A stretch of 64,000 bases of DNA, from NCBI GenBank assembly GCA_000004985.1, contig GG738849.1, one strand, 5' to 3'. Shown here in pieces: positions 1 through 64,000 of this stretch. The notes beneath the pieces are model-generated. The model was given only the letters and a program-made list of their open reading frames with translations, was not told the DNA's origin and made no database searches. This DNA comes from Naegleria gruberi. Taxonomy: Eukaryota. Each line of letters begins with the position of its first letter. The stretch's first letter is position 1. The position numbers and the translations under genes were made by a program.

Positions 1-3000
1 NNNNNNNNNNNNNNNNNNNNNNNNNNNNNNNNNNNNNNNNNNNNNNNNNNNNNNNNNNNNNNNNNNNNNNNNNNNNNNNNNNNNNNNNNNNNNNNNNNNN
101 NNNNNNNNNNNNNNNNNNNNNNNNNNNNNNNNNNNNNNNNNNNNNNNNNNNNNNNNNNNNNNNNNNNNNNNNNNNNNNNNNNNNNNNNNNNNNNNNNNNN
201 NNNNNNNNNNNNNNNNNNNNNNNNNNNNNNNNNNNNNNNNNNNNNNNNNNNNNNNNNNNNNNNNNNNNNNNNNNNNNNNNNNNNNNNNNNNNNNNNNNNN
301 NNNNNNNNNNNNNNNNNNNNNNNNNNNNNNNNNNNNNNNNNNNNNNNNNNNNNNNNNNNNNNNNNNNNNNNNNNNNNNNNNNNNNNNNNNNNNNNNNNNN
401 NNNNNNNNNNNNNNNNNNNNNNNNNNNNNNNNNNNNNNNNNNNNNNNNNNNNNNNNNNNNNNNNNNNNNNNNNNNNNNNNNNNNNNNNNNNNNNNNNNNN
501 NNNNNNNNNNNNNNNNNNNNNNNNNNNNNNNNNNNNNNNNNNNNNNNNNNNNNNNNNNNNNNNNNNNNNNNNNNNNNNNNNNNNNNNNNNNNNNNNNNNN
601 NNNNNNNNNNNNNNNNNNNNNNNNNNNNNNNNNNNNNNNNNNNNNNNNNNNNNNNNNNNNNNNNNNNNNNNNNNNNNNNNNNNNNNNNNNNNNNNNNNNN
701 NNNNNNNNNNNNNNNNNNNNNNNNNNNNNNNNNNNNNNNNNNNNNNNNNNNNNNNNNNNNNNNNNNNNNNNNNNNNNNNNNNNNNNNNNNNNNNNNNNNN
801 NNNNNNNNNNNNNNNNNNNNNNNNNNNNNNNNNNNNNNNNNNNNNNNNNNNNNNNNNNNNNNNNNNNNNNNNNNNNNNNNNNNNNNNNNNNNNNNNNNNN
901 NNNNNNNNNNNNNNNNNNNNNNNNNNNNNNNNNNNNNNNNNNNNNNNNNNNNNNNNNNNNNNNNNNNNNNNNNNNNNNNNNNNNNNNNNNNNNNNNNNNN
1001 NNNNNNNNNNNNNNNNNNNNNNNNNNNNNNNNNNNNNNNNNNNNNNNNNNNNNNNNNNNNNNNNNNNNNNNNNNNNNNNNNNNNNNNNNNNNNNNNNNNN
1101 NNNNNNNNNNNNNNNNNNNNNNNNNNNNNNNNNNNNNNNNNNNNNNNNNNNNNNNNNNNNNNNNNNNNNNNNNNNNNNNNNNNNNNNNNNNNNNNNNNNN
1201 NNNNNNNNNNNNNNNNNNNNNNNNNNNNNNNNNNNNNNNNNNNNNNNNNNNNNNNNNNNNNNNNNNNNNNNNNNNNNNNNNNNNNNNNNNNNNNNNNNNN
1301 NNNNNNNNNNNNNNNNNNNNNNNNNNNNNNNNNNNNNNNNNNNNNNNNNNNNNNNNNNNNNNNNNNNNNNNNNNNNNNNNNNNNNNNNNNNNNNNNNNNN
1401 NNNNNNNNNNNNNNNNNNNNNNNNNNNNNNNNNNNNNNNNNNNNNNNNNNNNNNNNNNNNNNNNNNNNNNNNNNNNNNNNNNNNNNNNNNNNNNNNNNNN
1501 NNNNNNNNNNNNNNNNNNNNNNNNNNNNNNNNNNNNNNNNNNNNNNNNNNNNNNNNNNNNNNNNNNNNNNNNNNNNNNNNNNNNNNNNNNNNNNNNNNNN
1601 NNNNNNNNNNNNNNNNNNNNNNNNNNNNNNNNNNNNNNNNNNNNNNNNNNNNNNNNNNNNNNNNNNNNNNNNNNNNNNNNNNNNNNNNNNNNNNNNNNNN
1701 NNNNNNNNNNNNNNNNNNNNNNNNNNNNNNNNNNNNNNNNNNNNNNNNNNNNNNNNNNNNNNNNNNNNNNNNNNNNNNNNNNNNNNNNNNNNNNNNNNNN
1801 NNNNNNNNNNNNNNNNNNNNNNNNNNNNNNNNNNNNNNNNNNNNNNNNNNNNNNNNNNNNNNNNNNNNNNNNNNNNNNNNNNNNNNNNNNNNNNNNNNNN
1901 NNNNNNNNNNNNNNNNNNNNNNNNNNNNNNNNNNNNNNNNNNNNNNNNNNNNNNNNNNNNNNNNNNNNNNNNNNNNNNNNNNNNNNNNNNNNNNNNNNNN
2001 NNNNNNNNNNNNNNNNNNNNNNNNNNNNNNNNNNNNNNNNNNNNNNNNNNNNNNNNNNNNNNNNNNNNNNNNNNNNNNNNNNNNNNNNNNNNNNNNNNNN
2101 NNNNNNNNNNNNNNNNNNNNNNNNNNNNNNNNNNNNNNNNNNNNNNNNNNNNNNNNNNNNNNNNNNNNNNNNNNNNNNNNNNNNNNNNNNNNNNNNNNNN
2201 NNNNNNNNNNNNNNNNNNNNNNNNNNNNNNNNNNNNNNNNNNNNNNNNNNNNNNNNNNNNNNNNNNNNNNNNNNNNNNNNNNNNNNNNNNNNNNNNNNNN
2301 NNNNNNNNNNNNNNNNNNNNNNNNNNNNNNNNNNNNNNNNNNNNNNNNNNNNNNNNNNNNNNNNNNNNNNNNNNNNNNNNNNNNNNNNNNNNNNNNNNNN
2401 NNNNNNNNNNNNNNNNNNNNNNNNNNNNNNNNNNNNNNNNNNNNNNNNNNNNNNNNNNNNNNNNNNNNNNNNNNNNNNNNNNNNNNNNNNNNNNNNNNNN
2501 NNNNNNNNNNNNNNNNNNNNNNNNNNNNNNNNNNNNNNNNNNNNNNNNNNNNNNNNNNNNNNNNNNNNNNNNNNNNNNNNNNNNNNNNNNNNNNNNNNNN
2601 NNNNNNNNNNNNNNNNNNNNNNNNNNNNNNNNNNNNNNNNNNNNNNNNNNNNNNNNNNNNNNNNNNNNNNNNNNNNNNNNNNNNNNNNNNNNNNNNNNNN
2701 NNNNNNNNNNNNNNNNNNNNNNNNNNNNNNNNNNNNNNNNNNNNNNNNNNNNNNNNNNNNNNNNNNNNNNNNNNNNNNNNNNNNNNNNNNNNNNNNNNNN
2801 NNNNNNNNNNNNNNNNNNNNNNNNNNNNNNNNNNNNNNNNNNNNNNNNNNNNNNNNNNNNNNNNNNNNNNNNNNNNNNNNNNNNNNNNNNNNNNNNNNNN
2901 NNNNNNNNNNNNNNNNNNNNNNNNNNNNNNNNNNNNNNNNNNNNNNNNNNNNNNNNNNNNNNNNNNNNNNNNNNNNNNNNNNNNNNNNNNNNNNNNNNNN

Positions 3001-6000
3001 NNNNNNNNNNNNNNNNNNNNNNNNNNNNNNNNNNNNNNNNNNNNNNNNNNNNNNNNNNNNNNNNNNNNNNNNNNNNNNNNNNNNNNNNNNNNNNNNNNNN
3101 NNNNNNNNNNNNNNNNNNNNNNNNNNNNNNNNNNNNNNNNNNNNNNNNNNNNNNNNNNNNNNNNNNNNNNNNNNNNNNNNNNNNNNNNNNNNNNNNNNNN
3201 NNNNNNNNNNNNNNNNNNNNNNNNNNNNNNNNNNNNNNNNNNNNNNNNNNNNNNNNNNNNNNNNNNNNNNNNNNNNNNNNNNNNNNNNNNNNNNNNNNNN
3301 NNNNNNNNNNNNNNNNNNNNNNNNNNNNNNNNNNNNNNNNNNNNNNNNNNNNNNNNNNNNNNNNNNNNNNNNNNNNNNNNNNNNNNNNNNNNNNNNNNNN
3401 NNNNNNNNNNNNNNNNNNNNNNNNNNNNNNNNNNNNNNNNNNNNNNNNNNNNNNNNNNNNNNNNNNNNNNNNNNNNNNNNNNNNNNNNNNNNNNNNNNNN
3501 NNNNNNNNNNNNNNNNNNNNNNNNNNNNNNNNNNNNNNNNNNNNNNNNNNNNNNNNNNNNNNNNNNNNNNNNNNNNNNNNNNNNNNNNNNNNNNNNNNNN
3601 NNNNNNNNNNNNNNNNNNNNNNNNNNNNNNNNNNNNNNNNNNNNNNNNNNNNNNNNNNNNNNNNNNNNNNNNNNNNNNNNNNNNNNNNNNNNNNNNNNNN
3701 NNNNNNNNNNNNNNNNNNNNNNNNNNNNNNNNNNNNNNNNNNNNNNNNNNNNNNNNNNNNNNNNNNNNNNNNNNNNNNNNNNNNNNNNNNNNNNNNNNNN
3801 NNNNNNNNNNNNNNNNNNNNNNNNNNNNNNNNNNNNNNNNNNNNNNNNNNNNNNNNNNNNNNNNNNNNNNNNNNNNNNNNNNNNNNNNNNNNNNNNNNNN
3901 NNNNNNNNNNNNNNNNNNNNNNNNNNNNNNNNNNNNNNNNNNNNNNNNNNNNNNNNNNNNNNNNNNNNNNNNNNNNNNNNNNNNNNNNNNNNNNNNNNNN
4001 NNNNNNNNNNNNNNNNNNNNNNNNNNNNNNNNNNNNNNNNNNNNNNNNNNNNNNNNNNNNNNNNNNNNNNNNNNNNNNNNNNNNNNNNNNNNNNNNNNNN
4101 NNNNNNNNNNNNNNNNNNNNNNNNNNNNNNNNNNNNNNNNNNNNNNNNNNNNNNNNNNNNNNNNNNNNNNNNNNNNNNNNNNNNNNNNNNNNNNNNNNNN
4201 NNNNNNNNNNNNNNNNNNNNNNNNNNNNNNNNNNNNNNNNNNNNNNNNNNNNNNNNNNNNNNNNNNNNNNNNNNNNNNNNNNNNNNNNNNNNNNNNNNNN
4301 NNNNNNNNNNNNNNNNNNNNNNNNNNNNNNNNNNNNNNNNNNNNNNNNNNNNNNNNNNNNNNNNNNNNNNNNNNNNNNNNNNNNNNNNNNNNNNNNNNNN
4401 NNNNNNNNNNNNNNNNNNNNNNNNNNNNNNNNNNNNNNNNNNNNNNNNNNNNNNNNNNNNNNNNNNNNNNNNNNNNNNNNNNNNNNNNNNNNNNNNNNNN
4501 NNNNNNNNNNNNNNNNNNNNNNNNNNNNNNNNNNNNNNNNNNNNNNNNNNNNNNNNNNNNNNNNNNNNNNNNNNNNNNNNNNNNNNNNNNNNNNNNNNNN
4601 NNNNNNNNNNNNNNNNNNNNNNNNNNNNNNNNNNNNNNNNNNNNNNNNNNNNNNNNNNNNNNNNNNNNNNNNNNNNNNNNNNNNNNNNNNNNNNNNNNNN
4701 NNNNNNNNNNNNNNNNNNNNNNNNNNNNNNNNNNNNNNNNNNNNNNNNNNNNNNNNNNNNNNNNNNNNNNNNNNNNNNNNNNNNNNNNNNNNNNNNNNNN
4801 NNNNNNNNNNNNNNNNNNNNNNNNNNNNNNNNNNNNNNNNNNNNNNNNNNNNNNNNNNNNNNNNNNNNNNNNNNNNNNNNNNNNNNNNNNNNNNNNNNNN
4901 NNNNNNNNNNNNNNNNNNNNNNNNNNNNNNNNNNNNNNNNNNNNNNNNNNNNNNNNNNNNNNNNNNNNNNNNNNNNNNNNNNNNNNNNNNNNNNNNNNNN
5001 NNNNNNNNNNNNNNNNNNNNNNNNNNNNNNNNNNNNNNNNNNNNNNNNNNNNNNNNNNNNNNNNNNNNNNNNNNNNNNNNNNNNNNNNNNNNNNNNNNNN
5101 NNNNNNNNNNNNNNNNNNNNNNNNNNNNNNNNNNNNNNNNNNNNNNNNNNNNNNNNNNNNNNNNNNNNNNNNNNNNNNNNNNNNNNNNNNNNNNNNNNNN
5201 NNNNNNNNNNNNNNNNNNNNNNNNNNNNNNNNNNNNNNNNNNNNNNNNNNNNNNNNNNNNNNNNNNNNNNNNNNNNNNNNNNNNNNNNNNNNNNNNNNNN
5301 NNNNNNNNNNNNNNNNNNNNNNNNNNNNNNNNNNNNNNNNNNNNNNNNNNNNNNNNNNNNNNNNNNNNNNNNNNNNNNNNNNNNNNNNNNNNNNNNNNNN
5401 NNNNNNNNNNNNNNNNNNNNNNNNNNNNNNNNNNNNNNNNNNNNNNNNNNNNNNNNNNNNNNNNNNNNNNNNNNNNNNNNNNNNNNNNNNNNNNNNNNNN
5501 NNNNNNNNNNNNNNNNNNNNNNNNNNNNNNNNNNNNNNNNNNNNNNNNNNNNNNNNNNNNNNNNNNNNNNNNNNNNNNNNNNNNNNNNNNNNNNNNNNNN
5601 NNNNNNNNNNNNNNNNNNNNNNNNNNNNNNNNNNNNNNNNNNNNNNNNNNNNNNNNNNNNNNNNNNNNNNNNNNNNNNNNNNNNNNNNNNNNNNNNNNNN
5701 NNNNNNNNNNNNNNNNNNNNNNNNNNNNNNNNNNNNNNNNNNNNNNNNNNNNNNNNNNNNNNNNNNNNNNNNNNNNNNNNNNNNNNNNNNNNNNNNNNNN
5801 NNNNNNNNNNNNNNNNNNNNNNNNNNNNNNNNNNNNNNNNNNNNNNNNNNNNNNNNNNNNNNNNNNNNNNNNNNNNNNNNNNNNNNNNNNNNNNNNNNNN
5901 NNNNNNNNNNNNNNNNNNNNNNNNNNNNNNNNNNNNNNNNNNNNNNNNNNNNNNNNNNNNNNNNNNNNNNNNNNNNNNNNNNNNNNNNNNNNNNNNNNNN

Positions 6001-9000
6001 NNNNNNNNNNNNNNNNNNNNNNNNNNNNNNNNNNNNNNNNNNNNNNNNNNNNNNNNNNNNNNNNNNNNNNNNNNNNNNNNNNNNNNNNNNNNNNNNNNNN
6101 NNNNNNNNNNNNNNNNNNNNNNNNNNNNNNNNNNNNNNNNNNNNNNNNNNNNNNNNNNNNNNNNNNNNNNNNNNNNNNNNNNNNNNNNNNNNNNNNNNNN
6201 NNNNNNNNNNNNNNNNNNNNNNNNNNNNNNNNNNNNNNNNNNNNNNNNNNNNNNNNNNNNNNNNNNNNNNNNNNNNNNNNNNNNNNNNNNNNNNNNNNNN
6301 NNNNNNNNNNNNNNNNNNNNNNNNNNNNNNNNNNNNNNNNNNNNNNNNNNNNNNNNNNNNNNNNNNNNNNNNNNNNNNNNNNNNNNNNNNNNNNNNNNNN
6401 NNNNNNNNNNNNNNNNNNNNNNNNNNNNNNNNNNNNNNNNNNNNNNNNNNNNNNNNNNNNNNNNNNNNNNNNNNNNNNNNNNNNNNNNNNNNNNNNNNNN
6501 NNNNNNNNNNNNNNNNNNNNNNNNNNNNNNNNNNNNNNNNNNNNNNNNNNNNNNNNNNNNNNNNNNNNNNNNNNNNNNNNNNNNNNNNNNNNNNNNNNNN
6601 NNNNNNNNNNNNNNNNNNNNNNNNNNNNNNNNNNNNNNNNNNNNNNNNNNNNNNNNNNNNNNNNNNNNNNNNNNNNNNNNNNNNNNNNNNNNNNNNNNNN
6701 NNNNNNNNNNNNNNNNNNNNNNNNNNNNNNNNNNNNNNNNNNNNNNNNNNNNNNNNNNNNNNNNNNNNNNNNNNNNNNNNNNNNNNNNNNNNNNNNNNNN
6801 NNNNNNNNNNNNNNNNNNNNNNNNNNNNNNNNNNNNNNNNNNNNNNNNNNNNNNNNNNNNNNNNNNNNNNNNNNNNNNNNNNNNNNNNNNNNNNNNNNNN
6901 NNNNNNNNNNNNNNNNNNNNNNNNNNNNNNNNNNNNNNNNNNNNNNNNNNNNNNNNNNNNNNNNNNNNNNNNNNNNNNNNNNNNNNNNNNNNNNNNNNNN
7001 NNNNNNNNNNNNNNNNNNNNNNNNNNNNNNNNNNNNNNNNNNNNNNNNNNNNNNNNNNNNNNNNNNNNNNNNNNNNNNNNNNNNNNNNNNNNNNNNNNNN
7101 NNNNNNNNNNNNNNNNNNNNNNNNNNNNNNNNNNNNNNNNNNNNNNNNNNNNNNNNNNNNNNNNNNNNNNNNNNNNNNNNNNNNNNNNNNNNNNNNNNNN
7201 NNNNNNNNNNNNNNNNNNNNNNNNNNNNNNNNNNNNNNNNNNNNNNNNNNNNNNNNNNNNNNNNNNNNNNNNNNNNNNNNNNNNNNNNNNNNNNNNNNNN
7301 NNNNNNNNNNNNNNNNNNNNNNNNNNNNNNNNNNNNNNNNNNNNNNNNNNNNNNNNNNNNNNNNNNNNNNNNNNNNNNNNNNNNNNNNNNNNNNNNNNNN
7401 NNNNNNNNNNNNNNNNNNNNNNNNNNNNNNNNNNNNNNNNNNNNNNNNNNNNNNNNNNNNNNNNNNNNNNNNNNNNNNNNNNNNNNNNNNNNNNNNNNNN
7501 NNNNNNNNNNNNNNNNNNNNNNNNNNNNNNNNNNNNNNNNNNNNNNNNNNNNNNNNNNNNNNNNNNNNNNNNNNNNNNNNNNNNNNNNNNNNNNNNNNNN
7601 NNNNNNNNNNNNNNNNNNNNNNNNNNNNNNNNNNNNNNNNNNNNNNNNNNNNNNNNNNNNNNNNNNNNNNNNNNNNNNNNNNNNNNNNNNNNNNNNNNNN
7701 NNNNNNNNNNNNNNNNNNNNNNNNNNNNNNNNNNNNNNNNNNNNNNNNNNNNNNNNNNNNNNNNNNNNNNNNNNNNNNNNNNNNNNNNNNNNNNNNNNNN
7801 NNNNNNNNNNNNNNNNNNNNNNNNNNNNNNNNNNNNNNNNNNNNNNNNNNNNNNNNNNNNNNNNNNNNNNNNNNNNNNNNNNNNNNNNNNNNNNNNNNNN
7901 NNNNNNNNNNNNNNNNNNNNNNNNNNNNNNNNNNNNNNNNNNNNNNNNNNNNNNNNNNNNNNNNNNNNNNNNNNNNNNNNNNNNNNNNNNNNNNNNNNNN
8001 NNNNNNNNNNNNNNNNNNNNNNNNNNNNNNNNNNNNNNNNNNNNNNNNNNNNNNNNNNNNNNNNNNNNNNNNNNNNNNNNNNNNNNNNNNNNNNNNNNNN
8101 NNNNNNNNNNNNNNNNNNNNNNNNNNNNNNNNNNNNNNNNNNNNNNNNNNNNNNNNNNNNNNNNNNNNNNNNNNNNNNNNNNNNNNNNNNNNNNNNNNNN
8201 NNNNNNNNNNNNNNNNNNNNNNNNNNNNNNNNNNNNNNNNNNNNNNNNNNNNNNNNNNNNNNNNNNNNNNNNNNNNNNNNNNNNNNNNNNNNNNNNNNNN
8301 NNNNNNNNNNNNNNNNNNNNNNNNNNNNNNNNNNNNNNNNNNNNNNNNNNNNNNNNNNNNNNNNNNNNNNNNNNNNNNNNNNNNNNNNNNNNNNNNNNNN
8401 NNNNNNNNNNNNNNNNNNNNNNNNNNNNNNNNNNNNNNNNNNNNNNNNNNNNNNNNNNNNNNNNNNNNNNNNNNNNNNNNNNNNNNNNNNNNNNNNNNNN
8501 NNNNNNNNNNNNNNNNNNNNNNNNNNNNNNNNNNNNNNNNNNNNNNNNNNNNNNNNNNNNNNNNNNNNNNNNNNNNNNNNNNNNNNNNNNNNNNNNNNNN
8601 NNNNNNNNNNNNNNNNNNNNNNNNNNNNNNNNNNNNNNNNNNNNNNNNNNNNNNNNNNNNNNNNNNNNNNNNNNNNNNNNNNNNNNNNNNNNNNNNNNNN
8701 NNNNNNNNNNNNNNNNNNNNNNNNNNNNNNNNNNNNNNNNNNNNNNNNNNNNNNNNNNNNNNNNNNNNNNNNNNNNNNNNNNNNNNNNNNNNNNNNNNNN
8801 NNNNNNNNNNNNNNNNNNNNNNNNNNNNNNNNNNNNNNNNNNNNNNNNNNNNNNNNNNNNNNNNNNNNNNNNNNNNNNNNNNNNNNNNNNNNNNNNNNNN
8901 NNNNNNNNNNNNNNNNNNNNNNNNNNNNNNNNNNNNNNNNNNNNNNNNNNNNNNNNNNNNNNNNNNNNNNNNNNNNNNNNNNNNNNNNNNNNNNNNNNNN

Positions 9001-12000
9001 NNNNNNNNNNNNNNNNNNNNNNNNNNNNNNNNNNNNNNNNNNNNNNNNNNNNNNNNNNNNNNNNNNNNNNNNNNNNNNNNNNNNNNNNNNNNNNNNNNNN
9101 NNNNNNNNNNNNNNNNNNNNNNNNNNNNNNNNNNNNNNNNNNNNNNNNNNNNNNNNNNNNNNNNNNNNNNNNNNNNNNNNNNNNNNNNNNNNNNNNNNNN
9201 NNNNNNNNNNNNNNNNNNNNNNNNNNNNNNNNNNNNNNNNNNNNNNNNNNNNNNNNNNNNNNNNNNNNNNNNNNNNNNNNNNNNNNNNNNNNNNNNNNNN
9301 NNNNNNNNNNNNNNNNNNNNNNNNNNNNNNNNNNNNNNNNNNNNNNNNNNNNNNNNNNNNNNNNNNNNNNNNNNNNNNNNNNNNNNNNNNNNNNNNNNNN
9401 NNNNNNNNNNNNNNNNNNNNNNNNNNNNNNNNNNNNNNNNNNNNNNNNNNNNNNNNNNNNNNNNNNNNNNNNNNNNNNNNNNNNNNNNNNNNNNNNNNNN
9501 NNNNNNNNNNNNNNNNNNNNNNNNNNNNNNNNNNNNNNNNNNNNNNNNNNNNNNNNNNNNNNNNNNNNNNNNNNNNNNNNNNNNNNNNNNNNNNNNNNNN
9601 NNNNNNNNNNNNNNNNNNNNNNNNNNNNNNNNNNNNNNNNNNNNNNNNNNNNNNNNNNNNNNNNNNNNNNNNNNNNNNNNNNNNNNNNNNNNNNNNNNNN
9701 NNNNNNNNNNNNNNNNNNNNNNNNNNNNNNNNNNNNNNNNNNNNNNNNNNNNNNNNNNNNNNNNNNNNNNNNNNNNNNNNNNNNNNNNNNNNNNNNNNNN
9801 NNNNNNNNNNNNNNNNNNNNNNNNNNNNNNNNNNNNNNNNNNNNNNNNNNNNNNNNNNNNNNNNNNNNNNNNNNNNNNNNNNNNNNNNNNNNNNNNNNNN
9901 NNNNNNNNNNNNNNNNNNNNNNNNNNNNNNNNNNNNNNNNNNNNNNNNNNNNNNNNNNNNNNNNNNNNNNNNNNNNNNNNNNNNNNNNNNNNNNNNNNNN
10001 NNNNNNNNNNNNNNNNNNNNNNNNNNNNNNNNNNNNNNNNNNNNNNNNNNNNNNNNNNNNNNNNNNNNNNNNNNNNNNNNNNNNNNNNNNNNNNNNNNNN
10101 NNNNNNNNNNNNNNNNNNNNNNNNNNNNNNNNNNNNNNNNNNNNNNNNNNNNNNNNNNNNNNNNNNNNNNNNNNNNNNNNNNNNNNNNNNNNNNNNNNNN
10201 NNNNNNNNNNNNNNNNNNNNNNNNNNNNNNNNNNNNNNNNNNNNNNNNNNNNNNNNNNNNNNNNNNNNNNNNNNNNNNNNNNNNNNNNNNNNNNNNNNNN
10301 NNNNNNNNNNNNNNNNNNNNNNNNNNNNNNNNNNNNNNNNNNNNNNNNNNNNNNNNNNNNNNNNNNNNNNNNNNNNNNNNNNNNNNNNNNNNNNNNNNNN
10401 NNNNNNNNNNNNNNNNNNNNNNNNNNNNNNNNNNNNNNNNNNNNNNNNNNNNNNNNNNNNNNNNNNNNNNNNNNNNNNNNNNNNNNNNNNNNNNNNNNNN
10501 NNNNNNNNNNNNNNNNNNNNNNNNNNNNNNNNNNNNNNNNNNNNNNNNNNNNNNNNNNNNNNNNNNNNNNNNNNNNNNNNNNNNNNNNNNNNNNNNNNNN
10601 NNNNNNNNNNNNNNNNNNNNNNNNNNNNNNNNNNNNNNNNNNNNNNNNNNNNNNNNNNNNNNNNNNNNNNNNNNNNNNNNNNNNNNNNNNNNNNNNNNNN
10701 NNNNNNNNNNNNNNNNNNNNNNNNNNNNNNNNNNNNNNNNNNNNNNNNNNNNNNNNNNNNNNNNNNNNNNNNNNNNNNNNNNNNNNNNNNNNNNNNNNNN
10801 NNNNNNNNNNNNNNNNNNNNNNNNNNNNNNNNNNNNNNNNNNNNNNNNNNNNNNNNNNNNNNNNNNNNNNNNNNNNNNNNNNNNNNNNNNNNNNNNNNNN
10901 NNNNNNNNNNNNNNNNNNNNNNNNNNNNNNNNNNNNNNNNNNNNNNNNNNNNNNNNNNNNNNNNNNNNNNNNNNNNNNNNNNNNNNNNNNNNNNNNNNNN
11001 NNNNNNNNNNNNNNNNNNNNNNNNNNNNNNNNNNNNNNNNNNNNNNNNNNNNNNNNNNNNNNNNNNNNNNNNNNNNNNNNNNNNNNNNNNNNNNNNNNNN
11101 NNNNNNNNNNNNNNNNNNNNNNNNNNNNNNNNNNNNNNNNNNNNNNNNNNNNNNNNNNNNNNNNNNNNNNNNNNNNNNNNNNNNNNNNNNNNNNNNNNNN
11201 NNNNNNNNNNNNNNNNNNNNNNNNNNNNNNNNNNNNNNNNNNNNNNNNNNNNNNNNNNNNNNNNNNNNNNNNNNNNNNNNNNNNNNNNNNNNNNNNNNNN
11301 NNNNNNNNNNNNNNNNNNNNNNNNNNNNNNNNNNNNNNNNNNNNNNNNNNNNNNNNNNNNNNNNNNNNNNNNNNNNNNNNNNNNNNNNNNNNNNNNNNNN
11401 NNNNNNNNNNNNNNNNNNNNNNNNNNNNNNNNNNNNNNNNNNNNNNNNNNNNNNNNNNNNNNNNNNNNNNNNNNNNNNNNNNNNNNNNNNNNNNNNNNNN
11501 NNNNNNNNNNNNNNNNNNNNNNNNNNNNNNNNNNNNNNNNNNNNNNNNNNNNNNNNNNNNNNNNNNNNNNNNNNNNNNNNNNNNNNNNNNNNNNNNNNNN
11601 NNNNNNNNNNNNNNNNNNNNNNNNNNNNNNNNNNNNNNNNNNNNNNNNNNNNNNNNNNNNNNNNNNNNNNNNNNNNNNNNNNNNNNNNNNNNNNNNNNNN
11701 NNNNNNNNNNNNNNNNNNNNNNNNNNNNNNNNNNNNNNNNNNNNNNNNNNNNNNNNNNNNNNNNNNNNNNNNNNNNNNNNNNNNNNNNNNNNNNNNNNNN
11801 NNNNNNNNNNNNNNNNNNNNNNNNNNNNNNNNNNNNNNNNNNNNNNNNNNNNNNNNNNNNNNNNNNNNNNNNNNNNNNNNNNNNNNNNNNNNNNNNNNNN
11901 NNNNNNNNNNNNNNNNNNNNNNNNNNNNNNNNNNNNNNNNNNNNNNNNNNNNNNNNNNNNNNNNNNNNNNNNNNNNNNNNNNNNNNNNNNNNNNNNNNNN

Positions 12001-15000
12001 NNNNNNNNNNNNNNNNNNNNNNNNNNNNNNNNNNNNNNNNNNNNNNNNNNNNNNNNNNNNNNNNNNNNNNNNNNNNNNNNNNNNNNNNNNNNNNNNNNNN
12101 NNNNNNNNNNNNNNNNNNNNNNNNNNNNNNNNNNNNNNNNNNNNNNNNNNNNNNNNNNNNNNNNNNNNNNNNNNNNNNNNNNNNNNNNNNNNNNNNNNNN
12201 NNNNNNNNNNNNNNNNNNNNNNNNNNNNNNNNNNNNNNNNNNNNNNNNNNNNNNNNNNNNNNNNNNNNNNNNNNNNNNNNNNNNNNNNNNNNNNNNNNNN
12301 NNNNNNNNNNNNNNNNNNNNNNNNNNNNNNNNNNNNNNNNNNNNNNNNNNNNNNNNNNNNNNNNNNNNNNNNNNNNNNNNNNNNNNNNNNNNNNNNNNNN
12401 NNNNNNNNNNNNNNNNNNNNNNNNNNNNNNNNNNNNNNNNNNNNNNNNNNNNNNNNNNNNNNNNNNNNNNNNNNNNNNNNNNNNNNNNNNNNNNNNNNNN
12501 NNNNNNNNNNNNNNNNNNNNNNNNNNNNNNNNNNNNNNNNNNNNNNNNNNNNNNNNNNNNNNNNNNNNNNNNNNNNNNNNNNNNNNNNNNNNNNNNNNNN
12601 NNNNNNNNNNNNNNNNNNNNNNNNNNNNNNNNNNNNNNNNNNNNNNNNNNNNNNNNNNNNNNNNNNNNNNNNNNNNNNNNNNNNNNNNNNNNNNNNNNNN
12701 NNNNNNNNNNNNNNNNNNNNNNNNNNNNNNNNNNNNNNNNNNNNNNNNNNNNNNNNNNNNNNNNNNNNNNNNNNNNNNNNNNNNNNNNNNNNNNNNNNNN
12801 NNNNNNNNNNNNNNNNNNNNNNNNNNNNNNNNNNNNNNNNNNNNNNNNNNNNNNNNNNNNNNNNNNNNNNNNNNNNNNNNNNNNNNNNNNNNNNNNNNNN
12901 NNNNNNNNNNNNNNNNNNNNNNNNNNNNNNNNNNNNNNNNNNNNNNNNNNNNNNNNNNNNNNNNNNNNNNNNNNNNNNNNNNNNNNNNNNNNNNNNNNNN
13001 NNNNNNNNNNNNNNNNNNNNNNNNNNNNNNNNNNNNNNNNNNNNNNNNNNNNNNNNNNNNNNNNNNNNNNNNNNNNNNNNNNNNNNNNNNNNNNNNNNNN
13101 NNNNNNNNNNNNNNNNNNNNNNNNNNNNNNNNNNNNNNNNNNNNNNNNNNNNNNNNNNNNNNNNNNNNNNNNNNNNNNNNNNNNNNNNNNNNNNNNNNNN
13201 NNNNNNNNNNNNNNNNNNNNNNNNNNNNNNNNNNNNNNNNNNNNNNNNNNNNNNNNNNNNNNNNNNNNNNNNNNNNNNNNNNNNNNNNNNNNNNNNNNNN
13301 NNNNNNNNNNNNNNNNNNNNNNNNNNNNNNNNNNNNNNNNNNNNNNNNNNNNNNNNNNNNNNNNNNNNNNNNNNNNNNNNNNNNNNNNNNNNNNNNNNNN
13401 NNNNNNNNNNNNNNNNNNNNNNNNNNNNNNNNNNNNNNNNNNNNNNNNNNNNNNNNNNNNNNNNNNNNNNNNNNNNNNNNNNNNNNNNNNNNNNNNNNNN
13501 NNNNNNNNNNNNNNNNNNNNNNNNNNNNNNNNNNNNNNNNNNNNNNNNNNNNNNNNNNNNNNNNNNNNNNNNNNNNNNNNNNNNNNNNNNNNNNNNNNNN
13601 NNNNNNNNNNNNNNNNNNNNNNNNNNNNNNNNNNNNNNNNNNNNNNNNNNNNNNNNNNNNNNNNNNNNNNNNNNNNNNNNNNNNNNNNNNNNNNNNNNNN
13701 NNNNNNNNNNNNNNNNNNNNNNNNNNNNNNNNNNNNNNNNNNNNNNNNNNNNNNNNNNNNNNNNNNNNNNNNNNNNNNNNNNNNNNNNNNNNNNNNNNNN
13801 NNNNNNNNNNNNNNNNNNNNNNNNNNNNNNNNNNNNNNNNNNNNNNNNNNNNNNNNNNNNNNNNNNNNNNNNNNNNNNNNNNNNNNNNNNNNNNNNNNNN
13901 NNNNNNNNNNNNNNNNNNNNNNNNNNNNNNNNNNNNNNNNNNNNNNNNNNNNNNNNNNNNNNNNNNNNNNNNNNNNNNNNNNNNNNNNNNNNNNNNNNNN
14001 NNNNNNNNNNNNNNNNNNNNNNNNNNNNNNNNNNNNNNNNNNNNNNNNNNNNNNNNNNNNNNNNNNNNNNNNNNNNNNNNNNNNNNNNNNNNNNNNNNNN
14101 NNNNNNNNNNNNNNNNNNNNNNNNNNNNNNNNNNNNNNNNNNNNNNNNNNNNNNNNNNNNNNNNNNNNNNNNNNNNNNNNNNNNNNNNNNNNNNNNNNNN
14201 NNNNNNNNNNNNNNNNNNNNNNNNNNNNNNNNNNNNNNNNNNNNNNNNNNNNNNNNNNNNNNNNNNNNNNNNNNNNNNNNNNNNNNNNNNNNNNNNNNNN
14301 NNNNNNNNNNNNNNNNNNNNNNNNNNNNNNNNNNNNNNNNNNNNNNNNNNNNNNNNNNNNNNNNNNNNNNNNNNNNNNNNNNNNNNNNNNNNNNNNNNNN
14401 NNNNNNNNNNNNNNNNNNNNNNNNNNNNNNNNNNNNNNNNNNNNNNNNNNNNNNNNNNNNNNNNNNNNNNNNNNNNNNNNNNNNNNNNNNNNNNNNNNNN
14501 NNNNNNNNNNNNNNNNNNNNNNNNNNNNNNNNNNNNNNNNNNNNNNNNNNNNNNNNNNNNNNNNNNNNNNNNNNNNNNNNNNNNNNNNNNNNNNNNNNNN
14601 NNNNNNNNNNNNNNNNNNNNNNNNNNNNNNNNNNNNNNNNNNNNNNNNNNNNNNNNNNNNNNNNNNNNNNNNNNNNNNNNNNNNNNNNNNNNNNNNNNNN
14701 NNNNNNNNNNNNNNNNNNNNNNNNNNNNNNNNNNNNNNNNNNNNNNNNNNNNNNNNNNNNNNNNNNNNNNNNNNNNNNNNNNNNNNNNNNNNNNNNNNNN
14801 NNNNNNNNNNNNNNNNNNNNNNNNNNNNNNNNNNNNNNNNNNNNNNNNNNNNNNNNNNNNNNNNNNNNNNNNNNNNNNNNNNNNNNNNNNNNNNNNNNNN
14901 NNNNNNNNNNNNNNNNNNNNNNNNNNNNNNNNNNNNNNNNNNNNNNNNNNNNNNNNNNNNNNNNNNNNNNNNNNNNNNNNNNNNNNNNNNNNNNNNNNNN

Positions 15001-18000
15001 NNNNNNNNNNNNNNNNNNNNNNNNNNNNNNNNNNNNNNNNNNNNNNNNNNNNNNNNNNNNNNNNNNNNNNNNNNNNNNNNNNNNNNNNNNNNNNNNNNNN
15101 NNNNNNNNNNNNNNNNNNNNNNNNNNNNNNNNNNNNNNNNNNNNNNNNNNNNNNNNNNNNNNNNNNNNNNNNNNNNNNNNNNNNNNNNNNNNNNNNNNNN
15201 NNNNNNNNNNNNNNNNNNNNNNNNNNNNNNNNNNNNNNNNNNNNNNNNNNNNNNNNNNNNNNNNNNNNNNNNNNNNNNNNNNNNNNNNNNNNNNNNNNNN
15301 NNNNNNNNNNNNNNNNNNNNNNNNNNNNNNNNNNNNNNNNNNNNNNNNNNNNNNNNNNNNNNNNNNNNNNNNNNNNNNNNNNNNNNNNNNNNNNNNNNNN
15401 NNNNNNNNNNNNNNNNNNNNNNNNNNNNNNNNNNNNNNNNNNNNNNNNNNNNNNNNNNNNNNNNNNNNNNNNNNNNNNNNNNNNNNNNNNNNNNNNNNNN
15501 NNNNNNNNNNNNNNNNNNNNNNNNNNNNNNNNNNNNNNNNNNNNNNNNNNNNNNNNNNNNNNNNNNNNNNNNNNNNNNNNNNNNNNNNNNNNNNNNNNNN
15601 NNNNNNNNNNNNNNNNNNNNNNNNNNNNNNNNNNNNNNNNNNNNNNNNNNNNNNNNNNNNNNNNNNNNNNNNNNNNNNNNNNNNNNNNNNNNNNNNNNNN
15701 NNNNNNNNNNNNNNNNNNNNNNNNNNNNNNNNNNNNNNNNNNNNNNNNNNNNNNNNNNNNNNNNNNNNNNNNNNNNNNNNNNNNNNNNNNNNNNNNNNNN
15801 NNNNNNNNNNNNNNNNNNNNNNNNNNNNNNNNNNNNNNNNNNNNNNNNNNNNNNNNNNNNNNNNNNNNNNNNNNNNNNNNNNNNNNNNNNNNNNNNNNNN
15901 NNNNNNNNNNNNNNNNNNNNNNNNNNNNNNNNNNNNNNNNNNNNNNNNNNNNNNNNNNNNNNNNNNNNNNNNNNNNNNNNNNNNNNNNNNNNNNNNNNNN
16001 NNNNNNNNNNNNNNNNNNNNNNNNNNNNNNNNNNNNNNNNNNNNNNNNNNNNNNNNNNNNNNNNNNNNNNNNNNNNNNNNNNNNNNNNNNNNNNNNNNNN
16101 NNNNNNNNNNNNNNNNNNNNNNNNNNNNNNNNNNNNNNNNNNNNNNNNNNNNNNNNNNNNNNNNNNNNNNNNNNNNNNNNNNNNNNNNNNNNNNNNNNNN
16201 NNNNNNNNNNNNNNNNNNNNNNNNNNNNNNNNNNNNNNNNNNNNNNNNNNNNNNNNNNNNNNNNNNNNNNNNNNNNNNNNNNNNNNNNNNNNNNNNNNNN
16301 NNNNNNNNNNNNNNNNNNNNNNNNNNNNNNNNNNNNNNNNNNNNNNNNNNNNNNNNNNNNNNNNNNNNNNNNNNNNNNNNNNNNNNNNNNNNNNNNNNNN
16401 NNNNNNNNNNNNNNNNNNNNNNNNNNNNNNNNNNNNNNNNNNNNNNNNNNNNNNNNNNNNNNNNNNNNNNNNNNNNNNNNNNNNNNNNNNNNNNNNNNNN
16501 NNNNNNNNNNNNNNNNNNNNNNNNNNNNNNNNNNNNNNNNNNNNNNNNNNNNNNNNNNNNNNNNNNNNNNNNNNNNNNNNNNNNNNNNNNNNNNNNNNNN
16601 NNNNNNNNNNNNNNNNNNNNNNNNNNNNNNNNNNNNNNNNNNNNNNNNNNNNNNNNNNNNNNNNNNNNNNNNNNNNNNNNNNNNNNNNNNNNNNNNNNNN
16701 NNNNNNNNNNNNNNNNNNNNNNNNNNNNNNNNNNNNNNNNNNNNNNNNNNNNNNNNNNNNNNNNNNNNNNNNNNNNNNNNNNNNNNNNNNNNNNNNNNNN
16801 NNNNNNNNNNNNNNNNNNNNNNNNNNNNNNNNNNNNNNNNNNNNNNNNNNNNNNNNNNNNNNNNNNNNNNNNNNNNNNNNNNNNNNNNNNNNNNNNNNNN
16901 NNNNNNNNNNNNNNNNNNNNNNNNNNNNNNNNNNNNNNNNNNNNNNNNNNNNNNNNNNNNNNNNNNNNNNNNNNNNNNNNNNNNNNNNNNNNNNNNNNNN
17001 NNNNNNNNNNNNNNNNNNNNNNNNNNNNNNNNNNNNNNNNNNNNNNNNNNNNNNNNNNNNNNNNNNNNNNNNNNNNNNNNNNNNNNNNNNNNNNNNNNNN
17101 NNNNNNNNNNNNNNNNNNNNNNNNNNNNNNNNNNNNNNNNNNNNNNNNNNNNNNNNNNNNNNNNNNNNNNNNNNNNNNNNNNNNNNNNNNNNNNNNNNNN
17201 NNNNNNNNNNNNNNNNNNNNNNNNNNNNNNNNNNNNNNNNNNNNNNNNNNNNNNNNNNNNNNNNNNNNNNNNNNNNNNNNNNNNNNNNNNNNNNNNNNNN
17301 NNNNNNNNNNNNNNNNNNNNNNNNNNNNNNNNNNNNNNNNNNNNNNNNNNNNNNNNNNNNNNNNNNNNNNNNNNNNNNNNNNNNNNNNNNNNNNNNNNNN
17401 NNNNNNNNNNNNNNNNNNNNNNNNNNNNNNNNNNNNNNNNNNNNNNNNNNNNNNNNNNNNNNNNNNNNNNNNNNNNNNNNNNNNNNNNNNNNNNNNNNNN
17501 NNNNNNNNNNNNNNNNNNNNNNNNNNNNNNNNNNNNNNNNNNNNNNNNNNNNNNNNNNNNNNNNNNNNNNNNNNNNNNNNNNNNNNNNNNNNNNNNNNNN
17601 NNNNNNNNNNNNNNNNNNNNNNNNNNNNNNNNNNNNNNNNNNNNNNNNNNNNNNNNNNNNNNNNNNNNNNNNNNNNNNNNNNNNNNNNNNNNNNNNNNNN
17701 NNNNNNNNNNNNNNNNNNNNNNNNNNNNNNNNNNNNNNNNNNNNNNNNNNNNNNNNNNNNNNNNNNNNNNNNNNNNNNNNNNNNNNNNNNNNNNNNNNNN
17801 NNNNNNNNNNNNNNNNNNNNNNNNNNNNNNNNNNNNNNNNNNNNNNNNNNNNNNNNNNNNNNNNNNNNNNNNNNNNNNNNNNNNNNNNNNNNNNNNNNNN
17901 NNNNNNNNNNNNNNNNNNNNNNNNNNNNNNNNNNNNNNNNNNNNNNNNNNNNNNNNNNNNNNNNNNNNNNNNNNNNNNNNNNNNNNNNNNNNNNNNNNNN

Positions 18001-21000
18001 NNNNNNNNNNNNNNNNNNNNNNNNNNNNNNNNNNNNNNNNNNNNNNNNNNNNNNNNNNNNNNNNNNNNNNNNNNNNNNNNNNNNNNNNNNNNNNNNNNNN
18101 NNNNNNNNNNNNNNNNNNNNNNNNNNNNNNNNNNNNNNNNNNNNNNNNNNNNNNNNNNNNNNNNNNNNNNNNNNNNNNNNNNNNNNNNNNNNNNNNNNNN
18201 NNNNNNNNNNNNNNNNNNNNNNNNNNNNNNNNNNNNNNNNNNNNNNNNNNNNNNNNNNNNNNNNNNNNNNNNNNNNNNNNNNNNNNNNNNNNNNNNNNNN
18301 NNNNNNNNNNNNNNNNNNNNNNNNNNNNNNNNNNNNNNNNNNNNNNNNNNNNNNNNNNNNNNNNNNNNNNNNNNNNNNNNNNNNNNNNNNNNNNNNNNNN
18401 NNNNNNNNNNNNNNNNNNNNNNNNNNNNNNNNNNNNNNNNNNNNNNNNNNNNNNNNNNNNNNNNNNNNNNNNNNNNNNNNNNNNNNNNNNNNNNNNNNNN
18501 NNNNNNNNNNNNNNNNNNNNNNNNNNNNNNNNNNNNNNNNNNNNNNNNNNNNNNNNNNNNNNNNNNNNNNNNNNNNNNNNNNNNNNNNNNNNNNNNNNNN
18601 NNNNNNNNNNNNNNNNNNNNNNNNNNNNNNNNNNNNNNNNNNNNNNNNNNNNNNNNNNNNNNNNNNNNNNNNNNNNNNNNNNNNNNNNNNNNNNNNNNNN
18701 NNNNNNNNNNNNNNNNNNNNNNNNNNNNNNNNNNNNNNNNNNNNNNNNNNNNNNNNNNNNNNNNNNNNNNNNNNNNNNNNNNNNNNNNNNNNNNNNNNNN
18801 NNNNNNNNNNNNNNNNNNNNNNNNNNNNNNNNNNNNNNNNNNNNNNNNNNNNNNNNNNNNNNNNNNNNNNNNNNNNNNNNNNNNNNNNNNNNNNNNNNNN
18901 NNNNNNNNNNNNNNNNNNNNNNNNNNNNNNNNNNNNNNNNNNNNNNNNNNNNNNNNNNNNNNNNNNNNNNNNNNNNNNNNNNNNNNNNNNNNNNNNNNNN
19001 NNNNNNNNNNNNNNNNNNNNNNNNNNNNNNNNNNNNNNNNNNNNNNNNNNNNNNNNNNNNNNNNNNNNNNNNNNNNNNNNNNNNNNNNNNNNNNNNNNNN
19101 NNNNNNNNNNNNNNNNNNNNNNNNNNNNNNNNNNNNNNNNNNNNNNNNNNNNNNNNNNNNNNNNNNNNNNNNNNNNNNNNNNNNNNNNNNNNNNNNNNNN
19201 NNNNNNNNNNNNNNNNNNNNNNNNNNNNNNNNNNNNNNNNNNNNNNNNNNNNNNNNNNNNNNNNNNNNNNNNNNNNNNNNNNNNNNNNNNNNNNNNNNNN
19301 NNNNNNNNNNNNNNNNNNNNNNNNNNNNNNNNNNNNNNNNNNNNNNNNNNNNNNNNNNNNNNNNNNNNNNNNNNNNNNNNNNNNNNNNNNNNNNNNNNNN
19401 NNNNNNNNNNNNNNNNNNNNNNNNNNNNNNNNNNNNNNNNNNNNNNNNNNNNNNNNNNNNNNNNNNNNNNNNNNNNNNNNNNNNNNNNNNNNNNNNNNNN
19501 NNNNNNNNNNNNNNNNNNNNNNNNNNNNNNNNNNNNNNNNNNNNNNNNNNNNNNNNNNNNNNNNNNNNNNNNNNNNNNNNNNNNNNNNNNNNNNNNNNNN
19601 NNNNNNNNNNNNNNNNNNNNNNNNNNNNNNNNNNNNNNNNNNNNNNNNNNNNNNNNNNNNNNNNNNNNNNNNNNNNNNNNNNNNNNNNNNNNNNNNNNNN
19701 NNNNNNNNNNNNNNNNNNNNNNNNNNNNNNNNNNNNNNNNNNNNNNNNNNNNNNNNNNNNNNNNNNNNNNNNNNNNNNNNNNNNNNNNNNNNNNNNNNNN
19801 NNNNNNNNNNNNNNNNNNNNNNNNNNNNNNNNNNNNNNNNNNNNNNNNNNNNNNNNNNNNNNNNNNNNNNNNNNNNNNNNNNNNNNNNNNNNNNNNNNNN
19901 NNNNNNNNNNNNNNNNNNNNNNNNNNNNNNNNNNNNNNNNNNNNNNNNNNNNNNNNNNNNNNNNNNNNNNNNNNNNNNNNNNNNNNNNNNNNNNNNNNNN
20001 NNNNNNNNNNNNNNNNNNNNNNNNNNNNNNNNNNNNNNNNNNNNNNNNNNNNNNNNNNNNNNNNNNNNNNNNNNNNNNNNNNNNNNNNNNNNNNNNNNNN
20101 NNNNNNNNNNNNNNNNNNNNNNNNNNNNNNNNNNNNNNNNNNNNNNNNNNNNNNNNNNNNNNNNNNNNNNNNNNNNNNNNNNNNNNNNNNNNNNNNNNNN
20201 NNNNNNNNNNNNNNNNNNNNNNNNNNNNNNNNNNNNNNNNNNNNNNNNNNNNNNNNNNNNNNNNNNNNNNNNNNNNNNNNNNNNNNNNNNNNNNNNNNNN
20301 NNNNNNNNNNNNNNNNNNNNNNNNNNNNNNNNNNNNNNNNNNNNNNNNNNNNNNNNNNNNNNNNNNNNNNNNNNNNNNNNNNNNNNNNNNNNNNNNNNNN
20401 NNNNNNNNNNNNNNNNNNNNNNNNNNNNNNNNNNNNNNNNNNNNNNNNNNNNNNNNNNNNNNNNNNNNNNNNNNNNNNNNNNNNNNNNNNNNNNNNNNNN
20501 NNNNNNNNNNNNNNNNNNNNNNNNNNNNNNNNNNNNNNNNNNNNNNNNNNNNNNNNNNNNNNNNNNNNNNNNNNNNNNNNNNNNNNNNNNNNNNNNNNNN
20601 NNNNNNNNNNNNNNNNNNNNNNNNNNNNNNNNNNNNNNNNNNNNNNNNNNNNNNNNNNNNNNNNNNNNNNNNNNNNNNNNNNNNNNNNNNNNNNNNNNNN
20701 NNNNNNNNNNNNNNNNNNNNNNNNNNNNNNNNNNNNNNNNNNNNNNNNNNNNNNNNNNNNNNNNNNNNNNNNNNNNNNNNNNNNNNNNNNNNNNNNNNNN
20801 NNNNNNNNNNNNNNNNNNNNNNNNNNNNNNNNNNNNNNNNNNNNNNNNNNNNNNNNNNNNNNNNNNNNNNNNNNNNNNNNNNNNNNNNNNNNNNNNNNNN
20901 NNNNNNNNNNNNNNNNNNNNNNNNNNNNNNNNNNNNNNNNNNNNNNNNNNNNNNNNNNNNNNNNNNNNNNNNNNNNNNNNNNNNNNNNNNNNNNNNNNNN

Positions 21001-24000
21001 NNNNNNNNNNNNNNNNNNNNNNNNNNNNNNNNNNNNNNNNNNNNNNNNNNNNNNNNNNNNNNNNNNNNNNNNNNNNNNNNNNNNNNNNNNNNNNNNNNNN
21101 NNNNNNNNNNNNNNNNNNNNNNNNNNNNNNNNNNNNNNNNNNNNNNNNNNNNNNNNNNNNNNNNNNNNNNNNNNNNNNNNNNNNNNNNNNNNNNNNNNNN
21201 NNNNNNNNNNNNNNNNNNNNNNNNNNNNNNNNNNNNNNNNNNNNNNNNNNNNNNNNNNNNNNNNNNNNNNNNNNNNNNNNNNNNNNNNNNNNNNNNNNNN
21301 NNNNNNNNNNNNNNNNNNNNNNNNNNNNNNNNNNNNNNNNNNNNNNNNNNNNNNNNNNNNNNNNNNNNNNNNNNNNNNNNNNNNNNNNNNNNNNNNNNNN
21401 NNNNNNNNNNNNNNNNNNNNNNNNNNNNNNNNNNNNNNNNNNNNNNNNNNNNNNNNNNNNNNNNNNNNNNNNNNNNNNNNNNNNNNNNNNNNNNNNNNNN
21501 NNNNNNNNNNNNNNNNNNNNNNNNNNNNNNNNNNNNNNNNNNNNNNNNNNNNNNNNNNNNNNNNNNNNNNNNNNNNNNNNNNNNNNNNNNNNNNNNNNNN
21601 NNNNNNNNNNNNNNNNNNNNNNNNNNNNNNNNNNNNNNNNNNNNNNNNNNNNNNNNNNNNNNNNNNNNNNNNNNNNNNNNNNNNNNNNNNNNNNNNNNNN
21701 NNNNNNNNNNNNNNNNNNNNNNNNNNNNNNNNNNNNNNNNNNNNNNNNNNNNNNNNNNNNNNNNNNNNNNNNNNNNNNNNNNNNNNNNNNNNNNNNNNNN
21801 NNNNNNNNNNNNNNNNNNNNNNNNNNNNNNNNNNNNNNNNNNNNNNNNNNNNNNNNNNNNNNNNNNNNNNNNNNNNNNNNNNNNNNNNNNNNNNNNNNNN
21901 NNNNNNNNNNNNNNNNNNNNNNNNNNNNNNNNNNNNNNNNNNNNNNNNNNNNNNNNNNNNNNNNNNNNNNNNNNNNNNNNNNNNNNNNNNNNNNNNNNNN
22001 NNNNNNNNNNNNNNNNNNNNNNNNNNNNNNNNNNNNNNNNNNNNNNNNNNNNNNNNNNNNNNNNNNNNNNNNNNNNNNNNNNNNNNNNNNNNNNNNNNNN
22101 NNNNNNNNNNNNNNNNNNNNNNNNNNNNNNNNNNNNNNNNNNNNNNNNNNNNNNNNNNNNNNNNNNNNNNNNNNNNNNNNNNNNNNNNNNNNNNNNNNNN
22201 NNNNNNNNNNNNNNNNNNNNNNNNNNNNNNNNNNNNNNNNNNNNNNNNNNNNNNNNNNNNNNNNNNNNNNNNNNNNNNNNNNNNNNNNNNNNNNNNNNNN
22301 NNNNNNNNNNNNNNNNNNNNNNNNNNNNNNNNNNNNNNNNNNNNNNNNNNNNNNNNNNNNNNNNNNNNNNNNNNNNNNNNNNNNNNNNNNNNNNNNNNNN
22401 NNNNNNNNNNNNNNNNNNNNNNNNNNNNNNNNNNNNNNNNNNNNNNNNNNNNNNNNNNNNNNNNNNNNNNNNNNNNNNNNNNNNNNNNNNNNNNNNNNNN
22501 NNNNNNNNNNNNNNNNNNNNNNNNNNNNNNNNNNNNNNNNNNNNNNNNNNNNNNNNNNNNNNNNNNNNNNNNNNNNNNNNNNNNNNNNNNNNNNNNNNNN
22601 NNNNNNNNNNNNNNNNNNNNNNNNNNNNNNNNNNNNNNNNNNNNNNNNNNNNNNNNNNNNNNNNNNNNNNNNNNNNNNNNNNNNNNNNNNNNNNNNNNNN
22701 NNNNNNNNNNNNNNNNNNNNNNNNNNNNNNNNNNNNNNNNNNNNNNNNNNNNNNNNNNNNNNNNNNNNNNNNNNNNNNNNNNNNNNNNNNNNNNNNNNNN
22801 NNNNNNNNNNNNNNNNNNNNNNNNNNNNNNNNNNNNNNNNNNNNNNNNNNNNNNNNNNNNNNNNNNNNNNNNNNNNNNNNNNNNNNNNNNNNNNNNNNNN
22901 NNNNNNNNNNNNNNNNNNNNNNNNNNNNNNNNNNNNNNNNNNNNNNNNNNNNNNNNNNNNNNNNNNNNNNNNNNNNNNNNNNNNNNNNNNNNNNNNNNNN
23001 NNNNNNNNNNNNNNNNNNNNNNNNNNNNNNNNNNNNNNNNNNNNNNNNNNNNNNNNNNNNNNNNNNNNNNNNNNNNNNNNNNNNNNNNNNNNNNNNNNNN
23101 NNNNNNNNNNNNNNNNNNNNNNNNNNNNNNNNNNNNNNNNNNNNNNNNNNNNNNNNNNNNNNNNNNNNNNNNNNNNNNNNNNNNNNNNNNNNNNNNNNNN
23201 NNNNNNNNNNNNNNNNNNNNNNNNNNNNNNNNNNNNNNNNNNNNNNNNNNNNNNNNNNNNNNNNNNNNNNNNNNNNNNNNNNNNNNNNNNNNNNNNNNNN
23301 NNNNNNNNNNNNNNNNNNNNNNNNNNNNNNNNNNNNNNNNNNNNNNNNNNNNNNNNNNNNNNNNNNNNNNNNNNNNNNNNNNNNNNNNNNNNNNNNNNNN
23401 NNNNNNNNNNNNNNNNNNNNNNNNNNNNNNNNNNNNNNNNNNNNNNNNNNNNNNNNNNNNNNNNNNNNNNNNNNNNNNNNNNNNNNNNNNNNNNNNNNNN
23501 NNNNNNNNNNNNNNNNNNNNNNNNNNNNNNNNNNNNNNNNNNNNNNNNNNNNNNNNNNNNNNNNNNNNNNNNNNNNNNNNNNNNNNNNNNNNNNNNNNNN
23601 NNNNNNNNNNNNNNNNNNNNNNNNNNNNNNNNNNNNNNNNNNNNNNNNNNNNNNNNNNNNNNNNNNNNNNNNNNNNNNNNNNNNNNNNNNNNNNNNNNNN
23701 NNNNNNNNNNNNNNNNNNNNNNNNNNNNNNNNNNNNNNNNNNNNNNNNNNNNNNNNNNNNNNNNNNNNNNNNNNNNNNNNNNNNNNNNNNNNNNNNNNNN
23801 NNNNNNNNNNNNNNNNNNNNNNNNNNNNNNNNNNNNNNNNNNNNNNNNNNNNNNNNNNNNNNNNNNNNNNNNNNNNNNNNNNNNNNNNNNNNNNNNNNNN
23901 NNNNNNNNNNNNNNNNNNNNNNNNNNNNNNNNNNNNNNNNNNNNNNNNNNNNNNNNNNNNNNNNNNNNNNNNNNNNNNNNNNNNNNNNNNNNNNNNNNNN

Positions 24001-27000
24001 NNNNNNNNNNNNNNNNNNNNNNNNNNNNNNNNNNNNNNNNNNNNNNNNNNNNNNNNNNNNNNNNNNNNNNNNNNNNNNNNNNNNNNNNNNNNNNNNNNNN
24101 NNNNNNNNNNNNNNNNNNNNNNNNNNNNNNNNNNNNNNNNNNNNNNNNNNNNNNNNNNNNNNNNNNNNNNNNNNNNNNNNNNNNNNNNNNNNNNNNNNNN
24201 NNNNNNNNNNNNNNNNNNNNNNNNNNNNNNNNNNNNNNNNNNNNNNNNNNNNNNNNNNNNNNNNNNNNNNNNNNNNNNNNNNNNNNNNNNNNNNNNNNNN
24301 NNNNNNNNNNNNNNNNNNNNNNNNNNNNNNNNNNNNNNNNNNNNNNNNNNNNNNNNNNNNNNNNNNNNNNNNNNNNNNNNNNNNNNNNNNNNNNNNNNNN
24401 NNNNNNNNNNNNNNNNNNNNNNNNNNNNNNNNNNNNNNNNNNNNNNNNNNNNNNNNNNNNNNNNNNNNNNNNNNNNNNNNNNNNNNNNNNNNNNNNNNNN
24501 NNNNNNNNNNNNNNNNNNNNNNNNNNNNNNNNNNNNNNNNNNNNNNNNNNNNNNNNNNNNNNNNNNNNNNNNNNNNNNNNNNNNNNNNNNNNNNNNNNNN
24601 NNNNNNNNNNNNNNNNNNNNNNNNNNNNNNNNNNNNNNNNNNNNNNNNNNNNNNNNNNNNNNNNNNNNNNNNNNNNNNNNNNNNNNNNNNNNNNNNNNNN
24701 NNNNNNNNNNNNNNNNNNNNNNNNNNNNNNNNNNNNNNNNNNNNNNNNNNNNNNNNNNNNNNNNNNNNNNNNNNNNNNNNNNNNNNNNNNNNNNNNNNNN
24801 NNNNNNNNNNNNNNNNNNNNNNNNNNNNNNNNNNNNNNNNNNNNNNNNNNNNNNNNNNNNNNNNNNNNNNNNNNNNNNNNNNNNNNNNNNNNNNNNNNNN
24901 NNNNNNNNNNNNNNNNNNNNNNNNNNNNNNNNNNNNNNNNNNNNNNNNNNNNNNNNNNNNNNNNNNNNNNNNNNNNNNNNNNNNNNNNNNNNNNNNNNNN
25001 NNNNNNNNNNNNNNNNNNNNNNNNNNNNNNNNNNNNNNNNNNNNNNNNNNNNNNNNNNNNNNNNNNNNNNNNNNNNNNNNNNNNNNNNNNNNNNNNNNNN
25101 NNNNNNNNNNNNNNNNNNNNNNNNNNNNNNNNNNNNNNNNNNNNNNNNNNNNNNNNNNNNNNNNNNNNNNNNNNNNNNNNNNNNNNNNNNNNNNNNNNNN
25201 NNNNNNNNNNNNNNNNNNNNNNNNNNNNNNNNNNNNNNNNNNNNNNNNNNNNNNNNNNNNNNNNNNNNNNNNNNNNNNNNNNNNNNNNNNNNNNNNNNNN
25301 NNNNNNNNNNNNNNNNNNNNNNNNNNNNNNNNNNNNNNNNNNNNNNNNNNNNNNNNNNNNNNNNNNNNNNNNNNNNNNNNNNNNNNNNNNNNNNNNNNNN
25401 NNNNNNNNNNNNNNNNNNNNNNNNNNNNNNNNNNNNNNNNNNNNNNNNNNNNNNNNNNNNNNNNNNNNNNNNNNNNNNNNNNNNNNNNNNNNNNNNNNNN
25501 NNNNNNNNNNNNNNNNNNNNNNNNNNNNNNNNNNNNNNNNNNNNNNNNNNNNNNNNNNNNNNNNNNNNNNNNNNNNNNNNNNNNNNNNNNNNNNNNNNNN
25601 NNNNNNNNNNNNNNNNNNNNNNNNNNNNNNNNNNNNNNNNNNNNNNNNNNNNNNNNNNNNNNNNNNNNNNNNNNNNNNNNNNNNNNNNNNNNNNNNNNNN
25701 NNNNNNNNNNNNNNNNNNNNNNNNNNNNNNNNNNNNNNNNNNNNNNNNNNNNNNNNNNNNNNNNNNNNNNNNNNNNNNNNNNNNNNNNNNNNNNNNNNNN
25801 NNNNNNNNNNNNNNNNNNNNNNNNNNNNNNNNNNNNNNNNNNNNNNNNNNNNNNNNNNNNNNNNNNNNNNNNNNNNNNNNNNNNNNNNNNNNNNNNNNNN
25901 NNNNNNNNNNNNNNNNNNNNNNNNNNNNNNNNNNNNNNNNNNNNNNNNNNNNNNNNNNNNNNNNNNNNNNNNNNNNNNNNNNNNNNNNNNNNNNNNNNNN
26001 NNNNNNNNNNNNNNNNNNNNNNNNNNNNNNNNNNNNNNNNNNNNNNNNNNNNNNNNNNNNNNNNNNNNNNNNNNNNNNNNNNNNNNNNNNNNNNNNNNNN
26101 NNNNNNNNNNNNNNNNNNNNNNNNNNNNNNNNNNNNNNNNNNNNNNNNNNNNNNNNNNNNNNNNNNNNNNNNNNNNNNNNNNNNNNNNNNNNNNNNNNNN
26201 NNNNNNNNNNNNNNNNNNNNNNNNNNNNNNNNNNNNNNNNNNNNNNNNNNNNNNNNNNNNNNNNNNNNNNNNNNNNNNNNNNNNNNNNNNNNNNNNNNNN
26301 NNNNNNNNNNNNNNNNNNNNNNNNNNNNNNNNNNNNNNNNNNNNNNNNNNNNNNNNNNNNNNNNNNNNNNNNNNNNNNNNNNNNNNNNNNNNNNNNNNNN
26401 NNNNNNNNNNNNNNNNNNNNNNNNNNNNNNNNNNNNNNNNNNNNNNNNNNNNNNNNNNNNNNNNNNNNNNNNNNNNNNNNNNNNNNNNNNNNNNNNNNNN
26501 NNNNNNNNNNNNNNNNNNNNNNNNNNNNNNNNNNNNNNNNNNNNNNNNNNNNNNNNNNNNNNNNNNNNNNNNNNNNNNNNNNNNNNNNNNNNNNNNNNNN
26601 NNNNNNNNNNNNNNNNNNNNNNNNNNNNNNNNNNNNNNNNNNNNNNNNNNNNNNNNNNNNNNNNNNNNNNNNNNNNNNNNNNNNNNNNNNNNNNNNNNNN
26701 NNNNNNNNNNNNNNNNNNNNNNNNNNNNNNNNNNNNNNNNNNNNNNNNNNNNNNNNNNNNNNNNNNNNNNNNNNNNNNNNNNNNNNNNNNNNNNNNNNNN
26801 NNNNNNNNNNNNNNNNNNNNNNNNNNNNNNNNNNNNNNNNNNNNNNNNNNNNNNNNNNNNNNNNNNNNNNNNNNNNNNNNNNNNNNNNNNNNNNNNNNNN
26901 NNNNNNNNNNNNNNNNNNNNNNNNNNNNNNNNNNNNNNNNNNNNNNNNNNNNNNNNNNNNNNNNNNNNNNNNNNNNNNNNNNNNNNNNNNNNNNNNNNNN

Positions 27001-30000
27001 NNNNNNNNNNNNNNNNNNNNNNNNNNNNNNNNNNNNNNNNNNNNNNNNNNNNNNNNNNNNNNNNNNNNNNNNNNNNNNNNNNNNNNNNNNNNNNNNNNNN
27101 NNNNNNNNNNNNNNNNNNNNNNNNNNNNNNNNNNNNNNNNNNNNNNNNNNNNNNNNNNNNNNNNNNNNNNNNNNNNNNNNNNNNNNNNNNNNNNNNNNNN
27201 NNNNNNNNNNNNNNNNNNNNNNNNNNNNNNNNNNNNNNNNNNNNNNNNNNNNNNNNNNNNNNNNNNNNNNNNNNNNNNNNNNNNNNNNNNNNNNNNNNNN
27301 NNNNNNNNNNNNNNNNNNNNNNNNNNNNNNNNNNNNNNNNNNNNNNNNNNNNNNNNNNNNNNNNNNNNNNNNNNNNNNNNNNNNNNNNNNNNNNNNNNNN
27401 NNNNNNNNNNNNNNNNNNNNNNNNNNNNNNNNNNNNNNNNNNNNNNNNNNNNNNNNNNNNNNNNNNNNNNNNNNNNNNNNNNNNNNNNNNNNNNNNNNNN
27501 NNNNNNNNNNNNNNNNNNNNNNNNNNNNNNNNNNNNNNNNNNNNNNNNNNNNNNNNNNNNNNNNNNNNNNNNNNNNNNNNNNNNNNNNNNNNNNNNNNNN
27601 NNNNNNNNNNNNNNNNNNNNNNNNNNNNNNNNNNNNNNNNNNNNNNNNNNNNNNNNNNNNNNNNNNNNNNNNNNNNNNNNNNNNNNNNNNNNNNNNNNNN
27701 NNNNNNNNNNNNNNNNNNNNNNNNNNNNNNNNNNNNNNNNNNNNNNNNNNNNNNNNNNNNNNNNNNNNNNNNNNNNNNNNNNNNNNNNNNNNNNNNNNNN
27801 NNNNNNNNNNNNNNNNNNNNNNNNNNNNNNNNNNNNNNNNNNNNNNNNNNNNNNNNNNNNNNNNNNNNNNNNNNNNNNNNNNNNNNNNNNNNNNNNNNNN
27901 NNNNNNNNNNNNNNNNNNNNNNNNNNNNNNNNNNNNNNNNNNNNNNNNNNNNNNNNNNNNNNNNNNNNNNNNNNNNNNNNNNNNNNNNNNNNNNNNNNNN
28001 NNNNNNNNNNNNNNNNNNNNNNNNNNNNNNNNNNNNNNNNNNNNNNNNNNNNNNNNNNNNNNNNNNNNNNNNNNNNNNNNNNNNNNNNNNNNNNNNNNNN
28101 NNNNNNNNNNNNNNNNNNNNNNNNNNNNNNNNNNNNNNNNNNNNNNNNNNNNNNNNNNNNNNNNNNNNNNNNNNNNNNNNNNNNNNNNNNNNNNNNNNNN
28201 NNNNNNNNNNNNNNNNNNNNNNNNNNNNNNNNNNNNNNNNNNNNNNNNNNNNNNNNNNNNNNNNNNNNNNNNNNNNNNNNNNNNNNNNNNNNNNNNNNNN
28301 NNNNNNNNNNNNNNNNNNNNNNNNNNNNNNNNNNNNNNNNNNNNNNNNNNNNNNNNNNNNNNNNNNNNNNNNNNNNNNNNNNNNNNNNNNNNNNNNNNNN
28401 NNNNNNNNNNNNNNNNNNNNNNNNNNNNNNNNNNNNNNNNNNNNNNNNNNNNNNNNNNNNNNNNNNNNNNNNNNNNNNNNNNNNNNNNNNNNNNNNNNNN
28501 NNNNNNNNNNNNNNNNNNNNNNNNNNNNNNNNNNNNNNNNNNNNNNNNNNNNNNNNNNNNNNNNNNNNNNNNNNNNNNNNNNNNNNNNNNNNNNNNNNNN
28601 NNNNNNNNNNNNNNNNNNNNNNNNNNNNNNNNNNNNNNNNNNNNNNNNNNNNNNNNNNNNNNNNNNNNNNNNNNNNNNNNNNNNNNNNNNNNNNNNNNNN
28701 NNNNNNNNNNNNNNNNNNNNNNNNNNNNNNNNNNNNNNNNNNNNNNNNNNNNNNNNNNNNNNNNNNNNNNNNNNNNNNNNNNNNNNNNNNNNNNNNNNNN
28801 NNNNNNNNNNNNNNNNNNNNNNNNNNNNNNNNNNNNNNNNNNNNNNNNNNNNNNNNNNNNNNNNNNNNNNNNNNNNNNNNNNNNNNNNNNNNNNNNNNNN
28901 NNNNNNNNNNNNNNNNNNNNNNNNNNNNNNNNNNNNNNNNNNNNNNNNNNNNNNNNNNNNNNNNNNNNNNNNNNNNNNNNNNNNNNNNNNNNNNNNNNNN
29001 NNNNNNNNNNNNNNNNNNNNNNNNNNNNNNNNNNNNNNNNNNNNNNNNNNNNNNNNNNNNNNNNNNNNNNNNNNNNNNNNNNNNNNNNNNNNNNNNNNNN
29101 NNNNNNNNNNNNNNNNNNNNNNNNNNNNNNNNNNNNNNNNNNNNNNNNNNNNNNNNNNNNNNNNNNNNNNNNNNNNNNNNNNNNNNNNNNNNNNNNNNNN
29201 NNNNNNNNNNNNNNNNNNNNNNNNNNNNNNNNNNNNNNNNNNNNNNNNNNNNNNNNNNNNNNNNNNNNNNNNNNNNNNNNNNNNNNNNNNNNNNNNNNNN
29301 NNNNNNNNNNNNNNNNNNNNNNNNNNNNNNNNNNNNNNNNNNNNNNNNNNNNNNNNNNNNNNNNNNNNNNNNNNNNNNNNNNNNNNNNNNNNNNNNNNNN
29401 NNNNNNNNNNNNNNNNNNNNNNNNNNNNNNNNNNNNNNNNNNNNNNNNNNNNNNNNNNNNNNNNNNNNNNNNNNNNNNNNNNNNNNNNNNNNNNNNNNNN
29501 NNNNNNNNNNNNNNNNNNNNNNNNNNNNNNNNNNNNNNNNNNNNNNNNNNNNNNNNNNNNNNNNNNNNNNNNNNNNNNNNNNNNNNNNNNNNNNNNNNNN
29601 NNNNNNNNNNNNNNNNNNNNNNNNNNNNNNNNNNNNNNNNNNNNNNNNNNNNNNNNNNNNNNNNNNNNNNNNNNNNNNNNNNNNNNNNNNNNNNNNNNNN
29701 NNNNNNNNNNNNNNNNNNNNNNNNNNNNNNNNNNNNNNNNNNNNNNNNNNNNNNNNNNNNNNNNNNNNNNNNNNNNNNNNNNNNNNNNNNNNNNNNNNNN
29801 NNNNNNNNNNNNNNNNNNNNNNNNNNNNNNNNNNNNNNNNNNNNNNNNNNNNNNNNNNNNNNNNNNNNNNNNNNNNNNNNNNNNNNNNNNNNNNNNNNNN
29901 NNNNNNNNNNNNNNNNNNNNNNNNNNNNNNNNNNNNNNNNNNNNNNNNNNNNNNNNNNNNNNNNNNNNNNNNNNNNNNNNNNNNNNNNNNNNNNNNNNNN

Positions 30001-33000
30001 NNNNNNNNNNNNNNNNNNNNNNNNNNNNNNNNNNNNNNNNNNNNNNNNNNNNNNNNNNNNNNNNNNNNNNNNNNNNNNNNNNNNNNNNNNNNNNNNNNNN
30101 NNNNNNNNNNNNNNNNNNNNNNNNNNNNNNNNNNNNNNNNNNNNNNNNNNNNNNNNNNNNNNNNNNNNNNNNNNNNNNNNNNNNNNNNNNNNNNNNNNNN
30201 NNNNNNNNNNNNNNNNNNNNNNNNNNNNNNNNNNNNNNNNNNNNNNNNNNNNNNNNNNNNNNNNNNNNNNNNNNNNNNNNNNNNNNNNNNNNNNNNNNNN
30301 NNNNNNNNNNNNNNNNNNNNNNNNNNNNNNNNNNNNNNNNNNNNNNNNNNNNNNNNNNNNNNNNNNNNNNNNNNNNNNNNNNNNNNNNNNNNNNNNNNNN
30401 NNNNNNNNNNNNNNNNNNNNNNNNNNNNNNNNNNNNNNNNNNNNNNNNNNNNNNNNNNNNNNNNNNNNNNNNNNNNNNNNNNNNNNNNNNNNNNNNNNNN
30501 NNNNNNNNNNNNNNNNNNNNNNNNNNNNNNNNNNNNNNNNNNNNNNNNNNNNNNNNNNNNNNNNNNNNNNNNNNNNNNNNNNNNNNNNNNNNNNNNNNNN
30601 NNNNNNNNNNNNNNNNNNNNNNNNNNNNNNNNNNNNNNNNNNNNNNNNNNNNNNNNNNNNNNNNNNNNNNNNNNNNNNNNNNNNNNNNNNNNNNNNNNNN
30701 NNNNNNNNNNNNNNNNNNNNNNNNNNNNNNNNNNNNNNNNNNNNNNNNNNNNNNNNNNNNNNNNNNNNNNNNNNNNNNNNNNNNNNNNNNNNNNNNNNNN
30801 NNNNNNNNNNNNNNNNNNNNNNNNNNNNNNNNNNNNNNNNNNNNNNNNNNNNNNNNNNNNNNNNNNNNNNNNNNNNNNNNNNNNNNNNNNNNNNNNNNNN
30901 NNNNNNNNNNNNNNNNNNNNNNNNNNNNNNNNNNNNNNNNNNNNNNNNNNNNNNNNNNNNNNNNNNNNNNNNNNNNNNNNNNNNNNNNNNNNNNNNNNNN
31001 NNNNNNNNNNNNNNNNNNNNNNNNNNNNNNNNNNNNNNNNNNNNNNNNNNNNNNNNNNNNNNNNNNNNNNNNNNNNNNNNNNNNNNNNNNNNNNNNNNNN
31101 NNNNNNNNNNNNNNNNNNNNNNNNNNNNNNNNNNNNNNNNNNNNNNNNNNNNNNNNNNNNNNNNNNNNNNNNNNNNNNNNNNNNNNNNNNNNNNNNNNNN
31201 NNNNNNNNNNNNNNNNNNNNNNNNNNNNNNNNNNNNNNNNNNNNNNNNNNNNNNNNNNNNNNNNNNNNNNNNNNNNNNNNNNNNNNNNNNNNNNNNNNNN
31301 NNNNNNNNNNNNNNNNNNNNNNNNNNNNNNNNNNNNNNNNNNNNNNNNNNNNNNNNNNNNNNNNNNNNNNNNNNNNNNNNNNNNNNNNNNNNNNNNNNNN
31401 NNNNNNNNNNNNNNNNNNNNNNNNNNNNNNNNNNNNNNNNNNNNNNNNNNNNNNNNNNNNNNNNNNNNNNNNNNNNNNNNNNNNNNNNNNNNNNNNNNNN
31501 NNNNNNNNNNNNNNNNNNNNNNNNNNNNNNNNNNNNNNNNNNNNNNNNNNNNNNNNNNNNNNNNNNNNNNNNNNNNNNNNNNNNNNNNNNNNNNNNNNNN
31601 NNNNNNNNNNNNNNNNNNNNNNNNNNNNNNNNNNNNNNNNNNNNNNNNNNNNNNNNNNNNNNNNNNNNNNNNNNNNNNNNNNNNNNNNNNNNNNNNNNNN
31701 NNNNNNNNNNNNNNNNNNNNNNNNNNNNNNNNNNNNNNNNNNNNNNNNNNNNNNNNNNNNNNNNNNNNNNNNNNNNNNNNNNNNNNNNNNNNNNNNNNNN
31801 NNNNNNNNNNNNNNNNNNNNNNNNNNNNNNNNNNNNNNNNNNNNNNNNNNNNNNNNNNNNNNNNNNNNNNNNNNNNNNNNNNNNNNNNNNNNNNNNNNNN
31901 NNNNNNNNNNNNNNNNNNNNNNNNNNNNNNNNNNNNNNNNNNNNNNNNNNNNNNNNNNNNNNNNNNNNNNNNNNNNNNNNNNNNNNNNNNNNNNNNNNNN
32001 NNNNNNNNNNNNNNNNNNNNNNNNNNNNNNNNNNNNNNNNNNNNNNNNNNNNNNNNNNNNNNNNNNNNNNNNNNNNNNNNNNNNNNNNNNNNNNNNNNNN
32101 NNNNNNNNNNNNNNNNNNNNNNNNNNNNNNNNNNNNNNNNNNNNNNNNNNNNNNNNNNNNNNNNNNNNNNNNNNNNNNNNNNNNNNNNNNNNNNNNNNNN
32201 NNNNNNNNNNNNNNNNNNNNNNNNNNNNNNNNNNNNNNNNNNNNNNNNNNNNNNNNNNNNNNNNNNNNNNNNNNNNNNNNNNNNNNNNNNNNNNNNNNNN
32301 NNNNNNNNNNNNNNNNNNNNNNNNNNNNNNNNNNNNNNNNNNNNNNNNNNNNNNNNNNNNNNNNNNNNNNNNNNNNNNNNNNNNNNNNNNNNNNNNNNNN
32401 NNNNNNNNNNNNNNNNNNNNNNNNNNNNNNNNNNNNNNNNNNNNNNNNNNNNNNNNNNNNNNNNNNNNNNNNNNNNNNNNNNNNNNNNNNNNNNNNNNNN
32501 NNNNNNNNNNNNNNNNNNNNNNNNNNNNNNNNNNNNNNNNNNNNNNNNNNNNNNNNNNNNNNNNNNNNNNNNNNNNNNNNNNNNNNNNNNNNNNNNNNNN
32601 NNNNNNNNNNNNNNNNNNNNNNNNNNNNNNNNNNNNNNNNNNNNNNNNNNNNNNNNNNNNNNNNNNNNNNNNNNNNNNNNNNNNNNNNNNNNNNNNNNNN
32701 NNNNNNNNNNNNNNNNNNNNNNNNNNNNNNNNNNNNNNNNNNNNNNNNNNNNNNNNNNNNNNNNNNNNNNNNNNNNNNNNNNNNNNNNNNNNNNNNNNNN
32801 NNNNNNNNNNNNNNNNNNNNNNNNNNNNNNNNNNNNNNNNNNNNNNNNNNNNNNNNNNNNNNNNNNNNNNNNNNNNNNNNNNNNNNNNNNNNNNNNNNNN
32901 NNNNNNNNNNNNNNNNNNNNNNNNNNNNNNNNNNNNNNNNNNNNNNNNNNNNNNNNNNNNNNNNNNNNNNNNNNNNNNNNNNNNNNNNNNNNNNNNNNNN

Positions 33001-36000
33001 NNNNNNNNNNNNNNNNNNNNNNNNNNNNNNNNNNNNNNNNNNNNNNNNNNNNNNNNNNNNNNNNNNNNNNNNNNNNNNNNNNNNNNNNNNNNNNNNNNNN
33101 NNNNNNNNNNNNNNNNNNNNNNNNNNNNNNNNNNNNNNNNNNNNNNNNNNNNNNNNNNNNNNNNNNNNNNNNNNNNNNNNNNNNNNNNNNNNNNNNNNNN
33201 NNNNNNNNNNNNNNNNNNNNNNNNNNNNNNNNNNNNNNNNNNNNNNNNNNNNNNNNNNNNNNNNNNNNNNNNNNNNNNNNNNNNNNNNNNNNNNNNNNNN
33301 NNNNNNNNNNNNNNNNNNNNNNNNNNNNNNNNNNNNNNNNNNNNNNNNNNNNNNNNNNNNNNNNNNNNNNNNNNNNNNNNNNNNNNNNNNNNNNNNNNNN
33401 NNNNNNNNNNNNNNNNNNNNNNNNNNNNNNNNNNNNNNNNNNNNNNNNNNNNNNNNNNNNNNNNNNNNNNNNNNNNNNNNNNNNNNNNNNNNNNNNNNNN
33501 NNNNNNNNNNNNNNNNNNNNNNNNNNNNNNNNNNNNNNNNNNNNNNNNNNNNNNNNNNNNNNNNNNNNNNNNNNNNNNNNNNNNNNNNNNNNNNNNNNNN
33601 NNNNNNNNNNNNNNNNNNNNNNNNNNNNNNNNNNNNNNNNNNNNNNNNNNNNNNNNNNNNNNNNNNNNNNNNNNNNNNNNNNNNNNNNNNNNNNNNNNNN
33701 NNNNNNNNNNNNNNNNNNNNNNNNNNNNNNNNNNNNNNNNNNNNNNNNNNNNNNNNNNNNNNNNNNNNNNNNNNNNNNNNNNNNNNNNNNNNNNNNNNNN
33801 NNNNNNNNNNNNNNNNNNNNNNNNNNNNNNNNNNNNNNNNNNNNNNNNNNNNNNNNNNNNNNNNNNNNNNNNNNNNNNNNNNNNNNNNNNNNNNNNNNNN
33901 NNNNNNNNNNNNNNNNNNNNNNNNNNNNNNNNNNNNNNNNNNNNNNNNNNNNNNNNNNNNNNNNNNNNNNNNNNNNNNNNNNNNNNNNNNNNNNNNNNNN
34001 NNNNNNNNNNNNNNNNNNNNNNNNNNNNNNNNNNNNNNNNNNNNNNNNNNNNNNNNNNNNNNNNNNNNNNNNNNNNNNNNNNNNNNNNNNNNNNNNNNNN
34101 NNNNNNNNNNNNNNNNNNNNNNNNNNNNNNNNNNNNNNNNNNNNNNNNNNNNNNNNNNNNNNNNNNNNNNNNNNNNNNNNNNNNNNNNNNNNNNNNNNNN
34201 NNNNNNNNNNNNNNNNNNNNNNNNNNNNNNNNNNNNNNNNNNNNNNNNNNNNNNNNNNNNNNNNNNNNNNNNNNNNNNNNNNNNNNNNNNNNNNNNNNNN
34301 NNNNNNNNNNNNNNNNNNNNNNNNNNNNNNNNNNNNNNNNNNNNNNNNNNNNNNNNNNNNNNNNNNNNNNNNNNNNNNNNNNNNNNNNNNNNNNNNNNNN
34401 NNNNNNNNNNNNNNNNNNNNNNNNNNNNNNNNNNNNNNNNNNNNNNNNNNNNNNNNNNNNNNNNNNNNNNNNNNNNNNNNNNNNNNNNNNNNNNNNNNNN
34501 NNNNNNNNNNNNNNNNNNNNNNNNNNNNNNNNNNNNNNNNNNNNNNNNNNNNNNNNNNNNNNNNNNNNNNNNNNNNNNNNNNNNNNNNNNNNNNNNNNNN
34601 NNNNNNNNNNNNNNNNNNNNNNNNNNNNNNNNNNNNNNNNNNNNNNNNNNNNNNNNNNNNNNNNNNNNNNNNNNNNNNNNNNNNNNNNNNNNNNNNNNNN
34701 NNNNNNNNNNNNNNNNNNNNNNNNNNNNNNNNNNNNNNNNNNNNNNNNNNNNNNNNNNNNNNNNNNNNNNNNNNNNNNNNNNNNNNNNNNNNNNNNNNNN
34801 NNNNNNNNNNNNNNNNNNNNNNNNNNNNNNNNNNNNNNNNNNNNNNNNNNNNNNNNNNNNNNNNNNNNNNNNNNNNNNNNNNNNNNNNNNNNNNNNNNNN
34901 NNNNNNNNNNNNNNNNNNNNNNNNNNNNNNNNNNNNNNNNNNNNNNNNNNNNNNNNNNNNNNNNNNNNNNNNNNNNNNNNNNNNNNNNNNNNNNNNNNNN
35001 NNNNNNNNNNNNNNNNNNNNNNNNNNNNNNNNNNNNNNNNNNNNNNNNNNNNNNNNNNNNNNNNNNNNNNNNNNNNNNNNNNNNNNNNNNNNNNNNNNNN
35101 NNNNNNNNNNNNNNNNNNNNNNNNNNNNNNNNNNNNNNNNNNNNNNNNNNNNNNNNNNNNNNNNNNNNNNNNNNNNNNNNNNNNNNNNNNNNNNNNNNNN
35201 NNNNNNNNNNNNNNNNNNNNNNNNNNNNNNNNNNNNNNNNNNNNNNNNNNNNNNNNNNNNNNNNNNNNNNNNNNNNNNNNNNNNNNNNNNNNNNNNNNNN
35301 NNNNNNNNNNNNNNNNNNNNNNNNNNNNNNNNNNNNNNNNNNNNNNNNNNNNNNNNNNNNNNNNNNNNNNNNNNNNNNNNNNNNNNNNNNNNNNNNNNNN
35401 NNNNNNNNNNNNNNNNNNNNNNNNNNNNNNNNNNNNNNNNNNNNNNNNNNNNNNNNNNNNNNNNNNNNNNNNNNNNNNNNNNNNNNNNNNNNNNNNNNNN
35501 NNNNNNNNNNNNNNNNNNNNNNNNNNNNNNNNNNNNNNNNNNNNNNNNNNNNNNNNNNNNNNNNNNNNNNNNNNNNNNNNNNNNNNNNNNNNNNNNNNNN
35601 NNNNNNNNNNNNNNNNNNNNNNNNNNNNNNNNNNNNNNNNNNNNNNNNNNNNNNNNNNNNNNNNNNNNNNNNNNNNNNNNNNNNNNNNNNNNNNNNNNNN
35701 NNNNNNNNNNNNNNNNNNNNNNNNNNNNNNNNNNNNNNNNNNNNNNNNNNNNNNNNNNNNNNNNNNNNNNNNNNNNNNNNNNNNNNNNNNNNNNNNNNNN
35801 NNNNNNNNNNNNNNNNNNNNNNNNNNNNNNNNNNNNNNNNNNNNNNNNNNNNNNNNNNNNNNNNNNNNNNNNNNNNNNNNNNNNNNNNNNNNNNNNNNNN
35901 NNNNNNNNNNNNNNNNNNNNNNNNNNNNNNNNNNNNNNNNNNNNNNNNNNNNNNNNNNNNNNNNNNNNNNNNNNNNNNNNNNNNNNNNNNNNNNNNNNNN

Positions 36001-39000
36001 NNNNNNNNNNNNNNNNNNNNNNNNNNNNNNNNNNNNNNNNNNNNNNNNNNNNNNNNNNNNNNNNNNNNNNNNNNNNNNNNNNNNNNNNNNNNNNNNNNNN
36101 NNNNNNNNNNNNNNNNNNNNNNNNNNNNNNNNNNNNNNNNNNNNNNNNNNNNNNNNNNNNNNNNNNNNNNNNNNNNNNNNNNNNNNNNNNNNNNNNNNNN
36201 NNNNNNNNNNNNNNNNNNNNNNNNNNNNNNNNNNNNNNNNNNNNNNNNNNNNNNNNNNNNNNNNNNNNNNNNNNNNNNNNNNNNNNNNNNNNNNNNNNNN
36301 NNNNNNNNNNNNNNNNNNNNNNNNNNNNNNNNNNNNNNNNNNNNNNNNNNNNNNNNNNNNNNNNNNNNNNNNNNNNNNNNNNNNNNNNNNNNNNNNNNNN
36401 NNNNNNNNNNNNNNNNNNNNNNNNNNNNNNNNNNNNNNNNNNNNNNNNNNNNNNNNNNNNNNNNNNNNNNNNNNNNNNNNNNNNNNNNNNNNNNNNNNNN
36501 NNNNNNNNNNNNNNNNNNNNNNNNNNNNNNNNNNNNNNNNNNNNNNNNNNNNNNNNNNNNNNNNNNNNNNNNNNNNNNNNNNNNNNNNNNNNNNNNNNNN
36601 NNNNNNNNNNNNNNNNNNNNNNNNNNNNNNNNNNNNNNNNNNNNNNNNNNNNNNNNNNNNNNNNNNNNNNNNNNNNNNNNNNNNNNNNNNNNNNNNNNNN
36701 NNNNNNNNNNNNNNNNNNNNNNNNNNNNNNNNNNNNNNNNNNNNNNNNNNNNNNNNNNNNNNNNNNNNNNNNNNNNNNNNNNNNNNNNNNNNNNNNNNNN
36801 NNNNNNNNNNNNNNNNNNNNNNNNNNNNNNNNNNNNNNNNNNNNNNNNNNNNNNNNNNNNNNNNNNNNNNNNNNNNNNNNNNNNNNNNNNNNNNNNNNNN
36901 NNNNNNNNNNNNNNNNNNNNNNNNNNNNNNNNNNNNNNNNNNNNNNNNNNNNNNNNNNNNNNNNNNNNNNNNNNNNNNNNNNNNNNNNNNNNNNNNNNNN
37001 NNNNNNNNNNNNNNNNNNNNNNNNNNNNNNNNNNNNNNNNNNNNNNNNNNNNNNNNNNNNNNNNNNNNNNNNNNNNNNNNNNNNNNNNNNNNNNNNNNNN
37101 NNNNNNNNNNNNNNNNNNNNNNNNNNNNNNNNNNNNNNNNNNNNNNNNNNNNNNNNNNNNNNNNNNNNNNNNNNNNNNNNNNNNNNNNNNNNNNNNNNNN
37201 NNNNNNNNNNNNNNNNNNNNNNNNNNNNNNNNNNNNNNNNNNNNNNNNNNNNNNNNNNNNNNNNNNNNNNNNNNNNNNNNNNNNNNNNNNNNNNNNNNNN
37301 NNNNNNNNNNNNNNNNNNNNNNNNNNNNNNNNNNNNNNNNNNNNNNNNNNNNNNNNNNNNNNNNNNNNNNNNNNNNNNNNNNNNNNNNNNNNNNNNNNNN
37401 NNNNNNNNNNNNNNNNNNNNNNNNNNNNNNNNNNNNNNNNNNNNNNNNNNNNNNNNNNNNNNNNNNNNNNNNNNNNNNNNNNNNNNNNNNNNNNNNNNNN
37501 NNNNNNNNNNNNNNNNNNNNNNNNNNNNNNNNNNNNNNNNNNNNNNNNNNNNNNNNNNNNNNNNNNNNNNNNNNNNNNNNNNNNNNNNNNNNNNNNNNNN
37601 NNNNNNNNNNNNNNNNNNNNNNNNNNNNNNNNNNNNNNNNNNNNNNNNNNNNNNNNNNNNNNNNNNNNNNNNNNNNNNNNNNNNNNNNNNNNNNNNNNNN
37701 NNNNNNNNNNNNNNNNNNNNNNNNNNNNNNNNNNNNNNNNNNNNNNNNNNNNNNNNNNNNNNNNNNNNNNNNNNNNNNNNNNNNNNNNNNNNNNNNNNNN
37801 NNNNNNNNNNNNNNNNNNNNNNNNNNNNNNNNNNNNNNNNNNNNNNNNNNNNNNNNNNNNNNNNNNNNNNNNNNNNNNNNNNNNNNNNNNNNNNNNNNNN
37901 NNNNNNNNNNNNNNNNNNNNNNNNNNNNNNNNNNNNNNNNNNNNNNNNNNNNNNNNNNNNNNNNNNNNNNNNNNNNNNNNNNNNNNNNNNNNNNNNNNNN
38001 NNNNNNNNNNNNNNNNNNNNNNNNNNNNNNNNNNNNNNNNNNNNNNNNNNNNNNNNNNNNNNNNNNNNNNNNNNNNNNNNNNNNNNNNNNNNNNNNNNNN
38101 NNNNNNNNNNNNNNNNNNNNNNNNNNNNNNNNNNNNNNNNNNNNNNNNNNNNNNNNNNNNNNNNNNNNNNNNNNNNNNNNNNNNNNNNNNNNNNNNNNNN
38201 NNNNNNNNNNNNNNNNNNNNNNNNNNNNNNNNNNNNNNNNNNNNNNNNNNNNNNNNNNNNNNNNNNNNNNNNNNNNNNNNNNNNNNNNNNNNNNNNNNNN
38301 NNNNNNNNNNNNNNNNNNNNNNNNNNNNNNNNNNNNNNNNNNNNNNNNNNNNNNNNNNNNNNNNNNNNNNNNNNNNNNNNNNNNNNNNNNNNNNNNNNNN
38401 NNNNNNNNNNNNNNNNNNNNNNNNNNNNNNNNNNNNNNNNNNNNNNNNNNNNNNNNNNNNNNNNNNNNNNNNNNNNNNNNNNNNNNNNNNNNNNNNNNNN
38501 NNNNNNNNNNNNNNNNNNNNNNNNNNNNNNNNNNNNNNNNNNNNNNNNNNNNNNNNNNNNNNNNNNNNNNNNNNNNNNNNNNNNNNNNNNNNNNNNNNNN
38601 NNNNNNNNNNNNNNNNNNNNNNNNNNNNNNNNNNNNNNNNNNNNNNNNNNNNNNNNNNNNNNNNNNNNNNNNNNNNNNNNNNNNNNNNNNNNNNNNNNNN
38701 NNNNNNNNNNNNNNNNNNNNNNNNNNNNNNNNNNNNNNNNNNNNNNNNNNNNNNNNNNNNNNNNNNNNNNNNNNNNNNNNNNNNNNNNNNNNNNNNNNNN
38801 NNNNNNNNNNNNNNNNNNNNNNNNNNNNNNNNNNNNNNNNNNNNNNNNNNNNNNNNNNNNNNNNNNNNNNNNNNNNNNNNNNNNNNNNNNNNNNNNNNNN
38901 NNNNNNNNNNNNNNNNNNNNNNNNNNNNNNNNNNNNNNNNNNNNNNNNNNNNNNNNNNNNNNNNNNNNNNNNNNNNNNNNNNNNNNNNNNNNNNNNNNNN

Positions 39001-42000
39001 NNNNNNNNNNNNNNNNNNNNNNNNNNNNNNNNNNNNNNNNNNNNNNNNNNNNNNNNNNNNNNNNNNNNNNNNNNNNNNNNNNNNNNNNNNNNNNNNNNNN
39101 NNNNNNNNNNNNNNNNNNNNNNNNNNNNNNNNNNNNNNNNNNNNNNNNNNNNNNNNNNNNNNNNNNNNNNNNNNNNNNNNNNNNNNNNNNNNNNNNNNNN
39201 NNNNNNNNNNNNNNNNNNNNNNNNNNNNNNNNNNNNNNNNNNNNNNNNNNNNNNNNNNNNNNNNNNNNNNNNNNNNNNNNNNNNNNNNNNNNNNNNNNNN
39301 NNNNNNNNNNNNNNNNNNNNNNNNNNNNNNNNNNNNNNNNNNNNNNNNNNNNNNNNNNNNNNNNNNNNNNNNNNNNNNNNNNNNNNNNNNNNNNNNNNNN
39401 NNNNNNNNNNNNNNNNNNNNNNNNNNNNNNNNNNNNNNNNNNNNNNNNNNNNNNNNNNNNNNNNNNNNNNNNNNNNNNNNNNNNNNNNNNNNNNNNNNNN
39501 NNNNNNNNNNNNNNNNNNNNNNNNNNNNNNNNNNNNNNNNNNNNNNNNNNNNNNNNNNNNNNNNNNNNNNNNNNNNNNNNNNNNNNNNNNNNNNNNNNNN
39601 NNNNNNNNNNNNNNNNNNNNNNNNNNNNNNNNNNNNNNNNNNNNNNNNNNNNNNNNNNNNNNNNNNNNNNNNNNNNNNNNNNNNNNNNNNNNNNNNNNNN
39701 NNNNNNNNNNNNNNNNNNNNNNNNNNNNNNNNNNNNNNNNNNNNNNNNNNNNNNNNNNNNNNNNNNNNNNNNNNNNNNNNNNNNNNNNNNNNNNNNNNNN
39801 NNNNNNNNNNNNNNNNNNNNNNNNNNNNNNNNNNNNNNNNNNNNNNNNNNNNNNNNNNNNNNNNNNNNNNNNNNNNNNNNNNNNNNNNNNNNNNNNNNNN
39901 NNNNNNNNNNNNNNNNNNNNNNNNNNNNNNNNNNNNNNNNNNNNNNNNNNNNNNNNNNNNNNNNNNNNNNNNNNNNNNNNNNNNNNNNNNNNNNNNNNNN
40001 NNNNNNNNNNNNNNNNNNNNNNNNNNNNNNNNNNNNNNNNNNNNNNNNNNNNNNNNNNNNNNNNNNNNNNNNNNNNNNNNNNNNNNNNNNNNNNNNNNNN
40101 NNNNNNNNNNNNNNNNNNNNNNNNNNNNNNNNNNNNNNNNNNNNNNNNNNNNNNNNNNNNNNNNNNNNNNNNNNNNNNNNNNNNNNNNNNNNNNNNNNNN
40201 NNNNNNNNNNNNNNNNNNNNNNNNNNNNNNNNNNNNNNNNNNNNNNNNNNNNNNNNNNNNNNNNNNNNNNNNNNNNNNNNNNNNNNNNNNNNNNNNNNNN
40301 NNNNNNNNNNNNNNNNNNNNNNNNNNNNNNNNNNNNNNNNNNNNNNNNNNNNNNNNNNNNNNNNNNNNNNNNNNNNNNNNNNNNNNNNNNNNNNNNNNNN
40401 NNNNNNNNNNNNNNNNNNNNNNNNNNNNNNNNNNNNNNNNNNNNNNNNNNNNNNNNNNNNNNNNNNNNNNNNNNNNNNNNNNNNNNNNNNNNNNNNNNNN
40501 NNNNNNNNNNNNNNNNNNNNNNNNNNNNNNNNNNNNNNNNNNNNNNNNNNNNNNNNNNNNNNNNNNNNNNNNNNNNNNNNNNNNNNNNNNNNNNNNNNNN
40601 NNNNNNNNNNNNNNNNNNNNNNNNNNNNNNNNNNNNNNNNNNNNNNNNNNNNNNNNNNNNNNNNNNNNNNNNNNNNNNNNNNNNNNNNNNNNNNNNNNNN
40701 NNNNNNNNNNNNNNNNNNNNNNNNNNNNNNNNNNNNNNNNNNNNNNNNNNNNNNNNNNNNNNNNNNNNNNNNNNNNNNNNNNNNNNNNNNNNNNNNNNNN
40801 NNNNNNNNNNNNNNNNNNNNNNNNNNNNNNNNNNNNNNNNNNNNNNNNNNNNNNNNNNNNNNNNNNNNNNNNNNNNNNNNNNNNNNNNNNNNNNNNNNNN
40901 NNNNNNNNNNNNNNNNNNNNNNNNNNNNNNNNNNNNNNNNNNNNNNNNNNNNNNNNNNNNNNNNNNNNNNNNNNNNNNNNNNNNNNNNNNNNNNNNNNNN
41001 NNNNNNNNNNNNNNNNNNNNNNNNNNNNNNNNNNNNNNNNNNNNNNNNNNNNNNNNNNNNNNNNNNNNNNNNNNNNNNNNNNNNNNNNNNNNNNNNNNNN
41101 NNNNNNNNNNNNNNNNNNNNNNNNNNNNNNNNNNNNNNNNNNNNNNNNNNNNNNNNNNNNNNNNNNNNNNNNNNNNNNNNNNNNNNNNNNNNNNNNNNNN
41201 NNNNNNNNNNNNNNNNNNNNNNNNNNNNNNNNNNNNNNNNNNNNNNNNNNNNNNNNNNNNNNNNNNNNNNNNNNNNNNNNNNNNNNNNNNNNNNNNNNNN
41301 NNNNNNNNNNNNNNNNNNNNNNNNNNNNNNNNNNNNNNNNNNNNNNNNNNNNNNNNNNNNNNNNNNNNNNNNNNNNNNNNNNNNNNNNNNNNNNNNNNNN
41401 NNNNNNNNNNNNNNNNNNNNNNNNNNNNNNNNNNNNNNNNNNNNNNNNNNNNNNNNNNNNNNNNNNNNNNNNNNNNNNNNNNNNNNNNNNNNNNNNNNNN
41501 NNNNNNNNNNNNNNNNNNNNNNNNNNNNNNNNNNNNNNNNNNNNNNNNNNNNNNNNNNNNNNNNNNNNNNNNNNNNNNNNNNNNNNNNNNNNNNNNNNNN
41601 NNNNNNNNNNNNNNNNNNNNNNNNNNNNNNNNNNNNNNNNNNNNNNNNNNNNNNNNNNNNNNNNNNNNNNNNNNNNNNNNNNNNNNNNNNNNNNNNNNNN
41701 NNNNNNNNNNNNNNNNNNNNNNNNNNNNNNNNNNNNNNNNNNNNNNNNNNNNNNNNNNNNNNNNNNNNNNNNNNNNNNNNNNNNNNNNNNNNNNNNNNNN
41801 NNNNNNNNNNNNNNNNNNNNNNNNNNNNNNNNNNNNNNNNNNNNNNNNNNNNNNNNNNNNNNNNNNNNNNNNNNNNNNNNNNNNNNNNNNNNNNNNNNNN
41901 NNNNNNNNNNNNNNNNNNNNNNNNNNNNNNNNNNNNNNNNNNNNNNNNNNNNNNNNNNNNNNNNNNNNNNNNNNNNNNNNNNNNNNNNNNNNNNNNNNNN

Positions 42001-45000
42001 NNNNNNNNNNNNNNNNNNNNNNNNNNNNNNNNNNNNNNNNNNNNNNNNNNNNNNNNNNNNNNNNNNNNNNNNNNNNNNNNNNNNNNNNNNNNNNNNNNNN
42101 NNNNNNNNNNNNNNNNNNNNNNNNNNNNNNNNNNNNNNNNNNNNNNNNNNNNNNNNNNNNNNNNNNNNNNNNNNNNNNNNNNNNNNNNNNNNNNNNNNNN
42201 NNNNNNNNNNNNNNNNNNNNNNNNNNNNNNNNNNNNNNNNNNNNNNNNNNNNNNNNNNNNNNNNNNNNNNNNNNNNNNNNNNNNNNNNNNNNNNNNNNNN
42301 NNNNNNNNNNNNNNNNNNNNNNNNNNNNNNNNNNNNNNNNNNNNNNNNNNNNNNNNNNNNNNNNNNNNNNNNNNNNNNNNNNNNNNNNNNNNNNNNNNNN
42401 NNNNNNNNNNNNNNNNNNNNNNNNNNNNNNNNNNNNNNNNNNNNNNNNNNNNNNNNNNNNNNNNNNNNNNNNNNNNNNNNNNNNNNNNNNNNNNNNNNNN
42501 NNNNNNNNNNNNNNNNNNNNNNNNNNNNNNNNNNNNNNNNNNNNNNNNNNNNNNNNNNNNNNNNNNNNNNNNNNNNNNNNNNNNNNNNNNNNNNNNNNNN
42601 NNNNNNNNNNNNNNNNNNNNNNNNNNNNNNNNNNNNNNNNNNNNNNNNNNNNNNNNNNNNNNNNNNNNNNNNNNNNNNNNNNNNNNNNNNNNNNNNNNNN
42701 NNNNNNNNNNNNNNNNNNNNNNNNNNNNNNNNNNNNNNNNNNNNNNNNNNNNNNNNNNNNNNNNNNNNNNNNNNNNNNNNNNNNNNNNNNNNNNNNNNNN
42801 NNNNNNNNNNNNNNNNNNNNNNNNNNNNNNNNNNNNNNNNNNNNNNNNNNNNNNNNNNNNNNNNNNNNNNNNNNNNNNNNNNNNNNNNNNNNNNNNNNNN
42901 NNNNNNNNNNNNNNNNNNNNNNNNNNNNNNNNNNNNNNNNNNNNNNNNNNNNNNNNNNNNNNNNNNNNNNNNNNNNNNNNNNNNNNNNNNNNNNNNNNNN
43001 NNNNNNNNNNNNNNNNNNNNNNNNNNNNNNNNNNNNNNNNNNNNNNNNNNNNNNNNNNNNNNNNNNNNNNNNNNNNNNNNNNNNNNNNNNNNNNNNNNNN
43101 NNNNNNNNNNNNNNNNNNNNNNNNNNNNNNNNNNNNNNNNNNNNNNNNNNNNNNNNNNNNNNNNNNNNNNNNNNNNNNNNNNNNNNNNNNNNNNNNNNNN
43201 NNNNNNNNNNNNNNNNNNNNNNNNNNNNNNNNNNNNNNNNNNNNNNNNNNNNNNNNNNNNNNNNNNNNNNNNNNNNNNNNNNNNNNNNNNNNNNNNNNNN
43301 NNNNNNNNNNNNNNNNNNNNNNNNNNNNNNNNNNNNNNNNNNNNNNNNNNNNNNNNNNNNNNNNNNNNNNNNNNNNNNNNNNNNNNNNNNNNNNNNNNNN
43401 NNNNNNNNNNNNNNNNNNNNNNNNNNNNNNNNNNNNNNNNNNNNNNNNNNNNNNNNNNNNNNNNNNNNNNNNNNNNNNNNNNNNNNNNNNNNNNNNNNNN
43501 NNNNNNNNNNNNNNNNNNNNNNNNNNNNNNNNNNNNNNNNNNNNNNNNNNNNNNNNNNNNNNNNNNNNNNNNNNNNNNNNNNNNNNNNNNNNNNNNNNNN
43601 NNNNNNNNNNNNNNNNNNNNNNNNNNNNNNNNNNNNNNNNNNNNNNNNNNNNNNNNNNNNNNNNNNNNNNNNNNNNNNNNNNNNNNNNNNNNNNNNNNNN
43701 NNNNNNNNNNNNNNNNNNNNNNNNNNNNNNNNNNNNNNNNNNNNNNNNNNNNNNNNNNNNNNNNNNNNNNNNNNNNNNNNNNNNNNNNNNNNNNNNNNNN
43801 NNNNNNNNNNNNNNNNNNNNNNNNNNNNNNNNNNNNNNNNNNNNNNNNNNNNNNNNNNNNNNNNNNNNNNNNNNNNNNNNNNNNNNNNNNNNNNNNNNNN
43901 NNNNNNNNNNNNNNNNNNNNNNNNNNNNNNNNNNNNNNNNNNNNNNNNNNNNNNNNNNNNNNNNNNNNNNNNNNNNNNNNNNNNNNNNNNNNNNNNNNNN
44001 NNNNNNNNNNNNNNNNNNNNNNNNNNNNNNNNNNNNNNNNNNNNNNNNNNNNNNNNNNNNNNNNNNNNNNNNNNNNNNNNNNNNNNNNNNNNNNNNNNNN
44101 NNNNNNNNNNNNNNNNNNNNNNNNNNNNNNNNNNNNNNNNNNNNNNNNNNNNNNNNNNNNNNNNNNNNNNNNNNNNNNNNNNNNNNNNNNNNNNNNNNNN
44201 NNNNNNNNNNNNNNNNNNNNNNNNNNNNNNNNNNNNNNNNNNNNNNNNNNNNNNNNNNNNNNNNNNNNNNNNNNNNNNNNNNNNNNNNNNNNNNNNNNNN
44301 NNNNNNNNNNNNNNNNNNNNNNNNNNNNNNNNNNNNNNNNNNNNNNNNNNNNNNNNNNNNNNNNNNNNNNNNNNNNNNNNNNNNNNNNNNNNNNNNNNNN
44401 NNNNNNNNNNNNNNNNNNNNNNNNNNNNNNNNNNNNNNNNNNNNNNNNNNNNNNNNNNNNNNNNNNNNNNNNNNNNNNNNNNNNNNNNNNNNNNNNNNNN
44501 NNNNNNNNNNNNNNNNNNNNNNNNNNNNNNNNNNNNNNNNNNNNNNNNNNNNNNNNNNNNNNNNNNNNNNNNNNNNNNNNNNNNNNNNNNNNNNNNNNNN
44601 NNNNNNNNNNNNNNNNNNNNNNNNNNNNNNNNNNNNNNNNNNNNNNNNNNNNNNNNNNNNNNNNNNNNNNNNNNNNNNNNNNNNNNNNNNNNNNNNNNNN
44701 NNNNNNNNNNNNNNNNNNNNNNNNNNNNNNNNNNNNNNNNNNNNNNNNNNNNNNNNNNNNNNNNNNNNNNNNNNNNNNNNNNNNNNNNNNNNNNNNNNNN
44801 NNNNNNNNNNNNNNNNNNNNNNNNNNNNNNNNNNNNNNNNNNNNNNNNNNNNNNNNNNNNNNNNNNNNNNNNNNNNNNNNNNNNNNNNNNNNNNNNNNNN
44901 NNNNNNNNNNNNNNNNNNNNNNNNNNNNNNNNNNNNNNNNNNNNNNNNNNNNNNNNNNNNNNNNNNNNNNNNNNNNNNNNNNNNNNNNNNNNNNNNNNNN

Positions 45001-48000
45001 NNNNNNNNNNNNNNNNNNNNNNNNNNNNNNNNNNNNNNNNNNNNNNNNNNNNNNNNNNNNNNNNNNNNNNNNNNNNNNNNNNNNNNNNNNNNNNNNNNNN
45101 NNNNNNNNNNNNNNNNNNNNNNNNNNNNNNNNNNNNNNNNNNNNNNNNNNNNNNNNNNNNNNNNNNNNNNNNNNNNNNNNNNNNNNNNNNNNNNNNNNNN
45201 NNNNNNNNNNNNNNNNNNNNNNNNNNNNNNNNNNNNNNNNNNNNNNNNNNNNNNNNNNNNNNNNNNNNNNNNNNNNNNNNNNNNNNNNNNNNNNNNNNNN
45301 NNNNNNNNNNNNNNNNNNNNNNNNNNNNNNNNNNNNNNNNNNNNNNNNNNNNNNNNNNNNNNNNNNNNNNNNNNNNNNNNNNNNNNNNNNNNNNNNNNNN
45401 NNNNNNNNNNNNNNNNNNNNNNNNNNNNNNNNNNNNNNNNNNNNNNNNNNNNNNNNNNNNNNNNNNNNNNNNNNNNNNNNNNNNNNNNNNNNNNNNNNNN
45501 NNNNNNNNNNNNNNNNNNNNNNNNNNNNNNNNNNNNNNNNNNNNNNNNNNNNNNNNNNNNNNNNNNNNNNNNNNNNNNNNNNNNNNNNNNNNNNNNNNNN
45601 NNNNNNNNNNNNNNNNNNNNNNNNNNNNNNNNNNNNNNNNNNNNNNNNNNNNNNNNNNNNNNNNNNNNNNNNNNNNNNNNNNNNNNNNNNNNNNNNNNNN
45701 NNNNNNNNNNNNNNNNNNNNNNNNNNNNNNNNNNNNNNNNNNNNNNNNNNNNNNNNNNNNNNNNNNNNNNNNNNNNNNNNNNNNNNNNNNNNNNNNNNNN
45801 NNNNNNNNNNNNNNNNNNNNNNNNNNNNNNNNNNNNNNNNNNNNNNNNNNNNNNNNNNNNNNNNNNNNNNNNNNNNNNNNNNNNNNNNNNNNNNNNNNNN
45901 NNNNNNNNNNNNNNNNNNNNNNNNNNNNNNNNNNNNNNNNNNNNNNNNNNNNNNNNNNNNNNNNNNNNNNNNNNNNNNNNNNNNNNNNNNNNNNNNNNNN
46001 NNNNNNNNNNNNNNNNNNNNNNNNNNNNNNNNNNNNNNNNNNNNNNNNNNNNNNNNNNNNNNNNNNNNNNNNNNNNNNNNNNNNNNNNNNNNNNNNNNNN
46101 NNNNNNNNNNNNNNNNNNNNNNNNNNNNNNNNNNNNNNNNNNNNNNNNNNNNNNNNNNNNNNNNNNNNNNNNNNNNNNNNNNNNNNNNNNNNNNNNNNNN
46201 NNNNNNNNNNNNNNNNNNNNNNNNNNNNNNNNNNNNNNNNNNNNNNNNNNNNNNNNNNNNNNNNNNNNNNNNNNNNNNNNNNNNNNNNNNNNNNNNNNNN
46301 NNNNNNNNNNNNNNNNNNNNNNNNNNNNNNNNNNNNNNNNNNNNNNNNNNNNNNNNNNNNNNNNNNNNNNNNNNNNNNNNNNNNNNNNNNNNNNNNNNNN
46401 NNNNNNNNNNNNNNNNNNNNNNNNNNNNNNNNNNNNNNNNNNNNNNNNNNNNNNNNNNNNNNNNNNNNNNNNNNNNNNNNNNNNNNNNNNNNNNNNNNNN
46501 NNNNNNNNNNNNNNNNNNNNNNNNNNNNNNNNNNNNNNNNNNNNNNNNNNNNNNNNNNNNNNNNNNNNNNNNNNNNNNNNNNNNNNNNNNNNNNNNNNNN
46601 NNNNNNNNNNNNNNNNNNNNNNNNNNNNNNNNNNNNNNNNNNNNNNNNNNNNNNNNNNNNNNNNNNNNNNNNNNNNNNNNNNNNNNNNNNNNNNNNNNNN
46701 NNNNNNNNNNNNNNNNNNNNNNNNNNNNNNNNNNNNNNNNNNNNNNNNNNNNNNNNNNNNNNNNNNNNNNNNNNNNNNNNNNNNNNNNNNNNNNNNNNNN
46801 NNNNNNNNNNNNNNNNNNNNNNNNNNNNNNNNNNNNNNNNNNNNNNNNNNNNNNNNNNNNNNNNNNNNNNNNNNNNNNNNNNNNNNNNNNNNNNNNNNNN
46901 NNNNNNNNNNNNNNNNNNNNNNNNNNNNNNNNNNNNNNNNNNNNNNNNNNNNNNNNNNNNNNNNNNNNNNNNNNNNNNNNNNNNNNNNNNNNNNNNNNNN
47001 NNNNNNNNNNNNNNNNNNNNNNNNNNNNNNNNNNNNNNNNNNNNNNNNNNNNNNNNNNNNNNNNNNNNNNNNNNNNNNNNNNNNNNNNNNNNNNNNNNNN
47101 NNNNNNNNNNNNNNNNNNNNNNNNNNNNNNNNNNNNNNNNNNNNNNNNNNNNNNNNNNNNNNNNNNNNNNNNNNNNNNNNNNNNNNNNNNNNNNNNNNNN
47201 NNNNNNNNNNNNNNNNNNNNNNNNNNNNNNNNNNNNNNNNNNNNNNNNNNNNNNNNNNNNNNNNNNNNNNNNNNNNNNNNNNNNNNNNNNNNNNNNNNNN
47301 NNNNNNNNNNNNNNNNNNNNNNNNNNNNNNNNNNNNNNNNNNNNNNNNNNNNNNNNNNNNNNNNNNNNNNNNNNNNNNNNNNNNNNNNNNNNNNNNNNNN
47401 NNNNNNNNNNNNNNNNNNNNNNNNNNNNNNNNNNNNNNNNNNNNNNNNNNNNNNNNNNNNNNNNNNNNNNNNNNNNNNNNNNNNNNNNNNNNNNNNNNNN
47501 NNNNNNNNNNNNNNNNNNNNNNNNNNNNNNNNNNNNNNNNNNNNNNNNNNNNNNNNNNNNNNNNNNNNNNNNNNNNNNNNNNNNNNNNNNNNNNNNNNNN
47601 NNNNNNNNNNNNNNNNNNNNNNNNNNNNNNNNNNNNNNNNNNNNNNNNNNNNNNNNNNNNNNNNNNNNNNNNNNNNNNNNNNNNNNNNNNNNNNNNNNNN
47701 NNNNNNNNNNNNNNNNNNNNNNNNNNNNNNNNNNNNNNNNNNNNNNNNNNNNNNNNNNNNNNNNNNNNNNNNNNNNNNNNNNNNNNNNNNNNNNNNNNNN
47801 NNNNNNNNNNNNNNNNNNNNNNNNNNNNNNNNNNNNNNNNNNNNNNNNNNNNNNNNNNNNNNNNNNNNNNNNNNNNNNNNNNNNNNNNNNNNNNNNNNNN
47901 NNNNNNNNNNNNNNNNNNNNNNNNNNNNNNNNNNNNNNNNNNNNNNNNNNNNNNNNNNNNNNNNNNNNNNNNNNNNNNNNNNNNNNNNNNNNNNNNNNNN

Positions 48001-51000
48001 NNNNNNNNNNNNNNNNNNNNNNNNNNNNNNNNNNNNNNNNNNNNNNNNNNNNNNNNNNNNNNNNNNNNNNNNNNNNNNNNNNNNNNNNNNNNNNNNNNNN
48101 NNNNNNNNNNNNNNNNNNNNNNNNNNNNNNNNNNNNNNNNNNNNNNNNNNNNNNNNNNNNNNNNNNNNNNNNNNNNNNNNNNNNNNNNNNNNNNNNNNNN
48201 NNNNNNNNNNNNNNNNNNNNNNNNNNNNNNNNNNNNNNNNNNNNNNNNNNNNNNNNNNNNNNNNNNNNNNNNNNNNNNNNNNNNNNNNNNNNNNNNNNNN
48301 NNNNNNNNNNNNNNNNNNNNNNNNNNNNNNNNNNNNNNNNNNNNNNNNNNNNNNNNNNNNNNNNNNNNNNNNNNNNNNNNNNNNNNNNNNNNNNNNNNNN
48401 NNNNNNNNNNNNNNNNNNNNNNNNNNNNNNNNNNNNNNNNNNNNNNNNNNNNNNNNNNNNNNNNNNNNNNNNNNNNNNNNNNNNNNNNNNNNNNNNNNNN
48501 NNNNNNNNNNNNNNNNNNNNNNNNNNNNNNNNNNNNNNNNNNNNNNNNNNNNNNNNNNNNNNNNNNNNNNNNNNNNNNNNNNNNNNNNNNNNNNNNNNNN
48601 NNNNNNNNNNNNNNNNNNNNNNNNNNNNNNNNNNNNNNNNNNNNNNNNNNNNNNNNNNNNNNNNNNNNNNNNNNNNNNNNNNNNNNNNNNNNNNNNNNNN
48701 NNNNNNNNNNNNNNNNNNNNNNNNNNNNNNNNNNNNNNNNNNNNNNNNNNNNNNNNNNNNNNNNNNNNNNNNNNNNNNNNNNNNNNNNNNNNNNNNNNNN
48801 NNNNNNNNNNNNNNNNNNNNNNNNNNNNNNNNNNNNNNNNNNNNNNNNNNNNNNNNNNNNNNNNNNNNNNNNNNNNNNNNNNNNNNNNNNNNNNNNNNNN
48901 NNNNNNNNNNNNNNNNNNNNNNNNNNNNNNNNNNNNNNNNNNNNNNNNNNNNNNNNNNNNNNNNNNNNNNNNNNNNNNNNNNNNNNNNNNNNNNNNNNNN
49001 NNNNNNNNNNNNNNNNNNNNNNNNNNNNNNNNNNNNNNNNNNNNNNNNNNNNNNNNNNNNNNNNNNNNNNNNNNNNNNNNNNNNNNNNNNNNNNNNNNNN
49101 NNNNNNNNNNNNNNNNNNNNNNNNNNNNNNNNNNNNNNNNNNNNNNNNNNNNNNNNNNNNNNNNNNNNNNNNNNNNNNNNNNNNNNNNNNNNNNNNNNNN
49201 NNNNNNNNNNNNNNNNNNNNNNNNNNNNNNNNNNNNNNNNNNNNNNNNNNNNNNNNNNNNNNNNNNNNNNNNNNNNNNNNNNNNNNNNNNNNNNNNNNNN
49301 NNNNNNNNNNNNNNNNNNNNNNNNNNNNNNNNNNNNNNNNNNNNNNNNNNNNNNNNNNNNNNNNNNNNNNNNNNNNNNNNNNNNNNNNNNNNNNNNNNNN
49401 NNNNNNNNNNNNNNNNNNNNNNNNNNNNNNNNNNNNNNNNNNNNNNNNNNNNNNNNNNNNNNNNNNNNNNNNNNNNNNNNNNNNNNNNNNNNNNNNNNNN
49501 NNNNNNNNNNNNNNNNNNNNNNNNNNNNNNNNNNNNNNNNNNNNNNNNNNNNNNNNNNNNNNNNNNNNNNNNNNNNNNNNNNNNNNNNNNNNNNNNNNNN
49601 NNNNNNNNNNNNNNNNNNNNNNNNNNNNNNNNNNNNNNNNNNNNNNNNNNNNNNNNNNNNNNNNNNNNNNNNNNNNNNNNNNNNNNNNNNNNNNNNNNNN
49701 NNNNNNNNNNNNNNNNNNNNNNNNNNNNNNNNNNNNNNNNNNNNNNNNNNNNNNNNNNNNNNNNNNNNNNNNNNNNNNNNNNNNNNNNNNNNNNNNNNNN
49801 NNNNNNNNNNNNNNNNNNNNNNNNNNNNNNNNNNNNNNNNNNNNNNNNNNNNNNNNNNNNNNNNNNNNNNNNNNNNNNNNNNNNNNNNNNNNNNNNNNNN
49901 NNNNNNNNNNNNNNNNNNNNNNNNNNNNNNNNNNNNNNNNNNNNNNNNNNNNNNNNNNNNNNNNNNNNNNNNNNNNNNNNNNNNNNNNNNNNNNNNNNNN
50001 NNNNNNNNNNNNNNNNNNNNNNNNNNNNNNNNNNNNNNNNNNNNNNNNNNNNNNNNNNNNNNNNNNNNNNNNNNNNNNNNNNNNNNNNNNNNNNNNNNNN
50101 NNNNNNNNNNNNNNNNNNNNNNNNNNNNNNNNNNNNNNNNNNNNNNNNNNNNNNNNNNNNNNNNNNNNNNNNNNNNNNNNNNNNNNNNNNNNNNNNNNNN
50201 NNNNNNNNNNNNNNNNNNNNNNNNNNNNNNNNNNNNNNNNNNNNNNNNNNNNNNNNNNNNNNNNNNNNNNNNNNNNNNNNNNNNNNNNNNNNNNNNNNNN
50301 NNNNNNNNNNNNNNNNNNNNNNNNNNNNNNNNNNNNNNNNNNNNNNNNNNNNNNNNNNNNNNNNNNNNNNNNNNNNNNNNNNNNNNNNNNNNNNNNNNNN
50401 NNNNNNNNNNNNNNNNNNNNNNNNNNNNNNNNNNNNNNNNNNNNNNNNNNNNNNNNNNNNNNNNNNNNNNNNNNNNNNNNNNNNNNNNNNNNNNNNNNNN
50501 NNNNNNNNNNNNNNNNNNNNNNNNNNNNNNNNNNNNNNNNNNNNNNNNNNNNNNNNNNNNNNNNNNNNNNNNNNNNNNNNNNNNNNNNNNNNNNNNNNNN
50601 NNNNNNNNNNNNNNNNNNNNNNNNNNNNNNNNNNNNNNNNNNNNNNNNNNNNNNNNNNNNNNNNNNNNNNNNNNNNNNNNNNNNNNNNNNNNNNNNNNNN
50701 NNNNNNNNNNNNNNNNNNNNNNNNNNNNNNNNNNNNNNNNNNNNNNNNNNNNNNNNNNNNNNNNNNNNNNNNNNNNNNNNNNNNNNNNNNNNNNNNNNNN
50801 NNNNNNNNNNNNNNNNNNNNNNNNNNNNNNNNNNNNNNNNNNNNNNNNNNNNNNNNNNNNNNNNNNNNNNNNNNNNNNNNNNNNNNNNNNNNNNNNNNNN
50901 NNNNNNNNNNNNNNNNNNNNNNNNNNNNNNNNNNNNNNNNNNNNNNNNNNNNNNNNNNNNNNNNNNNNNNNNNNNNNNNNNNNNNNNNNNNNNNNNNNNN

Positions 51001-54000
51001 NNNNNNNNNNNNNNNNNNNNNNNNNNNNNNNNNNNNNNNNNNNNNNNNNNNNNNNNNNNNNNNNNNNNNNNNNNNNNNNNNNNNNNNNNNNNNNNNNNNN
51101 NNNNNNNNNNNNNNNNNNNNNNNNNNNNNNNNNNNNNNNNNNNNNNNNNNNNNNNNNNNNNNNNNNNNNNNNNNNNNNNNNNNNNNNNNNNNNNNNNNNN
51201 NNNNNNNNNNNNNNNNNNNNNNNNNNNNNNNNNNNNNNNNNNNNNNNNNNNNNNNNNNNNNNNNNNNNNNNNNNNNNNNNNNNNNNNNNNNNNNNNNNNN
51301 NNNNNNNNNNNNNNNNNNNNNNNNNNNNNNNNNNNNNNNNNNNNNNNNNNNNNNNNNNNNNNNNNNNNNNNNNNNNNNNNNNNNNNNNNNNNNNNNNNNN
51401 NNNNNNNNNNNNNNNNNNNNNNNNNNNNNNNNNNNNNNNNNNNNNNNNNNNNNNNNNNNNNNNNNNNNNNNNNNNNNNNNNNNNNNNNNNNNNNNNNNNN
51501 NNNNNNNNNNNNNNNNNNNNNNNNNNNNNNNNNNNNNNNNNNNNNNNNNNNNNNNNNNNNNNNNNNNNNNNNNNNNNNNNNNNNNNNNNNNNNNNNNNNN
51601 NNNNNNNNNNNNNNNNNNNNNNNNNNNNNNNNNNNNNNNNNNNNNNNNNNNNNNNNNNNNNNNNNNNNNNNNNNNNNNNNNNNNNNNNNNNNNNNNNNNN
51701 NNNNNNNNNNNNNNNNNNNNNNNNNNNNNNNNNNNNNNNNNNNNNNNNNNNNNNNNNNNNNNNNNNNNNNNNNNNNNNNNNNNNNNNNNNNNNNNNNNNN
51801 NNNNNNNNNNNNNNNNNNNNNNNNNNNNNNNNNNNNNNNNNNNNNNNNNNNNNNNNNNNNNNNNNNNNNNNNNNNNNNNNNNNNNNNNNNNNNNNNNNNN
51901 NNNNNNNNNNNNNNNNNNNNNNNNNNNNNNNNNNNNNNNNNNNNNNNNNNNNNNNNNNNNNNNNNNNNNNNNNNNNNNNNNNNNNNNNNNNNNNNNNNNN
52001 NNNNNNNNNNNNNNNNNNNNNNNNNNNNNNNNNNNNNNNNNNNNNNNNNNNNNNNNNNNNNNNNNNNNNNNNNNNNNNNNNNNNNNNNNNNNNNNNNNNN
52101 NNNNNNNNNNNNNNNNNNNNNNNNNNNNNNNNNNNNNNNNNNNNNNNNNNNNNNNNNNNNNNNNNNNNNNNNNNNNNNNNNNNNNNNNNNNNNNNNNNNN
52201 NNNNNNNNNNNNNNNNNNNNNNNNNNNNNNNNNNNNNNNNNNNNNNNNNNNNNNNNNNNNNNNNNNNNNNNNNNNNNNNNNNNNNNNNNNNNNNNNNNNN
52301 NNNNNNNNNNNNNNNNNNNNNNNNNNNNNNNNNNNNNNNNNNNNNNNNNNNNNNNNNNNNNNNNNNNNNNNNNNNNNNNNNNNNNNNNNNNNNNNNNNNN
52401 NNNNNNNNNNNNNNNNNNNNNNNNNNNNNNNNNNNNNNNNNNNNNNNNNNNNNNNNNNNNNNNNNNNNNNNNNNNNNNNNNNNNNNNNNNNNNNNNNNNN
52501 NNNNNNNNNNNNNNNNNNNNNNNNNNNNNNNNNNNNNNNNNNNNNNNNNNNNNNNNNNNNNNNNNNNNNNNNNNNNNNNNNNNNNNNNNNNNNNNNNNNN
52601 NNNNNNNNNNNNNNNNNNNNNNNNNNNNNNNNNNNNNNNNNNNNNNNNNNNNNNNNNNNNNNNNNNNNNNNNNNNNNNNNNNNNNNNNNNNNNNNNNNNN
52701 NNNNNNNNNNNNNNNNNNNNNNNNNNNNNNNNNNNNNNNNNNNNNNNNNNNNNNNNNNNNNNNNNNNNNNNNNNNNNNNNNNNNNNNNNNNNNNNNNNNN
52801 NNNNNNNNNNNNNNNNNNNNNNNNNNNNNNNNNNNNNNNNNNNNNNNNNNNNNNNNNNNNNNNNNNNNNNNNNNNNNNNNNNNNNNNNNNNNNNNNNNNN
52901 NNNNNNNNNNNNNNNNNNNNNNNNNNNNNNNNNNNNNNNNNNNNNNNNNNNNNNNNNNNNNNNNNNNNNNNNNNNNNNNNNNNNNNNNNNNNNNNNNNNN
53001 NNNNNNNNNNNNNNNNNNNNNNNNNNNNNNNNNNNNNNNNNNNNNNNNNNNNNNNNNNNNNNNNNNNNNNNNNNNNNNNNNNNNNNNNNNNNNNNNNNNN
53101 NNNNNNNNNNNNNNNNNNNNNNNNNNNNNNNNNNNNNNNNNNNNNNNNNNNNNNNNNNNNNNNNNNNNNNNNNNNNNNNNNNNNNNNNNNNNNNNNNNNN
53201 NNNNNNNNNNNNNNNNNNNNNNNNNNNNNNNNNNNNNNNNNNNNNNNNNNNNNNNNNNNNNNNNNNNNNNNNNNNNNNNNNNNNNNNNNNNNNNNNNNNN
53301 NNNNNNNNNNNNNNNNNNNNNNNNNNNNNNNNNNNNNNNNNNNNNNNNNNNNNNNNNNNNNNNNNNNNNNNNNNNNNNNNNNNNNNNNNNNNNNNNNNNN
53401 NNNNNNNNNNNNNNNNNNNNNNNNNNNNNNNNNNNNNNNNNNNNNNNNNNNNNNNNNNNNNNNNNNNNNNNNNNNNNNNNNNNNNNNNNNNNNNNNNNNN
53501 NNNNNNNNNNNNNNNNNNNNNNNNNNNNNNNNNNNNNNNNNNNNNNNNNNNNNNNNNNNNNNNNNNNNNNNNNNNNNNNNNNNNNNNNNNNNNNNNNNNN
53601 NNNNNNNNNNNNNNNNNNNNNNNNNNNNNNNNNNNNNNNNNNNNNNNNNNNNNNNNNNNNNNNNNNNNNNNNNNNNNNNNNNNNNNNNNNNNNNNNNNNN
53701 NNNNNNNNNNNNNNNNNNNNNNNNNNNNNNNNNNNNNNNNNNNNNNNNNNNNNNNNNNNNNNNNNNNNNNNNNNNNNNNNNNNNNNNNNNNNNNNNNNNN
53801 NNNNNNNNNNNNNNNNNNNNNNNNNNNNNNNNNNNNNNNNNNNNNNNNNNNNNNNNNNNNNNNNNNNNNNNNNNNNNNNNNNNNNNNNNNNNNNNNNNNN
53901 NNNNNNNNNNNNNNNNNNNNNNNNNNNNNNNNNNNNNNNNNNNNNNNNNNNNNNNNNNNNNNNNNNNNNNNNNNNNNNNNNNNNNNNNNNNNNNNNNNNN

Positions 54001-57000
54001 NNNNNNNNNNNNNNNNNNNNNNNNNNNNNNNNNNNNNNNNNNNNNNNNNNNNNNNNNNNNNNNNNNNNNNNNNNNNNNNNNNNNNNNNNNNNNNNNNNNN
54101 NNNNNNNNNNNNNNNNNNNNNNNNNNNNNNNNNNNNNNNNNNNNNNNNNNNNNNNNNNNNNNNNNNNNNNNNNNNNNNNNNNNNNNNNNNNNNNNNNNNN
54201 NNNNNNNNNNNNNNNNNNNNNNNNNNNNNNNNNNNNNNNNNNNNNNNNNNNNNNNNNNNNNNNNNNNNNNNNNNNNNNNNNNNNNNNNNNNNNNNNNNNN
54301 NNNNNNNNNNNNNNNNNNNNNNNNNNNNNNNNNNNNNNNNNNNNNNNNNNNNNNNNNNNNNNNNNNNNNNNNNNNNNNNNNNNNNNNNNNNNNNNNNNNN
54401 NNNNNNNNNNNNNNNNNNNNNNNNNNNNNNNNNNNNNNNNNNNNNNNNNNNNNNNNNNNNNNNNNNNNNNNNNNNNNNNNNNNNNNNNNNNNNNNNNNNN
54501 NNNNNNNNNNNNNNNNNNNNNNNNNNNNNNNNNNNNNNNNNNNNNNNNNNNNNNNNNNNNNNNNNNNNNNNNNNNNNNNNNNNNNNNNNNNNNNNNNNNN
54601 NNNNNNNNNNNNNNNNNNNNNNNNNNNNNNNNNNNNNNNNNNNNNNNNNNNNNNNNNNNNNNNNNNNNNNNNNNNNNNNNNNNNNNNNNNNNNNNNNNNN
54701 NNNNNNNNNNNNNNNNNNNNNNNNNNNNNNNNNNNNNNNNNNNNNNNNNNNNNNNNNNNNNNNNNNNNNNNNNNNNNNNNNNNNNNNNNNNNNNNNNNNN
54801 NNNNNNNNNNNNNNNNNNNNNNNNNNNNNNNNNNNNNNNNNNNNNNNNNNNNNNNNNNNNNNNNNNNNNNNNNNNNNNNNNNNNNNNNNNNNNNNNNNNN
54901 NNNNNNNNNNNNNNNNNNNNNNNNNNNNNNNNNNNNNNNNNNNNNNNNNNNNNNNNNNNNNNNNNNNNNNNNNNNNNNNNNNNNNNNNNNNNNNNNNNNN
55001 NNNNNNNNNNNNNNNNNNNNNNNNNNNNNNNNNNNNNNNNNNNNNNNNNNNNNNNNNNNNNNNNNNNNNNNNNNNNNNNNNNNNNNNNNNNNNNNNNNNN
55101 NNNNNNNNNNNNNNNNNNNNNNNNNNNNNNNNNNNNNNNNNNNNNNNNNNNNNNNNNNNNNNNNNNNNNNNNNNNNNNNNNNNNNNNNNNNNNNNNNNNN
55201 NNNNNNNNNNNNNNNNNNNNNNNNNNNNNNNNNNNNNNNNNNNNNNNNNNNNNNNNNNNNNNNNNNNNNNNNNNNNNNNNNNNNNNNNNNNNNNNNNNNN
55301 NNNNNNNNNNNNNNNNNNNNNNNNNNNNNNNNNNNNNNNNNNNNNNNNNNNNNNNNNNNNNNNNNNNNNNNNNNNNNNNNNNNNNNNNNNNNNNNNNNNN
55401 NNNNNNNNNNNNNNNNNNNNNNNNNNNNNNNNNNNNNNNNNNNNNNNNNNNNNNNNNNNNNNNNNNNNNNNNNNNNNNNNNNNNNNNNNNNNNNNNNNNN
55501 NNNNNNNNNNNNNNNNNNNNNNNNNNNNNNNNNNNNNNNNNNNNNNNNNNNNNNNNNNNNNNNNNNNNNNNNNNNNNNNNNNNNNNNNNNNNNNNNNNNN
55601 NNNNNNNNNNNNNNNNNNNNNNNNNNNNNNNNNNNNNNNNNNNNNNNNNNNNNNNNNNNNNNNNNNNNNNNNNNNNNNNNNNNNNNNNNNNNNNNNNNNN
55701 NNNNNNNNNNNNNNNNNNNNNNNNNNNNNNNNNNNNNNNNNNNNNNNNNNNNNNNNNNNNNNNNNNNNNNNNNNNNNNNNNNNNNNNNNNNNNNNNNNNN
55801 NNNNNNNNNNNNNNNNNNNNNNNNNNNNNNNNNNNNNNNNNNNNNNNNNNNNNNNNNNNNNNNNNNNNNNNNNNNNNNNNNNNNNNNNNNNNNNNNNNNN
55901 NNNNNNNNNNNNNNNNNNNNNNNNNNNNNNNNNNNNNNNNNNNNNNNNNNNNNNNNNNNNNNNNNNNNNNNNNNNNNNNNNNNNNNNNNNNNNNNNNNNN
56001 NNNNNNNNNNNNNNNNNNNNNNNNNNNNNNNNNNNNNNNNNNNNNNNNNNNNNNNNNNNNNNNNNNNNNNNNNNNNNNNNNNNNNNNNNNNNNNNNNNNN
56101 NNNNNNNNNNNNNNNNNNNNNNNNNNNNNNNNNNNNNNNNNNNNNNNNNNNNNNNNNNNNNNNNNNNNNNNNNNNNNNNNNNNNNNNNNNNNNNNNNNNN
56201 NNNNNNNNNNNNNNNNNNNNNNNNNNNNNNNNNNNNNNNNNNNNNNNNNNNNNNNNNNNNNNNNNNNNNNNNNNNNNNNNNNNNNNNNNNNNNNNNNNNN
56301 NNNNNNNNNNNNNNNNNNNNNNNNNNNNNNNNNNNNNNNNNNNNNNNNNNNNNNNNNNNNNNNNNNNNNNNNNNNNNNNNNNNNNNNNNNNNNNNNNNNN
56401 NNNNNNNNNNNNNNNNNNNNNNNNNNNNNNNNNNNNNNNNNNNNNNNNNNNNNNNNNNNNNNNNNNNNNNNNNNNNNNNNNNNNNNNNNNNNNNNNNNNN
56501 NNNNNNNNNNNNNNNNNNNNNNNNNNNNNNNNNNNNNNNNNNNNNNNNNNNNNNNNNNNNNNNNNNNNNNNNNNNNNNNNNNNNNNNNNNNNNNNNNNNN
56601 NNNNNNNNNNNNNNNNNNNNNNNNNNNNNNNNNNNNNNNNNNNNNNNNNNNNNNNNNNNNNNNNNNNNNNNNNNNNNNNNNNNNNNNNNNNNNNNNNNNN
56701 NNNNNNNNNNNNNNNNNNNNNNNNNNNNNNNNNNNNNNNNNNNNNNNNNNNNNNNNNNNNNNNNNNNNNNNNNNNNNNNNNNNNNNNNNNNNNNNNNNNN
56801 NNNNNNNNNNNNNNNNNNNNNNNNNNNNNNNNNNNNNNNNNNNNNNNNNNNNNNNNNNNNNNNNNNNNNNNNNNNNNNNNNNNNNNNNNNNNNNNNNNNN
56901 NNNNNNNNNNNNNNNNNNNNNNNNNNNNNNNNNNNNNNNNNNNNNNNNNNNNNNNNNNNNNNNNNNNNNNNNNNNNNNNNNNNNNNNNNNNNNNNNNNNN

Positions 57001-57951
57001 NNNNNNNNNNNNNNNNNNNNNNNNNNNNNNNNNNNNNNNNNNNNNNNNNNNNNNNNNNNNNNNNNNNNNNNNNNNNNNNNNNNNNNNNNNNNNNNNNNNN
57101 NNNNNNNNNNNNNNNNNNNNNNNNNNNNNNNNNNNNNNNNNNNNNNNNNNNNNNNNNNNNNNNNNNNNNNNNNNNNNNNNNNNNNNNNNNNNNNNNNNNN
57201 NNNNNNNNNNNNNNNNNNNNNNNNNNNNNNNNNNNNNNNNNNNNNNNNNNNNNNNNNNNNNNNNNNNNNNNNNNNNNNNNNNNNNNNNNNNNNNNNNNNN
57301 NNNNNNNNNNNNNNNNNNNNNNNNNNNNNNNNNNNNNNNNNNNNNNNNNNNNNNNNNNNNNNNNNNNNNNNNNNNNNNNNNNNNNNNNNNNNNNNNNNNN
57401 NNNNNNNNNNNNNNNNNNNNNNNNNNNNNNNNNNNNNNNNNNNNNNNNNNNNNNNNNNNNNNNNNNNNNNNNNNNNNNNNNNNNNNNNNNNNNNNNNNNN
57501 NNNNNNNNNNNNNNNNNNNNNNNNNNNNNNNNNNNNNNNNNNNNNNNNNNNNNNNNNNNNNNNNNNNNNNNNNNNNNNNNNNNNNNNNNNNNNNNNNNNN
57601 NNNNNNNNNNNNNNNNNNNNNNNNNNNNNNNNNNNNNNNNNNNNNNNNNNNNNNNNNNNNNNNNNNNNNNNNNNNNNNNNNNNNNNNNNNNNNNNNNNNN
57701 NNNNNNNNNNNNNNNNNNNNNNNNNNNNNNNNNNNNNNNNNNNNNNNNNNNNNNNNNNNNNNNNNNNNNNNNNNNNNNNNNNNNNNNNNNNNNNNNNNNN
57801 NNNNNNNNNNNNNNNNNNNNNNNNNNNNNNNNNNNNNNNNNNNNNNNNNNNNNNNNNNNNNNNNNNNNNNNNNNNNNNNNNNNNNNNNNNNNNNNNNNNN
57901 NNNNNNNNNNNNNNNNNNNNNNNNNNNNNNNNNNNNNNNNNNNNNNNNNNN
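1..57951. other. Assembly gap / masked run: 57,951 consecutive N
   Basis: Direct reading. Every base from 1 to 57951 is 'n'. The first determined base is 'a' at 57952. Confidence 1.
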
Positions 57952-58844
57952 ACATTTAGAGATTGGATTGAATTGAAAAATCCAAGACTCACTGGAATAA
58001 CCATTGCAGGTAATAATTCCACTAAATTAAATAATAACCAAAAAGCCACAACTCTCTTCCTTTCATTTCTTTGTTTGAATATAATCATCTGAGGATGATC
58101 TTGAATATTTTCATAAGAATCCACTTCTCTGGTTCCTTTCAAAAATTGATATGATTTCCAAGATTTGTAAAAGCAAAAACCAGTCAAAATTAACAGTGTC
58201 AGAGTAACAAATGTTGCAAATAGGAATGGTACTAAAAGTGTTCCCACAAAATCCGAGTCATCATCCCACAAATAAGAAATCTTTAAATTTCCAATCACTG
58301 ACAGGTATTTGAAATATTTTACATTTGATAGATGCCATGGCAGATGAAAATCCGTGAACAATGTAATCCACTGAGCCAGTAATATAAAATGGCACACCAA
58401 TGACACCATTCCCTTATTTGAATGTTTGAAAATCTTGCCAAATAATCGTTCTTTCAAAGAAGACGCGTTTCGTTTCGAGTGTGTTGATGGAGTTGGCATC
58501 TTTTCCAAATCATCATCATTTCCAAAATACAAATACAATTCATAAAAGAAGTAATACAATCCCTTTTCTCTATCCTTCAAAGATAATTGTGGATATAATT
58601 TCTCATAACAAACATCATGATCAGACAATACACTTGCCGATGATACAATATTAGGAATTATTCTCGTGGTTGTTGTTGTTGTTGTAGATATTTGTTGTTG
58701 TTGCTGCTGATGATTATCTCCTCCTCCATTGGATACGATCAAACGAGTAGCCATCTGTTGTTGCTGTTGTGTGTTACTATTGCTATTCATCATCTGGGTC
58801 GCAGATAAATATTGTTGCTCCTCCTGTGGATGATTCGTAGACAT
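57952..58844 (-). CDS. 5'-complete, 3'-truncated CDS (297 codons + 2 nt, no stop before the gap) for a hypothetical multi-pass membrane protein with a Q/T/N/S-rich N-terminal low-complexity region
   Basis: Manual reverse-complement translation from ATG (plus 58844..58842) gives an uninterrupted frame to the N boundary: MSTNHPQEEQQYLSATQMMNSNSNTQQQQQMATRLIVSNGGGDNHQQQQQQISTTTTTTTRIIPNIVSSASVLSDHDVCYEKLYPQLSLKDREKGLYYFFYELYLYFGNDDDLEKMPTPSTHSKRNASSLKERLFGKIFKHSNKGMVSLVCHFILLAQWITLFTDFHLPWHLSNVKYFKYLSVIGNLKISYLWDDDSDFVGTLLVPFLFATFVTLTLLILTGFCFYKSWKSYQFLKGTREVDSYENIQDHPQMIIFKQRNERKRVVAFWLLFNLVELLPAMVIPVSLGFFNSIQSLN. An in-frame TAA lies ~30 nt upstream of the ATG, so this is the first in-frame ATG. 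The start context is gAAAAA-ATG-TCT. Codon usage is coherent (AGA Arg, TTG/TTA Leu, CAA Gln, AAT Asn, GAT Asp). Three ~20-27-residue hydrophobic segments are separated by charged loops. No other frame on either strand carries a long ORF. Confidence 0.7.
57978..58052 (-). other. Predicted transmembrane helix 3 (residues ~265-289, VVAFWLLFNLVELLPAMVIPVSLGF)
   Basis: A 25-residue apolar stretch following the basic loop QRNERKR. The gene continues into the gap, so more helices may follow. Confidence 0.5.
58170..58250 (-). other. Predicted transmembrane helix 2 (residues ~199-225, FVGTLLVPFLFATFVTLTLLILTGFCF)
   Basis: A 27-residue apolar stretch preceded by the acidic cluster DDDSD and followed by a K/R-rich loop. 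Confidence 0.55.
58347..58412 (-). other. Predicted transmembrane helix 1 (residues ~145-166, GMVSLVCHFILLAQWITLFTDF)
   Basis: A 22-residue mostly apolar stretch flanked by K-rich sequence on the N-terminal side (KERLFGKIFKHSNKG). Hydrophobicity judged by eye; no program was run. Confidence 0.5.
58669..58686. repeat. Trinucleotide microsatellite (GTT)5-GTA on plus = (ACA)5-ACC-ACG on the coding strand, encoding Thr7
   Basis: Plus-strand sequence ggttgttgttgttgttgtag read directly. In the CDS frame it translates to TTTTTTT. Confidence 0.9.
58692..58709. repeat. Imperfect trinucleotide repeat (TTG)4(CTG)2 on plus = (CAG)2(CAA)4 on the coding strand, encoding Gln6
   Basis: Plus-strand sequence ttgttgttgttgctgctg read directly. 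In frame it gives QQQQQQ (residues 46-51). Confidence 0.9.
58756..58770. repeat. Imperfect CAA/CAG repeat on the coding strand, encoding Gln5
   Basis: Plus-strand sequence ctgttgttgctgttg. In frame it gives QQQQQ (residues 26-30), preceded by NSNSNT. Confidence 0.85.
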
Positions 58845-58850
58845 TTTTTC
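58839..58850 (-). promoter_or_regulatory. Translation initiation context gAAAAA-ATG-TCT
   Basis: The plus strand reads acattttttc at 58841..58850. The coding strand therefore has five consecutive A immediately 5' of ATG, with TCT (Ser) as the second codon. This matches the A-rich -1..-5 context with preferred +4..+6 UCU described for Saccharomyces cerevisiae. The inference rests on that consensus, not on any tool. Confidence 0.5.
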
Positions 58851-59262
58851 TTGGAGAGTTTTTGGAAAGGCGCCACATTACAATTCAATAAACAAATAAA
58901 TTGGTTGTGAATATTGGAATATTGATAAATGTAGGCAAGAAAGACTGTAATGAAGGGAACATTTGAGGTAATAATCAGCAATAGAGTCATGACGATGAGA
59001 GAGTGAATTTATTGTTGATCGACTTGGTCATAGAGAAGAGAGTGAATGAGGGAAGGAATGGAAGTTTTTGATTCTTGAGCTTGGAGGGAAAGGAGATTGG
59101 CCAGCTCTGGATCTTTTTGGAGGTGAGTGAACATGCTGGTGGCTCTAATGTTTTCCAATTGAATGTTGTAATAGATGTGGATGTATTCAGTGTTGAAAGA
59201 GGAGAGGATGAGGACCAGTTCATTATTGTGTCGGGGAGTGAGCGAAAATTTTCCACAATAAC
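58845..59262 (-). promoter_or_regulatory. 5' flank / putative promoter and 5' leader of the minus-strand gene, truncated upstream by the second gap
   Basis: No ORF longer than ~30 codons on the plus strand. The coding-strand ORFs here are low-complexity artefacts. Strand asymmetry is marked: the plus strand is G/A-rich and the gene's strand is CT-rich, for example cctcatcctctcctctttc. The region contains CGATGAG (58993..58999), GATGAG (59207..59212), GAAAATTTTC (59247..59256) and 2 x GAGAGTGAAT (58999..59008, 59038..59047). No canonical TATAAA on the gene's strand. Confidence 0.4.
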
Positions 59263-62200
59263 NNNNNNNNNNNNNNNNNNNNNNNNNNNNNNNNNNNNNN
59301 NNNNNNNNNNNNNNNNNNNNNNNNNNNNNNNNNNNNNNNNNNNNNNNNNNNNNNNNNNNNNNNNNNNNNNNNNNNNNNNNNNNNNNNNNNNNNNNNNNNN
59401 NNNNNNNNNNNNNNNNNNNNNNNNNNNNNNNNNNNNNNNNNNNNNNNNNNNNNNNNNNNNNNNNNNNNNNNNNNNNNNNNNNNNNNNNNNNNNNNNNNNN
59501 NNNNNNNNNNNNNNNNNNNNNNNNNNNNNNNNNNNNNNNNNNNNNNNNNNNNNNNNNNNNNNNNNNNNNNNNNNNNNNNNNNNNNNNNNNNNNNNNNNNN
59601 NNNNNNNNNNNNNNNNNNNNNNNNNNNNNNNNNNNNNNNNNNNNNNNNNNNNNNNNNNNNNNNNNNNNNNNNNNNNNNNNNNNNNNNNNNNNNNNNNNNN
59701 NNNNNNNNNNNNNNNNNNNNNNNNNNNNNNNNNNNNNNNNNNNNNNNNNNNNNNNNNNNNNNNNNNNNNNNNNNNNNNNNNNNNNNNNNNNNNNNNNNNN
59801 NNNNNNNNNNNNNNNNNNNNNNNNNNNNNNNNNNNNNNNNNNNNNNNNNNNNNNNNNNNNNNNNNNNNNNNNNNNNNNNNNNNNNNNNNNNNNNNNNNNN
59901 NNNNNNNNNNNNNNNNNNNNNNNNNNNNNNNNNNNNNNNNNNNNNNNNNNNNNNNNNNNNNNNNNNNNNNNNNNNNNNNNNNNNNNNNNNNNNNNNNNNN
60001 NNNNNNNNNNNNNNNNNNNNNNNNNNNNNNNNNNNNNNNNNNNNNNNNNNNNNNNNNNNNNNNNNNNNNNNNNNNNNNNNNNNNNNNNNNNNNNNNNNNN
60101 NNNNNNNNNNNNNNNNNNNNNNNNNNNNNNNNNNNNNNNNNNNNNNNNNNNNNNNNNNNNNNNNNNNNNNNNNNNNNNNNNNNNNNNNNNNNNNNNNNNN
60201 NNNNNNNNNNNNNNNNNNNNNNNNNNNNNNNNNNNNNNNNNNNNNNNNNNNNNNNNNNNNNNNNNNNNNNNNNNNNNNNNNNNNNNNNNNNNNNNNNNNN
60301 NNNNNNNNNNNNNNNNNNNNNNNNNNNNNNNNNNNNNNNNNNNNNNNNNNNNNNNNNNNNNNNNNNNNNNNNNNNNNNNNNNNNNNNNNNNNNNNNNNNN
60401 NNNNNNNNNNNNNNNNNNNNNNNNNNNNNNNNNNNNNNNNNNNNNNNNNNNNNNNNNNNNNNNNNNNNNNNNNNNNNNNNNNNNNNNNNNNNNNNNNNNN
60501 NNNNNNNNNNNNNNNNNNNNNNNNNNNNNNNNNNNNNNNNNNNNNNNNNNNNNNNNNNNNNNNNNNNNNNNNNNNNNNNNNNNNNNNNNNNNNNNNNNNN
60601 NNNNNNNNNNNNNNNNNNNNNNNNNNNNNNNNNNNNNNNNNNNNNNNNNNNNNNNNNNNNNNNNNNNNNNNNNNNNNNNNNNNNNNNNNNNNNNNNNNNN
60701 NNNNNNNNNNNNNNNNNNNNNNNNNNNNNNNNNNNNNNNNNNNNNNNNNNNNNNNNNNNNNNNNNNNNNNNNNNNNNNNNNNNNNNNNNNNNNNNNNNNN
60801 NNNNNNNNNNNNNNNNNNNNNNNNNNNNNNNNNNNNNNNNNNNNNNNNNNNNNNNNNNNNNNNNNNNNNNNNNNNNNNNNNNNNNNNNNNNNNNNNNNNN
60901 NNNNNNNNNNNNNNNNNNNNNNNNNNNNNNNNNNNNNNNNNNNNNNNNNNNNNNNNNNNNNNNNNNNNNNNNNNNNNNNNNNNNNNNNNNNNNNNNNNNN
61001 NNNNNNNNNNNNNNNNNNNNNNNNNNNNNNNNNNNNNNNNNNNNNNNNNNNNNNNNNNNNNNNNNNNNNNNNNNNNNNNNNNNNNNNNNNNNNNNNNNNN
61101 NNNNNNNNNNNNNNNNNNNNNNNNNNNNNNNNNNNNNNNNNNNNNNNNNNNNNNNNNNNNNNNNNNNNNNNNNNNNNNNNNNNNNNNNNNNNNNNNNNNN
61201 NNNNNNNNNNNNNNNNNNNNNNNNNNNNNNNNNNNNNNNNNNNNNNNNNNNNNNNNNNNNNNNNNNNNNNNNNNNNNNNNNNNNNNNNNNNNNNNNNNNN
61301 NNNNNNNNNNNNNNNNNNNNNNNNNNNNNNNNNNNNNNNNNNNNNNNNNNNNNNNNNNNNNNNNNNNNNNNNNNNNNNNNNNNNNNNNNNNNNNNNNNNN
61401 NNNNNNNNNNNNNNNNNNNNNNNNNNNNNNNNNNNNNNNNNNNNNNNNNNNNNNNNNNNNNNNNNNNNNNNNNNNNNNNNNNNNNNNNNNNNNNNNNNNN
61501 NNNNNNNNNNNNNNNNNNNNNNNNNNNNNNNNNNNNNNNNNNNNNNNNNNNNNNNNNNNNNNNNNNNNNNNNNNNNNNNNNNNNNNNNNNNNNNNNNNNN
61601 NNNNNNNNNNNNNNNNNNNNNNNNNNNNNNNNNNNNNNNNNNNNNNNNNNNNNNNNNNNNNNNNNNNNNNNNNNNNNNNNNNNNNNNNNNNNNNNNNNNN
61701 NNNNNNNNNNNNNNNNNNNNNNNNNNNNNNNNNNNNNNNNNNNNNNNNNNNNNNNNNNNNNNNNNNNNNNNNNNNNNNNNNNNNNNNNNNNNNNNNNNNN
61801 NNNNNNNNNNNNNNNNNNNNNNNNNNNNNNNNNNNNNNNNNNNNNNNNNNNNNNNNNNNNNNNNNNNNNNNNNNNNNNNNNNNNNNNNNNNNNNNNNNNN
61901 NNNNNNNNNNNNNNNNNNNNNNNNNNNNNNNNNNNNNNNNNNNNNNNNNNNNNNNNNNNNNNNNNNNNNNNNNNNNNNNNNNNNNNNNNNNNNNNNNNNN
62001 NNNNNNNNNNNNNNNNNNNNNNNNNNNNNNNNNNNNNNNNNNNNNNNNNNNNNNNNNNNNNNNNNNNNNNNNNNNNNNNNNNNNNNNNNNNNNNNNNNNN
62101 NNNNNNNNNNNNNNNNNNNNNNNNNNNNNNNNNNNNNNNNNNNNNNNNNNNNNNNNNNNNNNNNNNNNNNNNNNNNNNNNNNNNNNNNNNNNNNNNNNNN

Positions 62201-64000
62201 NNNNNNNNNNNNNNNNNNNNNNNNNNNNNNNNNNNNNNNNNNNNNNNNNNNNNNNNNNNNNNNNNNNNNNNNNNNNNNNNNNNNNNNNNNNNNNNNNNNN
62301 NNNNNNNNNNNNNNNNNNNNNNNNNNNNNNNNNNNNNNNNNNNNNNNNNNNNNNNNNNNNNNNNNNNNNNNNNNNNNNNNNNNNNNNNNNNNNNNNNNNN
62401 NNNNNNNNNNNNNNNNNNNNNNNNNNNNNNNNNNNNNNNNNNNNNNNNNNNNNNNNNNNNNNNNNNNNNNNNNNNNNNNNNNNNNNNNNNNNNNNNNNNN
62501 NNNNNNNNNNNNNNNNNNNNNNNNNNNNNNNNNNNNNNNNNNNNNNNNNNNNNNNNNNNNNNNNNNNNNNNNNNNNNNNNNNNNNNNNNNNNNNNNNNNN
62601 NNNNNNNNNNNNNNNNNNNNNNNNNNNNNNNNNNNNNNNNNNNNNNNNNNNNNNNNNNNNNNNNNNNNNNNNNNNNNNNNNNNNNNNNNNNNNNNNNNNN
62701 NNNNNNNNNNNNNNNNNNNNNNNNNNNNNNNNNNNNNNNNNNNNNNNNNNNNNNNNNNNNNNNNNNNNNNNNNNNNNNNNNNNNNNNNNNNNNNNNNNNN
62801 NNNNNNNNNNNNNNNNNNNNNNNNNNNNNNNNNNNNNNNNNNNNNNNNNNNNNNNNNNNNNNNNNNNNNNNNNNNNNNNNNNNNNNNNNNNNNNNNNNNN
62901 NNNNNNNNNNNNNNNNNNNNNNNNNNNNNNNNNNNNNNNNNNNNNNNNNNNNNNNNNNNNNNNNNNNNNNNNNNNNNNNNNNNNNNNNNNNNNNNNNNNN
63001 NNNNNNNNNNNNNNNNNNNNNNNNNNNNNNNNNNNNNNNNNNNNNNNNNNNNNNNNNNNNNNNNNNNNNNNNNNNNNNNNNNNNNNNNNNNNNNNNNNNN
63101 NNNNNNNNNNNNNNNNNNNNNNNNNNNNNNNNNNNNNNNNNNNNNNNNNNNNNNNNNNNNNNNNNNNNNNNNNNNNNNNNNNNNNNNNNNNNNNNNNNNN
63201 NNNNNNNNNNNNNNNNNNNNNNNNNNNNNNNNNNNNNNNNNNNNNNNNNNNNNNNNNNNNNNNNNNNNNNNNNNNNNNNNNNNNNNNNNNNNNNNNNNNN
63301 NNNNNNNNNNNNNNNNNNNNNNNNNNNNNNNNNNNNNNNNNNNNNNNNNNNNNNNNNNNNNNNNNNNNNNNNNNNNNNNNNNNNNNNNNNNNNNNNNNNN
63401 NNNNNNNNNNNNNNNNNNNNNNNNNNNNNNNNNNNNNNNNNNNNNNNNNNNNNNNNNNNNNNNNNNNNNNNNNNNNNNNNNNNNNNNNNNNNNNNNNNNN
63501 NNNNNNNNNNNNNNNNNNNNNNNNNNNNNNNNNNNNNNNNNNNNNNNNNNNNNNNNNNNNNNNNNNNNNNNNNNNNNNNNNNNNNNNNNNNNNNNNNNNN
63601 NNNNNNNNNNNNNNNNNNNNNNNNNNNNNNNNNNNNNNNNNNNNNNNNNNNNNNNNNNNNNNNNNNNNNNNNNNNNNNNNNNNNNNNNNNNNNNNNNNNN
63701 NNNNNNNNNNNNNNNNNNNNNNNNNNNNNNNNNNNNNNNNNNNNNNNNNNNNNNNNNNNNNNNNNNNNNNNNNNNNNNNNNNNNNNNNNNNNNNNNNNNN
63801 NNNNNNNNNNNNNNNNNNNNNNNNNNNNNNNNNNNNNNNNNNNNNNNNNNNNNNNNNNNNNNNNNNNNNNNNNNNNNNNNNNNNNNNNNNNNNNNNNNNN
63901 NNNNNNNNNNNNNNNNNNNNNNNNNNNNNNNNNNNNNNNNNNNNNNNNNNNNNNNNNNNNNNNNNNNNNNNNNNNNNNNNNNNNNNNNNNNNNNNNNNNN
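59263..64000. other. Assembly gap / masked run: 4,738 consecutive N
   Basis: Direct reading. The last determined bases are 'ac' at 59261..59262, and everything after is 'n'. Confidence 1.

What the first reader, a model, noticed from the sequence alone, without database searches (positions are those of the whole stretch)
57952..58844. Partial gene for an unrecognised multi-pass membrane protein (Q-rich N-terminus + >=3 TM helices)
A clean 297-codon minus-strand ORF with a good start context and an upstream in-frame stop. It encodes a ~140-residue hydrophilic N-terminal region followed by three hydrophobic helices, with strongly basic or acidic connecting loops (KSWKSYQFLKGTREV...KQRNERKR; YLWDDDSDF). 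I cannot assign it to any family I know from these motifs, so it is a candidate uncharacterised or lineage-specific membrane protein. The C-terminal part is lost in the gap.
Basis: partly seen in the sequence, partly recalled or inferred. Interest (0 to 1): 0.5.

Follow-up and report, generated by a model that had tools for sequence, protein, structure and literature searches.

The report
Naegleria orphan eight-helix membrane protein gene
This is the first half of a real gene already catalogued as a "predicted protein" of the amoeba Naegleria gruberi (not a yeast); it encodes a conserved membrane protein of unknown function found only in Naegleria and its close relative Willaertia.

Summary
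Window 57952-58844 (-) is an open 297-codon reading frame with an ATG, an in-frame TAA 12 codons upstream, a Q/T/N-rich N-terminus and three hydrophobic helices, and it runs into an N gap. Only 1311 bases of the window (57952-59262) are real sequence.

It is not a yeast gene. An exhaustive HMMER search found three relatives among 1.84 billion proteins. The best, at 99% identity, is Naegleria gruberi XP_002681754.1 (NAEGRDRAFT_62913, "predicted protein", 587 aa). Orthologues exist in N. fowleri, N. lovaniensis, Willaertia magna and one metagenome contig, all unnamed.

Full-length members have about 8 transmembrane helices, both ends probably cytosolic, and a conserved helical C-terminal domain of about 170 aa that lies in the gap. 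The gene is under purifying selection (dN/dS 0.19). In three Naegleria species it sits directly downstream of an ITFG2-like gene.

No Pfam, NCBIfam, PHROG or PDB match was found. Two AlphaFold runs failed (pLDDT 41 and 45), so the fold and function are unresolved. Conservation peaks on the cytosolic loops and the juxtamembrane C-domain. This suggests a cytosol-facing working site, but that is inference only.

Verdict: a real, already deposited, uncharacterised gene restricted to this lineage. Interest is modest.

The parts
57952..58844 (-). Partial CDS, codons 1-297 of about 587, of the N. gruberi gene NAEGRDRAFT_62913 (orphan 8-TM protein). It is truncated by the N gap.
   Evidence: It is colinear with P0001 and 295/297 identical (V127A, R172L), with no intron in this part.
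58842..58844 (-). Start codon ATG, with A at -3 and an A-rich leader. In the alignment the orthologues' N-termini line up with M18/M19, so a downstream start cannot be excluded.
58878..58880 (-). In-frame TAA, 12 codons upstream of the ATG.
58629..58844 (-). aa 1-72: Q/T/N/S-rich low-complexity N-terminal tail, not conserved among orthologues (mean identity 0.14). It contains an imperfect 3-nt repeat at 58669-58703.
58521..58628 (-). aa 73-108: conserved cytosolic segment DVxYExLYPQL...EKxxYxFFYELYLYF (an aromatic helix).
   Evidence: 7 invariant positions. A helix is predicted in both AF2 runs.
58356..58412 (-). TM1 (aa 145-163), with invariant Q158.
58242..58355 (-). aa 164-201: loop TM1-TM2, inferred to be extracytosolic. 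It carries the invariant LPW motif and the acidic DDDSDF.
58185..58241 (-). TM2 (aa 202-220), with the invariant PFLF motif.
58053..58184 (-). aa 221-264: basic loop TM2-TM3 (9 K/R against 5 D/E), inferred to be cytosolic.
57996..58052 (-). TM3 (aa 265-283), with invariant F268, L271, F272, P279 and I283.
57954..57995 (-). aa 284-297: end of TM3 (invariant P284, F289) and the TM3-TM4 turn (invariant I293, S295, N297). These are the last residues before the gap.
58845..59008 (.). 164-nt intergenic spacer and 5' leader between the upstream gene's stop codon and the ATG.
59009..59260 (-). Last 83 codons plus the stop codon (59009-59011) of the upstream neighbour, an ITFG2-like gene. The same gene order is seen in N. 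fowleri and N. lovaniensis.
   Evidence: 62% identity to L004:5672-5908, inside a gene carrying PF15907 Itfg2.

Best explanation
SHOWN: window 57952-58844 (-) is the 5' half of a real, single-exon (in this part) protein-coding gene of Naegleria gruberi or a very close strain or haplotype. The gene is NAEGRDRAFT_62913 (XP_002681754.1), deposited as a 'predicted protein'. It belongs to a small orphan family found so far in only five sequence clusters: N. gruberi, N. fowleri, N. lovaniensis, Willaertia magna (all Naegleriidae) and one environmental contig. The family is under purifying selection. In Naegleria the gene keeps its position directly downstream of an ITFG2-like gene.

INFERRED, fairly safely: the full protein has about 8 TM helices, with a cytosolic disordered N-tail, a cytosolic aromatic helix and a conserved all-helical cytosolic C-domain of about 170 aa. 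The window carries only the tail, the aromatic helix and TM1-TM3.

INFERRED, weakly (about 0.3): the working part faces the cytosol. The best-conserved elements are the TM4-TM5 loop (YEWRFDxGNxxAKSxxRLD), the TM6-TM7 loop (KTAMNI) and the juxtamembrane C-domain (RNxxIxPxxxFEVEMxxRTI). There are also invariant polar residues in or near the membrane: Q158, H355, D371 and E433. This pattern fits a membrane-embedded enzyme or a partner-binding transducer with a site at the cytosol-membrane interface better than a simple pore. The variable Q/T-rich tail would be a dispensable or regulatory appendage.
For: Identity: exhaustive phmmer of aa 62-297 against 1.84e9 representatives gave 3 hits. These were P0001 (E 5.4e-154, 99%), P0002 (49%) and P0003 (32%). 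A profile search added N. fowleri P0005 and N. lovaniensis P0006.

Real gene: the ORF is far beyond chance. dN/dS between N. fowleri and N. lovaniensis is 0.151/0.805 = 0.19, and between N. gruberi and N. fowleri dN is 0.45 with dS saturated. 36 positions are invariant within the window part.

Synteny: the upstream ITFG2-like tail is conserved.

Architecture: there are 8 hydropathy peaks at equivalent positions in all full-length members, and the TM2-TM3 loop is basic. The C-domain motifs are conserved, including in contig L002 after a short intron. Both AF2 runs predict all-helical secondary structure.

Conservation by segment: cytosolic loop 2 has 11/21 invariant positions, the KTAMN loop 5/12 and C-domain part 1 16/50. 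TM segments have 8-25% invariant positions and the N-tail 1/72.
Against: There is no experimental or homology-based evidence for any function. Both AlphaFold2 models are unreliable (pLDDT 41.1 and 44.9, pTM 0.31), and the fold searches on them are noise.

The TM count and topology rest on a simple hydropathy scale and the positive-inside rule, not on a dedicated predictor. With only five sequences, 'invariant' positions are weak evidence. High loop conservation is also seen in some transporters and receptors.

The informative half of the protein (TM4-TM8 and the C-domain) is not in the window, so everything said about it comes from orthologues. Microsynteny in eukaryotes does not imply a functional link.
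Confidence: 0.8

Rival explanations
1. It is a very divergent member of an already described membrane-protein family, for example a transporter or channel, a 7TM-type receptor with an extra helix, or a multi-TM plus helical-repeat signalling protein such as the Dictyostelium TmcB-type proteins. The relationship would lie beyond the reach of single-sequence or shallow-profile HMMER.
For: The architecture of many TM helices followed by a conserved helical cytosolic domain is common in known families. Naegleria proteins are often highly diverged. The methods used here are HMMER-level only, and no profile-profile search against Pfam or PDB70 was available. The TmcB resemblance comes from memory only.
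Against: Pfam-A hmmscan of all five full-length or near-full-length members at E<=10 gave only sub-threshold noise. NCBIfam gave none. PDB profile searches with the whole family, the C-domain and the TM5-C-domain segment gave nothing better than E 0.2. The exhaustive phmmer search found no protein outside the family.
Confidence: 0.3
2. It is an ion channel or secondary transporter: the 8-TM bundle forms a permeation pathway using the invariant intramembrane D371 and the polar residues Q158 and E433, with the C-domain as a cytosolic gate or regulator.
For: There is an invariant Asp in mid-TM6. Several prolines in TM2-TM4 are invariant and could form kinks (P206, P279, P284, P310). There is a large cytosolic regulatory-looking domain.
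Against: No internal 4+4 repeat is detectable by hhalign (best probability 1.5%). Loops are more conserved than helices. No similarity to any transporter or channel family was found.
Confidence: 0.2
3. The ORF is a chance open frame, a pseudogene fragment or an assembly artefact stranded between N runs.
For: It is an isolated 1.3-kb island in a 64-kb window of N. It differs from the reference protein at two residues, one of which (R172L) hits a position that is R in N. fowleri and N. lovaniensis.
Against: P(open by chance) is about 1.5e-9. The ORF is 99% identical to a deposited gene model. The gene is under purifying selection, and the neighbouring gene's tail is conserved in the right place.
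Confidence: 0.02
4. It is a yeast (fungal) membrane-protein gene.
For: The 35% GC content and the Q/N-rich tail are superficially Candida-like.
Against: All relatives are Naegleriidae or environmental, and none is fungal. Codon use is not Candida-like by my recollection: GGA 10/12 for Gly and CCA 7/10 for Pro.
Confidence: 0.01

Closest known systems
Naegleria gruberi XP_002681754.1 / EFC49010.1 / UniProt D2V284 (NAEGRDRAFT_62913, 'predicted protein', 587 aa)
   Same: Same gene: 295/297 residues identical and colinear over the whole visible ORF.
   Different: There are two substitutions, V127A and R172L, so the window comes from another strain, haplotype or assembly, or contains read errors. 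The window lacks residues 298-587.
Orthologues: N. fowleri FDP41_005841 (642 aa), N. lovaniensis C9374_011360 (632 aa), Willaertia magna ABK040_009766 (KAL9642687.1, 574 aa), and JGI metagenome 3300002220 contig MLSBCLC_10262723
   Same: Same 8-TM layout and the same motifs: FFYELYLY, LPW, PFLF, LPxxxIP, YEWRF..AKS..RLD, KTAMNI and FEVEMxxRTI. Identity is 52%, 52%, 35% and 47%. The ITFG2-like upstream neighbour is the same in the two Naegleria species.
   Different: The N-terminal tails are unrelated low-complexity sequence, and the pre-TM1 linker varies in length. Willaertia and the metagenome relative have an intron at NF(V/I)|ESK, and Willaertia is not syntenic. All are annotated only as hypothetical.
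Multi-TM proteins with a cytosolic helical-repeat C-domain, e.g. Dictyostelium TmcB-type proteins (recalled from memory, a lead only)
   Same: The general layout: a disordered N-tail, a block of TM helices, then an all-helical cytosolic domain with motifs reminiscent of TPR helices, such as 'SPFVxLSYAQF'.
   Different: No sequence match to any TPR, TmcB or other Pfam model at E<=10. The C-domain is much shorter. Membership is not supported.

Membership tests
Naegleriidae orphan 8-TM family (NAEGRDRAFT_62913 / FDP41_005841 / C9374_011360 / ABK040_009766) | Significant full-length-colinear sequence similarity to the family members | tested here: met
   E 5.4e-154 (99%) to P0001, 6.5e-56 to P0002 and 1.6e-06 to P0003. 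Profile search.
Naegleriidae orphan 8-TM family (NAEGRDRAFT_62913 / FDP41_005841 / C9374_011360 / ABK040_009766) | N-terminal-half motifs: FFYELYLY helix, LPW loop, PFLF in TM2, LPxxxIP in TM3, SxN turn | tested here: met
   All are present in the window translation at invariant alignment columns.
Naegleriidae orphan 8-TM family (NAEGRDRAFT_62913 / FDP41_005841 / C9374_011360 / ABK040_009766) | C-terminal-half motifs (YEWRF..AKS..RLD, KTAMNI, FEVEMxxRTI, WKWxDVRxMFY) and TM4-TM8 | not testable with these tools
   This part of the gene lies in the N gap. It is present in the 99%-identical reference P0001 except for the last motif.
Naegleriidae orphan 8-TM family (NAEGRDRAFT_62913 / FDP41_005841 / C9374_011360 / ABK040_009766) | Position immediately downstream of the ITFG2-like gene (Naegleria species) | tested here: met
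   Window 59009-59260 (-) is 62% and 58% identical to the corresponding tails in L004 and L001.
Any curated Pfam-A / NCBIfam / PHROG family | Score above the family's gathering threshold | tested here: not met
   Best scores are 11.9-14.8 bits against cut-offs of 25-32.
Fungal (yeast) membrane protein | Closest relatives in fungi | tested here: not met
   Only Naegleriidae and one environmental sequence were found among 1.84e9 representatives.
7TM receptors (GPCR-like) | Seven TM helices with an extracellular N-terminus, and a match to a 7tm family model | tested here: not met
   Eight hydropathy peaks. The long hydrophilic N-tail has no signal peptide-like segment. No 7tm Pfam hit.
TmcB-type TM + TPR proteins (lead from memory) | Detectable TPR/TmcB-type C-terminal repeats | tested here: not met
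   No TPR or TmcB model was hit in P0003, P0005 or P0006 at E<=10. HMMER-level sensitivity only.
Inverted/duplicated-repeat transporters (4+4 TM) | Detectable similarity between the two halves | tested here: not met
   hhalign of halves and quarters gave probability <=1.5%.

The most novel reading that the evidence does not exclude
The family is the founding set of a new membrane-protein fold or function confined to Naegleriidae. It would be a lineage-invented 8-TM enzyme or transducer with a cytosol-facing site built from the YEWRF loop, the KTAMN loop and the FEVEM juxtamembrane domain. It is conserved in the pathogen N. fowleri. No relative was found outside Naegleriidae, human included, in the searches run here.
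Probability: 0.3. Interest if true: 0.4.

Novelty: already known. Interest (0 to 1): 0.2.

Why it matters
As it stands, this is one of the many lineage-restricted hypothetical proteins of a protist genome, and the sequence has been in public databases as NAEGRDRAFT_62913. It has some value for three reasons. First, the family has no Pfam or other curated model and could be defined from the five members assembled here. Second, it is conserved under purifying selection in the brain-eating amoeba N. fowleri, and no relative was detected outside Naegleriidae. That makes it a generic candidate marker or target, but nothing singles it out among other such genes. Third, the comparison exposes probable annotation errors in neighbouring or related gene models. 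Nothing here bears on a long-standing open question.

Tried and rejected
1. Word-indexed homologue search with the 297-aa ORF and with the C-domain alignment. Both returned nothing, not even the near-identical or identical database entries, so they are false negatives of the index and not evidence of absence. The full-length alignment search and the exhaustive search did work.

2. Family libraries: Pfam, PHROG and NCBIfam gave only sub-threshold noise, such as DUF6429, DUF4728, COX14, S-antigen and YijD.

3. PDB sequence and profile searches found nothing better than E 0.2.

5. An internal-repeat test by hhalign was negative.

6. Scans for further relatives found none. These covered viral contigs, metagenome contigs twice and prokaryotic genomes.

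7. Rfam, tRNA and tandem-repeat scans of the 1311 bases found nothing except the coding 3-nt repeat.

8. Literature searches for the locus tags and the JGI id gave 0 papers, and a broader search gave nothing relevant.

9. I first read the conserved block upstream of the ATG as a possible ncRNA or regulatory element. I rejected this because it has a clean conserved reading frame ending in a stop and lies inside the annotated N. lovaniensis ITFG2-like gene.

10. Tyrosine motifs in the conserved N-segment (YEKL, LYPQL) could be YxxPhi or YPxL sorting signals. They are not conserved in Willaertia, and the Pro is absent in N. fowleri and N. lovaniensis, so I did not pursue them.

Full report
**What is in the window.**
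The 64-kb window is almost entirely N. Only 57952-59262 (1311 bases, 35% GC) is sequence. Window:57952-58844 (-) translates to 297 residues without a stop, with two spare bases at the gap edge. The ATG at 58842-58844 sits in an A-rich context, and an in-frame TAA lies 12 codons upstream at 58878-58880. With the local base composition, the chance of 297 open codons is about 1.5e-9. The longest open run is 308 codons, against a maximum of 172 in 2000 shuffles.

Hydropathy gives three clear peaks, at aa 145-163, 202-220 and 265-283, after a hydrophilic N-terminus of about 144 residues. The acidic loop (YLWDDDSDF) and the basic loop (KSWKSY...KQRNERKR) are present.

**Identity.**
Pfam, PHROG, PDB sequence and word-indexed homologue searches with the fragment returned nothing. 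An exhaustive phmmer search of aa 62-297 against 1.84 billion cluster representatives found only three proteins:
- P0001 (587 aa, 99% identity, E 5.4e-154)
- P0002 (456 aa, 49%)
- P0003 (574 aa, 32%)

The cluster look-up names P0001 as Naegleria gruberi EFC49010.1 / XP_002681754.1 / UniProt D2V284, 'predicted protein', NAEGRDRAFT_62913. P0003 is Willaertia magna KAL9642687.1, a hypothetical protein. P0002 is an unnamed JGI metagenome protein. A profile search with the full-length alignment added N. fowleri FDP41_005841 (P0005, 642 aa) and N. lovaniensis C9374_011360 (P0006, 632 aa), and nothing else.

The window differs from P0001 at two of 297 residues, V127A and R172L. So it is the same gene from another strain, haplotype or assembly. 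Naegleria and Willaertia are both Naegleriidae (Heterolobosea, Discoba). By my recollection the codon use (GGA 10/12 Gly, CCA 7/10 Pro) is not Candida-like either. The failure, and later, to return even the near-identical database entry shows that those two word-index searches were false negatives.

**Is it a real gene?**
- The N. fowleri and N. lovaniensis genes are single uninterrupted ORFs.
- Nei-Gojobori estimates give dN 0.151 and dS 0.805 (ratio 0.19) between those two species. Between the window ORF and N. fowleri, dN is 0.45 with dS saturated.
- 36 positions in the window part are invariant across all five family members.
- The flank supports orthology. Window 59009-59260 (-) is the last 83 codons plus the stop of the upstream neighbour (...FSLTPRHNNELVLILSSFN...SLIHSLLYDQVDQQ*). 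It is 62% identical to the tail of the N. lovaniensis 581-aa gene that carries PF15907 Itfg2, and 58% identical to the equivalent N. fowleri region.
- The order ITFG2-like gene then membrane-protein gene, on the same strand and 164 nt apart in the window, is therefore shared by three Naegleria species. Willaertia does not share it.

**Anatomy of the full protein (from orthologues; the 3' half of this copy is in the gap).**
All full-length members show eight hydropathy peaks at equivalent alignment positions. In P0001 numbering these are TM1 145-163, TM2 202-220, TM3 265-283, TM4 296-314, TM5 340-358, TM6 362-380, TM7 399-417 and TM8 433-451.

Several features point to N-in/C-in topology. This is an inference from the positive-inside rule:
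- the long hydrophilic N-tail with no signal-like segment
- the basic TM2-TM3 loop (9 K/R against 5 D/E)
- the even helix number

The N-tail (aa 1-72) is unconserved low-complexity sequence (mean identity 0.14). It is followed by a conserved aromatic helix, EKxxYxFFYELYLYF.

Beyond the window lie the most conserved elements:
- the TM4-TM5 loop YEWRFDxGNxxAKSxxRLD (11 of 21 positions invariant)
- the TM6-TM7 loop KTAMNI (5 of 12 invariant)
- the juxtamembrane part of a C-domain of about 170 residues, RNxxIxPxxxFEVEMxxRTI (16 of 50 invariant)

TM segments have 8-25% invariant positions. Invariant polar residues in or next to the membrane include Q158, H355, D371 and E433. Both AF2 runs predict the C-domain as all-helical. 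It is also encoded in the metagenome contig after a 37-nt intron that the prokaryotic gene caller missed.

**Attempts to assign a fold or family.**
Pfam-A on all members at E<=10 gave only noise below threshold, and NCBIfam gave none. PDB profile searches with the whole family, the C-domain and the TM5-to-C-domain segment gave nothing better than E 0.2.

No internal duplication is detectable. Scans of viral, metagenomic and prokaryotic contig collections with family alignments found no further relative. No paper mentions the locus tags.

**How it most likely works.**
What is shown is a conserved, selected, polytopic membrane protein restricted to Naegleriidae. What follows is inference.

Conservation is concentrated in the two cytosolic loops and the juxtamembrane C-domain, which are rich in invariant charged residues: E324, R326, K335, R339, D341, K390, E487, E489 and R493. 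These are backed by H355 and D371 in the adjacent helices. I therefore favour, at about 0.3, a working site at the cytosol-membrane interface. That would make it a membrane-embedded enzyme or a transducer that binds a cytosolic partner, with the Q/T-rich tail as a variable appendage.

A channel or transporter reading is about 0.2. A very divergent member of a known family is about 0.3, and this overlaps with the other readings. Neither is excluded. A resemblance to multi-TM plus helical-repeat proteins such as Dictyostelium TmcB is only a recollection and failed the one test available (no Pfam hit).

**Comparison, novelty and verdict.**
The closest known entity is the deposited N. gruberi gene itself. 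The family is unnamed, has no curated model and has no characterised member.

I rate novelty as 'already known' because the sequence and its orthologues are public database entries. That means catalogued, not understood.

Interest is low to modest (0.2). Orphan membrane proteins are common in protist genomes, and nothing here is surprising to a specialist. The most novel reading not excluded is a new fold or function invented in Naegleriidae and conserved in N. fowleri. I give it probability about 0.3 and interest 0.4 if true.

Noticed in passing
window 1-57951 and 59263-64000: 98% of the window is N; only a 1311-base island is readable. Either the source scaffold has very large gaps or the rest was masked. 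Nothing outside 57952-59262 can be evaluated.
   Followed up: yes
window 59009-59260 (-): This is the C-terminal 83 codons plus the stop of the upstream neighbour, an ITFG2-like gene (PF15907 in the N. lovaniensis orthologue). The mechanical ORF list shows a different, non-conserved frame here (58987-59256, 89 aa), which is spurious.
   Followed up: yes
L001 (N. fowleri VFQX01000048.1) about 5690-5937: The annotated N. fowleri ITFG2-like gene (506 aa) ends at L001:5720. The conserved coding sequence continues in another frame to about 5937, and the N. lovaniensis orthologue is 581 aa. The switch occurs at a T-run (GGCCTTTTTTTCTC). This suggests a homopolymer indel in the assembly or a truncated model.
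   Followed up: partly
P0001 (N. gruberi reference protein) C-terminus, beyond the window: P0001 ends ...RYSDNISDTCSTLEQGIGLSVNY. It lacks the WKWxDVRxMFYxxTRxWFE motif present in N. fowleri, N. lovaniensis, Willaertia and contig L002. The 3' end of the N. gruberi model is probably mis-predicted. This cannot be tested because that part is in the gap.
   Followed up: partly
L002:1778-1816 and L003 about 7440-7530: A short intron at the same codon position, NF(V/I)|ESK, is present in the metagenome relative and in Willaertia but absent from N. fowleri and N. lovaniensis. The prokaryote-style gene call on L002 therefore truncated P0002 at 456 aa.
   Followed up: partly
window 58331 and 58465 region (codons 172 and 127): There are two amino-acid differences from the reference, R172L and V127A. 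R172 is conserved in N. fowleri and N. lovaniensis (LPWHRSN), so L172 may be an allelic variant or a base-call error.
   Followed up: partly
window 58788-58793 (codons 18-19, MM): In the alignment, the N. fowleri and N. lovaniensis proteins begin where N. gruberi has M18/M19 (MNSNSN against MDSNST). The true start might be downstream of the annotated ATG. The 17 extra residues are unconserved.
   Followed up: no
tool behaviour: The word-indexed protein search returned no hits for queries whose identical or 99%-identical sequences are in the collection. Negative results from that tool for low-complexity or short-domain queries should not be trusted.
   Followed up: yes
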